Positions 1 to 59,712 of a DNA stretch of 59,712 nucleotides are shown in pieces. The notes below the pieces were generated by a model that searched no databases, had not been told where the DNA came from, and was given only the letters and a program-made list of their open reading frames with translations. Origin of the DNA: Chloroflexota bacterium (lineage in GTDB: Bacteria; Chloroflexota; Anaerolineae; Aggregatilineales; Phototrophicaceae); the NCBI GenBank assembly GCA_039822165.1, contig JBCBMS010000017.1, forward strand, positions 1 through 59,712, in the 5' to 3' direction. A program made the position numbers and the translations under genes. How positions within the stretch are numbered: the first letter of the stretch is position 1; the number at the start of each line of letters is the position of its first letter.

Positions 1-231
1 CGCCAGCCCGAACAGCAGGGTTGAAAACGGCCTGCCTGAAAGGCAGGGGTTCTAACCCCTATTTACAGACAATAGATCAACTACGAGCCGAAAAATCAAA
101 GTGACGGTCGCCCCTACCCCCGTGACCGCCAACCGCGTATGATGTGGCGCTCATGCTCACAGAACCCGACCCACCTGGATAAGGATTGGCGAGAATTTGC
201 ACGGGCACGACGTAGCGCGCCCATGCTGTGA

Positions 232-1446
232 CTACCCGGTGCGCTGCATGGCTTTGCTGGCGTTACACAACCGATGCGTCGTCTGGCCGTTGGCGACCAC
301 CGTTTTGCCGCCCTGGCTGTGGGGCACCACATGATCCGCTTCGAAGGCTGCGTACACCACCTCTTCGCCGCAAATCTGGCAGATGCCTTTATCCCGGCGG
401 TAGATGACCATGCGCTGCAGGTTGGTGAAGTGTCGCTGTGCATCGCGGGTGGGCAGGTCTGGCGCATAGAGCAGCCATGCCTGTAACAGCGCGTCGTGCC
501 GGGAGTTAATGCTGCTCCACTGCTGTGGGGTGTTGTTCATGGCCGTCAGGTACTTGCGTGCCAGCGCGTCACCGTCGGCTTCATCCCGGCAGCGCTGTTC
601 GAAGTCCACCACAAAGTTATGGAACGTCATCTCGTAGCCGCTCAACACAAACGTGTCGATCACGGCGGCCACCAGCCAGTAAAGCGACACAAACTGGGCG
701 CGGGTGGAAACCTCTGGCGTGTCATCGCCCAGTGCCGCGTCGAGGAACGCCATTGTGCGTCTGATCTTTTTCGCAACGGCATCGCGCGGGTTGAACGAAT
801 CGTATGTTTCGTACATCTCCACGATGTACTTATCCGTCAGCGTTGCCCCTTCTCCCTGTAGCTCCAGCAGCACGCACTGCGCTGCCGTCTCCTGGTGGTA
901 CTGGCGAATCTGGCGGGCGCGCACGCTGGAGATGACCGGGTAGGACTGCACCAGATGTTCGACGAAGTGGTGAACTGCACCGCCCATCGCGTTGCGCTTT
1001 TCTGCCTGGGTGAGCTGGGTGCCGTTCTGCAATCGCAGGAACATCTCGCGGATCATGGTGTCGGTGGCTTCTTCGACGACGACAATATCCAGCGCGTACA
1101 TGTCGATGTGGTCTTTGACATTTTCCGGTAATTCGTTGTATGGCACCTCGCCGTACTCTGGTGTGTACTCATCGGATAACTTGAACTGGTTGGTTCGGAA
1201 CTCGTAAATGGCACGGACACGCTGCTGCCCATCAATAATTTCATAATCATATTCGGGGTCTGTAGTCAGCATGCGGAAGTATATTTTGGGGATGTCCATA
1301 TTGCGGATGATGGTGTCTATCAGCAGTTGCTTCTGCCGCCTGGTCCAGACGGAATCACGCTGATAGGACGGGGTCGGGTTCAAACGGTTATATCGGCGCT
1401 CCAGAATCATGGTAGCCCAGCTCAGAGTTTCCATCCGTCGCTTCAT
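232..1446 (-). CDS. DUF262 (ParB-like NTP-binding, DGQQR motif) protein with C-terminal HNH endonuclease motif; GmrSD-like type IV restriction candidate
   Basis: 404-aa ORF; N-terminal IIDGQQR motif typical of DUF262/ParB-like domain; C-terminal CQICG...DHVVPHSQGG...NGQTTHRLCN HNH signature. Confidence 0.7.
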   Translation of the reverse strand: MKRRMETLSWATMILERRYNRLNPTPSYQRDSVWTRRQKQLLIDTIIRNMDIPKIYFRMLTTDPEYDYEIIDGQQRVRAIYEFRTNQFKLSDEYTPEYGEVPYNELPENVKDHIDMYALDIVVVEEATDTMIREMFLRLQNGTQLTQAEKRNAMGGAVHHFVEHLVQSYPVISSVRARQIRQYHQETAAQCVLLELQGEGATLTDKYIVEMYETYDSFNPRDAVAKKIRRTMAFLDAALGDDTPEVSTRAQFVSLYWLVAAVIDTFVLSGYEMTFHNFVVDFEQRCRDEADGDALARKYLTAMNNTPQQWSSINSRHDALLQAWLLYAPDLPTRDAQRHFTNLQRMVIYRRDKGICQICGEEVVYAAFEADHVVPHSQGGKTVVANGQTTHRLCNASKAMQRTG

Positions 1447-1827
1447 GGGGAAATTGTACCCTCACTGCCCGTTTTTGCGGATATGCCTATGGTAACTCAT
1501 CCTGTAAGCCTTTGCTGTTGCAGAGCAGTTTGAAGCGTAAATTTCTGCTGATTGTTTTGAGAACATGCGTGCTGACACTGACTGCGCGTGGTGGCGACCC
1601 CACAGCAACGCCAGAACCTTACCGCCGCGAAAACCGGGAACCCGCACGCTGCACCCCCGCCGACACCTGCCATTCACAGTGCAAACTGGAAATACAGCGT
1701 CACCACCAGCGCCGCTGTGAGCACGAGGCCAGCACTGGCTGCCTTTATGCTATCTATGATAATAAAAAAGAGGCACGGACATCGCCGCACCTCTCGTGAA
1801 TGCTATGCAGTTTTCCCGCACGGGAGC

Positions 1828-3564
1828 CTATGCGCCTGCTGGTTCCTCGGTGCCGTCCATCAGGTTATTGGCCAGCCGCGCACTCGCGGAGTGAATGCCG
1901 GTGGCACCGTCCGGGCGCACATCCTGCTCTTCCTCTGGCTGCGGCGTGCCGTCACCCTCGTAGCAGCGCACCGCAAACTCGTGCGTGCCGCTCTCGAACA
2001 GCCAGTCATAGCGCCAGAACACCCACGTCTTATCGCTGATGGGTGTACGAATCTGCGCTTCTGTCCACTCGCCACCGTCCACGCTCACCTCCACCTTAGA
2101 GATACCCCGCGTAGAAGACATCGCATAGCCGCCCACCGGCACGCGGATGTTCCCATCCTCGTCCTCGAACAGATCCTGGTTGGCGATGGTGTCCACAATA
2201 GAAGTCGTCTGCATAATGGCCGTAGCGCTCCAGCCACGGCGCACCCAGTAACCGCGCTCATCCTCTGCCACCACTTCAATTGCAGTAATCCACTTCGGCT
2301 GCTTCATGCCATAGCGCTCCGGGATGTAAATGCGCAGCGGGAAGCCGTTACGCTCCGGGATCGGCTGGCCGTCCCAGTCATAGGCAAACACAATGCGCTC
2401 ATCTTCCATAATCATGTCGATGCTCACATACTCGAAGAAACCATCGCCGCCGTCAATGCGCAGCCACTTGCCATCTTCGTCAATGTCAAGCTGTGCCAGC
2501 ACGTCACGCACGGGCACACCCGTCCACTTCGTCGTGCTGATGAGATTACCGGCGATGCGGTTGGAAATGCACTGGAGCGTAATGTACTGGTCGAGGCTGT
2601 CCATCTCGCGCAGTTCCGCCATAGTGAATGCGCGGTCTTCGGCAATCAGGCCGGTAAACGGTAGCGTCCACGTCGCCAGGTCAATTTCAATCGGGCGGGA
2701 GGCGATGTCGATGCGGTAGTGCTGCTCAACCGGCGTATACTCCGGGCGCATCCCCGGCGCAGGCTGAACCTCGGCATTTGCGTTCGGCAATGCGTTGCCG
2801 AGTCCGTTCTCGGTCTGCTGTTCAATATCAGCGGCCACCGATGGTGCGGGTTCACCCGGCTCACCAATCAACAGGCCCAGGCCAGCACCCACCACAGTCA
2901 GCGTAGCGGTTGCACCACCCACACGCACCAGGAACTCACGGCGGCCCATGCGCTCGACATGCGCTTCCGGGATTTCCATCGCCGGTTCACCAGCAGTAGC
3001 AGCAGCGGCAGGCGCAGCTTTCTTTGCCTTCACCGGCAGCAGGGAAATATCACGGTAGAGCCAGCCAAAGGCCACGCCCCACGCCACAAACAGGCCCATC
3101 ACCCACAGCGCGGCAAAACGCGGGTCTGTGGAGAAGAAAGCGTTGTTCAGGCTGATAGCCGTGAAGACTACGCCAATCACAGCACCGACGACGGCACCAG
3201 CCCCGTAGAGGAAGTTTTCAAAGTTGCGAGCTGTGGCGAAGAACACCGCACCAACAACCACCCCGACAGCCAGGATGAAGCCGTAGCCCATTGCCTGCTC
3301 AATGCGTTTGGCAATCGTATCCACACTGTCGCCAAAACCGAGGCCAATAATGGCATCGACCATAATGTCGATCACGAATGTAATCAGGTCACCGGGGATA
3401 ATCGGTACCAGAAAGTCGAAAAAGTCCAGCGGCACCAGCGGCAGGCGAACCAGCGTATTGCCGAGGAAGAACAGGGCCAGCAGCGGCAACGTGAGCAGCA
3501 GCCCGACGATGCCACCGGTGATAACACCGGGGTATTGAGTCTGTTGGGTTTGTGTATTTTCCAC
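1828..3564 (-). CDS. membrane-anchored molybdopterin-dependent oxidoreductase (sulfite oxidase / MsrP-like Mo-binding domain)
   Basis: 578-aa ORF, GTG start with GGAGAG RBS; N-terminal multi-TM region, C-terminal Oxidored_molyb-like sequence (TWTLPFTG..., YITLQCISN, NGFPLRIYIPERYGMKQPKW). Confidence 0.75.
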   Translation of the reverse strand: MENTQTQQTQYPGVITGGIVGLLLTLPLLALFFLGNTLVRLPLVPLDFFDFLVPIIPGDLITFVIDIMVDAIIGLGFGDSVDTIAKRIEQAMGYGFILAVGVVVGAVFFATARNFENFLYGAGAVVGAVIGVVFTAISLNNAFFSTDPRFAALWVMGLFVAWGVAFGWLYRDISLLPVKAKKAAPAAAATAGEPAMEIPEAHVERMGRREFLVRVGGATATLTVVGAGLGLLIGEPGEPAPSVAADIEQQTENGLGNALPNANAEVQPAPGMRPEYTPVEQHYRIDIASRPIEIDLATWTLPFTGLIAEDRAFTMAELREMDSLDQYITLQCISNRIAGNLISTTKWTGVPVRDVLAQLDIDEDGKWLRIDGGDGFFEYVSIDMIMEDERIVFAYDWDGQPIPERNGFPLRIYIPERYGMKQPKWITAIEVVAEDERGYWVRRGWSATAIMQTTSIVDTIANQDLFEDEDGNIRVPVGGYAMSSTRGISKVEVSVDGGEWTEAQIRTPISDKTWVFWRYDWLFESGTHEFAVRCYEGDGTPQPEEEQDVRPDGATGIHSASARLANNLMDGTEEPAGA

Positions 3565-3890
3565 AGGTTTCTCTCCTTAAATATAGATCGCACATGATAT
3601 GACTGTACTATACACAAATGGCATGAAGATCGTCTGAATGTACTATTTGAGTCATCAGATCATAACGGTTCGGTTGAATATACCGTGTAAGGTCGGCTAC
3701 ACAACCACAGAAAAGCAGGGGCATGCTGTAGCACCTGCACAATAGTCTGATCTTAACGCGGAAAGGTTACGTCCCACTGAAGAAATTGTTGCGAAAGTAT
3801 CACGGAATGTATTGCAGGTCGATTTCGTGATCCTCCAACCTGAGAGCGTTGTTTATGAAGCAATCCTGAAGGTGTGTTCTTCGGGGTCGC

Positions 3891-5078
3891 TCACAACTTC
3901 TTAATGTCGTCTTCGATGCGTCCAATCAGGTTACTGCGTAACGGCTCGGTTTCCACACGCTCTGCTGTTCGCATCGCACGATATAACCATGTTGTTGCCG
4001 CATCTTTGTTGTCCTGCTTCAGGTACATGAACCCGGTTGCATGTTCGGCATTGGCGATATTGGCGGTGTCTTTTGCGGTCTGCCAGCGCTCCAGCGCACC
4101 GGCCAGCATAATCTCTGCGCGGCCATACTGCGCCAGGTGCGTGAGCGAAACCCCACGGCAATACATGGCCAGCGCAACGTATGCGCCCATTTTTACGTCT
4201 GCGGCATAGGCAATCACCGTTTCAAAGCTCTCTACCGCTGCTGCATGATTCTTCCTGGCCTGTTGCAAAACTCCCAGTTCATAAAACGCCGTCCAGTAGT
4301 GGTGCTTATCCGGCTGTGTTTTGAAGTGTTCGATAGCATCCATCAGGTAGTGTTCCATCAGCGCGGTTTGCTGTGCGACGCGGGCACACATGGTCATCAG
4401 CATCAGGCAGATGCCCATGTGACGGTGAATGTCGCGGGTTGTCTCGCCGTACTTTGCTATGTCTCGCTGGTAGTAGCTGTGCCAGATGGCGTAGGCCGTC
4501 TGCGCAAACCCTGCTGCCTGCACGCTTTCTTCCTGGCGAATGCGATACTGTGCCGCAGCCTCGTAGACCAGCCCGCGTGTGTACGGGTTGGTAGTACCGG
4601 CGGCAAAATGCAGCATGGCCGCATAGCTGGAGTGGTTGGGGGTGTAGGGTTGCAGGGACGCCGCCCGCACAATGTTGATGTAGGCTTCCACGCGATCATT
4701 GTCATCGGTCGTTCGCTCCAGTGACCGCTCGAACGAGAGTTTTGCAGCGTCGGCACGGTTGCCTGCCATGTCATAGTAACCGATTTCATGACGTACCCGC
4801 CTGATGGATTCCTCGTCGCCGATGTTCAGTAGCAATAGCACCTGCCGATCCAGCAGTTTTTCCCAGCGCTGGCGCTGCGGTGTATACAGAAAGTGGCGGG
4901 CAATCAGGGTCAGTGCAGTGGCAGCCTCGTGGACGAACTGCGGGCGGTTGTGCTCGCTGATAAGCCCGTAGAGATCGTCCGCGTGGTCATCCAACCAGTC
5001 CGGGTCGTGGCTGTTACGCCGGATTTGAGGCAGGAAGCGGGCAAGTTCACTGGTCGGGGTATCACCGGGGTTATGCAT
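3891..5078 (-). CDS. hypothetical helical (TPR-like) protein
   Basis: 395-aa ORF with all-helical repeat-like composition; no recognisable catalytic motif. Confidence 0.55.
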   Translation of the reverse strand: MHNPGDTPTSELARFLPQIRRNSHDPDWLDDHADDLYGLISEHNRPQFVHEAATALTLIARHFLYTPQRQRWEKLLDRQVLLLLNIGDEESIRRVRHEIGYYDMAGNRADAAKLSFERSLERTTDDNDRVEAYINIVRAASLQPYTPNHSSYAAMLHFAAGTTNPYTRGLVYEAAAQYRIRQEESVQAAGFAQTAYAIWHSYYQRDIAKYGETTRDIHRHMGICLMLMTMCARVAQQTALMEHYLMDAIEHFKTQPDKHHYWTAFYELGVLQQARKNHAAAVESFETVIAYAADVKMGAYVALAMYCRGVSLTHLAQYGRAEIMLAGALERWQTAKDTANIANAEHATGFMYLKQDNKDAATTWLYRAMRTAERVETEPLRSNLIGRIEDDIKKL

Positions 5079-5220
5079 GGTTCAACCTGGCTTATAACGG
5101 GCAATGAGGTTGTCATACATCCTAACACAAAATCCACTGGCGCTTTATTGAGGGTCAGTGGACATATCATAAATAATGACAGTATTACAAATTAATATGT
5201 TTCACAGCAGGTTGGTATGT

Positions 5221-5247
5221 GGCGGGAGCGTGGGGCAGGCTCCCGCC
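5221..5247 (-). terminator. GC-rich hairpin 13 nt downstream of stop of the sugar dehydrogenase gene (no U-tract)
   Basis: GGCGGGAGC-gtggggcag-GCTCCCGCC perfect 9-bp stem. Confidence 0.4.
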
Positions 5248-5259
5248 GGGGATGTGGGG

Positions 5260-6447
5260 TTATTCTACAGGAGCGAAACGCAGCACCTGTGCCGGGATGC
5301 GACTGGTGCCGTAATGTACCAGATACAGTTCGCCGCTTTCATCCTCACCGAATGAACTGATGGTGTAGTCTGTATCGAGCAGGAGATTGGACTGCCATGC
5401 GCCGTTGGCGTCACGGTAGGTTGCCCAGATCTGGCCGGAGCAGTAGTCACCGTAGATGTAGGCTCCCTGCAATGTGGGGATGGCTTCGCCACGGTACACG
5501 TAGCCGCCGGTGACCGAGCAGTTGCCGTTGATGTGCTGGTATTCGGCAATCGGGGCGGTCAGGTCATCCGGAATAGCCGCGCCAGAGAATGGATTGTTAC
5601 CCTCAAGGATGTTCCAGCCGTAGTTCTGCCCACCCACGCCGGCTGGCTGGAAGTTGACCTCTTCCCAGCGGTTCTGGCCCACATCGCCCAGGTACATATC
5701 GCCGGTTTCGCGGTCAAAGCTGAAGCGCCACACATTGCGCAGGCCATAGGCCCACACTTCATCGGCGGCGAAGTCATTGCCGACGAAGGGATTGCTCTCC
5801 GGGATGGCGTAGGGCAGGCCACCGTTCACGTTGATGCGCAGGATGGTGCCGAGGAGTGTATCCGGCTGCTGGCCACTGTTCAGCGGGTCACCGGCGCTGC
5901 CGCCATCGCCTACGCTGATGTACAGGAAGCCCTCCGGGCCGAATTCAATGTGCCCGCCGTTGTGGTTGGCGTAGGGCTGTGCCGTACGGAAGATGATGTC
6001 TGCGCTGTTCGGGTTGGCGACGTTCGGGTCATCTTCTGAGACGGTGAACCGGGCCACAATCGTGTCGTTGCTGCTCAGTTCTGTGTAGTTGATGAAAAAG
6101 ACACCGTTATCGGCATAGTCCGGGTGAAACGCGAGGCCAAGCAGGCCACGTTCGGTGTAGCCGTTGCCGAGTGCATCCGTAGAAATCAACCCCGAAGCGT
6201 CAAGAAACGGTGTCGTCAGGACGCTACCGTCCTCAATCACGTGGATGATGCCGTTCTGTTGAACCATGAACATGCGGTCGGTGCCGTCCCCGGCATGTGT
6301 GACGTACAGGGCGCGGTTAAAGCCGTCTACCACAGGTTGCAGGGTGAATTGGGTCGCGTCGGGTGTGGTGGTGGTCTGTGCAGTGGAGATGGCGGCGATG
6401 GAAAGTAACAGTAAAACGATGAGCATGTAACGTGCAGTGTTGCGCAT
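5260..6447 (-). CDS. secreted PQQ-dependent sugar dehydrogenase (glucose/sorbosone dehydrogenase beta-propeller family)
   Basis: 395 aa; signal peptide; GLLGLAFHPDY, HNGG, YISVGDGG motifs typical of soluble aldose/sorbosone dehydrogenases. Confidence 0.75.
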   Translation of the reverse strand: MRNTARYMLIVLLLLSIAAISTAQTTTTPDATQFTLQPVVDGFNRALYVTHAGDGTDRMFMVQQNGIIHVIEDGSVLTTPFLDASGLISTDALGNGYTERGLLGLAFHPDYADNGVFFINYTELSSNDTIVARFTVSEDDPNVANPNSADIIFRTAQPYANHNGGHIEFGPEGFLYISVGDGGSAGDPLNSGQQPDTLLGTILRINVNGGLPYAIPESNPFVGNDFAADEVWAYGLRNVWRFSFDRETGDMYLGDVGQNRWEEVNFQPAGVGGQNYGWNILEGNNPFSGAAIPDDLTAPIAEYQHINGNCSVTGGYVYRGEAIPTLQGAYIYGDYCSGQIWATYRDANGAWQSNLLLDTDYTISSFGEDESGELYLVHYGTSRIPAQVLRFAPVE

Positions 6448-6665
6448 CTGTTGTGCGTATTCCTTTGATTACAAACTTTGCATGTAACGGGCATTGTAGC
6501 AGATCAATTGGGGGGTGGTTAGCGGGGGATGATTGTAAATAGCTGTAAACGGTTTTGTAAGGTTAGTGTCTGGTTGTGTAAATATGTGTTGTAAGGTTAT
6601 TGACCTGGCTGACCGAATTTTCGTACTCTGAGGGCCGTTGTCAATTTTCAAAAAGGGGAGGACAT

Positions 6666-7601
6666 ATGTCCGCGAAATACAGAACGAACCTGCCGCAGCT
6701 AAACGGTAAGACTTTCCTGACCGATGGCGGTATCGAGACCACACTCATCTTCCATGATGGGTTAGACCTGCCGCTGTTTTCTGCCTTTGTGCTGCTCGAC
6801 GGCGGCGACGAGCTTGCAGCACTCAAGGCATACTTTGAGCGGTACGCGGCCATCGCCCGTGAGAACGAAACCGGCTTTATCCTGGAAAGCCCGACATGGC
6901 GTGCCAGTCATGGATGGGGCGCACAGCTCGGCTATTCCGTCACTCAAATTGCTGACTATAACCGCCGCGCCATCGACCTGATGCAAACCATCCGCGACGC
7001 GTACGAAACCGACGCAACGCCCATGCCTATCAGTGGGTGCATCGGGCCACAGGGGGATGGCTACTCACCGGAGACGATGATGAGCGCCGAAGCAGCGCAG
7101 GCCTACCACACGCATCAGGTAGAAACCTTTGCTCGGACAGATGCAGATATGGTAACGGCCATCACCATGACCTATGCCGAGGAAGCGATTGGCATTACCA
7201 GGGCGGCGCAGTCGGCTGGCATGCCGGTTGTGATCTCGTTCACCGTGGAAACGGACGGCAAACTGCCATCTGGCCAGCCACTGCACGACACCATCATGCA
7301 GGTGGATGCAGCGACGAACTACGGCCCGGTCTACTACATGATTAACTGTGCCCATCCAACACACTTTGAGCAGGTGTTGACTGGTGCGTGGGTGGAACGT
7401 ATCCGTGGGTTGCGGGCGAACGCTTCCACGATGAGCCACGCTGAACTGGACGAGGCGGAGGAACTGGACGCCGGTGATCCAGTAGACCTGGGCTACCGCT
7501 ATAATCTGCTGAAGGACAGGCTCCCGAATCTGACCGTGCTGGGTGGCTGCTGCGGTACCGATCACCGCCACATTGAGGAAATCTATCGCGCGTACAGTTA
7601 A
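6666..7601 (+). CDS. mmuM: homocysteine S-methyltransferase
   Basis: GGIETTLIF, INCAHP, GGCCGTDHRHI motifs; ATG at 6666 preceded by GGGGAGG RBS (longer ORF from 6600 unlikely). Confidence 0.85.
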   Translation: MSAKYRTNLPQLNGKTFLTDGGIETTLIFHDGLDLPLFSAFVLLDGGDELAALKAYFERYAAIARENETGFILESPTWRASHGWGAQLGYSVTQIADYNRRAIDLMQTIRDAYETDATPMPISGCIGPQGDGYSPETMMSAEAAQAYHTHQVETFARTDADMVTAITMTYAEEAIGITRAAQSAGMPVVISFTVETDGKLPSGQPLHDTIMQVDAATNYGPVYYMINCAHPTHFEQVLTGAWVERIRGLRANASTMSHAELDEAEELDAGDPVDLGYRYNLLKDRLPNLTVLGGCCGTDHRHIEEIYRAYS

Positions 7602-7622
7602 TCGTGCCATTGTAGATAATGA

Positions 7623-7648
7623 GGAAGGGACTTTGAAAAGTCTCTTCC
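7623..7648 (+). terminator. stem-loop downstream of mmuM (10-bp stem, no U-tract)
   Basis: GGAAGGGACT-ttgaaa-AGTCTCTTCC. Confidence 0.35.
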
Positions 7649-7788
7649 CCGGGACGTGCCGGTGCAGGGGGGCCTGACGACAGAACCACCTGATAAATCG
7701 TGTAGTATGTGCAGATGATTCGTTGCTCTTTGCCTGTTCTGGTATATAATTTCCTGAAATGCAGGTGAAAAGCCGAAAGCCTATTCGT

Positions 7789-8304
7789 ATGATTGAAGTG
7801 ATTATAGACAGCATCCGTGTGAGCCTGATGTCGCAGCATCGCATCGTGGTGTTGAAAGATTCTAACAGTGAACGTTACCTGCCTATCTGGATTGGCCCGT
7901 GCGAGGCAGACGCCATTACGACTGAACTCCAGGAAATGCCGCCGCAGCGACCGCTGACGCATGACCTGCTCAAGAACGTGATTAAAGAACTGGGCGGCGA
8001 TGTTGTTCACATTCTGGTGAGCGAACTGCGTAACGACGTGTATTATGCCCGTGTGGTGGTTGACCTGAACGGCAACCGCATGGACATCGACAGCCGCCCG
8101 TCTGACGCAATTGCCCTGGCCGTGCGTGTGAAGGCTCCGATTTTCGTGTCTGAGAGTGTGATGGACAAAGCGTCCATCCAGCCAGACGAAGACGTGGAAA
8201 CCGAGAGCGTGGACGACCTCGAAGAAGAGATTGAAGAGGGCCGCTTGAGCGCCTTTGAGGACTTCGTGGATAACCTCGACCTGGACCTGGACGAAGACGA
8301 CTAA
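7789..8304 (+). CDS. bifunctional nuclease (BFN/DUF151) family protein with acidic C-terminal tail
   Basis: MIEVIIDSI...VVLKD...RYLPIWIGPCEADAI pattern typical of DUF151; alternative upstream ATG at 7759. Confidence 0.65.
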   Translation: MIEVIIDSIRVSLMSQHRIVVLKDSNSERYLPIWIGPCEADAITTELQEMPPQRPLTHDLLKNVIKELGGDVVHILVSELRNDVYYARVVVDLNGNRMDIDSRPSDAIALAVRVKAPIFVSESVMDKASIQPDEDVETESVDDLEEEIEEGRLSAFEDFVDNLDLDLDEDD

Positions 8305-8388
8305 ACCCGAACTTTCGTCAGTATAAAATCAATACACAGGCGGCATGCAAATTCGCTGCATGTCGCGACATCAAATGATTCCCGCACT

Positions 8389-8422
8389 GTAGGGGCTTAA
8401 TTCATTAAGCCCCTACTTTTAT
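8389..8422 (+). terminator. Rho-independent terminator formed by a 28-nt GTAGGGGC...GCCCCTAC palindrome followed by TTTT
   Basis: gtaggggcttaat-tc-attaagcccctac + ttttat; member of the dispersed palindrome family. Confidence 0.7.
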
Positions 8423-8450
8423 CTGCAAATTAGACTGACTACAACACCAT

Positions 8451-10310
8451 ATGACTGACCAGACCCTGCCACAGAACACATTTGACGCCCCTTATGACGA
8501 GGAAATGGAACGCGCCATTCTCGGTTCGGTGTTGATTAACCCGTCTGTTTTCCTGTCGATTGCGTCGTTCCTCCAGCCAGACGACTTTTTCATTCTGCGC
8601 CACCGTTACATCTGGGAGGCGTTCGGGCACATTTCGTTGCGTGGCGAACCGATTGAACGGCAGACCGTGCGCCGCCAGCTACAGGACATGGACTTCTATG
8701 AGGCCGTTGGCGGGGACGTGTACCTCTCCGAACTGACGAACAGCACCTCATCTGCCATCTATGCCGAACACTACGCCCAGCTTGTGGAGCGCGACGCCGT
8801 GCGCCGCCGCCTGCTCATCGCCAGCGACGAAATCCGGGGCATTGCCACCGACCGCGATAAGTCGCTGGAAGAAGTAATTGGCGATGCGGAAAGCAAACTG
8901 TTCGCCGTCAGTGAGCGCCGCACCCAGCGCGATGTGGTCTCCATGCGAGAGGCCACCAGCCGTTACTTCGAGCGGATTGAGCAGATGATGCAGAGCCAGC
9001 AGCGCGGGCTGGGCCTGCCGACCGGCTTCAAAAAGCTGGACGCGCTCCTGGGTGGGTTGCAGCGCAGTGACCTGCTCATCTTTGCCGGACGCCCCGGTAT
9101 GGGCAAGACGTCGTTTATGCTCTCGCTGGCACTCAATGCCGCACAGCAGTTCGGCGCACGGATTCTGGTTTTCTCGCTGGAAATGGGCGTGGAGCAGATG
9201 GTGCAGCGTATGGTGAGCATGGAAACGGGCATCAACATGCAGCGTTTGCGCACGGGCCAGTTCGAGCAGCACGAGCAGCGGTTACTGGTGGAAGCATTAG
9301 GCCGTCTGAGTACGCAGCGCATCTTCCTGGACGATTCGCCATCGCTGAACCCGATCCAGATGCGAACCAAATGCCAGCGCATCAAGCACGAGCATGGCCT
9401 GGACCTGGTGGTGCTGGACTACATGCAGTTGATGCACGCGCCGGGGTTCACCAACAACCGCGTCCAGGAGATCAGTTACATCAGCCGCCACATGAAAGAA
9501 CTGGCCCGCGAGATGAACGTGCCTCTGCTCAGTGCCGCGCAGCTATCTCGCGCTGTGGAACAGCGTGCAGACAAGCGCCCACAGTTGAGCGACCTGCGCG
9601 AGTCTGGCTGTTTAACCGGGGAGTCGCTGGTGTGGCTGCCAGATGCAGGCCGCTACGAGCGCATGGATGCGCTGTGTGGGCAGTCGGGCTTCCGGGTGAT
9701 GAGCCTGAACCCTGACACTTACAAACTGGAAGCCGCCACTGTAACGAATGCGTTCAGCACCGGGGTAAAGCCCGTGTTCAAGTTGCAAACCGCGCCAGGA
9801 CGCAGTGTGCGTGCCACAGCAAATCACAAATTCCTGACGATAGAGGGCTGGAAGCGTCTGGATGAACTGGTAATCGGGGAACGCATCGCAACCCCGGCGG
9901 ACAGAGCAGGCTCTGTCCCTGCACAGGCGCTCACAATGGCTGTAGGGACGCACAACGGCGCGTCCGCCATGAAAACCACCATACTGCCAACCGACGTGAC
10001 ATGGGCCGCCATTACCGCGATAGAACACGATGGCGAAGAAGCCGTCTACGATCTGACCGTACCCGCACATAGCAACTTCGTGTGCAACAACATCGTCGTT
10101 CACAACTCCATTGAGCAGGACGCCGACATTGTGATGTTCCTGTACCGCGACATTGTGTACAACGAGGCGACCGAATACCCGAACCAGGCCGATGTCATCG
10201 TCGCCAAGCACCGCAACGGCCCCACAGACGTGATCCCACTGTACTTCGACTCCACCATCACGCGCTTTATGGACGGCACGCGGCAGTCCGTGGATTTGAG
10301 CACGATGTAA
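8451..10310 (+). CDS. dnaB: replicative DNA helicase DnaB containing a mini-intein
   Basis: DnaB N-terminal domain, Walker A GRPGMGKTS, Walker B LVVLDYMQL; extein junction RESG|C...VVHN|SIEQDADIV. Confidence 0.95.
   Translation: MTDQTLPQNTFDAPYDEEMERAILGSVLINPSVFLSIASFLQPDDFFILRHRYIWEAFGHISLRGEPIERQTVRRQLQDMDFYEAVGGDVYLSELTNSTSSAIYAEHYAQLVERDAVRRRLLIASDEIRGIATDRDKSLEEVIGDAESKLFAVSERRTQRDVVSMREATSRYFERIEQMMQSQQRGLGLPTGFKKLDALLGGLQRSDLLIFAGRPGMGKTSFMLSLALNAAQQFGARILVFSLEMGVEQMVQRMVSMETGINMQRLRTGQFEQHEQRLLVEALGRLSTQRIFLDDSPSLNPIQMRTKCQRIKHEHGLDLVVLDYMQLMHAPGFTNNRVQEISYISRHMKELAREMNVPLLSAAQLSRAVEQRADKRPQLSDLRESGCLTGESLVWLPDAGRYERMDALCGQSGFRVMSLNPDTYKLEAATVTNAFSTGVKPVFKLQTAPGRSVRATANHKFLTIEGWKRLDELVIGERIATPADRAGSVPAQALTMAVGTHNGASAMKTTILPTDVTWAAITAIEHDGEEAVYDLTVPAHSNFVCNNIVVHNSIEQDADIVMFLYRDIVYNEATEYPNQADVIVAKHRNGPTDVIPLYFDSTITRFMDGTRQSVDLSTM
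9609..10106 (+). other. mini-intein (166 aa, no homing-endonuclease domain) inserted at the RESG/SIEQD site of DnaB
   Basis: Begins Cys (CLTGESLVW), contains TANHKF (block B T..H), ends VVHN followed by Ser; same insertion site as the Synechocystis DnaB mini-intein, recalled from memory and not checked here. Confidence 0.85.
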
Positions 10311-10355
10311 TCTGTATTGTCCCCGGCGCAGCGGACATTTATACTGTGGGTAGCT

Positions 10356-10428
10356 GCCCCCGTAGCTCAGTGGATAGAGCGCGGGACTCCTAAGCCCGGC
10401 GTCACAGGTTCGATTCCTGTCGGGGGCA
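10356..10428 (+). tRNA. tRNA-Arg (anticodon CCT)
   Basis: Cloverleaf by eye: acceptor GCCCCCG/CGGGGGC, D-arm GCTC-AGTGGATA-GAGC, anticodon loop CTCCTAA, T-arm ACAGG-TTCGATT-CCTGT; A31-G39 mismatch. Confidence 0.75.
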
Positions 10429-10444
10429 CACGCCACACTTCCAT

Positions 10445-10517
10445 GCATCCGTAGCTCAGTGGATAGAGCGCGGGACGCCTGAACCCGGCGTCACAGGTTC
10501 GATTCCTGTCGGGGGCA
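10445..10517 (+). tRNA. tRNA-Arg-like paralog with non-canonical anticodon loop CGCCTGA (G33, G37) and imperfect acceptor stem; possible pseudo-tRNA
   Basis: Same D/T arms as copy 1; acceptor GCATCCG vs CGGGGGC (1 mismatch + GU). Confidence 0.5.
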
Positions 10518-10530
10518 CACGCCACACTAT

Positions 10531-10603
10531 GCATCCGTAGCTCAGTGGATAGAGCGCGGGACGCCTGAACCCGGCGTCACAGGGTCGATTCCTGTCGGGG
10601 GCA
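10531..10603 (+). tRNA. tRNA-Arg-like paralog (loop CGCCTGA); possible pseudo-tRNA
   Basis: Near-identical to 10445..10517; T-arm ACAGGG-TCGATT-CCTGT. Confidence 0.5.
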
Positions 10604-10615
10604 CACACTTCGCCT

Positions 10616-10689
10616 GCACCCTGTAGCGCAGTGGATAGAGCACGGGACGCCTGAACCCGGCGTCACAGGGTCGATTCCTGTCGAGGGCA
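10616..10689 (+). tRNA. tRNA-Arg-like paralog (loop CGCCTGA), most degenerate copy; possible pseudo-tRNA
   Basis: D-stem GCGC/GAGC and acceptor with mismatches; 3' end CGAGGGCA. Confidence 0.4.
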
Positions 10690-10705
10690 AACGCCACACT
10701 TCCAT

Positions 10706-10778
10706 GCATCCGTAGCTCAGTGGATAGAGCACGGGACGCCTGAACCCGGCGTCACAGGGTCGATTCCTGTTGGGGGCA
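10706..10778 (+). tRNA. tRNA-Arg-like paralog (loop CGCCTGA); possible pseudo-tRNA
   Basis: Same unit as copies 2-3; followed by terminator. Confidence 0.5.
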
Positions 10779-10786
10779 TACACTGA

Positions 10787-10809
10787 ACCGGGTATGCTGC
10801 CCGGTTTTA
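10787..10809 (+). terminator. Rho-independent terminator closing the tRNA array
   Basis: ACCGGG-tatgctg-CCCGGT followed by TTTT. Confidence 0.75.
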
Positions 10810-10856
10810 TTGTATACTCTGGTGACCCGTTATGAACCACAGTAAGGTGATACCAC

Positions 10857-11219
10857 ATGGCCGAAATTGACTGGACGCAGTGGATGAATCAACTTGATCG
10901 ACTGCCGGAAGATGCCCACCTTTCGCGTGCGCAGATGTCTGAGGACGATGTGAAGCTAAAGCAAATGTGGACGTGTGCATTTCCAGACGGGTTGAGTCAT
11001 GCTGAAGTGCTGCAACTCATTCACCTGCTGTACAACGAATATGGGTACGGTTTCAGACCACTCGCGCATGATGTTGGTATCGTGCTCAGGGTCAACTACG
11101 TCTATGTGTTGAATGAAGTCTATGGTGTGCACGAAATTGAACCTGATCCAGAAGTACAGAATAGACTCAGGGTAAAGATGGTAGACTGTGGCTATGTCGA
11201 ATGGATGTCTGAGGAATAG
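10857..11219 (+). CDS. hypothetical protein (AT-rich islet gene 1)
   Basis: 120-aa ORF, lower GC than surroundings, no recognisable motif. Confidence 0.55.
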   Translation: MAEIDWTQWMNQLDRLPEDAHLSRAQMSEDDVKLKQMWTCAFPDGLSHAEVLQLIHLLYNEYGYGFRPLAHDVGIVLRVNYVYVLNEVYGVHEIEPDPEVQNRLRVKMVDCGYVEWMSEE

Positions 11220-11222
11220 ATC

Positions 11223-11423
11223 ATGGCTTTTGAACGAATCACAATCGACCCGGCGAAAATGGGCGGTGTGTCCTGTATACGCGGATTGCGTATACCCGTA
11301 GCAACCGTAGTAGATATGGTTGCAGCGGGGATGTCCACAGATGAGATTCTGGCAAATTTTCCTGACCTCGAACTTGAAGACATTACTGAAGCCCTGCGCT
11401 TTGCATCAGTAGTTCTCCGATAA
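11223..11423 (+). CDS. DUF433 family small protein (antitoxin-like HTH)
   Basis: 66 aa; pattern IRGLRIPV..V.......G.S.DEIL..FPDLELEDI..AL.FA matches DUF433 consensus from memory. Confidence 0.6.
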   Translation: MAFERITIDPAKMGGVSCIRGLRIPVATVVDMVAAGMSTDEILANFPDLELEDITEALRFASVVLR

Positions 11424-11444
11424 TGGTAGTTACCGCAGATCACG

Positions 11445-12101
11445 ATGCACAACATTACTGACAAGGATGACCTTGTAGCTACTATTGAGAAACTGTACGC
11501 GGTATTCAACAAATACCCCTTACGTTCATGGATATCGGGTAATACCAAACAGCGGGCAAGCAAAATACATGCCTTGCGAGCCGTAACGCTTGATGATTTG
11601 TTCGAAAATGATATAGATCACTACTATCTTGATTCGGAGACATTTCGCGGACTGTTTCCACGAATATGTGAAATGATCGCGTTTGAAGATCTACATGACT
11701 TCGAGTTGGGTTACAACTTGAGACTGTCTGTACTTTCTGAGAAGCATTCATGGGAGGATTGGCCGTCAGAGGAACAGGATGCGATCAATACCTATTTGAT
11801 GGCATTGTGGAAATACTTGCCTTCTGTAAAAACGCCAGACTTTGAGCACTTCGTTGAAGTGGCATCAGACATAAATTGCGTGGTCAGCGACCTAACGCCT
11901 TATATAAGGGTGCTTCAGGACAGATGTAGCAATGTTCTGGGTGTCAGGTATCTGGCTGCATGTGTAATTGAAGGTTCTTTTGGCAAGCGCCTATCACAAC
12001 AATCTTTTGTGCTGCCATTGCTTGAAAAAACTTACTATGAACACATTGATACCCCGATAGGTGAAGAAATGGCACGAGCAGTCAATGCCATCGAAAAGTA
12101 G
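11445..12101 (+). CDS. hypothetical protein (AT-rich islet gene 3)
   Basis: 218-aa ORF, AT-rich codon usage, no recognisable motif. Confidence 0.55.
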   Translation: MHNITDKDDLVATIEKLYAVFNKYPLRSWISGNTKQRASKIHALRAVTLDDLFENDIDHYYLDSETFRGLFPRICEMIAFEDLHDFELGYNLRLSVLSEKHSWEDWPSEEQDAINTYLMALWKYLPSVKTPDFEHFVEVASDINCVVSDLTPYIRVLQDRCSNVLGVRYLAACVIEGSFGKRLSQQSFVLPLLEKTYYEHIDTPIGEEMARAVNAIEK

Positions 12102-12138
12102 GCTTGCATTATTTATGTTTGCTCCAACTGTGAGTTGC

Positions 12139-12168
12139 TTGACAACAACCGTCGTGCTGATGTACAGT
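12139..12168 (+). promoter_or_regulatory. sigma70-like promoter (TTGACA-18-TACAGT) upstream of the sugar ABC operon
   Basis: Motif match by eye about 34 nt upstream of the 12202 start codon. Confidence 0.35.
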
Positions 12169-12201
12169 CACGTAAACGATTACATTCATTGAAATTACAC
12201 A

Positions 12202-12981
12202 ATGCAGCCACTTCTTACGGTCGATAACGTTACGAAATCATTCGGTGCGGTGCAGGCGCTCAAGGGCGTCAGCTTCGATGTGTTCCCTGGTGAGGTCATC
12301 GCTCTCGTGGGCGATAACGGGGCCGGGAAATCCACGCTCATTAAAATCATTGCCGGGGTCTACCCCCTCACCACCGGCGAAATCCGCATAGACGACGAAC
12401 CGCAAATATTCAAACGTCCGGCAGATGCCCGTGCCGCCGGAATCGAAACGGTGTACCAGCATCTCGCGCTGGTAGAGCAGCTTGACGTGGCCGATAACGT
12501 CTATCTGGGCCGCGAGGAAATGCAGGGCGGGTGGTTCGGCAATCTGCTCGGCCTGCTGGATCGCAGCCGGATGCGCGAACAGACTGCGGAAGCACTCAGC
12601 CGCCTGCACATTAAAATCCCCGCGCCCACCATGCCCGTGCGCTCCATGAGCGGGGGGCAGCGCCAGGCCGTGGCCATTGGCCGCGCCGTGACGTGGGGCC
12701 GCAAACTGCTCATCTTGGACGAGCCAACCGCCGCACTCGGGGTAGAGGAAACCGAGCAGGTTCTTGTTACAATAGAAAAGCTCCGCGACGAGCACGGCCT
12801 GACGTTCATAGTCATCAGCCACAACATGCAGGACGTGTACCGTATCGCAAACCGCATCGTGGTGCTGCGGCAGGGCCAGCATGTGGCCACGCTCACCCGT
12901 GCGGAGACATCCCCGGAGGATATTGTGGCCTACATCACCGGGGCAAAAACCGGCTCGCCAGAAAAGCTGAAGAGGACGTAA
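12202..12981 (+). CDS. sugar ABC transporter ATP-binding protein (single NBD)
   Basis: Walker A GDNGAGKST, signature SGGQRQAV, Walker B LLILDEPT; only one NBD (259 aa) whereas RbsA-type sugar ATPases usually have two. Confidence 0.85.
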   Translation: MQPLLTVDNVTKSFGAVQALKGVSFDVFPGEVIALVGDNGAGKSTLIKIIAGVYPLTTGEIRIDDEPQIFKRPADARAAGIETVYQHLALVEQLDVADNVYLGREEMQGGWFGNLLGLLDRSRMREQTAEALSRLHIKIPAPTMPVRSMSGGQRQAVAIGRAVTWGRKLLILDEPTAALGVEETEQVLVTIEKLRDEHGLTFIVISHNMQDVYRIANRIVVLRQGQHVATLTRAETSPEDIVAYITGAKTGSPEKLKRT

Positions 12982-12984
12982 CGC

Positions 12985-14025
12985 ATGGCAACCCGATCCG
13001 TAGACAATCCACCCGGCAACCCGGCGTCGCGCAACAACACGTTCACGGACTTTTTCGCGCGGTACGGCATTTTCCTCGTGCTGTTGCTCATTGTTGCGTT
13101 TCTGGCGATTCTCACGCCCATTGTGCGCGGCGAACAGTATTTCCTGCGTCCGCAAAACCTGATTAACATCACGCTCCAGGCCTCGATTAACGCAATTATC
13201 GCTGTGGGGATGACGTTCATTATCACCAGCGGCGGCATTGACCTGTCCGTGGGTAGCATCGTGGCGCTGTGCGGCGTACTGGCGGCATACACATTGCAGC
13301 TCACACAGGAGTGGGCGTTCAGTGCGTGGCTCGGCCTGGCGGTCGCGCTCGGAGCGGGTGGGTTATGCGGCCTGTTCAACGGCTGGCTGATAACGCGGTT
13401 TAATCTACCCGCATTTATTGCCACACTCGGTACGATGGGCATATTCCGGGGGCTGGCGCTCATCCTCAGCGATGGTCGCTCGATTTACGGTTTCGGCCCC
13501 GCCTTCATTGACCTGTTCGCCGGGAATTTTACCGTGCCGATCATCGGGGACTTTCCGAAAGCCGTTGTCGTTGCGCTGATAGTCGCACTTATTGGCTGGT
13601 TCCTGCTGACGAAAACGAAGTTTGGCAAATACACCATCGCTATTGGTGGCAGCGAGGAAACCTCACGTCTGGCGGGTATCCCGGTAGAGCGCTACCGCCT
13701 CGGTATTTATGCATTCGGCGGACTGCTAACGGGCGTGGCGGGGAGCCTGCTGCTGGCGCGGTTACGCTCCGGTGATCCAACGTTCGGTACGCTGTACGAA
13801 CTGGATGCGATTGCTGCCGCTGTTATCGGCGGAACCAGCCTGAGTGGTGGCGAGGGCAGTGTAACCGGAACGATCATCGGTGCGCTTATTATCAGCGTGG
13901 TGCGCAACGCGCTCAACATCCTGAATTTGCAGAGCTACTACCAGCAGCTTGTCATTGGCGCAGTCATTATCCTCGCCATCATGCTGGATCAGTGGCGCAA
14001 GGGGCAGGCCGCCAAACGTATCTGA
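12985..14025 (+). CDS. sugar ABC transporter permease (RbsC/branched-chain-type, 8-10 TM)
   Basis: 346 aa hydrophobic; GGIDLSVGS and conserved SGGEGSV motif region of monosaccharide ABC permeases. Confidence 0.8.
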   Translation: MATRSVDNPPGNPASRNNTFTDFFARYGIFLVLLLIVAFLAILTPIVRGEQYFLRPQNLINITLQASINAIIAVGMTFIITSGGIDLSVGSIVALCGVLAAYTLQLTQEWAFSAWLGLAVALGAGGLCGLFNGWLITRFNLPAFIATLGTMGIFRGLALILSDGRSIYGFGPAFIDLFAGNFTVPIIGDFPKAVVVALIVALIGWFLLTKTKFGKYTIAIGGSEETSRLAGIPVERYRLGIYAFGGLLTGVAGSLLLARLRSGDPTFGTLYELDAIAAAVIGGTSLSGGEGSVTGTIIGALIISVVRNALNILNLQSYYQQLVIGAVIILAIMLDQWRKGQAAKRI

Positions 14026-14041
14026 CATAATCGGCAACACT

Positions 14042-14066
14042 GTAGGGGCGAGGCCATGCCTCGCCC
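14042..14066. repeat. REP-like palindrome (degenerate copy) after permease gene
   Basis: gtaggggcgaggc-cat-gcctcgccc. Confidence 0.5.
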
Positions 14067-14190
14067 AACACACTAACCCGGATTCACGTCAATAGGAGGT
14101 GACCCACCACAACCACACACAAATATAGAGTCTGGCACAGGTATCCGACGCATTTTTTACCAGATTATTTTTACAGGAGACATTGATCCA

Positions 14191-16035
14191 ATGAACAAGA
14201 ACATCCTCCGTATACTGATAATTGTTTCGCTGCTTGCAGTAACCGCGTTCGCGGGTGTATCCGCCCAGGATGACACGATCAAGATCGGCGCACTGACCAA
14301 AAACCTGAGCAACGAGTTCTTCGTCGCAATGGCCAACGGCTACGAGTGGGCCGGTGAGCGTTATGACATCGAGATTGTGGTGGGCAGCACCCCGACTGAA
14401 AACGCCGCCGAAGAACAGCTTGCTATACTCGAAGGCTGGCTGACCGAAGGGGACTTCGATGGTTTTATTGTCACGCCGTTCCGCGCCACCAGCCTGAACA
14501 GTGGTCTTGCCGCCGCGACCGAAGCTGGCATCCCGATCATCAACATGGACGAGATCATCCCGGCAGACGCTGCGGCTGACAGCGGTATCGAAATCGCTGC
14601 CCGCATCTCATCCAACAACGTGCGCGGCGGCGAGTTCGCAGCGAACTATGTTGTCGCCAACGTGGATGAGGGCGCACAGGTGGCCGTGATTGAAGGCGCA
14701 CCGGGCACGACCTCCAGCATTGACCGCGTGACCGGCTTTGCGGATACCGCAACCGCCGGTGGCCTCGAAGTCGTCGCCAGCCAGCCCGCGAACTGGGATC
14801 GTGCTGAGGCGTTCAACGTCGCCACCAACATCCTCCAGTCCAACCCGGACGTGCAGGCAATTTTCGCGGCCAATGACGGGATGGGCCTGGGTGCTGTAGA
14901 AGCGATTGAAGCCGCTGGTATGGCCGATAGTGTGATCGTTGTCAGTGTGGACGCGATTCCAGAAGCACTGGCTGCTGTGGAAGAAGGCCGCCTGGCCGGT
15001 ACCGTGGCGCAGTACCCGGATGAGATGGCTGTTCTGGGTGTGGAAGCCATGCTCAAGGCCATTAATGGCCGCCCGATTGCCCCGCAGATTGAGTCCCCGG
15101 TTGTACTGATTACCGGTGAGAACCTGGACGTGGCAGGCAGCCAGCTTGGTGATGCTGCCATTGGCGAATACAAGATCGGTGGCCTGACGAAGAACCTGAG
15201 CAACGAGTTCTTCCTCGCTATGATCGAAGGGTATGAGATGGCCGCCGCTGACCTCGGCGTAGAAGTGGTGACCGGCAGCACCCCGACCGAAAACGCCGCC
15301 GAAGAACAACTTGCCGTCCTCGAAGGCTGGATCAACGAGGGCGATTTTGACGGCTACGCGGTAACACCGTTCCGTGCCACCAGCCTGAACAGCGGCCTCG
15401 CAACCGCAACTGAAAACGGTACGCCGATCATTAACCTGGACGAACTGATCCCGGCAGATGCTGCGGCTGATAGCGGCCTGAACATCGCGCAGCGCATCGC
15501 GTCCAATAACGTGCGCGGCGGCGAGTTCGCAGCCAACTACGTGCTTTCCGCCGTGGATGCTGGCGCACAGGTCGCCGTGATTGAGGGCGCACCGGGCACC
15601 ACCTCCAGTATTGACCGCGTCACCGGCTTTGCCGATACCGCCACTGCTGGTGGCCTGGACGTGGTTGCCAGCCAGCCCGCCAACTGGGATCGTGCTGAGG
15701 CGTTCAATGTGGCTACCAACATCCTCCAGTCCAACCCGGACGTACAGGCAATCTTCGCCGCCAATGACGGTATGGGCCTGGGTGCTGTAGAAGCGATTGA
15801 AGCGGCTGGTATGGCCGATAGTGTGATTGTCGTCAGTGTTGACGCGATCCCGGAAGCACTTGCCGCTGTGGAAGAAGGCCGCCTGGCCGGTACGGTTGCG
15901 CAGTTCCCGGATGAAATGGCTTACCTGGCCGTTGAGGGTATGATTAAAGTCATCGAAGGCCGCCCGGTTGCGCCGTTCATGGAATCACCCGTGATGCTCA
16001 TCACGTCCGATAACCTCGGTATGATGATGGAATAA
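14191..16035 (+). CDS. periplasmic sugar-binding protein with two tandem, near-identical type-I PBP domains
   Basis: Signal peptide; two ~299-aa repeats each starting IGALTKNLSNEFF / IGGLTKNLSNEFF and ending RP(I/V)AP..ESPV(V/M)LIT. Confidence 0.85.
   Translation: MNKNILRILIIVSLLAVTAFAGVSAQDDTIKIGALTKNLSNEFFVAMANGYEWAGERYDIEIVVGSTPTENAAEEQLAILEGWLTEGDFDGFIVTPFRATSLNSGLAAATEAGIPIINMDEIIPADAAADSGIEIAARISSNNVRGGEFAANYVVANVDEGAQVAVIEGAPGTTSSIDRVTGFADTATAGGLEVVASQPANWDRAEAFNVATNILQSNPDVQAIFAANDGMGLGAVEAIEAAGMADSVIVVSVDAIPEALAAVEEGRLAGTVAQYPDEMAVLGVEAMLKAINGRPIAPQIESPVVLITGENLDVAGSQLGDAAIGEYKIGGLTKNLSNEFFLAMIEGYEMAAADLGVEVVTGSTPTENAAEEQLAVLEGWINEGDFDGYAVTPFRATSLNSGLATATENGTPIINLDELIPADAAADSGLNIAQRIASNNVRGGEFAANYVLSAVDAGAQVAVIEGAPGTTSSIDRVTGFADTATAGGLDVVASQPANWDRAEAFNVATNILQSNPDVQAIFAANDGMGLGAVEAIEAAGMADSVIVVSVDAIPEALAAVEEGRLAGTVAQFPDEMAYLAVEGMIKVIEGRPVAPFMESPVMLITSDNLGMMME
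14263..16020 (+). repeat. ~897-bp tandem direct duplication (2 copies, estimated >85% nt identity) inside the binding-protein gene
   Basis: Repeat units begin near 14266 and 15163; protein repeats nearly identical. Confidence 0.8.
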
Positions 16036-16059
16036 CGAGCCAGCATCCACAAATTTGCG

Positions 16060-16087
16060 GTAGGGGCATGGCATGCCATGCCCCTAC
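16060..16087. repeat. REP-like perfect 28-nt palindrome GTAGGGGCATGGCATGCCATGCCCCTAC
   Basis: Perfect self-complementarity; 25 nt after stop of binding-protein gene. Confidence 0.7.
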
Positions 16088-16157
16088 AGATGAATATGGG
16101 GGACGCGCGTTGTTGTCCCCCCTTTTTGTACCTGCATAGCACACACAGGAGAACAAC

Positions 16158-17006
16158 ATGGTTAAATTTGGCGCACATGCCTTCGTCTGGATTGGCGATT
16201 GGACAACCGAAGCCGGGAACAACGCTATTGCTGAGGCTGGACGCATTGGCTTTGATTTTATCGAAATTCCGCTGCTAAAGCCGGAGACGTTCGACGCGGC
16301 CAGCCACAAACAGGCCCTCGCAGATGCTGGCATCTACGCAACATGTTCGCTGGTGCTGCCGAAGGGGAAGCACATGCCGGCGTATCCAGGGGAGGCGAAA
16401 GCGTTCTTAATTGGGGCGATGGATAAGATGGTCGAACTGGGCAGCGAGTACCTGGGCGGGTGCATCGCCTATGACCTGGGCTACCTGACCGGCAACCCCC
16501 CCACGCCTGAAGAAATCGATACCGTGGTGGAGACGCTGAAGGAAATAGTTGTGGAAGCAAAGCAGCGGGGCATCACACTCTCGCTGGAAGCGTGTAACCG
16601 TTACGAAACGTATCTGTTTAACGCACTCACCGATACGCGCGACGCGATTATGCGCGTGGAAGCAGATAACCTGAAGCTGCACGCCGACACCTATCATATG
16701 AATATTGAGGAGTTCGGCTTCTATGACCCCATTGTACAGACCGCCGATGTACTCGATTACATCCACATGAGTGAGAGCCATCGTGGGCTGGTCGGCAGTG
16801 GCACGGTCAAATGGGATGAGGTGTGGAAAGCACTCGGTGAAATCGATTTCAGTGGACACCTTGTGCTGGAATCTTTTGCCGCTATCAACGCGGATCTTGC
16901 GGCAGCCACCTGCCTGTGGCGTCCGCCCACGCAGAGTTCCGAGCAGATTGCCGTAGAAGGGTTGGAGTTCCTTAAAGACGGCGCAAAGGCGCACGGCCTG
17001 ACGTAA
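16158..17006 (+). CDS. sugar phosphate isomerase/epimerase (xylose-isomerase-like TIM barrel; ketose 3-epimerase-like)
   Basis: 282 aa; FGAHAFVW...FDFIEIPL and conserved His/Glu pattern of DTE/DPE family. Confidence 0.7.
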   Translation: MVKFGAHAFVWIGDWTTEAGNNAIAEAGRIGFDFIEIPLLKPETFDAASHKQALADAGIYATCSLVLPKGKHMPAYPGEAKAFLIGAMDKMVELGSEYLGGCIAYDLGYLTGNPPTPEEIDTVVETLKEIVVEAKQRGITLSLEACNRYETYLFNALTDTRDAIMRVEADNLKLHADTYHMNIEEFGFYDPIVQTADVLDYIHMSESHRGLVGSGTVKWDEVWKALGEIDFSGHLVLESFAAINADLAAATCLWRPPTQSSEQIAVEGLEFLKDGAKAHGLT

Positions 17007-17036
17007 CCTGCTGCCTTCCCCGGTACGGGCATGCCA

Positions 17037-17861
17037 CTATGGCATGTCCGTTGGTGCCCATTGTGCGTTCATCTCATGCAATTTCGCTTCACCGAAGAAG
17101 TGTTGTGCGTACCGGCTTGCATAAATCGCCTGAAAATGTGCTGCGTCTATCGTCAGCGCCTGCTTGAATGCCTTATACGCCGCGCCATAGTGATTCGTCT
17201 CGCCCACGTTCGTGCGTGTAATCTGTAAATCTGGCAATCCCACAAACTCACCTACGATCTGTGACTTCACCGCGTCGTCCATCTCCGTCCGCACAATCAG
17301 CACGTCGTACAGGTCAGTGGTGAAGCGCGTGTGCCCCGCCTCCCGGTCGAACGGGTGCGCGTACACATCCACGCCCAGGAAGCGCTCCGGTTCCCGTTCG
17401 AACCACGTCAGCTTGTCCGTATGACGACCTTCCGCGAAGTACTTCTCGTTGAACGTCGCGCTCAGTTCTTCCGGGGACATCGTTTGATACGAGTTTTCGT
17501 CGCCGGTCATCCAGTGCAGCTTGGGGAGAAAGTCCGAAACCATCAGCGCGACGGGGTTGCGCACAATGAAGATTACCTTTGCCGGACGGCGAGGCTTCGC
17601 GATGTGCTGGTACACCCATTTCACTGTGCCGCGCTTGCCCCGCTCATTGTCGGGATCCATATCCTCGATCTTGAACACGAACGCATTCCGGTTATACAGC
17701 GCATAGAACATCGCAATTGACCCCACGCGCCCGGTACAGTAAATCAGCACGGGCAGGTCACGCTTGAGGTAGTAGCGTGTGTAAATCTCGGCGGCACGGG
17801 CAATTTTATAGGTCAGGCTGCTCTGCTGGACGGGCATGGAGATCTGGTTCCTGCTGTTCAT
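17037..17861 (-). CDS. sulfotransferase-like P-loop protein (capsular polysaccharide synthesis-like)
   Basis: 274 aa; PVLIYCTGRVGS 5'-PSB-like motif. Confidence 0.5.
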   Translation of the reverse strand: MNSRNQISMPVQQSSLTYKIARAAEIYTRYYLKRDLPVLIYCTGRVGSIAMFYALYNRNAFVFKIEDMDPDNERGKRGTVKWVYQHIAKPRRPAKVIFIVRNPVALMVSDFLPKLHWMTGDENSYQTMSPEELSATFNEKYFAEGRHTDKLTWFEREPERFLGVDVYAHPFDREAGHTRFTTDLYDVLIVRTEMDDAVKSQIVGEFVGLPDLQITRTNVGETNHYGAAYKAFKQALTIDAAHFQAIYASRYAQHFFGEAKLHEMNAQWAPTDMP

Positions 17862-17950
17862 GTTAATCCGGCGAATTCTAATGCCATCACGCGAAAAATG
17901 CAGGGGAGACCCGGCAGGCCGAACCGCTCCTGCCAGGTTACATCATCAGT

Positions 17951-18433
17951 TCATCCGGTGTGCTGACCCGGATCGGCCATTGCAAACAAATCCGTATCAA
18001 TTCGGCGCAGAATCTCTATCGCTTCCTCACGTGTGTCGCAGATGCGGTACTCCAGTCGTAGTGATTGCAAAATTACGCTGGCAAGGAAGCCAAATATCTT
18101 CGGCAGGTTCGGGGCGACCAATACGGTCATGCCCTGGCGGTCGTCTTTTTCCTCGTTTGTGGCAGAAACCAGCATACGAACGTTGGCCGGTGCGGCTGAA
18201 AAATCACTGACATCGGCAATCGCATGAACCTTATATGAAGACTGGCCAACATACTCGAATGAATCCCTGTGCAGTTGCTCGAACTCCTGTACAGAGATGT
18301 TCCCGCTGATTTCGATGAGCATAACGCGGTCCTGGATATGCCATGAGATGTTGTAGGGCATAGTAGGGTTCTCACTCAGGAAACGGATACCCTTTTTATA
18401 CCATACTGAACAATATGTCTCCTTTAACGCCAT
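17951..18433 (-). CDS. hypothetical protein
   Basis: 160-aa ORF, no recognisable motif. Confidence 0.5.
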   Translation of the reverse strand: MALKETYCSVWYKKGIRFLSENPTMPYNISWHIQDRVMLIEISGNISVQEFEQLHRDSFEYVGQSSYKVHAIADVSDFSAAPANVRMLVSATNEEKDDRQGMTVLVAPNLPKIFGFLASVILQSLRLEYRICDTREEAIEILRRIDTDLFAMADPGQHTG

Positions 18434-18466
18434 GTTTAACCTGTCGGTTCCACCGTCAGACCCCGA

Positions 18467-21049
18467 TTAAAACCTATCGTAAATGAACGGTGAAGCCGAT
18501 GACTCGACAGGTTCCAATCGCAGCACCGCCCCGTCTGCAATGCTATCCCGCGTCCAGTGCATCGGCCCATACTCCACTGCAATCCAGCGTTCGGCCTGGT
18601 CATCATATTGCGAACTGAAGGGGTGGCCGCTCTGCCCGGTGGGAATAATGCTCAGGCTGCGGTCAAAGTCGCTCAGGTCGATAATCATTCGCTGCGAGAC
18701 AATCGCGCCTGTAGTACCGAAACCTCGATTAGTGCGCCAGCGCATATTGTTGATGACCGTATCTGTTCCGCCCGTGGGATACGGCCCCCGATTGAACACA
18801 CCTTCAATGAACTCAACGCCGCTCAGTCCCAGCGGATTGTGCGTGTGCAGCACGAAATGCGCATTATCCCACCGCCACGCCGCCCGGTCAGCACCATGAT
18901 CGGCTTCCACAGCGGCCAGTGCGGCAGCGAACGCCTCACGCAGAATGTCGTCACGGGTTTCCGTGACATCTGTTTCTGCGTCATCCCACCAGATGTTGTC
19001 GGGGTCGCTCATCAGCATGTGAACCGCCCACTTATTGCGTCCACTGCCGTTCACCATATAGGCTCTGTCTTCCGGTAGCTGGTCAGAAAGCGCTCTGCGA
19101 GGAAGCTCCACCCACAGGTAGCTGAAAAACAGTGCGTGCGCACTCTCCGCCGCATAATCATAGTCCCACTCGGCCAGCCAGTCGCGCACCGCGTTAAGCC
19201 GCTCATCGTCGTAATCCAGCCCGGTGAAGAACGGCACAGTATCCGCCGCATGACTGCTGTAGGTATCCGCTTGCATCTTACTGAACGTGTTCACCGAGTG
19301 TGGCGCGTTGTCTTCTATCATCAAGTGAATGCGGTCGGCGCGATAGGCGTAGGCATAGTTCGTCTGGAAAAAAGCATTTACGTCGCCATCCAGTTCTTCT
19401 GCCAGCGCCGCATAATACCCCGCCGGGGCCGTGACCTGATTGGCAGAGGCAATGTAGCCGCGCTCCGGGTTATAGGTAGACGGCAGCAGATCAAACGGAA
19501 CATAGCCGCGCCACTCGTAGTCGTCCGTCCAGCCTGGAACCGGCGTGAACCCGTCGTGGTCAGCGGCCCGCACCGGTACGTTCCCCGGCATCTGATACCC
19601 GATGTTGCCGTCCACATCCGCATACAGGAAATTCTGCGACGGGCCATCCCACAGGCGCAGCGCCTCACGGAAGTCGTCCCAGTTTTGCGCGGTATTTAGC
19701 AGCACCGCCGATTGCAGCAACGTGCTGGTCTCTGCTATGGATGTCCAGCGTAGCGCCATCGGATTTTCTGTGTTGAAGCCAGTCAGTTCCCCATCTTCGT
19801 AGCTGTTGTCGTTGATGACCGGCCCCAGATGCGTCTCGCGCACGGTGATTTCTACTGGCTCGCTGCCATCTCCGAACTCGATGATTTCGGTATAGGTCGT
19901 CATGTCGCGCATTTTGCCGTTCCACTCATATTGCAGCGGATTCTCCGGGTTCACGCGCAGCAGGTAGTTATCCTGGCTGTCGATGCCGGTATTCGTCACG
20001 GCCCACGCCACGCGCTCGTTGTGCCCGTAGATAATCATGGGAATGGGTGGCAGCGCAAACCCGACGACATTAAACGGGCAATCGTCGTTTACCTCCACGC
20101 AGTGCAGGCCCACCTCATACCACACCGCCGGGATGTTCACACTCAGGTGCGTGTCCCCGGCAATCAGTGGCAGGCCACTTTCGGTCAGCTCACCGCTGAC
20201 CACCCAGTTGTTGCTGCCAATGTCGATGCCGTGCCCGAAGTAAATCGACTGCATCGGGTCAACATTCCCGGCCAGTGTCGTTTCCCCGATGTGCGGCGGG
20301 GCAGTTGTACTGCGCGTCCGTTCGGTATCGCTCATCAGGGGCAATTCGTCTGCCTGTAAAATGCTCGGATGTGCGTCATACGGAAAGGCCGGGAAAAAAT
20401 CCGCCAGCATCTCCGGCGATAATCCCGCGTCCAGCAGGGCCGCCCGGTTGAGTTCCACGCCGCGATTACCACTCAGATCCCATGACAGCACTTTGCCCCA
20501 CACCACGGTATCCAGCGGCGTCCACGGTTCTATTTCGAACGTCACCCCCGTCAGGCCCAGCACCGTATACTCCAGCGCCAGGTCAGCGGGCGCTTTGCCG
20601 CCGATATACGCATTCACGCCATCGGCAAAGGCCTGCAAGTAGCTCAGTGTCTCGTCGTCCATCGCGTCAATATCGCGCTGTGCAGAGCGCGTCCAGCCCA
20701 CCGTACGGATAAACGTATCCACGCCGCGTATTTCCTCGTTCAGCCCCACCAGTTCACTCAGGCGGCCATGCCCCGTGTGCCTGCTGAACTCCATCTGCCA
20801 CCAGCGATCCTGGGCCTGTGTGTAGCCCTGCGCAAACAACAGGTCATGCGTGTTCGTCGCGTAGATGTGCGGCACACCCCGCGCATCGCGCACCACCTCG
20901 ACCGTCTCTTTTAGCCCGTCAACCGGTACCGTGCCGCTGTGTTGTGGCAACACCCCGTGTGTGCGATCCCGGACGATGAATGCGCCGGTTGCCACCAGGA
21001 TCACCACCACCGCGAGTAAAATCAGCAAAATGTTCCGCAATAATTTCAT
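18467..21049 (-). CDS. penicillin acylase family Ntn-hydrolase (possible AHL/penicillin amidase), secreted
   Basis: 860 aa; signal peptide; GSNNWVVSG beta-subunit N-terminal Ser motif. Confidence 0.8.
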   Translation of the reverse strand: MKLLRNILLILLAVVVILVATGAFIVRDRTHGVLPQHSGTVPVDGLKETVEVVRDARGVPHIYATNTHDLLFAQGYTQAQDRWWQMEFSRHTGHGRLSELVGLNEEIRGVDTFIRTVGWTRSAQRDIDAMDDETLSYLQAFADGVNAYIGGKAPADLALEYTVLGLTGVTFEIEPWTPLDTVVWGKVLSWDLSGNRGVELNRAALLDAGLSPEMLADFFPAFPYDAHPSILQADELPLMSDTERTRSTTAPPHIGETTLAGNVDPMQSIYFGHGIDIGSNNWVVSGELTESGLPLIAGDTHLSVNIPAVWYEVGLHCVEVNDDCPFNVVGFALPPIPMIIYGHNERVAWAVTNTGIDSQDNYLLRVNPENPLQYEWNGKMRDMTTYTEIIEFGDGSEPVEITVRETHLGPVINDNSYEDGELTGFNTENPMALRWTSIAETSTLLQSAVLLNTAQNWDDFREALRLWDGPSQNFLYADVDGNIGYQMPGNVPVRAADHDGFTPVPGWTDDYEWRGYVPFDLLPSTYNPERGYIASANQVTAPAGYYAALAEELDGDVNAFFQTNYAYAYRADRIHLMIEDNAPHSVNTFSKMQADTYSSHAADTVPFFTGLDYDDERLNAVRDWLAEWDYDYAAESAHALFFSYLWVELPRRALSDQLPEDRAYMVNGSGRNKWAVHMLMSDPDNIWWDDAETDVTETRDDILREAFAAALAAVEADHGADRAAWRWDNAHFVLHTHNPLGLSGVEFIEGVFNRGPYPTGGTDTVINNMRWRTNRGFGTTGAIVSQRMIIDLSDFDRSLSIIPTGQSGHPFSSQYDDQAERWIAVEYGPMHWTRDSIADGAVLRLEPVESSASPFIYDRF

Positions 21050-21182
21050 GATCGTTGCTTTTCCAGAATAATCTTCGTCTCGTCAGGTCACAGAGCATGG
21101 CCCACACCCGGTCAGTTGTCAACTTGCCCATGCCCCACAACAAAAACTTAAAAATCAGGTCAAAAATCTGTGAGAGTCATGT

Positions 21183-21211
21183 TTGAACAATGGGAATGAT
21201 AGTGTTAAAAT
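21183..21211 (+). promoter_or_regulatory. sigma70-like promoter (TTGAAC-17-TAAAAT) upstream of nuoJ
   Basis: Motif match by eye. Confidence 0.3.
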
Positions 21212-21265
21212 GCACAATCGTTTTTGCAAGAGCCTACAAATGACCCGGATGAGGGCAAGAAACTT

Positions 21266-22576
21266 ATGACAGGATTGTTCATTATAGTGGGTGTGGTGGC
21301 TGTGGTCGCCGCAGTCATGATGTTGCTCAGCGACAACGCGGTGCACAGTGCGCTGTTCTTGATTCTGAACTTCGCGTGTGTCGCGTTTTTCTATCTGATG
21401 TTAGATGCCCCGTTCCTGGCAATGGTGCAGATTGCCGTCTATGCGGGCGCGATCATGGTGTTGTTCCTGTTCGTGATCATGTTGCTCGGCGCGGAACAGG
21501 CGGAATCCATTGTGTCGGTCTCCGCAGGGCTGCCCGGTTCCCGCCGCTACACCATCGTAGCGGCTGCGCTGGCACTGGTTCTGCTGGTGACGGTCGGGTT
21601 CGCGCTCACTGGCGACACAATTGACGACATTGAACCGACGGCTAACCCGGTCGTACGGGTCGTTCACGGAGCCGCAACAGTGAGCCGCGCAGACATCGAA
21701 CTGGACGGCATCGTCATTGCAGAAGATGTTGTCTACGGCGAAGTCACCCGCATGCTGGAAATCGCCCCCGGTGACCACGAGGTCGTGGTATTCGATTCGG
21801 AGACTGGCGAGGTGATTCAGTCCGGCACACTGGCCATCGAAGCGCCAGAAACGCCCAACACGGTGATGACCGTACTGGTCTACGATACCTACGAGACGCT
21901 CATCAACAGCGGCGAGGCCACACAGGCACTTACCGCGTTCGAGCAGGATTTGAACCCGCCGACCGGTGATTATGCCCGCGTGACAGTGTTTAACGGTCTT
22001 GGCCAGCCCATCAGCTTCCACGATACCGGTGTGTTCGGGCGCACGGGAGATACGTTCGTGTATGCATCTGACCTGGCACCGGGTACCGCCAGTGACGCCC
22101 TGTTGCTGGATGAGGGCCGTTATCGCTCACTGCGGGTGGTGCGCCCCGCCGATGAAGAAGCGGACGACGGTGCAGGCGAACCACTGCTCACCATCCCGGA
22201 GCACACGTTTGAAACCAGTTCCGTGGTGCTGATGATGGTTAACGCGGTGCCCAATACCGAGTTCCCGACCATCCGCTACAGCGTGACGGAAACACTGGCC
22301 ACGTTCGGTAGCCCACAGGCTGTGGGGCAACGCCTGTTCGTGGAATACCTGCTGCCGATGCAGCTTGTGGCACTGGTGCTGCTGGCCGCACTTGTTGGCG
22401 TTATCGTCATTGCGCAGCGCCAGGTGGAACCATCCGCCGCTCGTCAGAGCGCTGCTCGTCGTCCGGTTCGCCGCCGCGTGAGCCGCCCGCTGGCCAGTGT
22501 GATTACCAGCCAGGTGGCACCCGACGCGCCAGATGGCACACAACTGAAGTCCGGCGACGAACCCGCTGGGGACTGA
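21266..22576 (+). CDS. nuoJ: NADH-quinone oxidoreductase subunit J with ~280-aa inserted soluble beta-rich domain between TM4 and the last TM helix
   Basis: N-terminal NuoJ TM1-4 (AVYAGAIMVLFLFVIMLLG), C-terminal YLLPMQLVALVLLAALVGVIVIA; central DUF4397-like repeats. Confidence 0.8.
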   Translation: MTGLFIIVGVVAVVAAVMMLLSDNAVHSALFLILNFACVAFFYLMLDAPFLAMVQIAVYAGAIMVLFLFVIMLLGAEQAESIVSVSAGLPGSRRYTIVAAALALVLLVTVGFALTGDTIDDIEPTANPVVRVVHGAATVSRADIELDGIVIAEDVVYGEVTRMLEIAPGDHEVVVFDSETGEVIQSGTLAIEAPETPNTVMTVLVYDTYETLINSGEATQALTAFEQDLNPPTGDYARVTVFNGLGQPISFHDTGVFGRTGDTFVYASDLAPGTASDALLLDEGRYRSLRVVRPADEEADDGAGEPLLTIPEHTFETSSVVLMMVNAVPNTEFPTIRYSVTETLATFGSPQAVGQRLFVEYLLPMQLVALVLLAALVGVIVIAQRQVEPSAARQSAARRPVRRRVSRPLASVITSQVAPDAPDGTQLKSGDEPAGD

Positions 22577-22615
22577 CCCTTACTGGAAACCGTGATGCCG
22601 CGCATTGAATCGTAC

Positions 22616-22636
22616 GGGTGAGGCCATGCCTCGCCC
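22616..22636. repeat. REP-like hairpin after nuoJ
   Basis: gggtgaggc-cat-gcctcgccc. Confidence 0.45.
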
Positions 22637-22673
22637 ACATGATGCGCCTGCACCTTAATTATCAGGAGAATTC

Positions 22674-22991
22674 ATGTTACCGCCATCTCCCGTAGAAGTA
22701 GAAGCATTTGTGATTTTAAGTTTCGTCCTGTTCGTGATTGGAACATTGGGCGTCGTCCTGCGCAAGAACGCGATTCTCGTGTTCATGTCCGTAGAGCTGA
22801 TGCTCAACGCCGGTAACCTGGCACTGGTAGCATTTGCACGCCAGTGGTCAAACATTGACGGGCAACTGTTCGTATTTTTCGTTATGACGGTGGCGGCAGC
22901 CGAGGTTGCCGTGGGGCTGGCGCTGATTGTGGCAATCTTCCGCAGCAAGCACAGCATCAACATCGACGAACTGCATCAATTAGAAGGCTAA
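22674..22991 (+). CDS. nuoK: NADH-quinone oxidoreductase subunit K
   Basis: 105 aa, canonical NuoK sequence ([17 protein letters not shown]). Confidence 0.9.
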
Positions 22992-23027
22992 CACTGCAAC
23001 GGCGGGTTGTAACGTGGGTAGGGGCGT

Positions 23028-23055
23028 AGCGCGTTGCGCCCCTACGACAAACGGT
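23028..23055. repeat. REP-like 28-nt palindrome GTAGGGGCG...CGCCCCTAC after nuoK
   Basis: gtaggggcgtagcgcgttgcgcccctac. Confidence 0.6.
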
Positions 23056-23085
23056 ATTGTCCGCTGACATGCGAGAGGATTTGTA

Positions 23086-25542
23086 ATGGCACAAATCGTA
23101 CCCTTAATTATTTTGATCCCTGCACTGGGAGCGTTTATCAACATTTTCTGGGGGTCGCGCCTCAAGGAAGATCAGTCTGCACTGGTGGGCATCTTCGCAT
23201 CATCCGGCGCGTTCATCATTGCGCTCCTGCTGTACTTTAACCTGCTCAACACCAACTATCAGGAAGCGATCATCAATCCGTTCTTCTTCGATAGCTGGAT
23301 TCGCGTCATCGCGGCGGACATCGAAATCCCGTGGCAGATGCGCGTGGATACGCTGAGCGTGACAATGATGCTTGTCATCACGGGCGTGGGAACACTGATT
23401 CACGTCTATGCCCGTGGTTATATGCACGGTGATCCGCTCTTTTCTCGTTTTTTCGCCTATCTCAACATGTTCCTCGCGTTCATGTTGATTCTGGTAACCG
23501 GCAACAACCTGCTCATGCTGTTCGTCGGCTGGGAAGGTGTGGGCCTCATGTCCTACCTGCTCATCGGCTTCTGGTTCAGCAAACCGAAGGGCGAGGGTTA
23601 CCAGAATGCCAACGCCGCCCGCAAGGCGTTCATTGCCAACCGCGTGGGCGACTTCGGCCTGCTGATGGCCATGTTCCTCACCTTCTGGACGTTCGGCACG
23701 CTGGACTTTTTCAAGCCCGGCGAGGTCATCAACCCGAACTACCAGACCGGCGCGGCCTTCGGTAGCTCATATAGTGATAGCTACGACGACCACGGCGCAG
23801 AAGACGACCACAGCGAAGAGGCTGTTGGTGAAGAACAGGCCGCTATCCCCGGCACGAACTTCGTGCTCACGTCCAACCTCGCCGTAGAAGAACCCGTTCC
23901 CGGTGAGGGCGAAGCCCACGGCACAGACGCCGCCATCGCTGCAAACCCGGCCTTCCCGGATAACTCCCACCTGACAATGGAGCAGATGGGTATGTTCGGC
24001 CAGGCAGAGCGCATCATTGCCGAACAGGAATCATCCGGCGAAGTGCGCATGGTACAGTTCGGGCCGTTCGAAATGCGCTTCGGTGTCGTGATTACGATTA
24101 TCACGCTGTTTATGCTGCTCGGCGCGAGTGGTAAATCCGCGCAGATTCCGTTGTTCGTGTGGCTGCCAGACGCAATGGCTGGCCCCACGCCGGTGAGTGC
24201 GCTCATTCATGCGGCCACGATGGTGACGGCTGGTGTGTACATGATGGTGCGCAGCAACACGTTCTTCCATTATGCGGAGCTAACGTCGTTTATAGTCGCC
24301 ATCATCGGCATGACAACCGCGTTGATGGCCGGTTTCATTGCGATGGGCCAGTGGGACATCAAGCGCGTGCTGGCATACTCCACGGTGTCGCAACTTGGTT
24401 TCATGGTGACGGCAGTTGGCGTTCACGCCTACGTCCCGGCCATGTTCCACCTGGTGACGCACGCTTTCTTCAAGGCGCTGCTGTTCCTTGGCTCCGGCTC
24501 TGTCATCCATGGCGTTGAACACGGTCACCATCATGCCCACGAACACGGGCACGGTGACGACCACGGCCACGATGACCATCACGACGATCACCACGAAGAC
24601 GACTTCGACCCGCAGGACATGCGCAACATGGGCGGCCTGTACACGAAGATGCCGATCACGTTCTTTACCTACCTCATCGGTACGCTGGCCCTGGCTGGCA
24701 TCTACCCGTTTGCTGGCTTCTGGAGCAAGGACGAAATCCTCGCAGATAGCTGGGTGATTGGCGTGACCGAAGGTGGCCTGAAGGGCCTCAGCGGGTTCCT
24801 TGCACTGGTTGTGCTTCTCGTTGCAGCCGGGTTCACGGCATTCTATATGTGGCGTCAGATCGAACTCGTGTTCTTTGGCAAGCCGCGTACAGAAGCCGCC
24901 GAAAACGCACCGGAAAGCTCCTGGTGGATGCTGGTGCCGCTGATTGTACTGGCGTTCTTCAGCCTCACCCTGGGCGCGATGAACCAGCCGGGTACACACC
25001 GCTTTGCTATCTGGATTGAATACAGTGCGCTGCACGCCCATGCGAGTACCTTCCTGATACTGCTGGCGCTGATTGCGCTGTCGTTTGGTATCGGCGGTAT
25101 TGTGCTGGCGGCCCGCATCTATGGCCGCGATAAGGGCCTTGTGGACGGCAAAGACGCCCTCGAAGCCAACCCGCAGACGGCCCCGCTGTTCAACGCGGCG
25201 AACGCCCGCCTGTGGTGGGACGATGCGTACTTCGCTGTGTTCATCAACCCGTTCATCCGCGCTGGTAAGTTCCTGGCAGACCGCCTGGACTGGAAATTCC
25301 TGCACGATGACTTCCACGACGCACTGACGCACGGCTTCCAGCGGCTCGGTAGGGCGCTGGCCCGCCCGGTAGACCAGGGTGCCATTGACGGCACGGTTCT
25401 GGGCATTGGGCGCCTGGCACAGTGGGCCGGTGACCGTATGCGCCGCCCGCAGAACGGTTACGTCCGCACCTACGCGGTCATCCTGTTCTCCGGTGCCATT
25501 CTGGTGCTCATCTTCTTGCTTATCCCGTTGTTCGGCAACTAA
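23086..25542 (+). CDS. nuoL: NADH-quinone oxidoreductase subunit L with ~120-aa acidic insertion and a His-rich (HGHHHAHEHGHGDDHGHDDHHDDHHEDD) insertion
   Basis: 818 aa vs ~630 typical; conserved NuoL blocks flank the insertions. Confidence 0.85.
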   Translation: MAQIVPLIILIPALGAFINIFWGSRLKEDQSALVGIFASSGAFIIALLLYFNLLNTNYQEAIINPFFFDSWIRVIAADIEIPWQMRVDTLSVTMMLVITGVGTLIHVYARGYMHGDPLFSRFFAYLNMFLAFMLILVTGNNLLMLFVGWEGVGLMSYLLIGFWFSKPKGEGYQNANAARKAFIANRVGDFGLLMAMFLTFWTFGTLDFFKPGEVINPNYQTGAAFGSSYSDSYDDHGAEDDHSEEAVGEEQAAIPGTNFVLTSNLAVEEPVPGEGEAHGTDAAIAANPAFPDNSHLTMEQMGMFGQAERIIAEQESSGEVRMVQFGPFEMRFGVVITIITLFMLLGASGKSAQIPLFVWLPDAMAGPTPVSALIHAATMVTAGVYMMVRSNTFFHYAELTSFIVAIIGMTTALMAGFIAMGQWDIKRVLAYSTVSQLGFMVTAVGVHAYVPAMFHLVTHAFFKALLFLGSGSVIHGVEHGHHHAHEHGHGDDHGHDDHHDDHHEDDFDPQDMRNMGGLYTKMPITFFTYLIGTLALAGIYPFAGFWSKDEILADSWVIGVTEGGLKGLSGFLALVVLLVAAGFTAFYMWRQIELVFFGKPRTEAAENAPESSWWMLVPLIVLAFFSLTLGAMNQPGTHRFAIWIEYSALHAHASTFLILLALIALSFGIGGIVLAARIYGRDKGLVDGKDALEANPQTAPLFNAANARLWWDDAYFAVFINPFIRAGKFLADRLDWKFLHDDFHDALTHGFQRLGRALARPVDQGAIDGTVLGIGRLAQWAGDRMRRPQNGYVRTYAVILFSGAILVLIFLLIPLFGN

Positions 25543-25563
25543 CGCCACGATATAGAGGAAACG

Positions 25564-27186
25564 ATGTTTGACGATCTCTCAATTGTAACAATAACGCTGT
25601 TTTTGCCGATCATCGGCATGACCATCCTCATGTTCATGGACGAAGAGCAGGAGGGTACCATCAAGTGGACGGCATTCGGGTTCACCATTGCCACGTTCCT
25701 GTCCTCGCTGCTCATCTGGGTCGGCTACGATAATAGCGTCGCTGAACTGCAAATGGTGCAGCAGTGGACGTGGTTCAACTTTGGCGAGTTCAACGTGAAC
25801 TACTACGTTGGCGTGGACGGCCTGAGCCTGCTGCTGGTCATCCTGACCACCTTCATTATGCCGCTGGCCACACTCAGCAGCTTCGACTCCGGCGTGATTA
25901 AAGAACGCGGACGCTCCAAGCTGTACTATATGTTCCTGCTGCTGCTGGAATGGGCGATGCTCGGCGTGTTCGTCGTGCAGGATCTGTTCGTGTTCTACGT
26001 GTTCTGGGAAGTGTCCCTCGTCCCGATGTACTTCCTGATCGGCATCTGGGGGGCAGAGGAGCGCCGTTACGCTTCGATCAAGTTCTTCCTGTACACGATG
26101 GCCGGGTCGCTGCTGATGCTCATCGCGATTCTGTTCGTGGGCATCCAGGCCGGTACGTTCACGCTGCCGGGTGAAATGGGCATCCTGGCCCAGCTTGAAA
26201 GCGGCGCAATCGAGTTTGCATGGAACCCCGAAGCCCGTTTCGTGAGTGCGCAGTCGCTGCTGTTCCTTGGCTTCTTCATTGCCTTTGCGATCAAAGTGCC
26301 GGTGTGGCCGCTGCATAGCTGGCTGCCAGACGCGCACGTACAGGCGCCAACTGCCGGTTCTGTGATCCTGGCCGGTGTGCTGCTGAAGATGGGTACCTAC
26401 GGCATGGTTCGCTTTAACCTCGCCATGTTCCCGGAGGCCAGCGTGTACTTCGCCCCGTCGATTGCGGTACTCGCTGTTATCGGCATTATCTACGGCGCGT
26501 GGGTCAGCTATGCACAGACGGACGTGAAGAAGCTGGTCGCCTACTCGTCCATCAGCCACCTCGGCTTTGTGGTACTCGGTGTGTTCGCGCTCAACTCCGC
26601 CGGTATCAGCGGCGGCACCCTCCAGATGGTCAATCACGGTATCAGCACCGGTGGTCTGTTCCTTCTCGTGGGCATGCTGTACGAACGTCGCCACACCAAA
26701 GCTCTGGACGCCTTCGGTGGTGTGTGGAAGCTCATGCCGATTTACGGTGGCATCAGCCTGGTGGTTGTGCTTTCCAGTATGGGTTTGCCGGGGCTTAACG
26801 GCTTCGTCGGCGAGTTCGTGATTCTGCTGGGCAGCTACGGCAGTGCTGTACTCGGTGCTGTGTTCACCTTCTTTGCCGCCGCCGGTGTGATCCTGGCCGC
26901 CATCTACATGCTGCACATGTTCCAGAAGGTGTACCTGGGAGAGCCGACTGACGACGAACACATTCTGGAAGAATATAAGCCGCTTAACTGGCGCGAAATC
27001 GCCGTGATGATTCCGATTCTGATTGCGGTCATCCTGATTGGTCTGCGTCCGGCACCGTTCTTCGCCACGATGGATGCTTCTGTTGAAGCGCTGGTGGAAG
27101 ATAAGCTGGAAGTCGCCATTGACGAAGCGCTCAACCCTGAAGAGGGTGTTGCCTCTGCCGACCTCGTGATTGAGGAAACGGAGTAG
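25564..27186 (+). CDS. nuoM: NADH-quinone oxidoreductase subunit M
   Basis: 540 aa, canonical NuoM. Confidence 0.9.
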   Translation: MFDDLSIVTITLFLPIIGMTILMFMDEEQEGTIKWTAFGFTIATFLSSLLIWVGYDNSVAELQMVQQWTWFNFGEFNVNYYVGVDGLSLLLVILTTFIMPLATLSSFDSGVIKERGRSKLYYMFLLLLEWAMLGVFVVQDLFVFYVFWEVSLVPMYFLIGIWGAEERRYASIKFFLYTMAGSLLMLIAILFVGIQAGTFTLPGEMGILAQLESGAIEFAWNPEARFVSAQSLLFLGFFIAFAIKVPVWPLHSWLPDAHVQAPTAGSVILAGVLLKMGTYGMVRFNLAMFPEASVYFAPSIAVLAVIGIIYGAWVSYAQTDVKKLVAYSSISHLGFVVLGVFALNSAGISGGTLQMVNHGISTGGLFLLVGMLYERRHTKALDAFGGVWKLMPIYGGISLVVVLSSMGLPGLNGFVGEFVILLGSYGSAVLGAVFTFFAAAGVILAAIYMLHMFQKVYLGEPTDDEHILEEYKPLNWREIAVMIPILIAVILIGLRPAPFFATMDASVEALVEDKLEVAIDEALNPEEGVASADLVIEETE

Positions 27187-27189
27187 CGC

Positions 27190-28737
27190 ATGGTACAGCT
27201 ACCCACTGCAGCAGACCTGAACCTGTTCCCGGTTCTCCCGGCGATCATCGTAGCAACGGGCATGTGCCTGTTGCTGCTGATTGACCTGTGGATCCCGGAG
27301 GATAAGAAAAATCGGACGGCGTGGCTAGCCCAGGGGATCCTGGTTACGGCCTTTGTCGTGAATCTGTTTACATTCAATGCGAACGATACGGCTGTGATGG
27401 GCATGTACGTTGCCGACCGCGCCACCGCCTTTTTGAACATGGTGACGTTGTTTACCACGTTCATCTGTATCTTCCTGGCGATGGACTATCTCAAGCGCAT
27501 CGGCGCAGAGCGTGGCGAGTTCTACTCGCTCATTCTGTTCTCGGCATCCGGCGCGATGTTCATGGCCAGCGCGAATGATCTGGTGATGATCTTCGTGGCA
27601 CTTGAACTGCTCAGTATCCCGCTGTACGTGATGGCAGCCTTCCGCTACCGCTATGTGCCGGGTGACGAACCGACTCAGACAGAGATCAACAGCGAAGAAG
27701 CCGGGATGAAATACTTTGTTCTCGGCGCGTTTGCCAGTGCATTCTATGTGTATGGCGCGGCCCTGGTTTATGGCGGCACAGGGTCCACTAACCTGAGCGA
27801 AATCTTCCAGTCAGTGTCCCTCATCGGCAGTGACATTGCCGAAGGCTCACTGACGCTGCTGGTGCTGGGCGCGGGCCTCATTCTGGTTGGCCTGGGCTTT
27901 AAAATTGCCGTGTTCCCGTTCCACATGTGGACACCAGACGTGTACGAAGGCTCCCCGACGAACGTGACCGCCTTCATGAGCGTGGCCGCGAAAATCGGTG
28001 GTGTGGCTGCTCTGGCACGCATCCTGGCCTCTGGCCTGCCTGCGCTCGTCGCCGGGACGGGTGAAAACGCCGCGTGGCAGCTTGCTGTATCATCTGTGGC
28101 TATCCTCACGATGGTGCTGGGCAACTTCGTGGCTATCCAGCAGAGTAATATGAAGCGCATGCTGGCCTACTCATCTATCGCGCATGGTGGGTATTTGCTT
28201 ATGGCGATTGCCGCTGCCGGAACGCTCGGCAACAGCGGGGCCACCATGACGGCCATCTCTATCTACCTGCTGACGTATATGTTCACCAACCTGGGCGCGT
28301 TCGCCGTCGTTATGGCGGTCGAAAAGCCGGATGGCACTGGCACCGACATTGACGACCTGGCCGGCCTCAGTCGGTCGCAGCCGTTCCTGGCTGGCCTGAT
28401 GACGCTGTTCATGCTGTCTCTGGTGGGCATCCCGGCGACGGCTGGTTTCATCGGCAAGTATTTTGTGTTTGCTGCTGCTGTGCAGGCCGAACTGTACCTG
28501 CTGGCGACTGTCGGCATCCTGACCAGCGTGGCCAGTGCGTACTACTACATGCGCCCGGTCATTGCCATGTACCTGGCCGACGACGATGTTGAAGGTGACC
28601 CCGCCGAAGGCGCGACACAGTACGTGCGCTGGGCCATTTACATTAGCGGGGCGGGTGTGCTGCTGCTGGGCATTTTACCGGGCCTGGCCACCAGCCTGAT
28701 CGAAGGTCTGGTGATGGTCGCCAGCACCGGCTTCTAA
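27190..28737 (+). CDS. nuoN: NADH-quinone oxidoreductase subunit N
   Basis: 515 aa, canonical NuoN. Confidence 0.9.
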   Translation: MVQLPTAADLNLFPVLPAIIVATGMCLLLLIDLWIPEDKKNRTAWLAQGILVTAFVVNLFTFNANDTAVMGMYVADRATAFLNMVTLFTTFICIFLAMDYLKRIGAERGEFYSLILFSASGAMFMASANDLVMIFVALELLSIPLYVMAAFRYRYVPGDEPTQTEINSEEAGMKYFVLGAFASAFYVYGAALVYGGTGSTNLSEIFQSVSLIGSDIAEGSLTLLVLGAGLILVGLGFKIAVFPFHMWTPDVYEGSPTNVTAFMSVAAKIGGVAALARILASGLPALVAGTGENAAWQLAVSSVAILTMVLGNFVAIQQSNMKRMLAYSSIAHGGYLLMAIAAAGTLGNSGATMTAISIYLLTYMFTNLGAFAVVMAVEKPDGTGTDIDDLAGLSRSQPFLAGLMTLFMLSLVGIPATAGFIGKYFVFAAAVQAELYLLATVGILTSVASAYYYMRPVIAMYLADDDVEGDPAEGATQYVRWAIYISGAGVLLLGILPGLATSLIEGLVMVASTGF

Positions 28738-28758
28738 ACGCCAGATTGCCACAAATTG

Positions 28759-28784
28759 CAGGGACGTAGCATGCTTCGTCCCTG
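28759..28784. repeat. REP-like palindrome (variant of the 32850 element) between convergent nuoN and DHFR-family gene; followed by TTTG
   Basis: cagggacgtagcatgcttcgtccctg. Confidence 0.6.
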
Positions 28785-28796
28785 TTTGCGTCTGGC

Positions 28797-29354
28797 TTAA
28801 CCCTCCACCGCATAGCGCAGGAAGATCACGCCGTTGTTGTAGAGTTTCGTGTCCAGTAGAGACAGCGCCACTGTTTGCTTCAGTGCCCCGAAAACGGGAA
28901 TGCCGCTCCCGAAGATCACCGGGTTTACCTTGAGTATGATTTCATCGACCAGCCCGCATGCCAGCAGGTAACCCGCCAGACTGCCACCGCCGCACAGATA
29001 GATGCTGCCACCTTCTGACGCCTTCAACTGCCGCGTGAACTCAGCCGGGTCGTCGCGCACGATATGCAACTGCTCGTGCTGGTAGTCATCCATTGACTGT
29101 GAAAACACATACTGCTGCATGTGCCCGTAGGTTGGCACGGGCTGCCCCGGCTCTATGCCGAACTGATAGCCCCACTCATAGGTGCGGCGGCCCATCAACA
29201 CAGCGTCGTAGTCGCGCAGGCTCTGCACATAATCCATGATGTGGTGGCCTTCCGTCAGGAAGCCGTCCATCGTTTCGTCTTCATGCGCGATGTAGTGATC
29301 GACCGAGGTGGCGATGTAGTAGACCAGTTTGCGGTTGTTTGATGTCGCTTGCAT
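28797..29354 (-). CDS. dihydrofolate reductase family protein (RibD C-terminal-like)
   Basis: 185 aa; LVYYIATSVDHYIA...GRRTYE pattern. Confidence 0.7.
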   Translation of the reverse strand: MQATSNNRKLVYYIATSVDHYIAHEDETMDGFLTEGHHIMDYVQSLRDYDAVLMGRRTYEWGYQFGIEPGQPVPTYGHMQQYVFSQSMDDYQHEQLHIVRDDPAEFTRQLKASEGGSIYLCGGGSLAGYLLACGLVDEIILKVNPVIFGSGIPVFGALKQTVALSLLDTKLYNNGVIFLRYAVEG

Positions 29355-29363
29355 GGGGAATTT

Positions 29364-29405
29364 CCCTCTCTCTAACCTGATACACCTGTCATTCTAGAGA
29401 GAGGG
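29364..29405 (-). promoter_or_regulatory. 11-bp inverted repeat whose downstream arm on the mRNA covers the AGAGAGAGGG RBS of the DHFR-family gene (possible RBS-sequestering hairpin)
   Basis: ccctctctcta-N20-tagagagaggg, 10 nt upstream of start codon. Confidence 0.3.
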
Positions 29406-29427
29406 GAGCCGCCCGTATTGGAAAAAA

Positions 29428-30249
29428 TTAAACTTTTTCGAAAACGGGCACGTTCGCATTGTGATCCCGGCTCCACGGGGCGTACTCTGTGGGGGTGATG
29501 CCCGCGAACTTACGGAAGTCATTGATAAAGTGCGACTGATCGTAGTAGCCGCAGGCCAGTGCCACGTCGGTTTGCTCTACAGACGAATTTGCCGCCAGCA
29601 TGTGCATTGCTCGCTGGAAACGCTGTACACGCACGTATTGTTTTGGCGTCATGCCCGTGTCTTCCCGGAATACCTGGATAAACCGGGCGTGGCTCAGTGC
29701 GATGTCATCCGCCACCTGCCGCACGGCGACATTACCCGGCGCAGTACGGAACGCCGCCAGGGCATACCCCACTGCCCGATGCCGTGCCTTTGCCCGCACC
29801 AGCCGCTCACACAGTGCCTGCTCCAGTATCTGGAACCGAGCCTGCACCGTACCGGCCTCCAGCAGCCGGCAATAGAGATCACTCGCTGCCAGCCCCCACA
29901 GATCCTCCAGTGAGAGGTGCTGGTTGTGCAGTTCGTGGCCCCCCGCCCCGAAAAATGGCAGCGCCGCCCCCGGCCTGAACAGCACCGCCAGCAACATCAT
30001 AGACTGTGAGGTATCGGTGAGGTATGGCTGCGACTGCCCACCCGATACCAGCGCGTGTGCAATGTGCCGTGTCATCCCGTCAGCGTAGCGCAGCCGGAAC
30101 GGTACGTCCGTCAGGCTGATGACTATCTCCATGTGTCCTATCGGCAGGATGCGCTCTGCCGGGTGCGCCGGATGGTACCCCTCATAGCACCACAGCATCT
30201 CAATAGAGTCGGCCAGTGCGCCCTGTGGCCGGTGTATCGTCAGTGCCAT
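29428..30249 (-). CDS. AraC family transcriptional regulator
   Basis: C-terminal AraC HTH (ANSSVEQTDVALACGYYDQSHFINDFRKFAGITPTEY). Confidence 0.85.
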   Translation of the reverse strand: MALTIHRPQGALADSIEMLWCYEGYHPAHPAERILPIGHMEIVISLTDVPFRLRYADGMTRHIAHALVSGGQSQPYLTDTSQSMMLLAVLFRPGAALPFFGAGGHELHNQHLSLEDLWGLAASDLYCRLLEAGTVQARFQILEQALCERLVRAKARHRAVGYALAAFRTAPGNVAVRQVADDIALSHARFIQVFREDTGMTPKQYVRVQRFQRAMHMLAANSSVEQTDVALACGYYDQSHFINDFRKFAGITPTEYAPWSRDHNANVPVFEKV

Positions 30250-30316
30250 AATCGATTCCTCAGTTCGTTTGCCGGATTCACCGTACCAGCTTCTAACCAG
30301 ACATCACCGTAACTTC

Positions 30317-30343
30317 GTAGGGGCGAAGACTATGCCTTGCCCC
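30317..30343. repeat. REP-like degenerate palindrome
   Basis: gtaggggcgaag-actatg-ccttgcccc + ttt. Confidence 0.45.
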
Positions 30344-30345
30344 TT

Positions 30346-31125
30346 TCAATTAGGATCGGTAAATTTTTCTAGTTGTACAAATCCTTCTTCAGGATTAAAT
30401 TTTGTTCCATCCGGCAGAATCGTCTCACCATCTAGTTTGGTGTAATATTCCCTTGGAACCATGTTGCCATCAACGTAACCTGAAATTGTAATATTTTCTC
30501 GTATGTTTGATCCCTTCAGATTACAGTTTTTTAAATTTGTGCCTCTTAAATCCGCCACTATTAAAGCACCCTCTAAATCCGCCCACCACAATCGTGCCTC
30601 TTGTAATTCTGTTCCAATCAACCTCGCGTGTCTCAAGTCTGTTTTAGTCAGATCAGCATTAATCAAATGTGTTTCAAGTAAAAATGTGTCGCTTAGGTTT
30701 GCGTATCTAAAATCAGCCCCATTAAGATTTGCCCCCTGAAGATGATGTTTACCGCTTAACACCCCGTTTGGACCTACTAACAGATTTTCATATTGCATTT
30801 CTTCAACCGCAACTTTAGCCGTTGTGTTATCTCGGCTACCAGCACGCCTGATAAATTGTTGTTCCTTTTCCTTTCTTACGCGGCGACGATTGAGTACATC
30901 TATAATTCCAACTGCTGCAATGATGCTCAGTATCTCCATCAGTAGGCTCATCATGAATTCGTTATTCACGCGGGGTTGACTGCCATTGAATAGAATGAAT
31001 CCAGCAATCAGGCCAATCATCAACATGATGGAACCCCAGAATAGCGGGGTTTCTGTAATCATTTTGATGCCTTCTTTGCGGGCATTATCGGAACGTGCTT
31101 CTGCTGCCTCAAATCCATTTGCCAT
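30346..31125 (-). CDS. membrane-anchored pentapeptide-repeat protein (AT-rich gene)
   Basis: N-terminal TM helices, C-terminal A(D/N)L..(A/T) pentapeptide repeats. Confidence 0.75.
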   Translation of the reverse strand: MANGFEAAEARSDNARKEGIKMITETPLFWGSIMLMIGLIAGFILFNGSQPRVNNEFMMSLLMEILSIIAAVGIIDVLNRRRVRKEKEQQFIRRAGSRDNTTAKVAVEEMQYENLLVGPNGVLSGKHHLQGANLNGADFRYANLSDTFLLETHLINADLTKTDLRHARLIGTELQEARLWWADLEGALIVADLRGTNLKNCNLKGSNIRENITISGYVDGNMVPREYYTKLDGETILPDGTKFNPEEGFVQLEKFTDPN

Positions 31126-31154
31126 TTACTACCTCCTCAATGTGAAACTGTGTT

Positions 31155-31913
31155 CTATTCTGCCTGTCGGATCGCAAGCCCCATATCCTGATACAGCCGC
31201 AGCGTCTCATCCGGCACCGACCGATCCACCACCAGCCCGGTGACTGCGTTCAACGGCGCAATCAGGTAGGTGGATGCCGCGCCCAGCTTCTCCCCGGACG
31301 CCATCACATACGTCTCCGCTGCCTGCTGTGACAGGGCCAGCTTGATTTTCGCTTCCTCGTAGTCCCCGGTGGTCAATCCGGCCTCAGCATGAACGCCCGT
31401 CACGCCCATGAAGTACACATCGGCGTAAATCTGCCGGATCGCCTCCAGTGCCGCTGCCCCCACCGATACAATCGAGTGCTTGTACAGCCGCCCACCGATC
31501 AGGATCACGTCTACCGTCGGATGTTCCACCAGTTCCACGGCAATACTCGCGCTGTGCGTGACCACTGTGGCCTGCAAATCGACGGGGAGGTGCCGTGCAG
31601 CCTGCACCGCAGTTGTGCCGCCATCCAGCATCACTACCTGCCCCGGCTGAACCATGCCAGCAACCGCCCGTCCGATAGCGACCTTCTCCTGCGGGAGTAT
31701 CGTCTCGCGCTTTGCAAAGTCTGCGATGGCGGGGGAAGCCGGTAGCGCACCGCCATGCACCCGTTGCAGTAAACCCTCGTCGGCAAGCTCCCGCAAATCC
31801 CGCCGAATGGTATCTTCAGACAGGTCAAGCTCCTCACTGATGGCTTTTGCAATCACGCGCCCATCGCGCTTTAGCCGATCCAGAATAAACTGCCTGCGCT
31901 CATCGGGTAACAT
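31155..31913 (-). CDS. DeoR/GlpR family transcriptional regulator
   Basis: N-terminal DeoR HTH (RRQFILDRLKRDGRVIAKAISEELDLSEDTIRRDLREL), C-terminal sugar-binding domain; start at ATG 31913 with GGAGGA RBS. Confidence 0.85.
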   Translation of the reverse strand: MLPDERRQFILDRLKRDGRVIAKAISEELDLSEDTIRRDLRELADEGLLQRVHGGALPASPAIADFAKRETILPQEKVAIGRAVAGMVQPGQVVMLDGGTTAVQAARHLPVDLQATVVTHSASIAVELVEHPTVDVILIGGRLYKHSIVSVGAAALEAIRQIYADVYFMGVTGVHAEAGLTTGDYEEAKIKLALSQQAAETYVMASGEKLGAASTYLIAPLNAVTGLVVDRSVPDETLRLYQDMGLAIRQAE

Positions 31914-32072
31914 GGTGCGGTCCTCCACCTGTAAAAATCCAGTAAATATGCACGTTAATTCCTGATTTCGCATGTTTTTGCATGGTATGATTGGATTCAA
32001 GAAAATTCAGGCAAAAGTGTGTAGGCTCGTGCAATTGCTTGAGCTATCAAATCCATCATAACAGGAGTTCCC

Positions 32073-32456
32073 ATGAACGACCGTAACAAACCCATGCTGA
32101 TTCTCATCGCCGGCCCCTATCGCAGCGGCACCAACGACGACGAGAGCAAGATGGCCGCCAACCTGCGCCACCTTGAGTCTGTATCCTATTCGATTTTTAA
32201 GAAGGGGCATATTCCCATGATCGGTGAATGGGTCGCATTGCCGGTGTGGCGCACTGCCGGAGGCGGCCAGGTTGGTGATGCACTCTACGATGAGATTTTC
32301 CACCCCACCGCCGGACGCCTCATCCAGCACTGTGACGCGATACTTCGCCTGGAGGGGCAGTCCACCGGCGCAGATAACGACGTCCGCCTCGCTAACGAAC
32401 GCGGCATCCGGGTCTACTACAACATCGAGCAAATTCCGGACTTCACGGCAGAATAG
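32073..32456 (+). CDS. DUF4406 / nucleoside 2-deoxyribosyltransferase-like protein
   Basis: MLILIAGPYRSG...HIPM...CDAILRLEG...ANERGIRVY resembles DUF4406 consensus from memory. Confidence 0.55.
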   Translation: MNDRNKPMLILIAGPYRSGTNDDESKMAANLRHLESVSYSIFKKGHIPMIGEWVALPVWRTAGGGQVGDALYDEIFHPTAGRLIQHCDAILRLEGQSTGADNDVRLANERGIRVYYNIEQIPDFTAE

Positions 32457-32461
32457 CAGAA

Positions 32462-33916
32462 CTACGGGCTGCGGATAATTTCCTCTAGCGTACTGTGCGC
32501 GAACTGCTCCACCACCTCAAACGTCGCGTCATCAAACGCGGGATCGAGTGCAATCAGGTCGTTGAGTAACCGTTCGCGCTCTGCGTCGCTGTGATAGTAA
32601 ATCAACACCTGCGCCCGGTCACTTTCCGGCCTGTTTTCCGTGTCGATCCCATGAAAACCTTCGTAGTAGCGCACAGTATAGTTACTCGGATAGCTGTATG
32701 CCAGCGAATCAGAGCCGGTGATGTTCTCTGCAAAGTAAAACGCGGCTATCTCTGCATCTTCGGCAATACCCGTTTCCGGTGACGTGATAATCACGCCGGT
32801 GCGCACAGTATGCGCCGCCACGCCGATAACAAAAACAATCGCAATACCTGTAGGGACGTAGCATGCTACGTCCCTACCCTGACGACTGCAAAAACGCTCC
32901 GTCAAAAACACAATCCCCGCGCCCACCGTCATGAAGTAAATCGGCATCAACGACGACACAATGCGCGGGTATGGGAACACCCGCTGCACCAGCAGTGCCA
33001 GCGTCACCCACACCAGCGCCGTCACCAGCGGAGCCACACTGTACGGCGACCGCGACCGGTGGGTGACCAGTCCAGCGACGGCTGCAAACCCCATCACCGC
33101 CGCCGTGACTGTCGTAAACGGTAGCCACTGATGCGCCCATGCGAAAAAGCCAGCATAGTTCTCGTAGAAGCGCGGGTAATACTCACCGGGTGGAACCGGC
33201 TGCACAAACGGGTTGTTTATCAGCCGATCCAGTCCACTGAACATCATCACCGGCACGTAGAGAATCAGCGTCAGCACGGCGCCCAATCCGATGCCTACGA
33301 CATAGTTCTTTAGCAGCACGCGCCGCCGATACCCCGCGTTATCGAACCAGATGGACAGCAGCAACCACAGTGCCACCGCGCCCATCGGATACAGCATCGT
33401 CGGTATCGTGAGGAAGCCAAGCGCAGACAACAGCGCAAACCACAGCCACTCATTGTTGCGGTTCTTTTCCAGCAAGCGCTGGCCCAGCCAGAACAGCATC
33501 AGCGTAATGAGTACCTGCAAACTGTAGCCCCGTGCATTCACGCTCATATCCAGCAGTGACGGTGACACCGCTACTATCGCCGCCGCCAGCAAGCCTGCCC
33601 CGCGCCCGTAGAATTTTCGTCCCACCTCATACGCGAACGGGATCATCACCACACCGGGAATCCACGCGGCCATGCGCAGGATCACCGGGTGGTTGCCGAA
33701 CACCAGCCACGCCACATGCGCCAGCAAGGAGTGAAAGATGTGGTTGTTTGGCTCAGAGTAGTTGGCCATGATAGACGGCATATTGGTGGAGACGTACTCT
33801 ATGAAGCTCAACGCCTCGTCAAAGCGCATGCTGCGGTCAAAGTAACGGACGCGCAGCCAGTACCCCACCAGCATCATCGCCAGCAGCACCCCATTGTGTA
33901 ACCATCGTCCGCGCAT
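32462..33916 (-). CDS. ArnT/PMT-like (GT39/GT83-type) membrane glycosyltransferase; contains an in-frame palindromic element
   Basis: 484 aa polytopic; N-terminal RMAAWIPGVV..AAIVAVSPSLLDMSVNARGYS pattern of dolichyl/undecaprenyl-phosphate sugar transferases. Confidence 0.7.
   Translation of the reverse strand: MRGRWLHNGVLLAMMLVGYWLRVRYFDRSMRFDEALSFIEYVSTNMPSIMANYSEPNNHIFHSLLAHVAWLVFGNHPVILRMAAWIPGVVMIPFAYEVGRKFYGRGAGLLAAAIVAVSPSLLDMSVNARGYSLQVLITLMLFWLGQRLLEKNRNNEWLWFALLSALGFLTIPTMLYPMGAVALWLLLSIWFDNAGYRRRVLLKNYVVGIGLGAVLTLILYVPVMMFSGLDRLINNPFVQPVPPGEYYPRFYENYAGFFAWAHQWLPFTTVTAAVMGFAAVAGLVTHRSRSPYSVAPLVTALVWVTLALLVQRVFPYPRIVSSLMPIYFMTVGAGIVFLTERFCSRQGRDVACYVPTGIAIVFVIGVAAHTVRTGVIITSPETGIAEDAEIAAFYFAENITGSDSLAYSYPSNYTVRYYEGFHGIDTENRPESDRAQVLIYYHSDAERERLLNDLIALDPAFDDATFEVVEQFAHSTLEEIIRSP
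32850..32877. repeat. perfect 28-nt REP-like palindrome GTAGGGACGTAGCATGCTACGTCCCTAC located in-frame inside the glycosyltransferase CDS (encodes GRDVACYVPT)
   Basis: Perfect self-complementarity; near-identical copy in intergenic position at 28759. Confidence 0.75.
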
Positions 33917-34075
33917 CGCACATCCTCAATTGCATTCTCTTTGCGGGGCGCTGTCCCACACCCCGTCACTTTTTCCAGAAAAAGTGAACAAAGAGCGTCC
34001 CTTCTACTTCTCAAAAGGCGCTTTCTTTGCTCCCTTCTTTATGGAAAGAAAGGAGAGAAAAATAGATATTGAGTC

Positions 34076-35284
34076 TTATTTTAACGCAGACCACACAGTG
34101 GGCACATGGCCCCACACAATGTCATCCGCACCGAGAAACTGTGCCAGATCTTCCACGCTGCGTTGAATCTGGCGTACCAGCCGCTTATGCTTCGGCGCAC
34201 CCGGCTCCGCATACACATTCTGAACATGCAGCGCCCTCGTCTTGCGATCCATCCGCGGATCAATCCGCCCGATCAGTTTATCGCCATACAGAATCGGCAG
34301 CACATAGTAACCATACTGGCGTTTCGCCTTCGGCACATAAATTTCTATCCGGTAGAAGAAGTCAAACAGCAGTTCGGTGCGATCCCGATCACAGATCAGG
34401 TTATCAAACGGAGAGAGCAGCGTGGTACGCGGCGCAAACTCCCCGTCCTGTATCTGTTCCAGCAGCGGCACCTCGTCGGTATGGATGTACCAGTCGCCCT
34501 TCAGCACTTCGCCGTTCTCCACGACCTCGACGCGCTCCAGCAGATGCTCATTCACCAGTGTATCCAGTGTCTCCGTCAGCGTGGTGTAGCGGCCCCGCGT
34601 GTAGTGATATTTGATGTGTGCCGGAGTCCCTGCGCCAAGTGCTTTGATAGCTTTTTGCGCGGCATAGTGTGTGATCTGCCCATCGTTCCAATGTTCTCGC
34701 GGCGTCCACTCCGGCAGATGCCGCTCCGTTAAATCCCAGATGCGCTGCTTGCCCTGTCGCCCCACCACCATAATCTCCCCGCGCGTCCACAGATATTGCA
34801 GAACGCGCGGCACATATCGTGAACTGTACCAGGCGTGGTTGTCGCGGCGTGGATCAACCTCATCAGCCTCAATATCCCGTGAAAGATTGGCACCATGCTC
34901 TCGTAAGTAATCCCGCACGTGGTCGATGAGTTCGGCTGCACCCTGCTCTGCCAGCCACTCGCCATGCTTCGGGTTGGCCGCCTCCTGCCGCATATGCCAC
35001 GCATGCACCGGGTAATCCTCCGTCAGCACGATAGATGCCGCGTGTGCCCAGTACTCGAACAGGTCTTTGCTTTCCCACAACAGCGCGTCAACGTCTGCTT
35101 CTTTGAACCGTCCCAACCGGCTCCACAGCACCAGCAGATGGCTGCGTTCCACTGTACTGATCGGGTCAAGCTGCACACAGCCCATATCGCGGATCACATC
35201 CAGCATAGAAGCCGGTTTGTGTTTGTGTAGATGTTGTTTTGTGATCGCCAGTCGTCGTACATCTTGCCGGGTAAGCTGCCGCAT
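34076..35284 (-). CDS. YcaQ/AlkZ family winged-helix DNA glycosylase (interstrand crosslink repair)
   Basis: 402 aa; N-terminal LAITKQHL...DMGCVQLDP (Q-x-D motif as in YcaQ-type enzymes), HTH_42-like. Confidence 0.65.
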   Translation of the reverse strand: MRQLTRQDVRRLAITKQHLHKHKPASMLDVIRDMGCVQLDPISTVERSHLLVLWSRLGRFKEADVDALLWESKDLFEYWAHAASIVLTEDYPVHAWHMRQEAANPKHGEWLAEQGAAELIDHVRDYLREHGANLSRDIEADEVDPRRDNHAWYSSRYVPRVLQYLWTRGEIMVVGRQGKQRIWDLTERHLPEWTPREHWNDGQITHYAAQKAIKALGAGTPAHIKYHYTRGRYTTLTETLDTLVNEHLLERVEVVENGEVLKGDWYIHTDEVPLLEQIQDGEFAPRTTLLSPFDNLICDRDRTELLFDFFYRIEIYVPKAKRQYGYYVLPILYGDKLIGRIDPRMDRKTRALHVQNVYAEPGAPKHKRLVRQIQRSVEDLAQFLGADDIVWGHVPTVWSALK

Positions 35285-35428
35285 GCTTGTGATGTCCTGT
35301 TTCGGTGTGGTTAGCTCATATGTGCAGCGTAGTATAGCATGAATGTGCGCTTAATTGGCTCTAAATGGTCTGTACCACCTGTGCTACGCTGGTGCGCGTT
35401 GCAGTCACCTGAAAGAGAGCATCCCAAC

Positions 35429-36370
35429 ATGGAAAAAGACACCCGCAACGGCCTCATGTTCGTCATTGCTGCCTCTGTTGGCTATTCGCTGTTTCCGATT
35501 TTCACCAAAACCATCTACAACATCAGCGACATGGGCGAAATTGACCTGACAATCTGGCGCTTTGCCTTTGCGATCCCGTTGATGTGGGTGGGCACCTACG
35601 TGTGGATGCGCGTCACAAAGCCACCGAAGCTGGAAAAACCCCTGCCACGCCTCAAGCTGGCACTGACGGGCATCTTTGCTGTGGCCGCCGCACTGGCCGG
35701 GTTTTTCGGGCTGCGTTATGTAGATGTTGGCATTTATATCGTGCTGTTCTTCACCTACCCGGTGATGACCGCTGTCATCAACACGTTTCTGGGTGAACCG
35801 CTCTCACGGCGGGGGTGGCTGGCGCTGGCGCTCACTATGACGGGCGTGGTGCTGACGGTGATTAATCCGCAGATGTTCAGCGGTGATAGTACCATTCTCA
35901 TTCGGCCACTCGGCATCTGGATTGCGATGGCCAATGCGCTGGTCGTGGCGCTGTTTATGATCTTGAACGGGCGTATTCAGAAGGGGTATCCGACCACTGC
36001 CCGTGCCAGCGCATGGACGATGACGGGCGCACTGTTTGTCACGGTGCCGCTGGCGGCGGTACAGGGCGTTGATGTGCCTGCCACGCCCACGCTATGGCTA
36101 CTGGTGATCGCGATGGCGGCGTTTGCTACAGTGCTGCCATACTTCGGGCTGGTGATGGGCAACAAATTGCTTGGGGCCAACCGCACGTCCATCCTCGGCA
36201 CTATGGAACCCGTGCTGGCGATTCTGCTGGCGGCGCTATTCTTTAACGAACGCATGACGCTGTTGCAGGTGGTGGGTGGGGCACTCATTATCGCCAGCAT
36301 TTTCGTTCTTGAGGCAAGAATCCCCCGGCGCGATGCGTCAAAGGTTCCACAGACTTCTACAGCCAATTAA
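35429..36370 (+). CDS. DMT superfamily (EamA) transporter
   Basis: 10-TM pattern, duplicated EamA halves. Confidence 0.75.
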   Translation: MEKDTRNGLMFVIAASVGYSLFPIFTKTIYNISDMGEIDLTIWRFAFAIPLMWVGTYVWMRVTKPPKLEKPLPRLKLALTGIFAVAAALAGFFGLRYVDVGIYIVLFFTYPVMTAVINTFLGEPLSRRGWLALALTMTGVVLTVINPQMFSGDSTILIRPLGIWIAMANALVVALFMILNGRIQKGYPTTARASAWTMTGALFVTVPLAAVQGVDVPATPTLWLLVIAMAAFATVLPYFGLVMGNKLLGANRTSILGTMEPVLAILLAALFFNERMTLLQVVGGALIIASIFVLEARIPRRDASKVPQTSTAN

Positions 36371-36473
36371 CCTGCACCTGATGCGAAGATAATGTTGTAG
36401 TAGTAGGATATGGGTAGTAAACGGGGCGGTGACTTTCACTGCCCCGTTAATATTGTCAACAATAAGGACTCAC

Positions 36474-37442
36474 ATGGACGCAAAAACAAGAAACGGCTAC
36501 CTGTTCGCCCTGCTGGCGGTACTGTGTTTTGCCTTTCTCCCGCTGTTCACCAAACTCATTTACCTGCACAGCGACCTGCGCGGTATTGACATCGCCGTGT
36601 GGCGCTTTGGATTGGCTGTGCCCATTCTGTGGGTGTTGCTCACGCTGCGCAGCCGCAGTGGCCAGGACCCACATCAGGATGAACAACTCCCGCGTTTCAA
36701 ACTGATGCTGCTCGGCGTCATACTCGCATCCGGGGCGCTGGCGGCCTTCTACGGCCTCAGCATCGTGGACGCGAGTGTGTATAGCCTGCTGTTCCGCACG
36801 CAGCCGATTCTCGTCCTCGTGCTCAATGCGCTGCTGGGAGAGCGCTTCCCCATGCGCGGCTGGGTTGCGCTGCTGGTGACGACGGTTGGTGTGGTCTTCA
36901 TGGTCGGTGACCCGGAAGCCTTTGCCGCTGCCGTCGCCGCCACAGGAGAATCCAACGTTTACCTGATCGGTATTTTCATCGCGCTCGGCAATGCACTGGC
37001 CATCGCGTTCTACCACATCGGCCAGGAACGTGTGATGACGGCCTTCAGCAACAAGCTCCGTGCCACCGCATGGACAATCTCTGGCACACTGCTGACGGTG
37101 CTGCCCATTGCATTGTTCACGGGGGTGCGCGTGCCACCGAACTGGCCAACATGGGCTGCGCTGGTGGGTATGGGTACCATCGTCACCATCATGCCCATGT
37201 TCGCGCTCTATGAGAGCATCGGTCGCATTGGCTCCTCGCGTGTATCCATCATGGGGGCAATTGAGCCGGTACTGACGGTCATCATGGCGATTGTATTCCT
37301 CAGTGAGCCGATGTTTACGCCGTTGCAGTTGGCAGGCAGTGCGCTCATCCTATCCAGTATTTTCATCCTCAACGCAAACTACATCCACTTCCCGTGGCAG
37401 CGCCAACACAACCGGGGCACCGCTTACGCCTCCGGCGACTGA
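36474..37442 (+). CDS. DMT superfamily (EamA) transporter, paralog of upstream gene
   Basis: Similar N-terminus (TRNGYLFALLAVLCFAFLPLFTKLIY vs TRNGLMFVIAASVGYSLFPIFTKTIY); AAGGA RBS. Confidence 0.75.
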   Translation: MDAKTRNGYLFALLAVLCFAFLPLFTKLIYLHSDLRGIDIAVWRFGLAVPILWVLLTLRSRSGQDPHQDEQLPRFKLMLLGVILASGALAAFYGLSIVDASVYSLLFRTQPILVLVLNALLGERFPMRGWVALLVTTVGVVFMVGDPEAFAAAVAATGESNVYLIGIFIALGNALAIAFYHIGQERVMTAFSNKLRATAWTISGTLLTVLPIALFTGVRVPPNWPTWAALVGMGTIVTIMPMFALYESIGRIGSSRVSIMGAIEPVLTVIMAIVFLSEPMFTPLQLAGSALILSSIFILNANYIHFPWQRQHNRGTAYASGD

Positions 37443-37454
37443 CCGATCCACATA

Positions 37455-37480
37455 GCCCCTCAAAAATGGGGGGCTTTATC
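37455..37480 (+). terminator. hairpin downstream of second EamA gene
   Basis: AGCCCC-tcaaaaat(gg)-GGGGCT + TTAT. Confidence 0.4.
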
Positions 37481-37545
37481 CCCGCTCTTATAGAGTTGCG
37501 CTATAATCTGAAAAACAGAACGTAGATGTAACAGGTCGCAACACC

Positions 37546-38073
37546 ATGAAACGCAAAAAGAAACGCAATGCCGTCAGTCGTATGATGCAGATCTGGCTGA
37601 AAGAAAACGGAAATGGCAAGCTGGCCTATGACCAGTGGATGGAACTGGTGACACTGCCTTTGCTGCCCATGCTGCTGGCCGCTTTGCCAGTGATTGTGCT
37701 ATTCGCGTTCTCGCCGTTGGGGACGTTGAGCATTTTACGTGTGGCACGATACGGGGGCGCTGTGATTGTGATCGTGCTGGCTGCAATTGTGGGGGCGCTG
37801 GTGGTGCGGGGTATCCGGCTGTCGCGGCTGCCGGTTCACCAGGCACAGCTTTACGCCGGGGCCGATTCCGATCTGTTCTCGCGCTTTTCACGAACGTTCG
37901 TGATGTATACCCGCAACGGTGACCCCATTGAGTTCAACAGCATGCTGCGCGGCAAGCCCGATCTGGTACCGGATGAGCCATACGTGGTGCATTTTCTGGA
38001 AGATGAAGAACGCCGCACACTCGTCAGCTATGGCATTGCCAGCCACCCCAACGCCGGTGAGTGGAAGAGCTAA
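37546..38073 (+). CDS. hypothetical membrane protein
   Basis: 175 aa, basic N-terminus, two TM helices. Confidence 0.5.
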   Translation: MKRKKKRNAVSRMMQIWLKENGNGKLAYDQWMELVTLPLLPMLLAALPVIVLFAFSPLGTLSILRVARYGGAVIVIVLAAIVGALVVRGIRLSRLPVHQAQLYAGADSDLFSRFSRTFVMYTRNGDPIEFNSMLRGKPDLVPDEPYVVHFLEDEERRTLVSYGIASHPNAGEWKS

Positions 38074-38324
38074 ACGGCCACTGGCTGCAAAATCGCCTCA
38101 AACTGGCGCGGGTTAATCTGGCGGGCAATGTCGCTATCCGGCGCGAACCGGCGATACTCCTGTACCGCCTGTATCAGCAGCATTACCACGTCATGATCCA
38201 TCGGCGTTAGCCCGTGGCGGACGGTGACGGCGGTGTGTATGTCAATGCCGTGCGGGATGAGCGCGTTCAGCGTGATTTCCGGGAGGTAAAGGGTGTTGTT
38301 GGTAATGTAAGGTGCGTAGTTCAT
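38070..38324 (-). CDS. hypothetical small protein (convergent, 4-nt overlap)
   Basis: 84-aa ORF only. Confidence 0.3.
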   Translation of the reverse strand: MNYAPYITNNTLYLPEITLNALIPHGIDIHTAVTVRHGLTPMDHDVVMLLIQAVQEYRRFAPDSDIARQINPRQFEAILQPVAV

Positions 38325-38551
38325 GGGTCTTTGCCTGCTTGAATGAAAACTGTTCCATGCAAAGCAGTGTACCCCGGTTTTCGTACATTAAACTGTATAA
38401 ATTCATTAAAAGAATATCAAAAATGTAAAGTATGGTGGCCTGTAACAAACCGGTTGAACTGGTAAGAAGATACTTACCTGACGCAATAAAACGATAGATT
38501 CCAGGTAAAATAAACTCACCAATCATCAAGCAGCTATTATGTGACAGTGCC

Positions 38552-39295
38552 GTGAATCTCATTGACGCGATACTCAAATCCTATGTTGTTTTACGCCGCC
38601 AGGGCCACCCCCCGCTGGAAGCCCTTGAGAAACTGCGCCCGCGCATAGAAGGTATGAGCGCCCGCGACAAGGGCCGCATTGTAGCCGGGGTGCGCTACTA
38701 CGAACAGCAGGTGAAAAAACGCCGCGCGGCTATCGCCGGGCGTGGCACGGCCACCACGACTACCACTACAAAAACTGCTACCAGTGGAACCCCGTCCATC
38801 TGCGAGAACTGCGGCACGCTAAACTGGAACAACCAGGCGCAGTGCCGCAAGTGTGGCGCCCCGCTTATCTCTCGTCAGGCAGGTTCCCGGATGATGACGC
38901 GCCGCCTCGGCAACGAAGACAACCAGCGCAGCGAAGAGTTCCGACCGGATACCACGCTGATTTTGCGCATGCCGGAGCAAAAAGCCGTGATAGAACTGTG
39001 CCCACAGGACTTTGACCGTAGCCTCATCTTCGGGCGGTTCGATCAGTCCGGCGGCATTATACCGGATGTGGATTTAGAGGAATATGGTGGGGCAGAACGC
39101 GGTGTTTCGCGGTTGCATATGGCGCTCGCCTATGACGCCCGTCGCAACCACCTGAGCGTGAAAGACATGGGCAGTGCCAACGGCGTCATCGTCAATGGGC
39201 GTCGCCTGCCATCGTTCGATACCCACATCCTGCGCAGCGGTGACCGGATCGAACTCGGCAACTTCCTTATTCAGATTGTCTACGCCCACAATTAA
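38552..39295 (+). CDS. FHA domain protein with N-terminal zinc-ribbon
   Basis: CENCGTLNW...CRKCGAP zinc ribbon; C-terminal FHA (GR...VSRLHMAL...NGVIVNGRRL). Confidence 0.75.
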   Translation: MNLIDAILKSYVVLRRQGHPPLEALEKLRPRIEGMSARDKGRIVAGVRYYEQQVKKRRAAIAGRGTATTTTTTKTATSGTPSICENCGTLNWNNQAQCRKCGAPLISRQAGSRMMTRRLGNEDNQRSEEFRPDTTLILRMPEQKAVIELCPQDFDRSLIFGRFDQSGGIIPDVDLEEYGGAERGVSRLHMALAYDARRNHLSVKDMGSANGVIVNGRRLPSFDTHILRSGDRIELGNFLIQIVYAHN

Positions 39296-39345
39296 GTGCG
39301 AGGGGCACAGCACTGACAAATCGTCAATGCTATGCCCGTCAGGGT

Positions 39346-40782
39346 CTACAGCCCGAACGTGTCACGAACCTTCGTGTACACCTTGAAGCCCGTGCTGTTC
39401 AGCAAGCGCTCCACCTTCATCTTACTGGCAAAGTTCGCAGAGATCTGGCCATACGTCGGGTAGGAGTGGATGGTATTGGAGAGATCACCCACGCCGCCGC
39501 CGTTCTGCATCACCATGGCGTACTCGTTAATTGTCTCGCCAGCGCGCTTGCTCACCACGGTCACGCCAAGCAGCTTGCCGTCCTGGTGAATGATCTTCAC
39601 GAAGCCATCCATATCGTCCTCGGCCTGGGCGCGGTCGCCCTCTTCCATACTGAAGATGCGCGCCTCAAAGTTGCCCTTGCCCAGTTTTTCCTCGGCCATC
39701 GGCTCCGTCAGGCCCACATGGGCAATCTCCGGCTCTGTGAACGTTGTCCACGGCAGCACCTCGGTCGTACCCTTGCTGCTGCCCGGCAGCAGCGCATTAC
39801 GTGCGGCAATGCTCCCCTGGAACCCGGCGTAGTGCGTAAACTGCATGCCGCCAGTCACATCCCCGGCTGCGTAGATGTGTTCCTGGCTGGTGCGCAGGTT
39901 CTCATCCACCTGGATGCCGCGCGGGGTGTACTTCACGCCTGCCGCTTCCAGGTTCATACCGTTTACATGCGGGCGGCGTCCGGTCGCTACCAGCAGCATA
40001 TCAGCGGCAACGCGCTGCTCACCCACATACACACAGATTTTATCGCCCTCTTGCACCACCTTCGTCACATGGCCCATGGCAAACGCAATGCCCTCGGCCT
40101 CGAAGACCTTCTTCATGTGTTCGGCCACTTCCGGGTCATCGTTCATCATGATTTTTTCCGTGACGACCGTGACTTTCGCGCCCAGCCGCGAGTACGCCTG
40201 CGACATTTCCATGCCGATGGGGCCACCACCGACGGTAACCAGGCTCTCCGGCAGTTCCTTATTATCGAAGAACGTCAGGTTGGTGTGGTAGTCCACCGTG
40301 TCAAGGCCCTCAATCGGTGGTACAAACGGCGATGCACCGGTCGCGATGACAAATTTATTGCCGCTGATGCTCTTTTCGCCAGCGTCGTCGTTCAGGGTGA
40401 TGTTGATGGTGTGGGTGTCGGTGAATTCTGCCGTGCCAAGGATGACATCCACGCCACGACTGCCGATTTCTTCTGGCGTTTCGTGTTCATACACGCGGCT
40501 GATGGTGTCATGCACGTAGTCGTGGACTTTCTGCATATCCACGTCATTGACGGCGGCGTTGATGCCGTATTTTGCACCGGCACGGGCTGCGTGGGCCGTT
40601 TTCGCGACGTGCAGCAGTGCCTTGCTGGGCACACAACCGAACCACGTACAGTCACCACCCAGGAACGGGCGCTTTTCTACCAGGGCGGCCTTCAGGCCCA
40701 TCCGGCCTGCAAAACTCGCGGCAACCAGTCCAGCGGAGCCACTGCCAATTACAACGAGATCATAATCATATTCATGGGACAT
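39346..40782 (-). CDS. class I pyridine nucleotide-disulfide oxidoreductase (dihydrolipoyl dehydrogenase / mercuric reductase-like)
   Basis: VVIGSGSAG FAD motif; GGDCTWFGCVPSK redox-active disulfide; C-terminal dimerisation domain. Confidence 0.8.
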   Translation of the reverse strand: MSHEYDYDLVVIGSGSAGLVAASFAGRMGLKAALVEKRPFLGGDCTWFGCVPSKALLHVAKTAHAARAGAKYGINAAVNDVDMQKVHDYVHDTISRVYEHETPEEIGSRGVDVILGTAEFTDTHTINITLNDDAGEKSISGNKFVIATGASPFVPPIEGLDTVDYHTNLTFFDNKELPESLVTVGGGPIGMEMSQAYSRLGAKVTVVTEKIMMNDDPEVAEHMKKVFEAEGIAFAMGHVTKVVQEGDKICVYVGEQRVAADMLLVATGRRPHVNGMNLEAAGVKYTPRGIQVDENLRTSQEHIYAAGDVTGGMQFTHYAGFQGSIAARNALLPGSSKGTTEVLPWTTFTEPEIAHVGLTEPMAEEKLGKGNFEARIFSMEEGDRAQAEDDMDGFVKIIHQDGKLLGVTVVSKRAGETINEYAMVMQNGGGVGDLSNTIHSYPTYGQISANFASKMKVERLLNSTGFKVYTKVRDTFGL

Positions 40783-40959
40783 ATCGTTCCCTCTCCTTTA
40801 GCTAATCCATCTCTGCAACACGTGCAGCAGTCTACAGCCCTATGACGCCACCTTACCGTAGGCTCGCACACATTTCGTTACCAATTTCACGAGTTATTTA
40901 CTTTTCATGCGAAAAATGTATGCCGCAGGGCAGCCGTATGGTGAGCGCAGGTTACGCGC

Positions 40960-42147
40960 ATGTCATCCACGCGGCATAATGCCACAAAAAACAGGCACCC
41001 GCCCATGTTCCACATCCCCTACCTGGATACCAACCCCATCGCACAGGCCGAGTACCGACGGCTGCGCCACACCAATACCCTCTCGCGGGGGCATACGGTG
41101 GTGTTTGCGCTGGTTTACCTGCTGATTGTGCTGGTGGCGTTCTCGCCGTATGTCTACTACATCACGCCGCGGCGCGTTAGCTGGCTGGCGGTGATAGCCA
41201 TTGTCGTGTTCGGGTTTCAGGTCTACGTCACGCTGCGCACGGCAGCCGTGATTACGTCCGTGCCACTGCCACAGACCGAGTTACTGACCATCACGCCGAT
41301 GAGCCGCTGGCGGCTGGTGGTGGGCAAATGGTGGGGCGCGTTCAGAACGGTGTGGGTGTGGCACCTGCTCACGGCAATTCCGAAGGTGGGGTTATCACTG
41401 GGCGTGATGAACTATATGCATTTACAGACAGTGTATACAATGCCAGTGTTCACCAACGGAACTTTGCGACTGCTAGCTTTCCCATACATCTACATCAGCC
41501 ATAACTACCATGCTCGACAGATTTATCCAATGGGATGGATAGTTGTAATTGTAATCTTATTCAGTCTGCATTTTGCGATCTGGGATTCTACAATGTTTGC
41601 GGCTATGGCAACTCTCGTGAGTTCTGCTTACTCCAATACACTATTGACACGCTTGCTTATTTTCCGGGGAGTGTTGTTCGCATTTGTGATCTTATCCAAC
41701 CTGACCATCGGATACATCGACCACAATTATATTCGACAGTACAACATAATTCCCTCGTATCACATTCTCAAACAGAATGAATTTATTGAAGAATGCGTGG
41801 AAATCTTCTACAAAGAATACAGAGATGATTGCGCTAGCTGGTATGTCCATAAACAATACACACGCGCTATGGAGACACACCTCATAGCATCCAACTCATT
41901 TATCGACAACGGCATCATGCTACACGCGAATATGATGCGCCCTATCCCATACAGCAAAGTTTCCAGCAGCCAGTGTTTCTGGCTGGAATTGTGTGAGGGA
42001 ACATATGATCCATGGTGGTATGAAACTCTACGAATAAGTCACCTGCAATTTCTGCTGCGGCACATGGCAAGCGCCGCCTACGGGATGTTTCTACACGTGA
42101 TGCTCACGCTGGGGTTTCTGTGGCTGGCGGCGCGGCGGCATCCATAG
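40960..42147 (+). CDS. hypothetical polytopic membrane protein (AT-rich 3' half)
   Basis: 395-aa ORF, multiple TM segments; alternative start 41005. Confidence 0.5.
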   Translation: MSSTRHNATKNRHPPMFHIPYLDTNPIAQAEYRRLRHTNTLSRGHTVVFALVYLLIVLVAFSPYVYYITPRRVSWLAVIAIVVFGFQVYVTLRTAAVITSVPLPQTELLTITPMSRWRLVVGKWWGAFRTVWVWHLLTAIPKVGLSLGVMNYMHLQTVYTMPVFTNGTLRLLAFPYIYISHNYHARQIYPMGWIVVIVILFSLHFAIWDSTMFAAMATLVSSAYSNTLLTRLLIFRGVLFAFVILSNLTIGYIDHNYIRQYNIIPSYHILKQNEFIEECVEIFYKEYRDDCASWYVHKQYTRAMETHLIASNSFIDNGIMLHANMMRPIPYSKVSSSQCFWLELCEGTYDPWWYETLRISHLQFLLRHMASAAYGMFLHVMLTLGFLWLAARRHP

Positions 42148-42169
42148 AGGGTGGTCTGTTACCGGTTCA

Positions 42170-42196
42170 GGCGGACATGCAGAAGCATGTCCCTAC
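42170..42196. repeat. REP unit (GGCGGAC arm ... GTCCCTAC), minus orientation, part of an inverted REP doublet
   Basis: ggcggacatgc-agaa-gcatgtccctac. Confidence 0.6.
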
Positions 42197-42222
42197 AGGT
42201 GTATGGGGTTCACAACAAATGT

Positions 42223-42248
42223 GTAGGGACGGCCTTCTGGCCGTCCGC
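42223..42248. repeat. REP unit (GTAGGGAC ... GTCCGC), plus orientation, partner of 42170..42196 (REPIN-like pair between convergent genes)
   Basis: gtagggacggcc-ttct-ggccgtccgc. Confidence 0.6.
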
Positions 42249-42263
42249 AATAAAAGCCCTGCA

Positions 42264-42911
42264 CTAAATACTGCGTCCGGTTTCTGCTGTGCCGGTAGCG
42301 GTGGCCGCCGGGGTGACGGTGGGCAGTGGCGTGACGGTATCTGTGGGCGGTGTGGTCGCGTCCGGGTCAATTGTCGGCGTCGGTAGCGGGGTGCTGGTTA
42401 CTGTCGGCGTGATCGGCGTCACGGTGGGCAGCGGCGTGGGCGAGATCGTCGGTGACGGAGTGGGAGCCAGCGGCTCAATCGTGTCGTTGCGCATGTAGGC
42501 TTCGTCAATGCGGCGCGTGTCCGTGTTCAGGTCGATGAGGTACCAGTCGGTGTCGCCCACGCGCTCAATCACGCACATAATGCGCCCACCCACCGCAGAG
42601 TCAATCACGGCGGCCTCTACAGACGGTGAGCGGCGCACATTGGCTGTGGGCACACTCACAATCCAGTCCTCGCACGCCGGGATGGGTGTAAATGTGGGGA
42701 ACAATGTGCGGGTGGGGTCGGCTTCCGTGGCGCGGCGCACAGAGGCCGTGGTAGCGACCACTGCCGCCTGCTCTGTTGCTGCATCCACGCCCAGGCCGCC
42801 TGTCGCCAGGTAGGTTTGCAGGCCCAGCCACAGGTAGTAGCTGCCCAGCACGAACGCCACACTCAGCAAAAAGATTAACCACGCCGGGATACCCCGCCTG
42901 CGCCTGTACAC
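42264..42911 (-). CDS. membrane-anchored protein with Pro/Thr-rich C-terminal low-complexity tail
   Basis: N-terminal TM; C-terminal PTPSPTISPTPLPTVTPITPTVTSTPLPTPT. Confidence 0.55.
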   Translation of the reverse strand: MYRRRRGIPAWLIFLLSVAFVLGSYYLWLGLQTYLATGGLGVDAATEQAAVVATTASVRRATEADPTRTLFPTFTPIPACEDWIVSVPTANVRRSPSVEAAVIDSAVGGRIMCVIERVGDTDWYLIDLNTDTRRIDEAYMRNDTIEPLAPTPSPTISPTPLPTVTPITPTVTSTPLPTPTIDPDATTPPTDTVTPLPTVTPAATATGTAETGRSI

Positions 42912-43002
42912 GATACGTTGCCACCAGATAGCTCGCTAAAACCAGTAGCAGTGTTTTAACAGCAAATGTGCGTTTCGTCACCCCACGTCGGGGAATCGTG
43001 GG

Positions 43003-43401
43003 TTAGCCGTTGAGCTGGTCGTGTAGTTGTTTGATGCGCACCAGGCTTTTCACACGCAGCAGCATCAGCGAGTTATTCACCGGCTTGAACAGAATATCGT
43101 CCACACCGGCAGCAATGGCTTTATCAATATCGCGCTGTTCCTGGAAGCCGGTTACCAGCAGCACCGGGACGTGCGCCGTTGCCGGGTCATCTTTTAGCAG
43201 GCGGGTGGTTTCCAGCCCGTCCATGCCGCGCATACTCACATCCATCAAAATCAGATCCGGGGGATCGGCCCGCACAAACTCAATCGCAGATTCACCGCTG
43301 TAAACTGCCTCGGAGTGATACCCGCCGCGTTCCAGGTGTGCCTGCATCACCTCGACAATCAGATCATCATCGTCCACAATCAGTATCGTTTCGTTCGCCA
43401 T
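43003..43401 (-). CDS. stand-alone response regulator receiver (CheY-like)
   Basis: ILIVDDDD...DLILMDVSMRGMDG...LVTG...K pattern. Confidence 0.85.
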   Translation of the reverse strand: MANETILIVDDDDLIVEVMQAHLERGGYHSEAVYSGESAIEFVRADPPDLILMDVSMRGMDGLETTRLLKDDPATAHVPVLLVTGFQEQRDIDKAIAAGVDDILFKPVNNSLMLLRVKSLVRIKQLHDQLNG

Positions 43402-43445
43402 ACGTGCTATCCCAATCCCGGAAAAGGTCTTCCCGAATAACTAAA

Positions 43446-44276
43446 ATGAATGTAACGCAACGTGCGTCTCGTATAAAGTCCTGCACACAATATTCTAGCA
43501 GCATCTACTTTCGATTGTATGTCATCCTTGCGGTTGTGCTACTGCTGGCAGCTTGCAGCAGCAATTCTCGTCCGTCCCTGCTTATTTTCGCGGCATCCTC
43601 ACTCACGGATGCGCTCCCTGCTGTTGGAGCAGCGTTCGCCGCACAGGAACCGGGCGTTTCGCTGGACTACAACTTCGCCGGGTCGTCCACACTCGCCATT
43701 CAAATCACCGAGGGCGCCCCGGCAGATGTATTCCTGAGCGCAAACCCGGCACAGATGGCTGTTGTACAGCAGGCAGGCCGTGTCACCGGGGAACCGGTTG
43801 TGTTTACTGGCAATCGGCTGGTGGTGGCCATCCCGGCAGATAACCCGGCAGCCATTGCGACAATAGATGACCTGGCTGCCGATCAACTGATGCTCATCAC
43901 GGCAGCGGAGGGCGTGCCGGTGCGTACCTACACCGACGCTGTCATAGAAGGGCTGGCCGCAGGTGGCTTCGACGCCGCCGGGTACCACGCCAGTATCGAC
44001 AGTGAAGAAACCAATGTGCGCCAGGTCGTCAGTAAACTTGCGCTCGGCGAGGCCGACGCCGCGATTGTCTATCAATCTGACGTGACGCCGCAAAACCGCG
44101 ACCGCGTAACCGCACTGGACATCATCCCGGCAGAAGTAAACGTTACCGCGACGTACCCCGCCGCTGCCATCGACGGCAGCAACACGGAACTTGCACAGCG
44201 CTACATAGACTTCCTGACGACGGACACCGCACAGGCCATCTTCGCAGAGTGGGGGTTCATCGGTGCAGCGGGGTGA
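43446..44276 (+). CDS. modA: molybdate ABC transporter substrate-binding protein
   Basis: LLIFAASSLTDAL...DVFLSAN...; lipoprotein-like LLLAACSS; start chosen at first ATG not overlapping the response regulator. Confidence 0.75.
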   Translation: MNVTQRASRIKSCTQYSSSIYFRLYVILAVVLLLAACSSNSRPSLLIFAASSLTDALPAVGAAFAAQEPGVSLDYNFAGSSTLAIQITEGAPADVFLSANPAQMAVVQQAGRVTGEPVVFTGNRLVVAIPADNPAAIATIDDLAADQLMLITAAEGVPVRTYTDAVIEGLAAGGFDAAGYHASIDSEETNVRQVVSKLALGEADAAIVYQSDVTPQNRDRVTALDIIPAEVNVTATYPAAAIDGSNTELAQRYIDFLTTDTAQAIFAEWGFIGAAG

Positions 44277-45027
44277 TCGCAGGGGGGCGCTGGTGTGGAT
44301 CGCGGCGATACCGGGCCTGCTGTTGATCGTGCTGCCACTGGCCGGTTTGCTGTGGCGGGCGGTCACGGTACGGGCCTGGGCGGGCATGGCCGCTGATGGC
44401 CTCGGCGTAGCGGTCTGGTTGAGCCTGTACACCACTGCCGCCGCCATTGTCATAACGATTTTGCTGGGAACCCCGCTGGCCTATGCGCTGTCGCGGGACA
44501 TGTTCCCGTATAACCGGGTGGTCAACCTGCTGGTCGAGCTACCCATCGTGCTGCCGCCAGCAGTGGCGGGCCTGGCCCTGCTGATTACCTTCGGGCGGCG
44601 CGGCGTACTGGGAGACGTGGGCGTCTCACTGCCGTTCACGGTGTATGCGGTGGTGCTGGCGCAGGCATTTGTTGCCATGCCATTTTATGTACGCACGGCG
44701 GTGGTCGGGTTTCGTAATGTGCCGCGTATATTAGAAGACGCGGCCCGTGTGGATGGTGCCGATGAGCGGGCAGTGTTCCAGCGAATTGTACTGCCGATGG
44801 CGGGGCGCACCCTGGTGGCCGGGGCTGTGCTGGGCTGGGCACGAGCAATGGGCGAGTTTGGCGCGACGTTAATTTTTGCAGGGAGCCTGCGCGGGCGTAC
44901 ACAGACCATGCCCCTTTACATCTACAGTGTGCTGGAGCGGGATGTGGATGCAGCGGTGTGGGCGGGGGTGTTGCTGCTGGGCGTAGCGTTCGTCGCGCTG
45001 AGTGTGTCTCGCTGGCTTTCCGGTTGA
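44263..45027 (+). CDS. modB: molybdate ABC transporter permease
   Basis: EAA-type permease motif region (EDAARVDGADERAVFQRIVLP), ModB-like. Confidence 0.8.
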   Translation: MQRGDRRGALVWIAAIPGLLLIVLPLAGLLWRAVTVRAWAGMAADGLGVAVWLSLYTTAAAIVITILLGTPLAYALSRDMFPYNRVVNLLVELPIVLPPAVAGLALLITFGRRGVLGDVGVSLPFTVYAVVLAQAFVAMPFYVRTAVVGFRNVPRILEDAARVDGADERAVFQRIVLPMAGRTLVAGAVLGWARAMGEFGATLIFAGSLRGRTQTMPLYIYSVLERDVDAAVWAGVLLLGVAFVALSVSRWLSG

Positions 45028-45028
45028 G

Positions 45029-46738
45029 TTATGCGCCCTGTGCGGGCAATTCCACGGTCACTACGGTTCCGGCATTCAGTCGGCTGTCCAGCGAAATCGT
45101 GCCGCCCATCGCTTCCACGATGTTGCGCACAATCACCAGCCCCAGGCCGGTACCGTTGATCGTTCTGACATTTGCTGCCCGGTAGAACGGCTGGAACAGA
45201 TTCGATAGCTCATCCTGCGGGATGCCAATGCCACTGTCCAGCACCTGCATGACGTACTCGCCACGCTGGTAGGAGATCAACAGATCAATGGCCGTGCCCT
45301 GCGGGCTGTAACGTGCGGCATTCGTGAGCAGATTGCCCACAATATATTTCAACCAGCGCTCGTCGGTAACGATTACATGAGCATCCGGTTCACAGGACAG
45401 ACGAACCGGGTTGTTGTACTTCTGATTCAGATCGTGAACGGCCTGGCGTGCAAACTGCACCATATCTACCGGGTTATACTTGAATACAAAGCCAGAATTA
45501 TCGTTACGCACCACCATGTCAATGTCATCCAGAATCTGGGTCAGGTGGGCTGTCTGCTCCTGCATAGATACAAGCCGCTGCTGGCGCTTCTCCGGCGTGA
45601 GGCGGTCGTGGTAGTCGTGCAGCAGGTCACTCGCGCTGCGGATGCTGGCCAGCGGGTTCCGCAGCTCATGAGAAAGTGTCATCATCAGCTTACGACGAAT
45701 TTCACTCAGTTCGCGTTCCTTGCGCAGTTCAACTTCCAGCTTTTCTCTCTCGAGCCGTTCGCGTTCACGTTCCACCCGCTCGGTGATGTCAATGAAAATA
45801 CAGATGACGCTTGATCGTTCCCCGTCTTCGTAGATGGCGTGCGTGCGTAATTCGTAGGCACTGTCCCTCGCGAACAGGGTGATACTCGTCTGCTCGTGCT
45901 TGAGGGCATCCCGCAGGGCTTCTGTAACCTGTGGGTAGTCTTTCAGGACTTCGAACACGGACTGCCCGATGCGGGGCATCCCACCCTCAAATAACCGGTA
46001 AGATCGCGTGCCGGTTGCCAGCAGAACCTGCCCATCTGCGCTCAGCATCAGCAGCACCACCGGGGCATTGGTTGCCATTGTGCGGTACAGGGCCTCACTG
46101 ATCTCCAGATCGCGAGCGGTACTCAGCAGTTCGTCTTGCAGTGTGTCCTCAAAGCGCAGCAGCTCTGTGGTGAAGCGCGTCAGAATGTCCGGGTCTGGAT
46201 AGGTGACGGGCAGCTTGTGGCGGGCTTCCTGTAGCTGTGCCAGCACCTTTGGCCGGTAGCTCTGGACAACATCTTCCAGCACGTCCAGCACCCGGTTCAC
46301 AATCTCGACATCAAAACTCCATACGGTATCGAACTTTCGGTGAGCTTCGGTTTTCGCCGGGGCCAGGTTATCCAGCCCACACAGGATCACGCTGAAGTCT
46401 GCACTGAGAATAGCCACGAACCATTCCTGGCGCAGCGGGTCGTCGCCGTCCAGTTCAATCTGGATGGCACCGGCAGCAGAGTCTGCTGGCAGCGGCTTAC
46501 CGGCAAAGATGCATACCTGCATGTTACTATCGGCCAGCGTCTGATAGCGTTCTGTCTCTTTGCGCCAGTGGGAGGACTCCTGGAAGCCGGTGAACAACAT
46601 GGCAGGCACTTGCTTTTGCAGCACGAAGTCTTCCAGTGTATGCGAAAGATGCACCAGCGTGGCTTTAGTCAGTTGTATAATCGGCAGGTCGTTACCGATC
46701 CTATCCTTCAGCGTCTGGAAGATTGATAGCTTTGCCAT
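45029..46738 (-). CDS. sensor histidine kinase (N-terminal sensory domain + PAS + HisKA + HATPase)
   Basis: H-box LSHELRNPL, N/G boxes (LLTNAARYS, DSGIGIP, GTGLGL). Confidence 0.85.
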   Translation of the reverse strand: MAKLSIFQTLKDRIGNDLPIIQLTKATLVHLSHTLEDFVLQKQVPAMLFTGFQESSHWRKETERYQTLADSNMQVCIFAGKPLPADSAAGAIQIELDGDDPLRQEWFVAILSADFSVILCGLDNLAPAKTEAHRKFDTVWSFDVEIVNRVLDVLEDVVQSYRPKVLAQLQEARHKLPVTYPDPDILTRFTTELLRFEDTLQDELLSTARDLEISEALYRTMATNAPVVLLMLSADGQVLLATGTRSYRLFEGGMPRIGQSVFEVLKDYPQVTEALRDALKHEQTSITLFARDSAYELRTHAIYEDGERSSVICIFIDITERVERERERLEREKLEVELRKERELSEIRRKLMMTLSHELRNPLASIRSASDLLHDYHDRLTPEKRQQRLVSMQEQTAHLTQILDDIDMVVRNDNSGFVFKYNPVDMVQFARQAVHDLNQKYNNPVRLSCEPDAHVIVTDERWLKYIVGNLLTNAARYSPQGTAIDLLISYQRGEYVMQVLDSGIGIPQDELSNLFQPFYRAANVRTINGTGLGLVIVRNIVEAMGGTISLDSRLNAGTVVTVELPAQGA

Positions 46739-46846
46739 AATAATCTCGTTAAAACCACGTAATATGCAGGAATTGTAATATGTCTGATGTTCGTCATGAT
46801 TGTAACGCACTTTTGATGTCGTGTACGATTAGTATTGGCAATATCT

Positions 46847-47965
46847 ATGCAAGCAACGGAGAATTCATTCGTGAATCATACGTTTGACGTTGTAATAATT
46901 GGCGGTGGGCAGGCTGGCCTCGTCACAGGCTACTATCTGAACAACCATACCCGCAACTATGTGATTCTGGACGCCAACGAACAGATTGGCGGGGCGTGGC
47001 AGCACTACTACGAAAGCCTGAAGCTGTTTTCGCCCGTCCGCTGGGCAGAGCTACCCGGCCTCCCGTTCGAAGCCGACCCCGATCACTATCCCACGCGCAA
47101 CGAAGTGATTGACTACCTGCGTGACTATGCCCGCGTCCACGACCTGCCGGTGCGCAGCGGTGTACGCGTCACATCAGTGGAGCGTGACGAAAGCGGTTTT
47201 ACACTCCACACAGACGGCGGCGACACTTACCGGGCCGGGGCGGTTGTGAGTGCGTCCGGGCCGCACAATACCCCGCACATGCCCGCTTTAACCGGCGCAG
47301 AGCAGTTCACCGGGCCACGCGTCCACTCGTATGACTACAAAAATCCGGAACCATACCGCGATCAACATGTAGTCGTGATTGGTGCGCGGGACAGCGCCAT
47401 GCAGATTGCCTATGAACTGGCGCAGGTGGCCCGCGTCTCGATGGCGGTGCGCCATGATCTGAAGTTTATGCCGAAATACATCCTGGGGCTGAGCGTGTTC
47501 TGGTGGCTGCATGAAACCGGCTACGACGAACTGCCGCTGGGGTTGTTCTCGCACGTTGAAGGCACCGACAGAATCGTCGGCAAGGAGCCGTATCAAACGG
47601 CACTGGCAGCGGGTAATCCACAGCCGAAGCCCATGTTCACGCACTTCAAAGAGAACGGCGTGGTGTGGGGCGACGGCACCTATGAGGACGTGGATGCGGT
47701 CATCTATGCGACCGGTTTTCGTCCCGGCCTGGGCTACCTGCGTAACCTCGACGCACTGGACGGAGACGGCATGCCCTGCCACCGCGCAGGTGTTAGCGAG
47801 ACGGTAGAAGGTTTGTTTTACATCGGGCTATTCGGGCAGCGGTCACATGCCTCTGCAACGTTACGCGGTGTGGATAAAGACGCGAAGTTCATTGTGCGCC
47901 GGGTGATGGACTATCTGAAGCATGACGCGCCATTACGGGAGCGCGAACTCGCTGCCGGGGACTGA
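46847..47965 (+). CDS. flavin-containing monooxygenase / CzcO-like FAD/NAD(P)-binding oxidoreductase
   Basis: VVIIGGGQAG and second GxGxxG (VVVIGARDSAMQIA); alternative GTG start 46871. Confidence 0.7.
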   Translation: MQATENSFVNHTFDVVIIGGGQAGLVTGYYLNNHTRNYVILDANEQIGGAWQHYYESLKLFSPVRWAELPGLPFEADPDHYPTRNEVIDYLRDYARVHDLPVRSGVRVTSVERDESGFTLHTDGGDTYRAGAVVSASGPHNTPHMPALTGAEQFTGPRVHSYDYKNPEPYRDQHVVVIGARDSAMQIAYELAQVARVSMAVRHDLKFMPKYILGLSVFWWLHETGYDELPLGLFSHVEGTDRIVGKEPYQTALAAGNPQPKPMFTHFKENGVVWGDGTYEDVDAVIYATGFRPGLGYLRNLDALDGDGMPCHRAGVSETVEGLFYIGLFGQRSHASATLRGVDKDAKFIVRRVMDYLKHDAPLRERELAAGD

Positions 47966-48015
47966 CACAGATCGGGCGGGGCACGGCCTCGCCCTCACAA
48001 CACAGGAATTGACCT

Positions 48016-48405
48016 ATGACTACCGTGGAACTCCGTCCCATTGACCGGGACAACTACAGACAGGCCACAGCGCTGACGGTTGCACCGGAGCAAGAAAATT
48101 ACGTCGCGCCGAACCTCAATTCACTGGCCGATGCCTACGTGTGGTATGACATTGCCCGCTGCGATGGTATTTTCGCCGGGGAGGAGATGGTCGGGTTCAC
48201 CATGTACACGAAGAAGCCGACCGAAAGCGGCAAGTGGATCATCGTGCGCTACATGATCGACCACCGGCAGCAGGGGAAGGGCTATGGCCGCGCCGGGTTG
48301 AACAAACTCATTGAGCAGTTCAAGGCCCAACTTGGCTGCGACCGCGTGTATCTCTCGGTGATACCGGAAAACGTGGCGGCGAAATCACTTTACGAAAGCG
48401 CCTGA
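48016..48405 (+). CDS. GNAT family N-acetyltransferase
   Basis: 129 aa; Q/RxxGxG/A acetyl-CoA motif (HRQQGKGYGRAG). Confidence 0.75.
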   Translation: MTTVELRPIDRDNYRQATALTVAPEQENYVAPNLNSLADAYVWYDIARCDGIFAGEEMVGFTMYTKKPTESGKWIIVRYMIDHRQQGKGYGRAGLNKLIEQFKAQLGCDRVYLSVIPENVAAKSLYESA

Positions 48406-48469
48406 TTCAAAGCCACCGGTGAAATCCACAGTGGCGAGGCGGAGTACGTGCTGGTGTTTTGACCCGTAG

Positions 48470-48853
48470 TTACTGCCGCTTTTGCCAGCGCTCATAGGCA
48501 GGCCGTGCTTTTGCGATGATTTCGGCATCGCCGTGGGTTTGCAGGGCGGCCCACGTGCGCGGATACGCATCCGCTACATCGAACTTGCGCTCCAGTGAGT
48601 AGGCCACCGCGTTAAAGTCCAGCCGCCCCTCTGCCGCCGCTTCGATGGCGGGTTCGATGGTGCGCGGGTCGCGGGTGGCAATCAGCACCTCATAGGCGGC
48701 TTTGCGCACACTGCGCAGCGGGTCATTTAACGCAGCCAGCAGGGGCGGCACCGCCTCCAGGGAACCGCTCTGGCCGAGCGCGATGGCCGCCTGTTTGCGC
48801 GTTTCTTCGTCGCCGTCGCGGAGCTGTGCGGCAAGCTGTTCGATGTCTGCCAT
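48470..48853 (-). CDS. HEAT-repeat protein
   Basis: RKQAAIALGQSGSLEAVPPLLAALNDP...VRKAA HEAT/PBS-lyase-like repeats. Confidence 0.65.
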   Translation of the reverse strand: MADIEQLAAQLRDGDEETRKQAAIALGQSGSLEAVPPLLAALNDPLRSVRKAAYEVLIATRDPRTIEPAIEAAAEGRLDFNAVAYSLERKFDVADAYPRTWAALQTHGDAEIIAKARPAYERWQKRQ

Positions 48854-48971
48854 GTGTGCTGCCTCCCTTGAATTCAGAAAAAATTCGTCCGAAATGCGTA
48901 AATTCTACCCCGATCCACAATACGAAGCGTTATAATCAAAGCACTTCGCCTACCAGACTGGAACTGACCCT

Positions 48972-49757
48972 GTGGATTCTAACACGAAAGCTCAGATGAA
49001 AGAGGCCCGCGACCGGATTCGCGGCGGGCACTACGATGAAGCCCGCGCCATTCTGCTGTACATTCGGCACCCGACTGCCCGTGAGTGGCTGGAAAAGCTG
49101 GAACAACTCGACCCATCCGGCAGCGCAGATTCCCTGGCACAGCGACCGACGAAACGCGACAGCGGCCTCAGCCCGGTGGCGATTGGTGTGCTGGCCGTGG
49201 GCGTGGTCGTGTTCGTCGCGGCTATTGTGCTGATGGTGACGGGAACACTCTCGAATTTGTCCGGGTTTTCATTCAATTCCGAGCCGGCCCCGGCGACTAT
49301 GCTGCGTTTCGATCACCCGCAGGTGGCCTTCAGCTACCCGGACACGTTGCAGTTACAGGACGCTTCGCAGCACCCGGATTGTGACCTGCCGCTGGAGTGC
49401 GCGGCCTGGCTGACGGATAGCCGCCGGGATGCGCATGTGCTGGTGAGTTCAATCACCATTCCGCTCCAGATTATCGACTACAGCAGCGACGAACTGGAGC
49501 GGGCGTTGATGCGCTTTGTGCGTGATGGCGTGGCGGGTGAGGAGTTTATCTCGCGCGGGCTGGTGGATGTGGGTGAGGGCCGCTACGAGGCCATCCGGCG
49601 GGAGATGTACTACCCCACCGGCGGCTATGAAGTCACCTACCTGATTACGTTTGAGGGGCGGGCCTACTTCGTGTGGTACCTCGCCAGCTCTGAGCGCGAT
49701 CTTAACCGCTATATGGCCGACGCCGAGATGGTCGCCAATACGCTGCTCATCAAGTAG
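48972..49757 (+). CDS. hypothetical membrane-anchored protein
   Basis: 261-aa ORF with one central TM segment. Confidence 0.5.
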   Translation: MDSNTKAQMKEARDRIRGGHYDEARAILLYIRHPTAREWLEKLEQLDPSGSADSLAQRPTKRDSGLSPVAIGVLAVGVVVFVAAIVLMVTGTLSNLSGFSFNSEPAPATMLRFDHPQVAFSYPDTLQLQDASQHPDCDLPLECAAWLTDSRRDAHVLVSSITIPLQIIDYSSDELERALMRFVRDGVAGEEFISRGLVDVGEGRYEAIRREMYYPTGGYEVTYLITFEGRAYFVWYLASSERDLNRYMADAEMVANTLLIK

Positions 49758-49789
49758 GGTGGGGCGGACGCCAGAATTGGCGTCCCTAC
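49754..49789. repeat. REP unit (ends ...GTCCCTAC), minus orientation
   Basis: gtagggtggggcggacgcc-agaatt-ggcgtccctac. Confidence 0.6.
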
Positions 49790-49809
49790 GCAAAATACAG
49801 GTTCATGCT

Positions 49810-49836
49810 GTAGGGACATGCTTCTGCATGTCCGCC
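49810..49836. repeat. REP unit (GTAGGGAC...GTCCGCC), plus orientation; with 49754..49789 forms an inverted doublet between convergent genes
   Basis: gtagggacatgc-ttct-gcatgtccgcc. Confidence 0.6.
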
Positions 49837-49859
49837 GCAAAAAAACGGGAGAGGATAAC

Positions 49860-51113
<1,254 letters not shown>

Positions 51114-51269
51114 ATTGATGGGTTGCTCCTTAGAAAATTATGATAAGCCGGAGAAATTATAGCACGGGATATGATCCGTGGTAGGTGAACCGGGCCGTCA
51201 TTGCACAACTTGCAGCCGCTCACTATAATTTCGCTTCGCAAGTGACACACCACGGAGCCTCCCCCACCA

Positions 51270-52577
51270 ATGCCAGCACAAAAAACGCTCTACATCCACA
51301 TCGGCATGCCCAAAACCGGCACCACCACCATCCAGCATGGGCTACAGATCAACGAAGATGCCCTGCGGGAAAATGGCTACTATCTGCCAGTGACGGGCCG
51401 GCTCCGTAGCCCGCGCACCATCGTACATGCCAACGTGGGCCTGCAATACCTCACCGATAACGCCGCGTTCCACGACCGCTACGACGACAGCATGCCCTTC
51501 TCCGCGCTCATCGACGAAATCCAGCAGCAGGACGCGCCAAACAGCATCATCTCGCACGAGATATTATTCTCCATGCCACCAGAGCAAAACACGGCCTTCC
51601 GTGCCGCTATCCCGGCAAACATCCGCCCGGTCATCATCATCTACATCCGCCGCCACGACCGCTACGTGCAGTCGGCGTGGTCACAGCATGTGCGGATTTC
51701 GCGAAAAACATGGTCATTCGAGGAGTACTTCGACCGACTGGACGACCCGAAACAGCAGCGCTACCGTGACTATGACTTCATTCTATCCGGGTGGGAGCGT
51801 GAGTTCGGCATCGAGAATATCCGGGTACGCCGCTTTGATGAGGTGATTGCCGGGGAGACGCACCTGTTCCATGATTTTTTGCAGACATGCGACGTGCCAC
51901 AGCCGCCACAGTACGCCGTGCCAGAGCAGATCAACATCTCGCCATCGTACAAAACGCTGGAAGTCATCCGTGCCGTCACAAAACGAGCCAATCTGGACAC
52001 GAACGACCCGGATAGCTTCTTCGACATCACCCGTTTTACCGAACCCGTCCAGAAGTACGCGCAGCAGGCCGGCTGGGACAGCGAAAAACTGAACCTGATG
52101 ACCCCGGAGCGACACAGGCGCATTCAGCAGTTGTTCGGGGAGTCTGACGCGCGGGTGGCTCGCCGTTACTTTGACAGCGACACGCTGTTCCCGCATAGCT
52201 ACAAAGACCGCCCCGTCTCACAGTTCGATATGGAGCGGGATGTGACCCCGGATGATTGGCTGAGCATCGCGACGTTTGCCATGCTGGAGGCACTGAAGCG
52301 GTCACAGAACGCGAACCGGTTGCTGAAACGTAACGAACAGTTGCAGCGTCAGCTCACACAGACGCGGCTGCAGGCCGAACTGGACGCTGCCAACAAACGC
52401 ATTGCCGACCTCGAAGCCGAACTGGCAAACCGCCGTCAGTTGCCGCTGGCCCGCGCCGGGGAACTGATTGCAGCGGCACAGCGCGAAGCCCGTGAGGGTG
52501 GCATGGGCGGGTTGTTCGGGCGAGTGTGGGGCTGGTTGCAGGGCCAGCGGAGCGGTGGCCAGCACAGCACCCGTTGA
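51270..52577 (+). CDS. sulfotransferase-like P-loop protein with C-terminal coiled coil
   Basis: IHIGMPKTGTTTIQ (5'-PSB-like); C-terminal heptad-rich region. Confidence 0.5.
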   Translation: MPAQKTLYIHIGMPKTGTTTIQHGLQINEDALRENGYYLPVTGRLRSPRTIVHANVGLQYLTDNAAFHDRYDDSMPFSALIDEIQQQDAPNSIISHEILFSMPPEQNTAFRAAIPANIRPVIIIYIRRHDRYVQSAWSQHVRISRKTWSFEEYFDRLDDPKQQRYRDYDFILSGWEREFGIENIRVRRFDEVIAGETHLFHDFLQTCDVPQPPQYAVPEQINISPSYKTLEVIRAVTKRANLDTNDPDSFFDITRFTEPVQKYAQQAGWDSEKLNLMTPERHRRIQQLFGESDARVARRYFDSDTLFPHSYKDRPVSQFDMERDVTPDDWLSIATFAMLEALKRSQNANRLLKRNEQLQRQLTQTRLQAELDAANKRIADLEAELANRRQLPLARAGELIAAAQREAREGGMGGLFGRVWGWLQGQRSGGQHSTR

Positions 52578-52653
52578 TCCACACAGCGTGAATTCGCGAA
52601 CAATGTTATAGTGGCAGCACGGTATCCAACTGGCCCCAACCGGAGGTGTTGCT

Positions 52654-53811
52654 ATGATCGGCACGATTGTTGAGATTGTTATCGGTCTGGTTTTTGTTTA
52701 CGTCCTGCTCAGTTTGCTCGTCACGCAGTTAAACAACATTGTGGTGTGGGCGACCCGCCTGCGGGCCAATGTCCTGTTCGTTTTTGTGCGGGATAAGCTG
52801 TTGCAGGGTGAACTCGGCACAATTCTCCAGCACCCGCTGCTGAACCTTGTAGAAGAAAATGGGGCAATCAAACGCACTGCCACCTATATTGACCCGCAAG
52901 CCTTTGCACTCACCCTCTCCAACGCGACCGTGGAGCGTGTGGTGCGGGCGGTGGAAAGCCGGTTACAGGGTGTCGATCGGCAGCAGGTAGAGTCTACCGG
53001 TGCAAAGCTGCTGATCGAACTGAAAGACCCGGCGCTCACCATCCAGAACCTGCAATCGCTGAAAACCAGTGCTGCTAACCTGCCCGCCGGGGGCGCAAAA
53101 CAGGCCATTACTGCCGAACTGGACGATATGATCCGCGTGCTGACAGAGTACCAGGCTACCCCGGCAGAAGACAAAGACGCGCGGCTGGCGCTGCTTCAGC
53201 GCGAGGTGCAGAACGTCAACAACTATGCGCTGCGCACGTCGCTCAGTTCCCTGCTGGAAACAGTGGAGACGTTCGATGACACCATCACCCGTATCGGGCA
53301 GTGGTTTGACGACCGTGTAGCAGAAACATCAAAGGTCTACAGCCGCCGCATGGCGCAGATCAGTTTCATCCTCGGGTTAATCTGCGCCATCGTCATCAAT
53401 GCCGATTCACTCTACATTGCCCGCGTCCTGTGGGATGACAGCGAACTTCGCCAGCAAATTGTTGTCGAGGCCACAGATAATCTGTCTACCGTTGAGGAGC
53501 TTATCACCAGCAGCGAGGAGATGCGGGCCCAGCTTTCTGCCACAGAAGACCCTGCCGCACCGGAACAACCCATCGAAGCGCAGGCGGCGCAGCGTACCGA
53601 GGAACTCTCGACGACGCTGGAAGACATTGAGGCGACCATCGCACTTATTGAATCGACCAATCTGCCGGTGGGGTGGAGCGTGGGCAATGTGCCCACCGAT
53701 GTACCCGGCTTTTTGCTACAGATGGTGGGCTGGGTGATTACGGCACTTGCTACCACACTGGGTGCCCCGTTCTGGTTCGACATTCTGCGCAACCTCACAA
53801 AACCGCGTTAA
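52654..53811 (+). CDS. hypothetical 3-TM membrane protein, paralog A
   Basis: N-terminal IVEIVIGLVFVYVLLSLLV, central SFILGLICAIVINADSLYIARVLWDDS, C-terminal LGAPFWFDILRNL. Confidence 0.6.
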   Translation: MIGTIVEIVIGLVFVYVLLSLLVTQLNNIVVWATRLRANVLFVFVRDKLLQGELGTILQHPLLNLVEENGAIKRTATYIDPQAFALTLSNATVERVVRAVESRLQGVDRQQVESTGAKLLIELKDPALTIQNLQSLKTSAANLPAGGAKQAITAELDDMIRVLTEYQATPAEDKDARLALLQREVQNVNNYALRTSLSSLLETVETFDDTITRIGQWFDDRVAETSKVYSRRMAQISFILGLICAIVINADSLYIARVLWDDSELRQQIVVEATDNLSTVEELITSSEEMRAQLSATEDPAAPEQPIEAQAAQRTEELSTTLEDIEATIALIESTNLPVGWSVGNVPTDVPGFLLQMVGWVITALATTLGAPFWFDILRNLTKPR

Positions 53812-53915
53812 CGGCAAACTGCCGGAAAAATGGTATATTTGGAAAAACAAACCGACTGTCATGGGATGTGCCTGTGCATATCCCCTTTTTGCAAACATAA
53901 GGGGGCAACGGAATC

Positions 53916-55199
53916 ATGCTGGGTTCCGCAGTGATTGAAGTCATTATCGGGCTGGTGTTCGTCTACATCCTGCTCAGTTTGCTGGTCTCGCAAATCAACC
54001 AGCTCATCGCCGATCTGCTTAACATCCGCGCCAACGCACTGCGCGAACGGGTTGAAAAACTGCTCTACGACGAGCAGCTACAGGAGCGCGTACTTACACA
54101 TCCCGTCGTGGGCATCCTGCGGCCTCCACTGCCAGAAGACACGCCAGACCGCCGCCAGCGCACGGCAAAGGTCGCCAACCTGGCCGCGAACAACTTCGCC
54201 AAAGCACTGGTGAACATCCTCAGCGACCCGTACCTAGACCTGTATGCAGCACTCACCACGGTTGAGGACGAAGAAACGGCAGACCGCATGCGCATGGTGG
54301 TCGATCAACTGAAAGCCAACGTGGGTGACCCCACCCGCGCCCGTGCTGTCCTCAGTCGCCTGCACAACGAGATCGACAAACTGCGCGAAACCGACGAATA
54401 CGCTTATGAATCACTGATCCGCACACTGGGGCCGCTGCAAGCATCGGTGCAAAACATCCAGTCCGGCAACTCCGGCTATTTGCAGGTACTCAACGGCGTC
54501 AGCCAGATCGACAACCGGGCGTTCCAGGTCGCAATGGAAACCGTGCTTTCTGGCACGCAGAACCTCAAGGAAGCCGAACTGGCCATTGAGGAGTGGTACG
54601 ATAACAAGATGTCGCAAACGAAAGACACCTATGGCCGCTACATGAGCAATCTGTCGCTGCTGGTGGGGTTGCTGCTGGCTGTCTTCCTGAACATTGACTC
54701 GCTGTATCTGGCCCGCACCCTGTGGAACGACAGTGCCCTGCGCGACCGCCTGTCGGTTGCTGCCAATGCCGCCGTCATCAACGCAGAAGATGTGGCCATC
54801 CAGCAACCAGCCGTTGCCGGGCCGGGTGGCCAGAGTACCGAGGATGCCATCACTGCCGCTGCGGATAGCTTCCAGCTTGCCGAGGCTACGTTCGAGCGGT
54901 TGCTGGAACTGCGTCTGCCCATCGGCTGGACGTTCCGACTGCCAGGGAGTGCTCCAGAAACCATATCCGGCGGAACGGTGAATGTATACGACGCCACACA
55001 GGATTCCCGCAACCTGTACAACATTGTGGTGCCGTGGTCATCACGAGAGTGGCTGCTGAACGTGATTGCCAAGCTGGCCGGGTTGATTATCACGTCGTTT
55101 GCGGTGGCACAGGGTGCGCCCTTCTGGTTCGATGTGCTGCGGCGTGTGAGTGGGCAGAAAAGCCCCTCATCCACCGGTACCAGTACCACAAACGCCTGA
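53916..55199 (+). CDS. hypothetical 3-TM membrane protein, paralog B
   Basis: Same three conserved segments as paralog A (VIEVIIGLVFVYILLSLLV; LNIDSLYLARTLWNDS; QGAPFWFDVLRRV). Confidence 0.6.
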   Translation: MLGSAVIEVIIGLVFVYILLSLLVSQINQLIADLLNIRANALRERVEKLLYDEQLQERVLTHPVVGILRPPLPEDTPDRRQRTAKVANLAANNFAKALVNILSDPYLDLYAALTTVEDEETADRMRMVVDQLKANVGDPTRARAVLSRLHNEIDKLRETDEYAYESLIRTLGPLQASVQNIQSGNSGYLQVLNGVSQIDNRAFQVAMETVLSGTQNLKEAELAIEEWYDNKMSQTKDTYGRYMSNLSLLVGLLLAVFLNIDSLYLARTLWNDSALRDRLSVAANAAVINAEDVAIQQPAVAGPGGQSTEDAITAAADSFQLAEATFERLLELRLPIGWTFRLPGSAPETISGGTVNVYDATQDSRNLYNIVVPWSSREWLLNVIAKLAGLIITSFAVAQGAPFWFDVLRRVSGQKSPSSTGTSTTNA

Positions 55200-55246
55200 G
55201 CTTTGACGGGGCGCAGCCGATCTGTGCCCCGTCCTGCCCCGCACTT

Positions 55247-55723
55247 TCAGTACAGGGCAAGCGCCATCGCCAGTGCCCCGCAACCGGCACAACCAATGGA
55301 AAAGCGCAGCAGGTTCAGGTGAAACCAGTGCATACGTTCCTCCCGCCAGCCCTCTACCTCTGTGTCTTTGTCCCATGCCATGATGCGGTCGTACCACGGT
55401 TCATTGGCATACCGGGATACAAGCACCGGCCCGGCAACGAACAACACAACCCCAACAGCAGCCCCGATGAACGTCGGCGTCCCGATTGAATCTCGGAGCA
55501 GCACCAGCGCAATCCCCGCACTGAGCAACGGCAATAGCAGCAGCACCCATACAACAATCGCCTTCCTGCCGGAGGTGATAATGCCCTGCATCACCTGTGT
55601 GTACGTCGCGTAATCCAGTTGATAGAGCATCCGCTGGATAACGCCCATCATCGCGGCGATGATACCGACGAATAGACTCGAACTGACCACGGTTATCACG
55701 AGAAGAACTTCAATGATGTCCAT
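55247..55723 (-). CDS. DUF1772-like (anthrone oxygenase-like) small membrane protein
   Basis: 158 aa, 4 TM, pattern consistent with DUF1772. Confidence 0.45.
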   Translation of the reverse strand: MDIIEVLLVITVVSSSLFVGIIAAMMGVIQRMLYQLDYATYTQVMQGIITSGRKAIVVWVLLLLPLLSAGIALVLLRDSIGTPTFIGAAVGVVLFVAGPVLVSRYANEPWYDRIMAWDKDTEVEGWREERMHWFHLNLLRFSIGCAGCGALAMALALY

Positions 55724-55806
55724 TTTCCGTCATTTTCTCCGTTACCACATAGTTTGCTCAATACCATAGTGCCCCCGAATCAACCCGGAGGCACGCTGCA
55801 ATGGCA

Positions 55807-56556
55807 TTATGTGGTATACATCACCCGCGCCAGCCGCCTTATCAGATACGCCAGCGCGGCAAACTGTGTGACGAGGGCGATCACCATATAGAGCGGCCAC
55901 AGACTTTCACCGGCTTCGATGGCCCACAGTGATTTCATCGTCCAGTACGGGGGGTACACCCCGGCGATGAACTGCCACGGTTCCGGGATAAACCACGCAC
56001 CCATGACAATCAACATCAGTGACCCCACGATTTTGATTGTCGCGAAGCCCTCCACCTTGTTCGCAGAGAATATCGCGAGGAACAGTGATACCAGCGCGGC
56101 GAACACGGCGTTCACGGTGGCCAGCAGCAGAATATGCCACCACGCCAGCGCATGCAGATTGCCGAGCAGCGCCAGTCCCAGTACACTGAACACGAACCCG
56201 ATCACCGTAGGGATCATGACGCGATACAGGATGTACTTACCGGGGGGCACCGGCGTGACCAGCATCGCTGTGAGCGTGCCGGTATCGCGTTCGTCAATAA
56301 GTATGAAGCCCATCACCGTGCCGGATAGCACCGCCGCCACCTGATGCAGCACCAGTCCCGACACAATCAGCGGATAGTACACCGACAGATCAAAGTCCAT
56401 CTCTTTCATCAGCGTATTGGCCAGTGGCGGCACCGCGAACCGGATCAGGATGATGGCGAACAGCGCATACCCGAACAGCATAATCAGGAACGTATCTCGC
56501 CCGATGATTCGCGCATCGTTGCGCCCGACCTTTGCAACAACCTGTGTGAACTGCAT
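55807..56556 (-). CDS. ABC-2 type exporter permease
   Basis: 249 aa, 6 TM. Confidence 0.7.
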   Translation of the reverse strand: MQFTQVVAKVGRNDARIIGRDTFLIMLFGYALFAIILIRFAVPPLANTLMKEMDFDLSVYYPLIVSGLVLHQVAAVLSGTVMGFILIDERDTGTLTAMLVTPVPPGKYILYRVMIPTVIGFVFSVLGLALLGNLHALAWWHILLLATVNAVFAALVSLFLAIFSANKVEGFATIKIVGSLMLIVMGAWFIPEPWQFIAGVYPPYWTMKSLWAIEAGESLWPLYMVIALVTQFAALAYLIRRLARVMYTT

Positions 56557-56557
56557 G

Positions 56558-57268
56558 CTAACTCCCTCCCATCAGGATAATGTGACGATCAAACGCGATC
56601 TTTGCCCACACACTCAACCCGGCAATCCAGAGCACGGAATAGCCCACCCCGTAGATAAGCTGCCATGTGGAAATACCATCAAACCCGCCGAGCATCAGTA
56701 CGAACGGTGCAGCGGTCGGGATGGCGTACCACAACGCGTCCAGCCCCGCACCCAGGTTCGCCAGCAGGAAGATCGGTAGCTGCGTGATAACTCCGATAAT
56801 CCCCGCTGGCAGGAAGAAATCGGTCACGGTGTCATAGCGCACCACGGGAATAATGCCCATCAGCACCATCATGGCACCGAGCAGCACCATGCCCGTGTAA
56901 ACGAGCAACCCGTTAAACCCGAACCCGAACGACAGCAGGATAATCACACTCGTTTCCAGCGTCGCCAGCAGCGTGAGCGTCACCGTTTTCGAGAACAGGT
57001 ACTCGCGCACGCGCAGTGGCGTCACAATGATGCCATCCAGCGTGTTCTCGTTCTTCTCGAAGATAATCATCCCGGCCACGAACATGAATGTCGTGCCACC
57101 TATAGCCATCAACACGAACGCGGGAATCGCTGCCCCCAGCATGTCCTGCGGGAAGAAGCTGCGCATGGCCACCGCAATCAACAGCGCCAGCCCGATACTG
57201 ATGTGATACAGCTTGTTGCGGGCCTGCAACGTAACATCCAGCCGCATGGTACTGAACAGGCGCGTCAT
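56558..57268 (-). CDS. ABC-2 type exporter permease
   Basis: 236 aa, 6 TM, adjacent to ATPase with ATGA overlap. Confidence 0.7.
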   Translation of the reverse strand: MTRLFSTMRLDVTLQARNKLYHISIGLALLIAVAMRSFFPQDMLGAAIPAFVLMAIGGTTFMFVAGMIIFEKNENTLDGIIVTPLRVREYLFSKTVTLTLLATLETSVIILLSFGFGFNGLLVYTGMVLLGAMMVLMGIIPVVRYDTVTDFFLPAGIIGVITQLPIFLLANLGAGLDALWYAIPTAAPFVLMLGGFDGISTWQLIYGVGYSVLWIAGLSVWAKIAFDRHIILMGGS

Positions 57269-58119
57269 GACAGTTCCCTCCCGGTGACCTCAATGAAGAT
57301 ATTCTCCAGCGTGGTTTCCTTTGTATGGATCGTTGCGATTTCGTGCTGCCGCAGCAGGTCAATGAACGCGCTGTTGTCGCCCAGGCCATCCAGCGAGAAG
57401 TCGCAGTCTTCCACATGCCCGTTGACGTGGTAGCGCACGTTCACTTTGCGTTCGCCGTGCTGCACTTTCAATGTTGCGGGCGCGTCAATCAGTGCGATGT
57501 CGCCATCTACGATGAACGCCACCCGGTCACACAGTTCATCGGCTACGGTCATGTTGTGTGTGGTGACGAACACTGTCGTGCCTTCCTCACGCAGCCGCAA
57601 AATCAGGTTTTTGATGTTGCGGGCGTTCACCGGGTCAAGTCCAGATGTTGGCTCGTCCATGAACAGCACCTTCGGCTTATTGAGCAGGCTGCGGGCCACA
57701 TTCAGGCGGTTCTTCATGCCCTTGCTGAAGTCACTCACGCGCTTATCGGCATCATCACGCAGCCCCACCCACTCCAGCACCTCGTGCGGGTCACGGGTTT
57801 CACCGCTGTAAAGCGATGCGAAGTACGCCAGGTTCTCCAGCGCCGTCAGCTTGAGATAGTGGTTCGGCAGCTCGAACGACACCCCGACGTGTTCATAGTA
57901 GTCGCTGCCCCACGCACTCACCTCTTTGCCCATGACCAGCGCACTGCCAGTGTACCTGCGCAGCAAACCGATGAGCAGCTTCTGCGTGGTGGATTTGCCC
58001 GCGCCAGACGGCCCCAGAAACCCGAATATCTCGCGTTCGGCTATGTTGAACGATATGCCGTGCAGCGTTTCCGCCGGGGCACCCGGATAGGTGTAGTGCA
58101 GGTCTTTCACGTCGATCAT
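57265..58119 (-). CDS. ABC transporter ATP-binding protein (exporter)
   Basis: Walker A GPSGAGKST, signature SKGMKNRL, Walker B LFMDEPTSGLD. Confidence 0.9.
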   Translation of the reverse strand: MIDVKDLHYTYPGAPAETLHGISFNIAEREIFGFLGPSGAGKSTTQKLLIGLLRRYTGSALVMGKEVSAWGSDYYEHVGVSFELPNHYLKLTALENLAYFASLYSGETRDPHEVLEWVGLRDDADKRVSDFSKGMKNRLNVARSLLNKPKVLFMDEPTSGLDPVNARNIKNLILRLREEGTTVFVTTHNMTVADELCDRVAFIVDGDIALIDAPATLKVQHGERKVNVRYHVNGHVEDCDFSLDGLGDNSAFIDLLRQHEIATIHTKETTLENIFIEVTGRELS

Positions 58120-58207
58120 GTATCGCCTCCGTTGTGACTTGATGACCGGATAGTGTTATCTGGTCAAATCGTACCAGAGCCGGGGTAGCTGTCAATCAAA
58201 ATCGGGG

Positions 58208-58233
58208 GCACATCCCCCATTCGGGGGATGTGC
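58208..58233. promoter_or_regulatory. perfect 11-bp inverted repeat (GCACATCCCCC-attc-GGGGGATGTGC) in divergent regulatory region; candidate operator
   Basis: Lies between ABC exporter operon start and LuxR/TetR genes. Confidence 0.35.
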
Positions 58234-58264
58234 GTGTATACCGGGTAAAAACGGCGTGGACTGC

Positions 58265-58294
58265 TTGACACACCGCCGGGAATTTCTGTAGAAT
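58265..58294 (+). promoter_or_regulatory. sigma70-like promoter (TTGACA-18-TAGAAT) for LuxR/TetR genes
   Basis: Motif match by eye. Confidence 0.35.
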
Positions 58295-58337
58295 TTTGAC
58301 TGAATAGACGAATCTGGTCACGAGGACACAATAGACG

Positions 58338-58568
58338 ATGGACGCAACGTATACAGATCATCACCTCACCAGCCGCGAACAGGACGTGCTGGCCATTATG
58401 GCAACAGGGGCCACCAACCGGCAGATTGCGCTGCAACTGACGATCAGCAAAGAGACGGTGAAAACGCACGTCTCGCACATCCTGCAAAAACTGCACGCCT
58501 CCTGCCGCACCGAGGCGGTCAGCATCGGGTATTCACGAGGATTGCTCACGCCGATGGAACGGAACTGA
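58338..58568 (+). CDS. small LuxR-type HTH protein
   Basis: LTSREQDVLAIMATGATNRQIALQLTISKETVKTHVSHILQKL. Confidence 0.8.
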   Translation: MDATYTDHHLTSREQDVLAIMATGATNRQIALQLTISKETVKTHVSHILQKLHASCRTEAVSIGYSRGLLTPMERN

Positions 58569-58571
58569 CAC

Positions 58572-59249
58572 ATGGCGACTGACGACCGCGAACAGCGCAT
58601 CCTGGATGCCGCGCTGGATCTGATTACGCACTATGGCTACGACAAAACCCCCGTCAGTGAAATTGCAGAACAGGCCGGGGTGAGCAAGGGGGCTATCTAC
58701 CTGCACTTTGAGAGCAAAATCGACCTGCTGGATGCCCTGCTCAAACGGGAGATGGCCAGCTATGCCGAAGACTGGATGCAGCGCGTCCAGGCAGACCCGG
58801 ACGGTGGCAGTATGGGCAGTGTGTATAAACACAGCCTGGGCGCACTCAATGCGAACCCGTTCATGCGGGCGCTGTTCAACCAGGACAGGCGCGTGCTGGG
58901 CAAATACCTGAAAGAAACCGACCAGGTGTTCAACATGAAACAGGCCGTAGAAACACGGGCGCTGTTTATCCGGCAGATGCAGGAGGTGGGGGCGGTGCGT
59001 GATGATGTAGACCCCTATACGACTGCGTACCTGATGAGCGTGTTTGTAAACGGCATCACGGCGATGGACGCAGTGGTGCCGGATGAAGCCGTGCCGCCCT
59101 TTGATGAATTGATGACGGCAATGGGCGACATGATGGACAGCTACCTCTCGCGGTGCGGCACCACCAACACCGAAGCCGGTAAGCAGGTGATCGCCAATGT
59201 CACTGTCGCGTTCCGGCAGCGCTCCGGGGCAGGCGACGCTGAGAGTTAA
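58572..59249 (+). CDS. TetR/AcrR family transcriptional regulator
   Basis: N-terminal TetR HTH (ILDAALDLITHYGYDKTPVSEIAEQAGVSKGAIYLHF). Confidence 0.85.
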   Translation: MATDDREQRILDAALDLITHYGYDKTPVSEIAEQAGVSKGAIYLHFESKIDLLDALLKREMASYAEDWMQRVQADPDGGSMGSVYKHSLGALNANPFMRALFNQDRRVLGKYLKETDQVFNMKQAVETRALFIRQMQEVGAVRDDVDPYTTAYLMSVFVNGITAMDAVVPDEAVPPFDELMTAMGDMMDSYLSRCGTTNTEAGKQVIANVTVAFRQRSGAGDAES

Positions 59250-59262
59250 GTTATGGTCATTA

Positions 59263-59712
59263 TCACTGGCTAACGGGCTGGTTGGGTTTCGTGTCCGCCT
59301 CATTCACCGGCGGTTCCGGGATCAGGATCCCCGGCGCGGGCATCTCATAGGGCATGCCGCGCCGTTCTTCGCGGCTGTTCAACCGCCACAGGTCGCCTGC
59401 ATAGTAGATCACACGCCCGCCGTCCTCACTCATAGCCAGGCGGGCCACCCCTCGCGCAAACACATCCACCGGCATGGGCGCACTCCGTCCCCCCACCGGC
59501 GATAGCGCCGCCGCCAGTGAAATCAACCGGTAGAGTAGCGGACGCGGCTTGCCGCGCTGGTACAGAATGGGCGCCCGCACGACCGTGCTGCGCAGGCCCA
59601 CCCGCGCCATGTAATTTTCTGCCATGCGCTTGGCCTGCACATAGCCACGCGGCAGCCACGGTGCCCGCGCCGCACTGATAAGCATGATGTGTTGTGCGCC
59701 GTCCGTGACGCA
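59263..59712 (-). CDS. SDR/NAD-dependent epimerase (NmrA/NDUFA9-like) protein, 3' part; gene continues beyond window end
   Basis: YVQAK (YxxxK) catalytic motif; reading frame open to the window edge. Confidence 0.5.
   Translation of the reverse strand, partial: CVTDGAQHIMLISAARAPWLPRGYVQAKRMAENYMARVGLRSTVVRAPILYQRGKPRPLLYRLISLAAALSPVGGRSAPMPVDVFARGVARLAMSEDGGRVIYYAGDLWRLNSREERRGMPYEMPAPGILIPEPPVNEADTKPNQPVSQ

What the first reader, a model, noticed from the sequence alone, without database searches (positions are those of the whole stretch)
52654..55199. Tandem paralogous 3-TM proteins of unknown function downstream of a sulfotransferase-like coiled-coil protein
Two adjacent genes (385 and 427 aa) share three conserved hydrophobic segments: N-terminal (E)IVIGLVFVY(V/I)LLSLLV, central LNIDSLY(I/L)AR(V/T)LW(D/N)DS and C-terminal (L/Q)GAPFWFD(I/V)LR. 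Between these segments are long, divergent helical regions. They follow a P-loop sulfotransferase-like protein with a coiled-coil tail (51270..52577) and precede a DUF1772 membrane protein. I recognise no characterised family, so this may be an uncharacterised membrane-associated system.
Basis: inference. Interest (0 to 1): 0.55.

Follow-up and report, generated by a model that had tools for sequence, protein, structure and literature searches.

The report
Duplicated uncharacterised three-pass membrane protein
Two neighbouring genes encode diverged copies of a very widespread bacterial inner-membrane protein that no database describes and whose predicted fold matches no solved structure. The supposed link to the neighbouring sulfotransferase-like gene is not conserved, and the only functional clue is that a few percent of relatives sit directly in front of cell-wall-cutting enzymes.

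Summary
ORFs 52654..53811 (385 aa, A) and 53916..55199 (427 aa, B) are full-length paralogues (E = 6e-32, 26% identity) with three hydrophobic segments and the quoted motifs.

They are not a local oddity. A profile finds 15,710 cluster representatives (6,394 at E <= 1e-30) across Chloroflexota, Acidobacteriota, Proteobacteria, Bacteroidota, Cyanobacteria, Nitrospirota and Verrucomicrobiota. All are "hypothetical", with no significant Pfam, NCBIfam, PADLOC, PHROG or PDB match. Confident AlphaFold models (pLDDT 84-85) have no convincing fold neighbour in the PDB.

B is the vertically inherited copy, normally single and divergent from icd. A is a rare lineage-specific duplicate, tandem in only one other locus.

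The sulfotransferase-like, DUF1772 and ABC genes are absent from all other loci examined, so the proposed "system" is not supported.

Inferred topology is N-out, C-in, with a variable cytoplasmic helical domain.

In about 3% of loci the family gene is directly followed by a signal-less peptidoglycan hydrolase, of three catalytic classes. My best guess, at low confidence, is therefore a holin-like gated membrane conduit. The family is almost absent from phages, and most copies stand alone.

The parts
52654..53811 (+). Paralogue A (385 aa), a divergent lineage-specific duplicate of the family gene
   Evidence: ORF. Paralogy to B at E = 6e-32. It keeps every near-invariant family residue. Its only close relative is the tandem copy in L002, at 45% identity. 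None of 370 retrieved homologues exceeds about 29% identity. A GGAGG Shine-Dalgarno lies 9 nt upstream of the ATG.
53916..55199 (+). Paralogue B (427 aa), the vertically inherited orthologue of the family gene of Anaerolineae
   Evidence: ORF. Orthologues at 45-73% identity. In Phototrophicaceae loci L003 and L004 the orthologue lies directly next to a divergently oriented icd. AlphaFold pLDDT 85.3, pTM 0.76.
52666..52722 (+). A, TM1 (residues 5-23, IVEIVIGLVFVYVLLSLLV)
   Evidence: Kyte-Doolittle score 2.87. Family-conserved acidic residue, G and F.
53365..53421 (+). A, TM2 with the N249-x-D251 motif at its outer end
   Evidence: N is 99% and D 98% conserved in 468 sequences.
53710..53766 (+). 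A, TM3 ending in the GAPFWFD motif
53931..53987 (+). B, TM1 (residues 6-24)
   Evidence: Kyte-Doolittle score 2.88. Helix 2-35 in the model.
54594..54713 (+). B, conserved W227-Y-D helix running into TM2 (residues 248-266), with N259-x-D261
   Evidence: One continuous helix 217-258 in the model. W227 99%, N259 99%, D261 98% conserved.
54918..54929 (+). B, conserved extracytoplasmic L-P-I-G-W motif (P335, G337, W338)
   Evidence: 97-99% conserved in 468 sequences.
55053..55133 (+). B, TM3 (residues 380-398) plus the G400-A-P-F-W-F-D406 motif at the cytoplasmic face
   Evidence: G389 and F405 are 100% conserved; G400, P402, F403 and W404 are 98-99%.
53863..53884 (+). Terminator-like hairpin (9-bp stem followed by CTTTTTG) between A and B
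   Evidence: Consensus scan; sequence read. This suggests, but does not prove, that A and B are separate transcription units.
49860..51113 (-). icd (isocitrate dehydrogenase), the ancestral divergent neighbour of the family gene. Context only, not a functional partner.
   Evidence: Iso_dh E = 1.4e-84. icd lies within the flanks in 45 of 80 related loci, mostly directly divergent.
51270..52577 (+). P-loop (PKTGTT) protein with a coiled-coil tail, inserted together with A between icd and B. Linkage is not conserved.
   Evidence: Sulfotransfer_3 only at E = 0.73; no NCBIfam or PDB hit. Absent from all 173 loci examined. Plasmid homologues are annotated hypothetical or glycosyltransferase.

Best explanation
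Shown, with high confidence (about 0.9): A and B are two diverged members of one very large, uncharacterised bacterial family of inner-membrane proteins. The family has three TM helices with the N-terminus outside and the C-terminus inside. A variable all-helical cytoplasmic domain of 100 to more than 300 aa lies between TM1 and TM2, and an extracytoplasmic segment of about 100 aa lies between TM2 and TM3. B is the vertically inherited, normally single-copy gene of Anaerolineae that sits divergently next to icd. A is a rare lineage-specific duplicate that lies, together with an unrelated P-loop gene, between icd and B. The sulfotransferase-like and DUF1772 genes are not functional partners.

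Inferred, with low confidence (about 0.3): the family forms a homo-oligomeric (here possibly A/B hetero-oligomeric), gated membrane conduit or permeabiliser that works like a holin. The three TM helices would build the membrane lesion or channel. The near-invariant polar set at the outer membrane face (acidic residue in TM1, N259-x-D261 at the end of TM2, R276) and the GAPFWFD aromatic belt at the inner face would line or anchor it. The variable cytoplasmic helical bundle would set the trigger. Its physiological use would be to give signal-less cell-wall hydrolases, and in some operons other enzymes, access to the envelope. For the stand-alone chromosomal copies of filamentous Anaerolineae, that would mean controlled autolysin release or wall remodelling.
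For: Family size and breadth: 15,710 representatives at E <= 1e-3 and 6,394 at E <= 1e-30. Named members come from Chloroflexota, Pyrinomonadaceae, Desulfobacteraceae, Chthoniobacterales, Nitrospira, Blastocatellia, Rhizobium, Agrobacterium, Paracoccus, Caballeronia, Vitreoscilla, Hymenobacter, Nostoc and Kovacikia.

Topology: K+R counts are 8.95 on the proposed inside against 3.6 on the proposed outside, and inside exceeds outside in 98.9% of 364 proteins. This is the class I holin topology (PMC9636201).

Orthology and duplication.

Association with hydrolases: the family gene is immediately followed on the same strand by a PG_binding_1-bearing peptidoglycan hydrolase of three catalytic classes. 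These are Amidase_2 in Caballeronia and Hymenobacter (1-bp gap), GH25 in L123 and GH19 in L128. A fourth class, a Phage_lysozyme with PG_binding_1, lies 2 kb away in Nostoc. All four adjacent enzymes lack signal peptides. Of 8 PG_binding_1 ORFs in 180 loci, 5 are the first downstream gene.

Other envelope-related neighbours: an SH3_3 single-pass membrane protein sits directly upstream in about 13 Anaerolineae loci. M15 and S8 peptidases, GH75 and a patatin also occur nearby.

Positively charged C-terminal tail.
Against: Hydrolase adjacency holds for only about 3% of sampled loci. More than 90% of copies, including B and its orthologues, stand alone with no recurrent partner. The window itself has no hydrolase next to A or B. 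The family is essentially absent from viruses: none in 50,697 phage records and 2 in 2.9 million IMG/VR contigs, neither in a lysis cassette. The proteins are 3-5 times larger than known holins. A permanently encoded, vertically inherited lethal pore would need tight control, for which there is no evidence. No oligomer model or experiment is available. Caballeronia and Hymenobacter carry one horizontally shared cassette (60% identical amidases), so the independent hydrolase-adjacent cases number about four.
Confidence: 0.3

Rival explanations
1. An ion channel, or a membrane-tension or envelope-stress sensor, unrelated to hydrolase export. The oligomerised 3-TM core would conduct ions past the conserved Asn/Asp/Glu ring at the outer face, and the variable cytoplasmic helical bundle would gate it.
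Confidence: 0.25
2. A non-conducting envelope scaffold. The protein would anchor or position cell-wall-binding proteins and hydrolases through its extracytoplasmic loop (L-P-x-G-W, LW-D-LR) and couple them to a cytoplasmic helical domain, in the way RodZ or EzrA organise wall synthesis.
For: An SH3_3 single-pass membrane protein lies directly upstream on the same strand in about 13 Anaerolineae loci, and near the gene in 29. PG_binding_1 hydrolases are adjacent in several loci. The conserved extracytoplasmic motifs could be a binding surface. Many hosts are filamentous: Anaerolineae, Nostoc, Kovacikia, Vitreoscilla filiformis.
Against: The adjacent hydrolases have no signal peptide, so they need export, not merely anchoring. 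The strongest conservation is within and at the ends of the TM helices rather than in the soluble parts. The SH3_3 gene is 10 kb away in the window.
Confidence: 0.15
3. A membrane-disrupting effector of conflict (abortive-infection or defence) systems that has been domesticated in some lineages.
For: Copies occur on plasmids as the terminal gene of operons. One follows a patatin-like phospholipase. Several follow a VCPO/PAP2 protein, an S8-like peptidase and small hypothetical proteins, an arrangement conserved in Agrobacterium, Rhizobium, Paracoccus, Roseicyclus and Puniceibacterium. Neighbours include Peptidase_C14 and TCAD9 and a MADS mad3 protein. Toxin-antitoxin genes and transposases are nearby.
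Against: Neither the family nor its operon partners match any PADLOC model. The Anaerolineae copies, including B, are single-copy, syntenic with icd and a GlmM-like gene, and clearly vertically inherited. No sensor or NTPase partner recurs.
Confidence: 0.12
4. One reading: the two 3-TM proteins, the sulfotransferase-like coiled-coil protein and the DUF1772 protein form one membrane-associated system.
For: There is a 76-bp gap with no predicted terminator between the P-loop gene and A, and a promoter-like site upstream of the P-loop gene. In other lineages the family does pair with assorted enzymes.
Against: The P-loop gene is absent from all 173 related loci examined, and the DUF1772 gene from the 80 genomic loci tested for it. 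DUF1772 is on the opposite strand. In L002, the only other tandem locus, the 183 nt upstream of A are closed in all three frames and show no similarity to the P-loop protein. A terminator-like hairpin separates A from B.
Confidence: 0.05

Closest known systems
Class I holins (e.g. lambda S105) and bacterial holin/endolysin secretion cassettes (Type 10 secretion: ChiWX, TcdE, the Yersinia entomophaga lysis cassette)
   Same: Three TM helices with N-out, C-in topology and a basic C-terminal tail (PMC9636201). In a subset of loci the gene sits directly upstream of, and is tightly coupled to, signal-less peptidoglycan hydrolases of several catalytic classes. Like T10SS, these cassettes are chromosomal or plasmid-borne rather than phage-borne (PMC10109510, PMC13284979, PMC10847048).
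   Different: The proteins are 300-570 aa, whereas known holins are much smaller (my own knowledge: roughly 70-150 aa), and carry large folded cytoplasmic and extracytoplasmic domains. There is no sequence similarity to any phage protein family, and the family is virtually absent from phage genomes. Most copies have no endolysin neighbour. No hole formation has been shown.
RcGTA holin rcc00556 of Rhodobacter capsulatus
   Same: [quoted passage not shown] That distribution resembles this family's.
   Different: Membership could not be tested, because neither the sequence nor the primary paper is held. The Rhodobacterales family members found here lie in a VCPO/PAP2 operon, not between cycJ and a heme-lyase gene, and are sporadic rather than near-universal.
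MotA/ExbB/TolQ stator proteins
   Same: Same gross topology as known for ExbB and TolQ (from my own knowledge): N-out TM1, a large helical cytoplasmic domain between TM1 and TM2, C-in, and function as oligomers.
Bestrophin / TTYH helical membrane proteins
   Different: The rmsd is 10-18 A. The matches disappear for the compact family member and in Foldseek. The TM number also differs (from my own knowledge, 4-5 TM helices against 3 here). The resemblance is judged to come from generic helical bundles.

Membership tests
Class I holin | Three TM helices, N-terminus out, C-terminus in | tested here: met
   Hydropathy and the positive-inside rule in 98.9% of 364 family members. Definition from PMC9636201.
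Class I holin | Small protein (holins are typically about 70-150 aa; from my own knowledge) with almost no extramembrane domains | tested here: not met
   A is 385 aa and B 427 aa; the family ranges from 263 to 572 aa, with folded helical domains.
Class I holin | Encoded next to an endolysin in a lysis cassette | tested here: not met
   Not met in the window, where no hydrolase flanks A or B. Met in only about 3% of family loci: L087, L088, L123, L128 and, weakly, L095.
Class I holin | Phage or prophage origin | tested here: not met
   No hit in 50,697 phage records. Two hits in 2.9 million IMG/VR contigs, both beside ParB-methylases. No PHROG match.
Class I holin | Forms lethal membrane holes at a programmed time | not testable with these tools
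   Requires expression and permeability assays.
   B reads MLG|SAVIE, but the G is absent in many members (for example MAAIIEV). The acidic residue is E in 51%, D in 39% and Q in 7%. There is no basic leader (N-tail K+R mean 0.01) and no pilin Pfam hit.
Bestrophin / TTYH | Significant sequence or fold similarity to the bestrophin or TTYH core | tested here: not met
MotA/ExbB/TolQ | MotA_ExbB domain and an adjacent ExbD/TolR/MotB partner | tested here: not met
   No Pfam hit and no such neighbour in 173 loci.
Known anti-phage defence proteins (PADLOC) | Match to a defence-system model | tested here: not met
   No hit for A, B, four other family members or their operon partners.
RcGTA holin rcc00556 family | Sequence homology to rcc00556; synteny with rcc00555, cycJ and a heme lyase gene | not testable with these tools
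Rhodobacterales members of this family lack that synteny, which is indirect evidence against.
Sulfotransferase (upstream gene 51270..52577) | Significant match to a sulfotransferase family model | tested here: inconclusive
   Sulfotransfer_3 at E = 0.73, 10.5 bits against a cut-off of 27. No NCBIfam or PDB hit. Only the PKTGTT loop resembles the PAPS-binding motif.
DUF1772 / Anthrone_oxy (downstream gene 55247..55723) | Pfam PF08592 at gathering threshold | tested here: inconclusive
   E = 1.6e-5, 25.5 bits against a cut-off of 27.3.

The most novel reading that the evidence does not exclude
The pair represents a pan-bacterial family with a previously undescribed fold: large, cytoplasmically regulated 'giant holins' or autolysin gates. 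Bacteria, not phages, would use them to let signal-less cell-wall hydrolases and other enzymes across the inner membrane. In filamentous Anaerolineae the gene would be fixed as a housekeeping function, and duplicated here into a possible A/B hetero-oligomer.
Probability: 0.2. Interest if true: 0.75.

Novelty: new variant of a known kind. Interest (0 to 1): 0.45.

Why it matters
If the holin-like reading is right, it would add a very large, non-phage, chromosomally inherited class to the machinery that lets signal-less proteins cross the bacterial inner membrane. Until now that class has been known mainly from phage-derived small holins and T10SS. It would also give a handle on autolysin control in poorly studied filamentous Chloroflexota.

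Even without a function, the result has value. A family with more than 15,000 sequence clusters across at least seven phyla, a confident predicted fold with no neighbour in the PDB, and a sharply defined set of near-invariant residues is a clear candidate for a new Pfam/DUF entry and for structural study. Cultured carriers that could be tested include Rhizobium, Agrobacterium, Vitreoscilla, Hymenobacter, Caballeronia and Nostoc.

For the scan itself, the specific claim of a sulfotransferase-linked system can be dropped.

Tried and rejected
Single-sequence and per-member scans of Pfam, NCBIfam, PADLOC and PHROGs gave only noise. PDB sequence searches with one sequence and with a profile gave nothing.

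Prepilin-like N-terminus: rejected, because the motif is not conserved.

Riboswitch or other RNA element upstream: no Rfam hit in the window locus or in nine related loci.

Conserved operon partner: two independent sets of loci (80 genomic, 93 metagenomic or plasmid) show no dominant neighbour. The icd, GlmM-like and Fe-ADH_2 synteny in Anaerolineae is divergent or convergent, so it probably reflects shared descent rather than an operon.

RcGTA holin rcc00556: the literature was suggestive, but the primary paper and the sequence are not held, and Rhodobacterales members show a different synteny.

Phage origin: rejected.

Link of A to the P-loop gene in L002: the contig is too short to decide, and what is there gives no support.

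Amphipathic interfacial helices after TM2 and TM3: hydrophobic moments are only modest (0.11-0.45), so I make no claim.

A first literature search on Anaerolineae membrane proteins was unproductive.
Full report
**Observation.** BLASTP aligns them end to end at 26% identity with E = 6e-32, so the paralogy is real. Each has three TM-grade hydrophobic segments: A at residues 5-23, 238-256 and 353-371; B at 6-24, 248-266 and 380-398. A GGAGG sits 9 nt before A's ATG and an AGGGGG before B's. A 9-bp hairpin followed by a T-run (53863..53884) lies in the 104-nt spacer. No third copy exists in the window.

**No characterised family.** Neither protein, nor any of 46 aligned relatives, gives a significant Pfam hit. 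NCBIfam, PADLOC and PHROGs give only noise. PDB sequences give nothing, even with a profile.

AlphaFold2 with a 46-sequence alignment gives a confident all-helical model of B (pLDDT 85.3, pTM 0.76). A 330-aa compact family member, P0220, gives pLDDT 83.6 and pTM 0.74. Foldseek against the PDB finds nothing below E = 0.5.

**A very large family.** A word-indexed search with B found 286 relatives, all "hypothetical", and the named ones come from Anaerolineae and Phototrophicaceae. An exhaustive HMM search of 1.84 billion cluster representatives found 15,710 at E <= 1e-3, 11,764 at E <= 1e-10 and 6,394 at E <= 1e-30.

Further searches and tblastn place members in the following groups:

- Pyrinomonadaceae and Blastocatellia (Acidobacteriota), Desulfobacteraceae, Chthoniobacterales and Nitrospira.
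- On plasmids or chromids of cultured bacteria: Rhizobium, Agrobacterium, Paracoccus, Caballeronia, Vitreoscilla, Hymenobacter, Nostoc and Kovacikia.

Lengths range from about 260 to 570 aa, and the variation lies almost wholly between TM1 and TM2.

**Conserved core and topology.** In an alignment of 468 members, the conserved positions (B numbering) are as follows:

| Position | Conservation |
|---|---|
| Acidic residue at 8 (TM1) | 90% (E 51%, D 39%) |
| G12 | 92% |
| R38 | 98% |
| H62 | 91% |
| F94 | 97% |
| W227 | 99% |
| N259 | 99% |
| D261 | 98% |
| R276 | 97% |
| P335 / G337 / W338 | 98% / 99% / 97% |
| G389 | 100% |
| T393 | 94% |
| G400-A-P-F-W-F405 | 97-100% |
| D406 | 87% |

A retains every one of these, so it is not a decaying copy.

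Lys+Arg counts flanking the TM helices average 8.95 on the side formed by post-TM1, pre-TM2 and post-TM3. They average 3.6 on the side formed by the N-tail, post-TM2 and pre-TM3. The first side is larger in 98.9% of 364 proteins. The inferred topology is therefore N-terminus outside, the long helical loop in the cytoplasm, the ~100-aa loop with LW.D..LR and LP.GW outside, and the basic C-tail inside.

**History of the pair.** In 80 loci from species-representative genomes, nearly all Anaerolineae, Aggregatilineales or Phototrophicaceae, the family gene is single. icd lies within the flanks in 45 loci, mostly directly upstream and divergent. A GlmM-like phosphomutase and an Fe-ADH_2 gene lie convergently downstream in about 48.

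In Phototrophicaceae loci L003 and L004, icd (85% identical to the window's) is followed directly by the B orthologue. B is therefore the ancestral copy. In the window's lineage, A and a P-loop gene lie between icd and B.

Only L002 has the same tandem, with A at 45% and B at 53% identity. None of 370 retrieved homologues is closer than about 29% to A, and none of 93 further loci has a tandem. The duplicate has been kept across considerable divergence, which is compatible with, but does not show, a hetero-oligomer.

**The proposed "system".** The P-loop gene (51270..52577) appears in none of 173 related loci. The DUF1772 gene and the ABC permeases appear in none of the 80 genomic loci tested for them. 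The P-loop protein matches Sulfotransfer_3 only at E = 0.73, with no NCBIfam or PDB hit. Its plasmid homologues are annotated hypothetical or glycosyltransferase.

In L002 the 183 nt upstream of A are closed in all frames and unlike the P-loop protein's C-terminus. The DUF1772-like gene is on the other strand and scores just below threshold. I conclude that these genes are neighbours, not partners.

**Clues to function.** Most copies stand alone, in Chloroflexota, Acidobacteriota and elsewhere. In the second set of loci the commonest neighbour cluster reaches only 8 of 93. No Rfam element precedes the gene.

One theme does recur.

- In Caballeronia and Hymenobacter the gene is followed, at a 1-bp gap, by an Amidase_2 + PG_binding_1 protein, then by a PG-binding/M15-like protein or an S8 peptidase.
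- In soil contig L123 it is followed by a GH25 muramidase + PG_binding_1, and in L128 by a PG_binding_1 + GH19 enzyme.
- On a Nostoc plasmid, a Phage_lysozyme + PG_binding_1 + YkuD protein lies 2 kb away.
- All four adjacent hydrolases begin directly with their catalytic or binding domains and have no signal peptide.

A PG_binding_1 HMM built from these examples finds 8 ORFs in 180 loci, and 5 of them are the first gene downstream on the same strand. With roughly nine genes per locus, about one would be expected by chance. The Caballeronia and Hymenobacter cassettes are related by transfer (amidases 60% identical), so the independent cases number about four.

Other envelope-related neighbours also occur. 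An SH3_3 single-pass membrane protein sits directly upstream in about 13 Anaerolineae loci; its window homologue is 10 kb away at 42492..42911. M15 and S8 peptidases and GH75 also appear. Other plasmid copies end operons that contain a patatin-like phospholipase or a VCPO/PAP2 protein.

**Mechanism.** A three-helix N-out, C-in membrane protein with a basic C-tail, placed immediately upstream of signal-less endolysin-type enzymes of several catalytic classes, is how class I holins and holin-dependent (Type 10) secretion cassettes look (PMC9636201, PMC10109510, PMC13284979, PMC10847048). My best-supported mechanism is therefore a holin-like, oligomeric, gated membrane conduit. The conserved TM core would form the lesion and the variable cytoplasmic bundle would control it.

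I rate this at about 0.3, for four reasons:

- The association covers only about 3% of sampled loci, and none in the window.
- The proteins are several times larger than known holins.
- The family is practically absent from viruses: none in INPHARED and 2 of 2.9 million IMG/VR contigs, both beside ParB-methylases.
- Nothing here shows oligomerisation or pore formation.

The rivals are an ion channel or stress sensor (0.25), an envelope scaffold (0.15) and a conflict-system membrane effector (0.12). For the last, some copies lie near caspase/TCAD9 or MADS genes, but PADLOC does not know the family or its partners.

A link to the RcGTA holin rcc00556 was attractive on distribution (PMC5026251, PMC5721377). 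It could not be tested, and the synteny of Rhodobacterales members does not support it.

**Verdict.** The pair is a lineage-specific duplication within a pan-bacterial, unannotated family whose predicted fold has no neighbour in the PDB. That family is a worthwhile target for a new family definition and for experiments in cultured carriers. Its function remains inferred, so interest is moderate.

Noticed in passing
L087 5001..6272 and L088 5001..6194 (Caballeronia and Hymenobacter plasmids): The two family members share a conserved C-terminal extension of about 70 aa that ends ...DGCEV...LPAA(Q/E)GGV(I/A). The amidases that follow them are 60% identical, although the hosts belong to different phyla. 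This looks like a horizontally transferred cassette, and the tail motif is unexplained.
   Followed up: partly
L090, L092, L175, L176, L177 (Agrobacterium, Paracoccus, Rhizobium rosettiformans, Puniceibacterium, Roseicyclus): A conserved alphaproteobacterial operon reads: hypothetical, PAP2-like hypothetical, small hypothetical, vanadium-haloperoxidase/PAP2 protein, one or two ~120-aa hypotheticals, family gene. It is often on plasmids and near transposases or toxin-antitoxin genes. It is not in PADLOC. It may be an uncharacterised system in its own right.
   Followed up: partly
window 42264..42911 (-): This ORF is a homologue (36% identity) of the SH3_3 single-pass membrane protein with a Pro/Thr-rich tail. 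In about 13 other Anaerolineae loci that protein lies directly upstream of the family gene; here it is 10 kb away.
   Followed up: partly
window 55807..58119 (-) and 58572..59249 (+): An ABC-2 type exporter (two permeases, one matching FLQE3_permease at E = 3.5e-43, plus an ATPase) lies next to an ORF on the other strand that I labelled TetR-like on sight and never scanned. It is probably a drug or lantibiotic-type efflux unit, unrelated to the finding.
   Followed up: no
window 48972..49757 (+): A 261-aa predicted single-pass membrane protein has no Pfam hit and no relative in the 80 related loci.
   Followed up: no
window 49818..50924 (+), 54638..55189 (-), and others: Long antisense 'shadow' ORFs lie opposite real genes (icd, B), as expected at about 57% G+C. 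An antisense ORF inside the family gene recurs in 66 of 93 loci, purely because the sense strand is conserved.
   Followed up: yes
L008, L025, L047, L054, L055, L060, L077: Several MAG records named Oceanobacillus, cyanobacterium/Pleurocapsa or Bacteroidetes carry Anaerolineae-type family genes. L008, L047, L054, L055 and L077 also show the icd synteny; L025 and L060 show no icd. These are probably mis-binned or mis-named contigs.
   Followed up: no
L178 7039..9621 (Nitrospira contig): The gene immediately downstream of a family member is a strong match to the MADS defence protein mad3 (E = 6e-105), so this copy lies beside a defence island.
   Followed up: no
window 45029..46810 (-): A histidine kinase with a DICT sensory domain, a CHASE6_C domain and a PAS domain. 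Response-regulator and kinase genes also flank icd in related loci.
   Followed up: no
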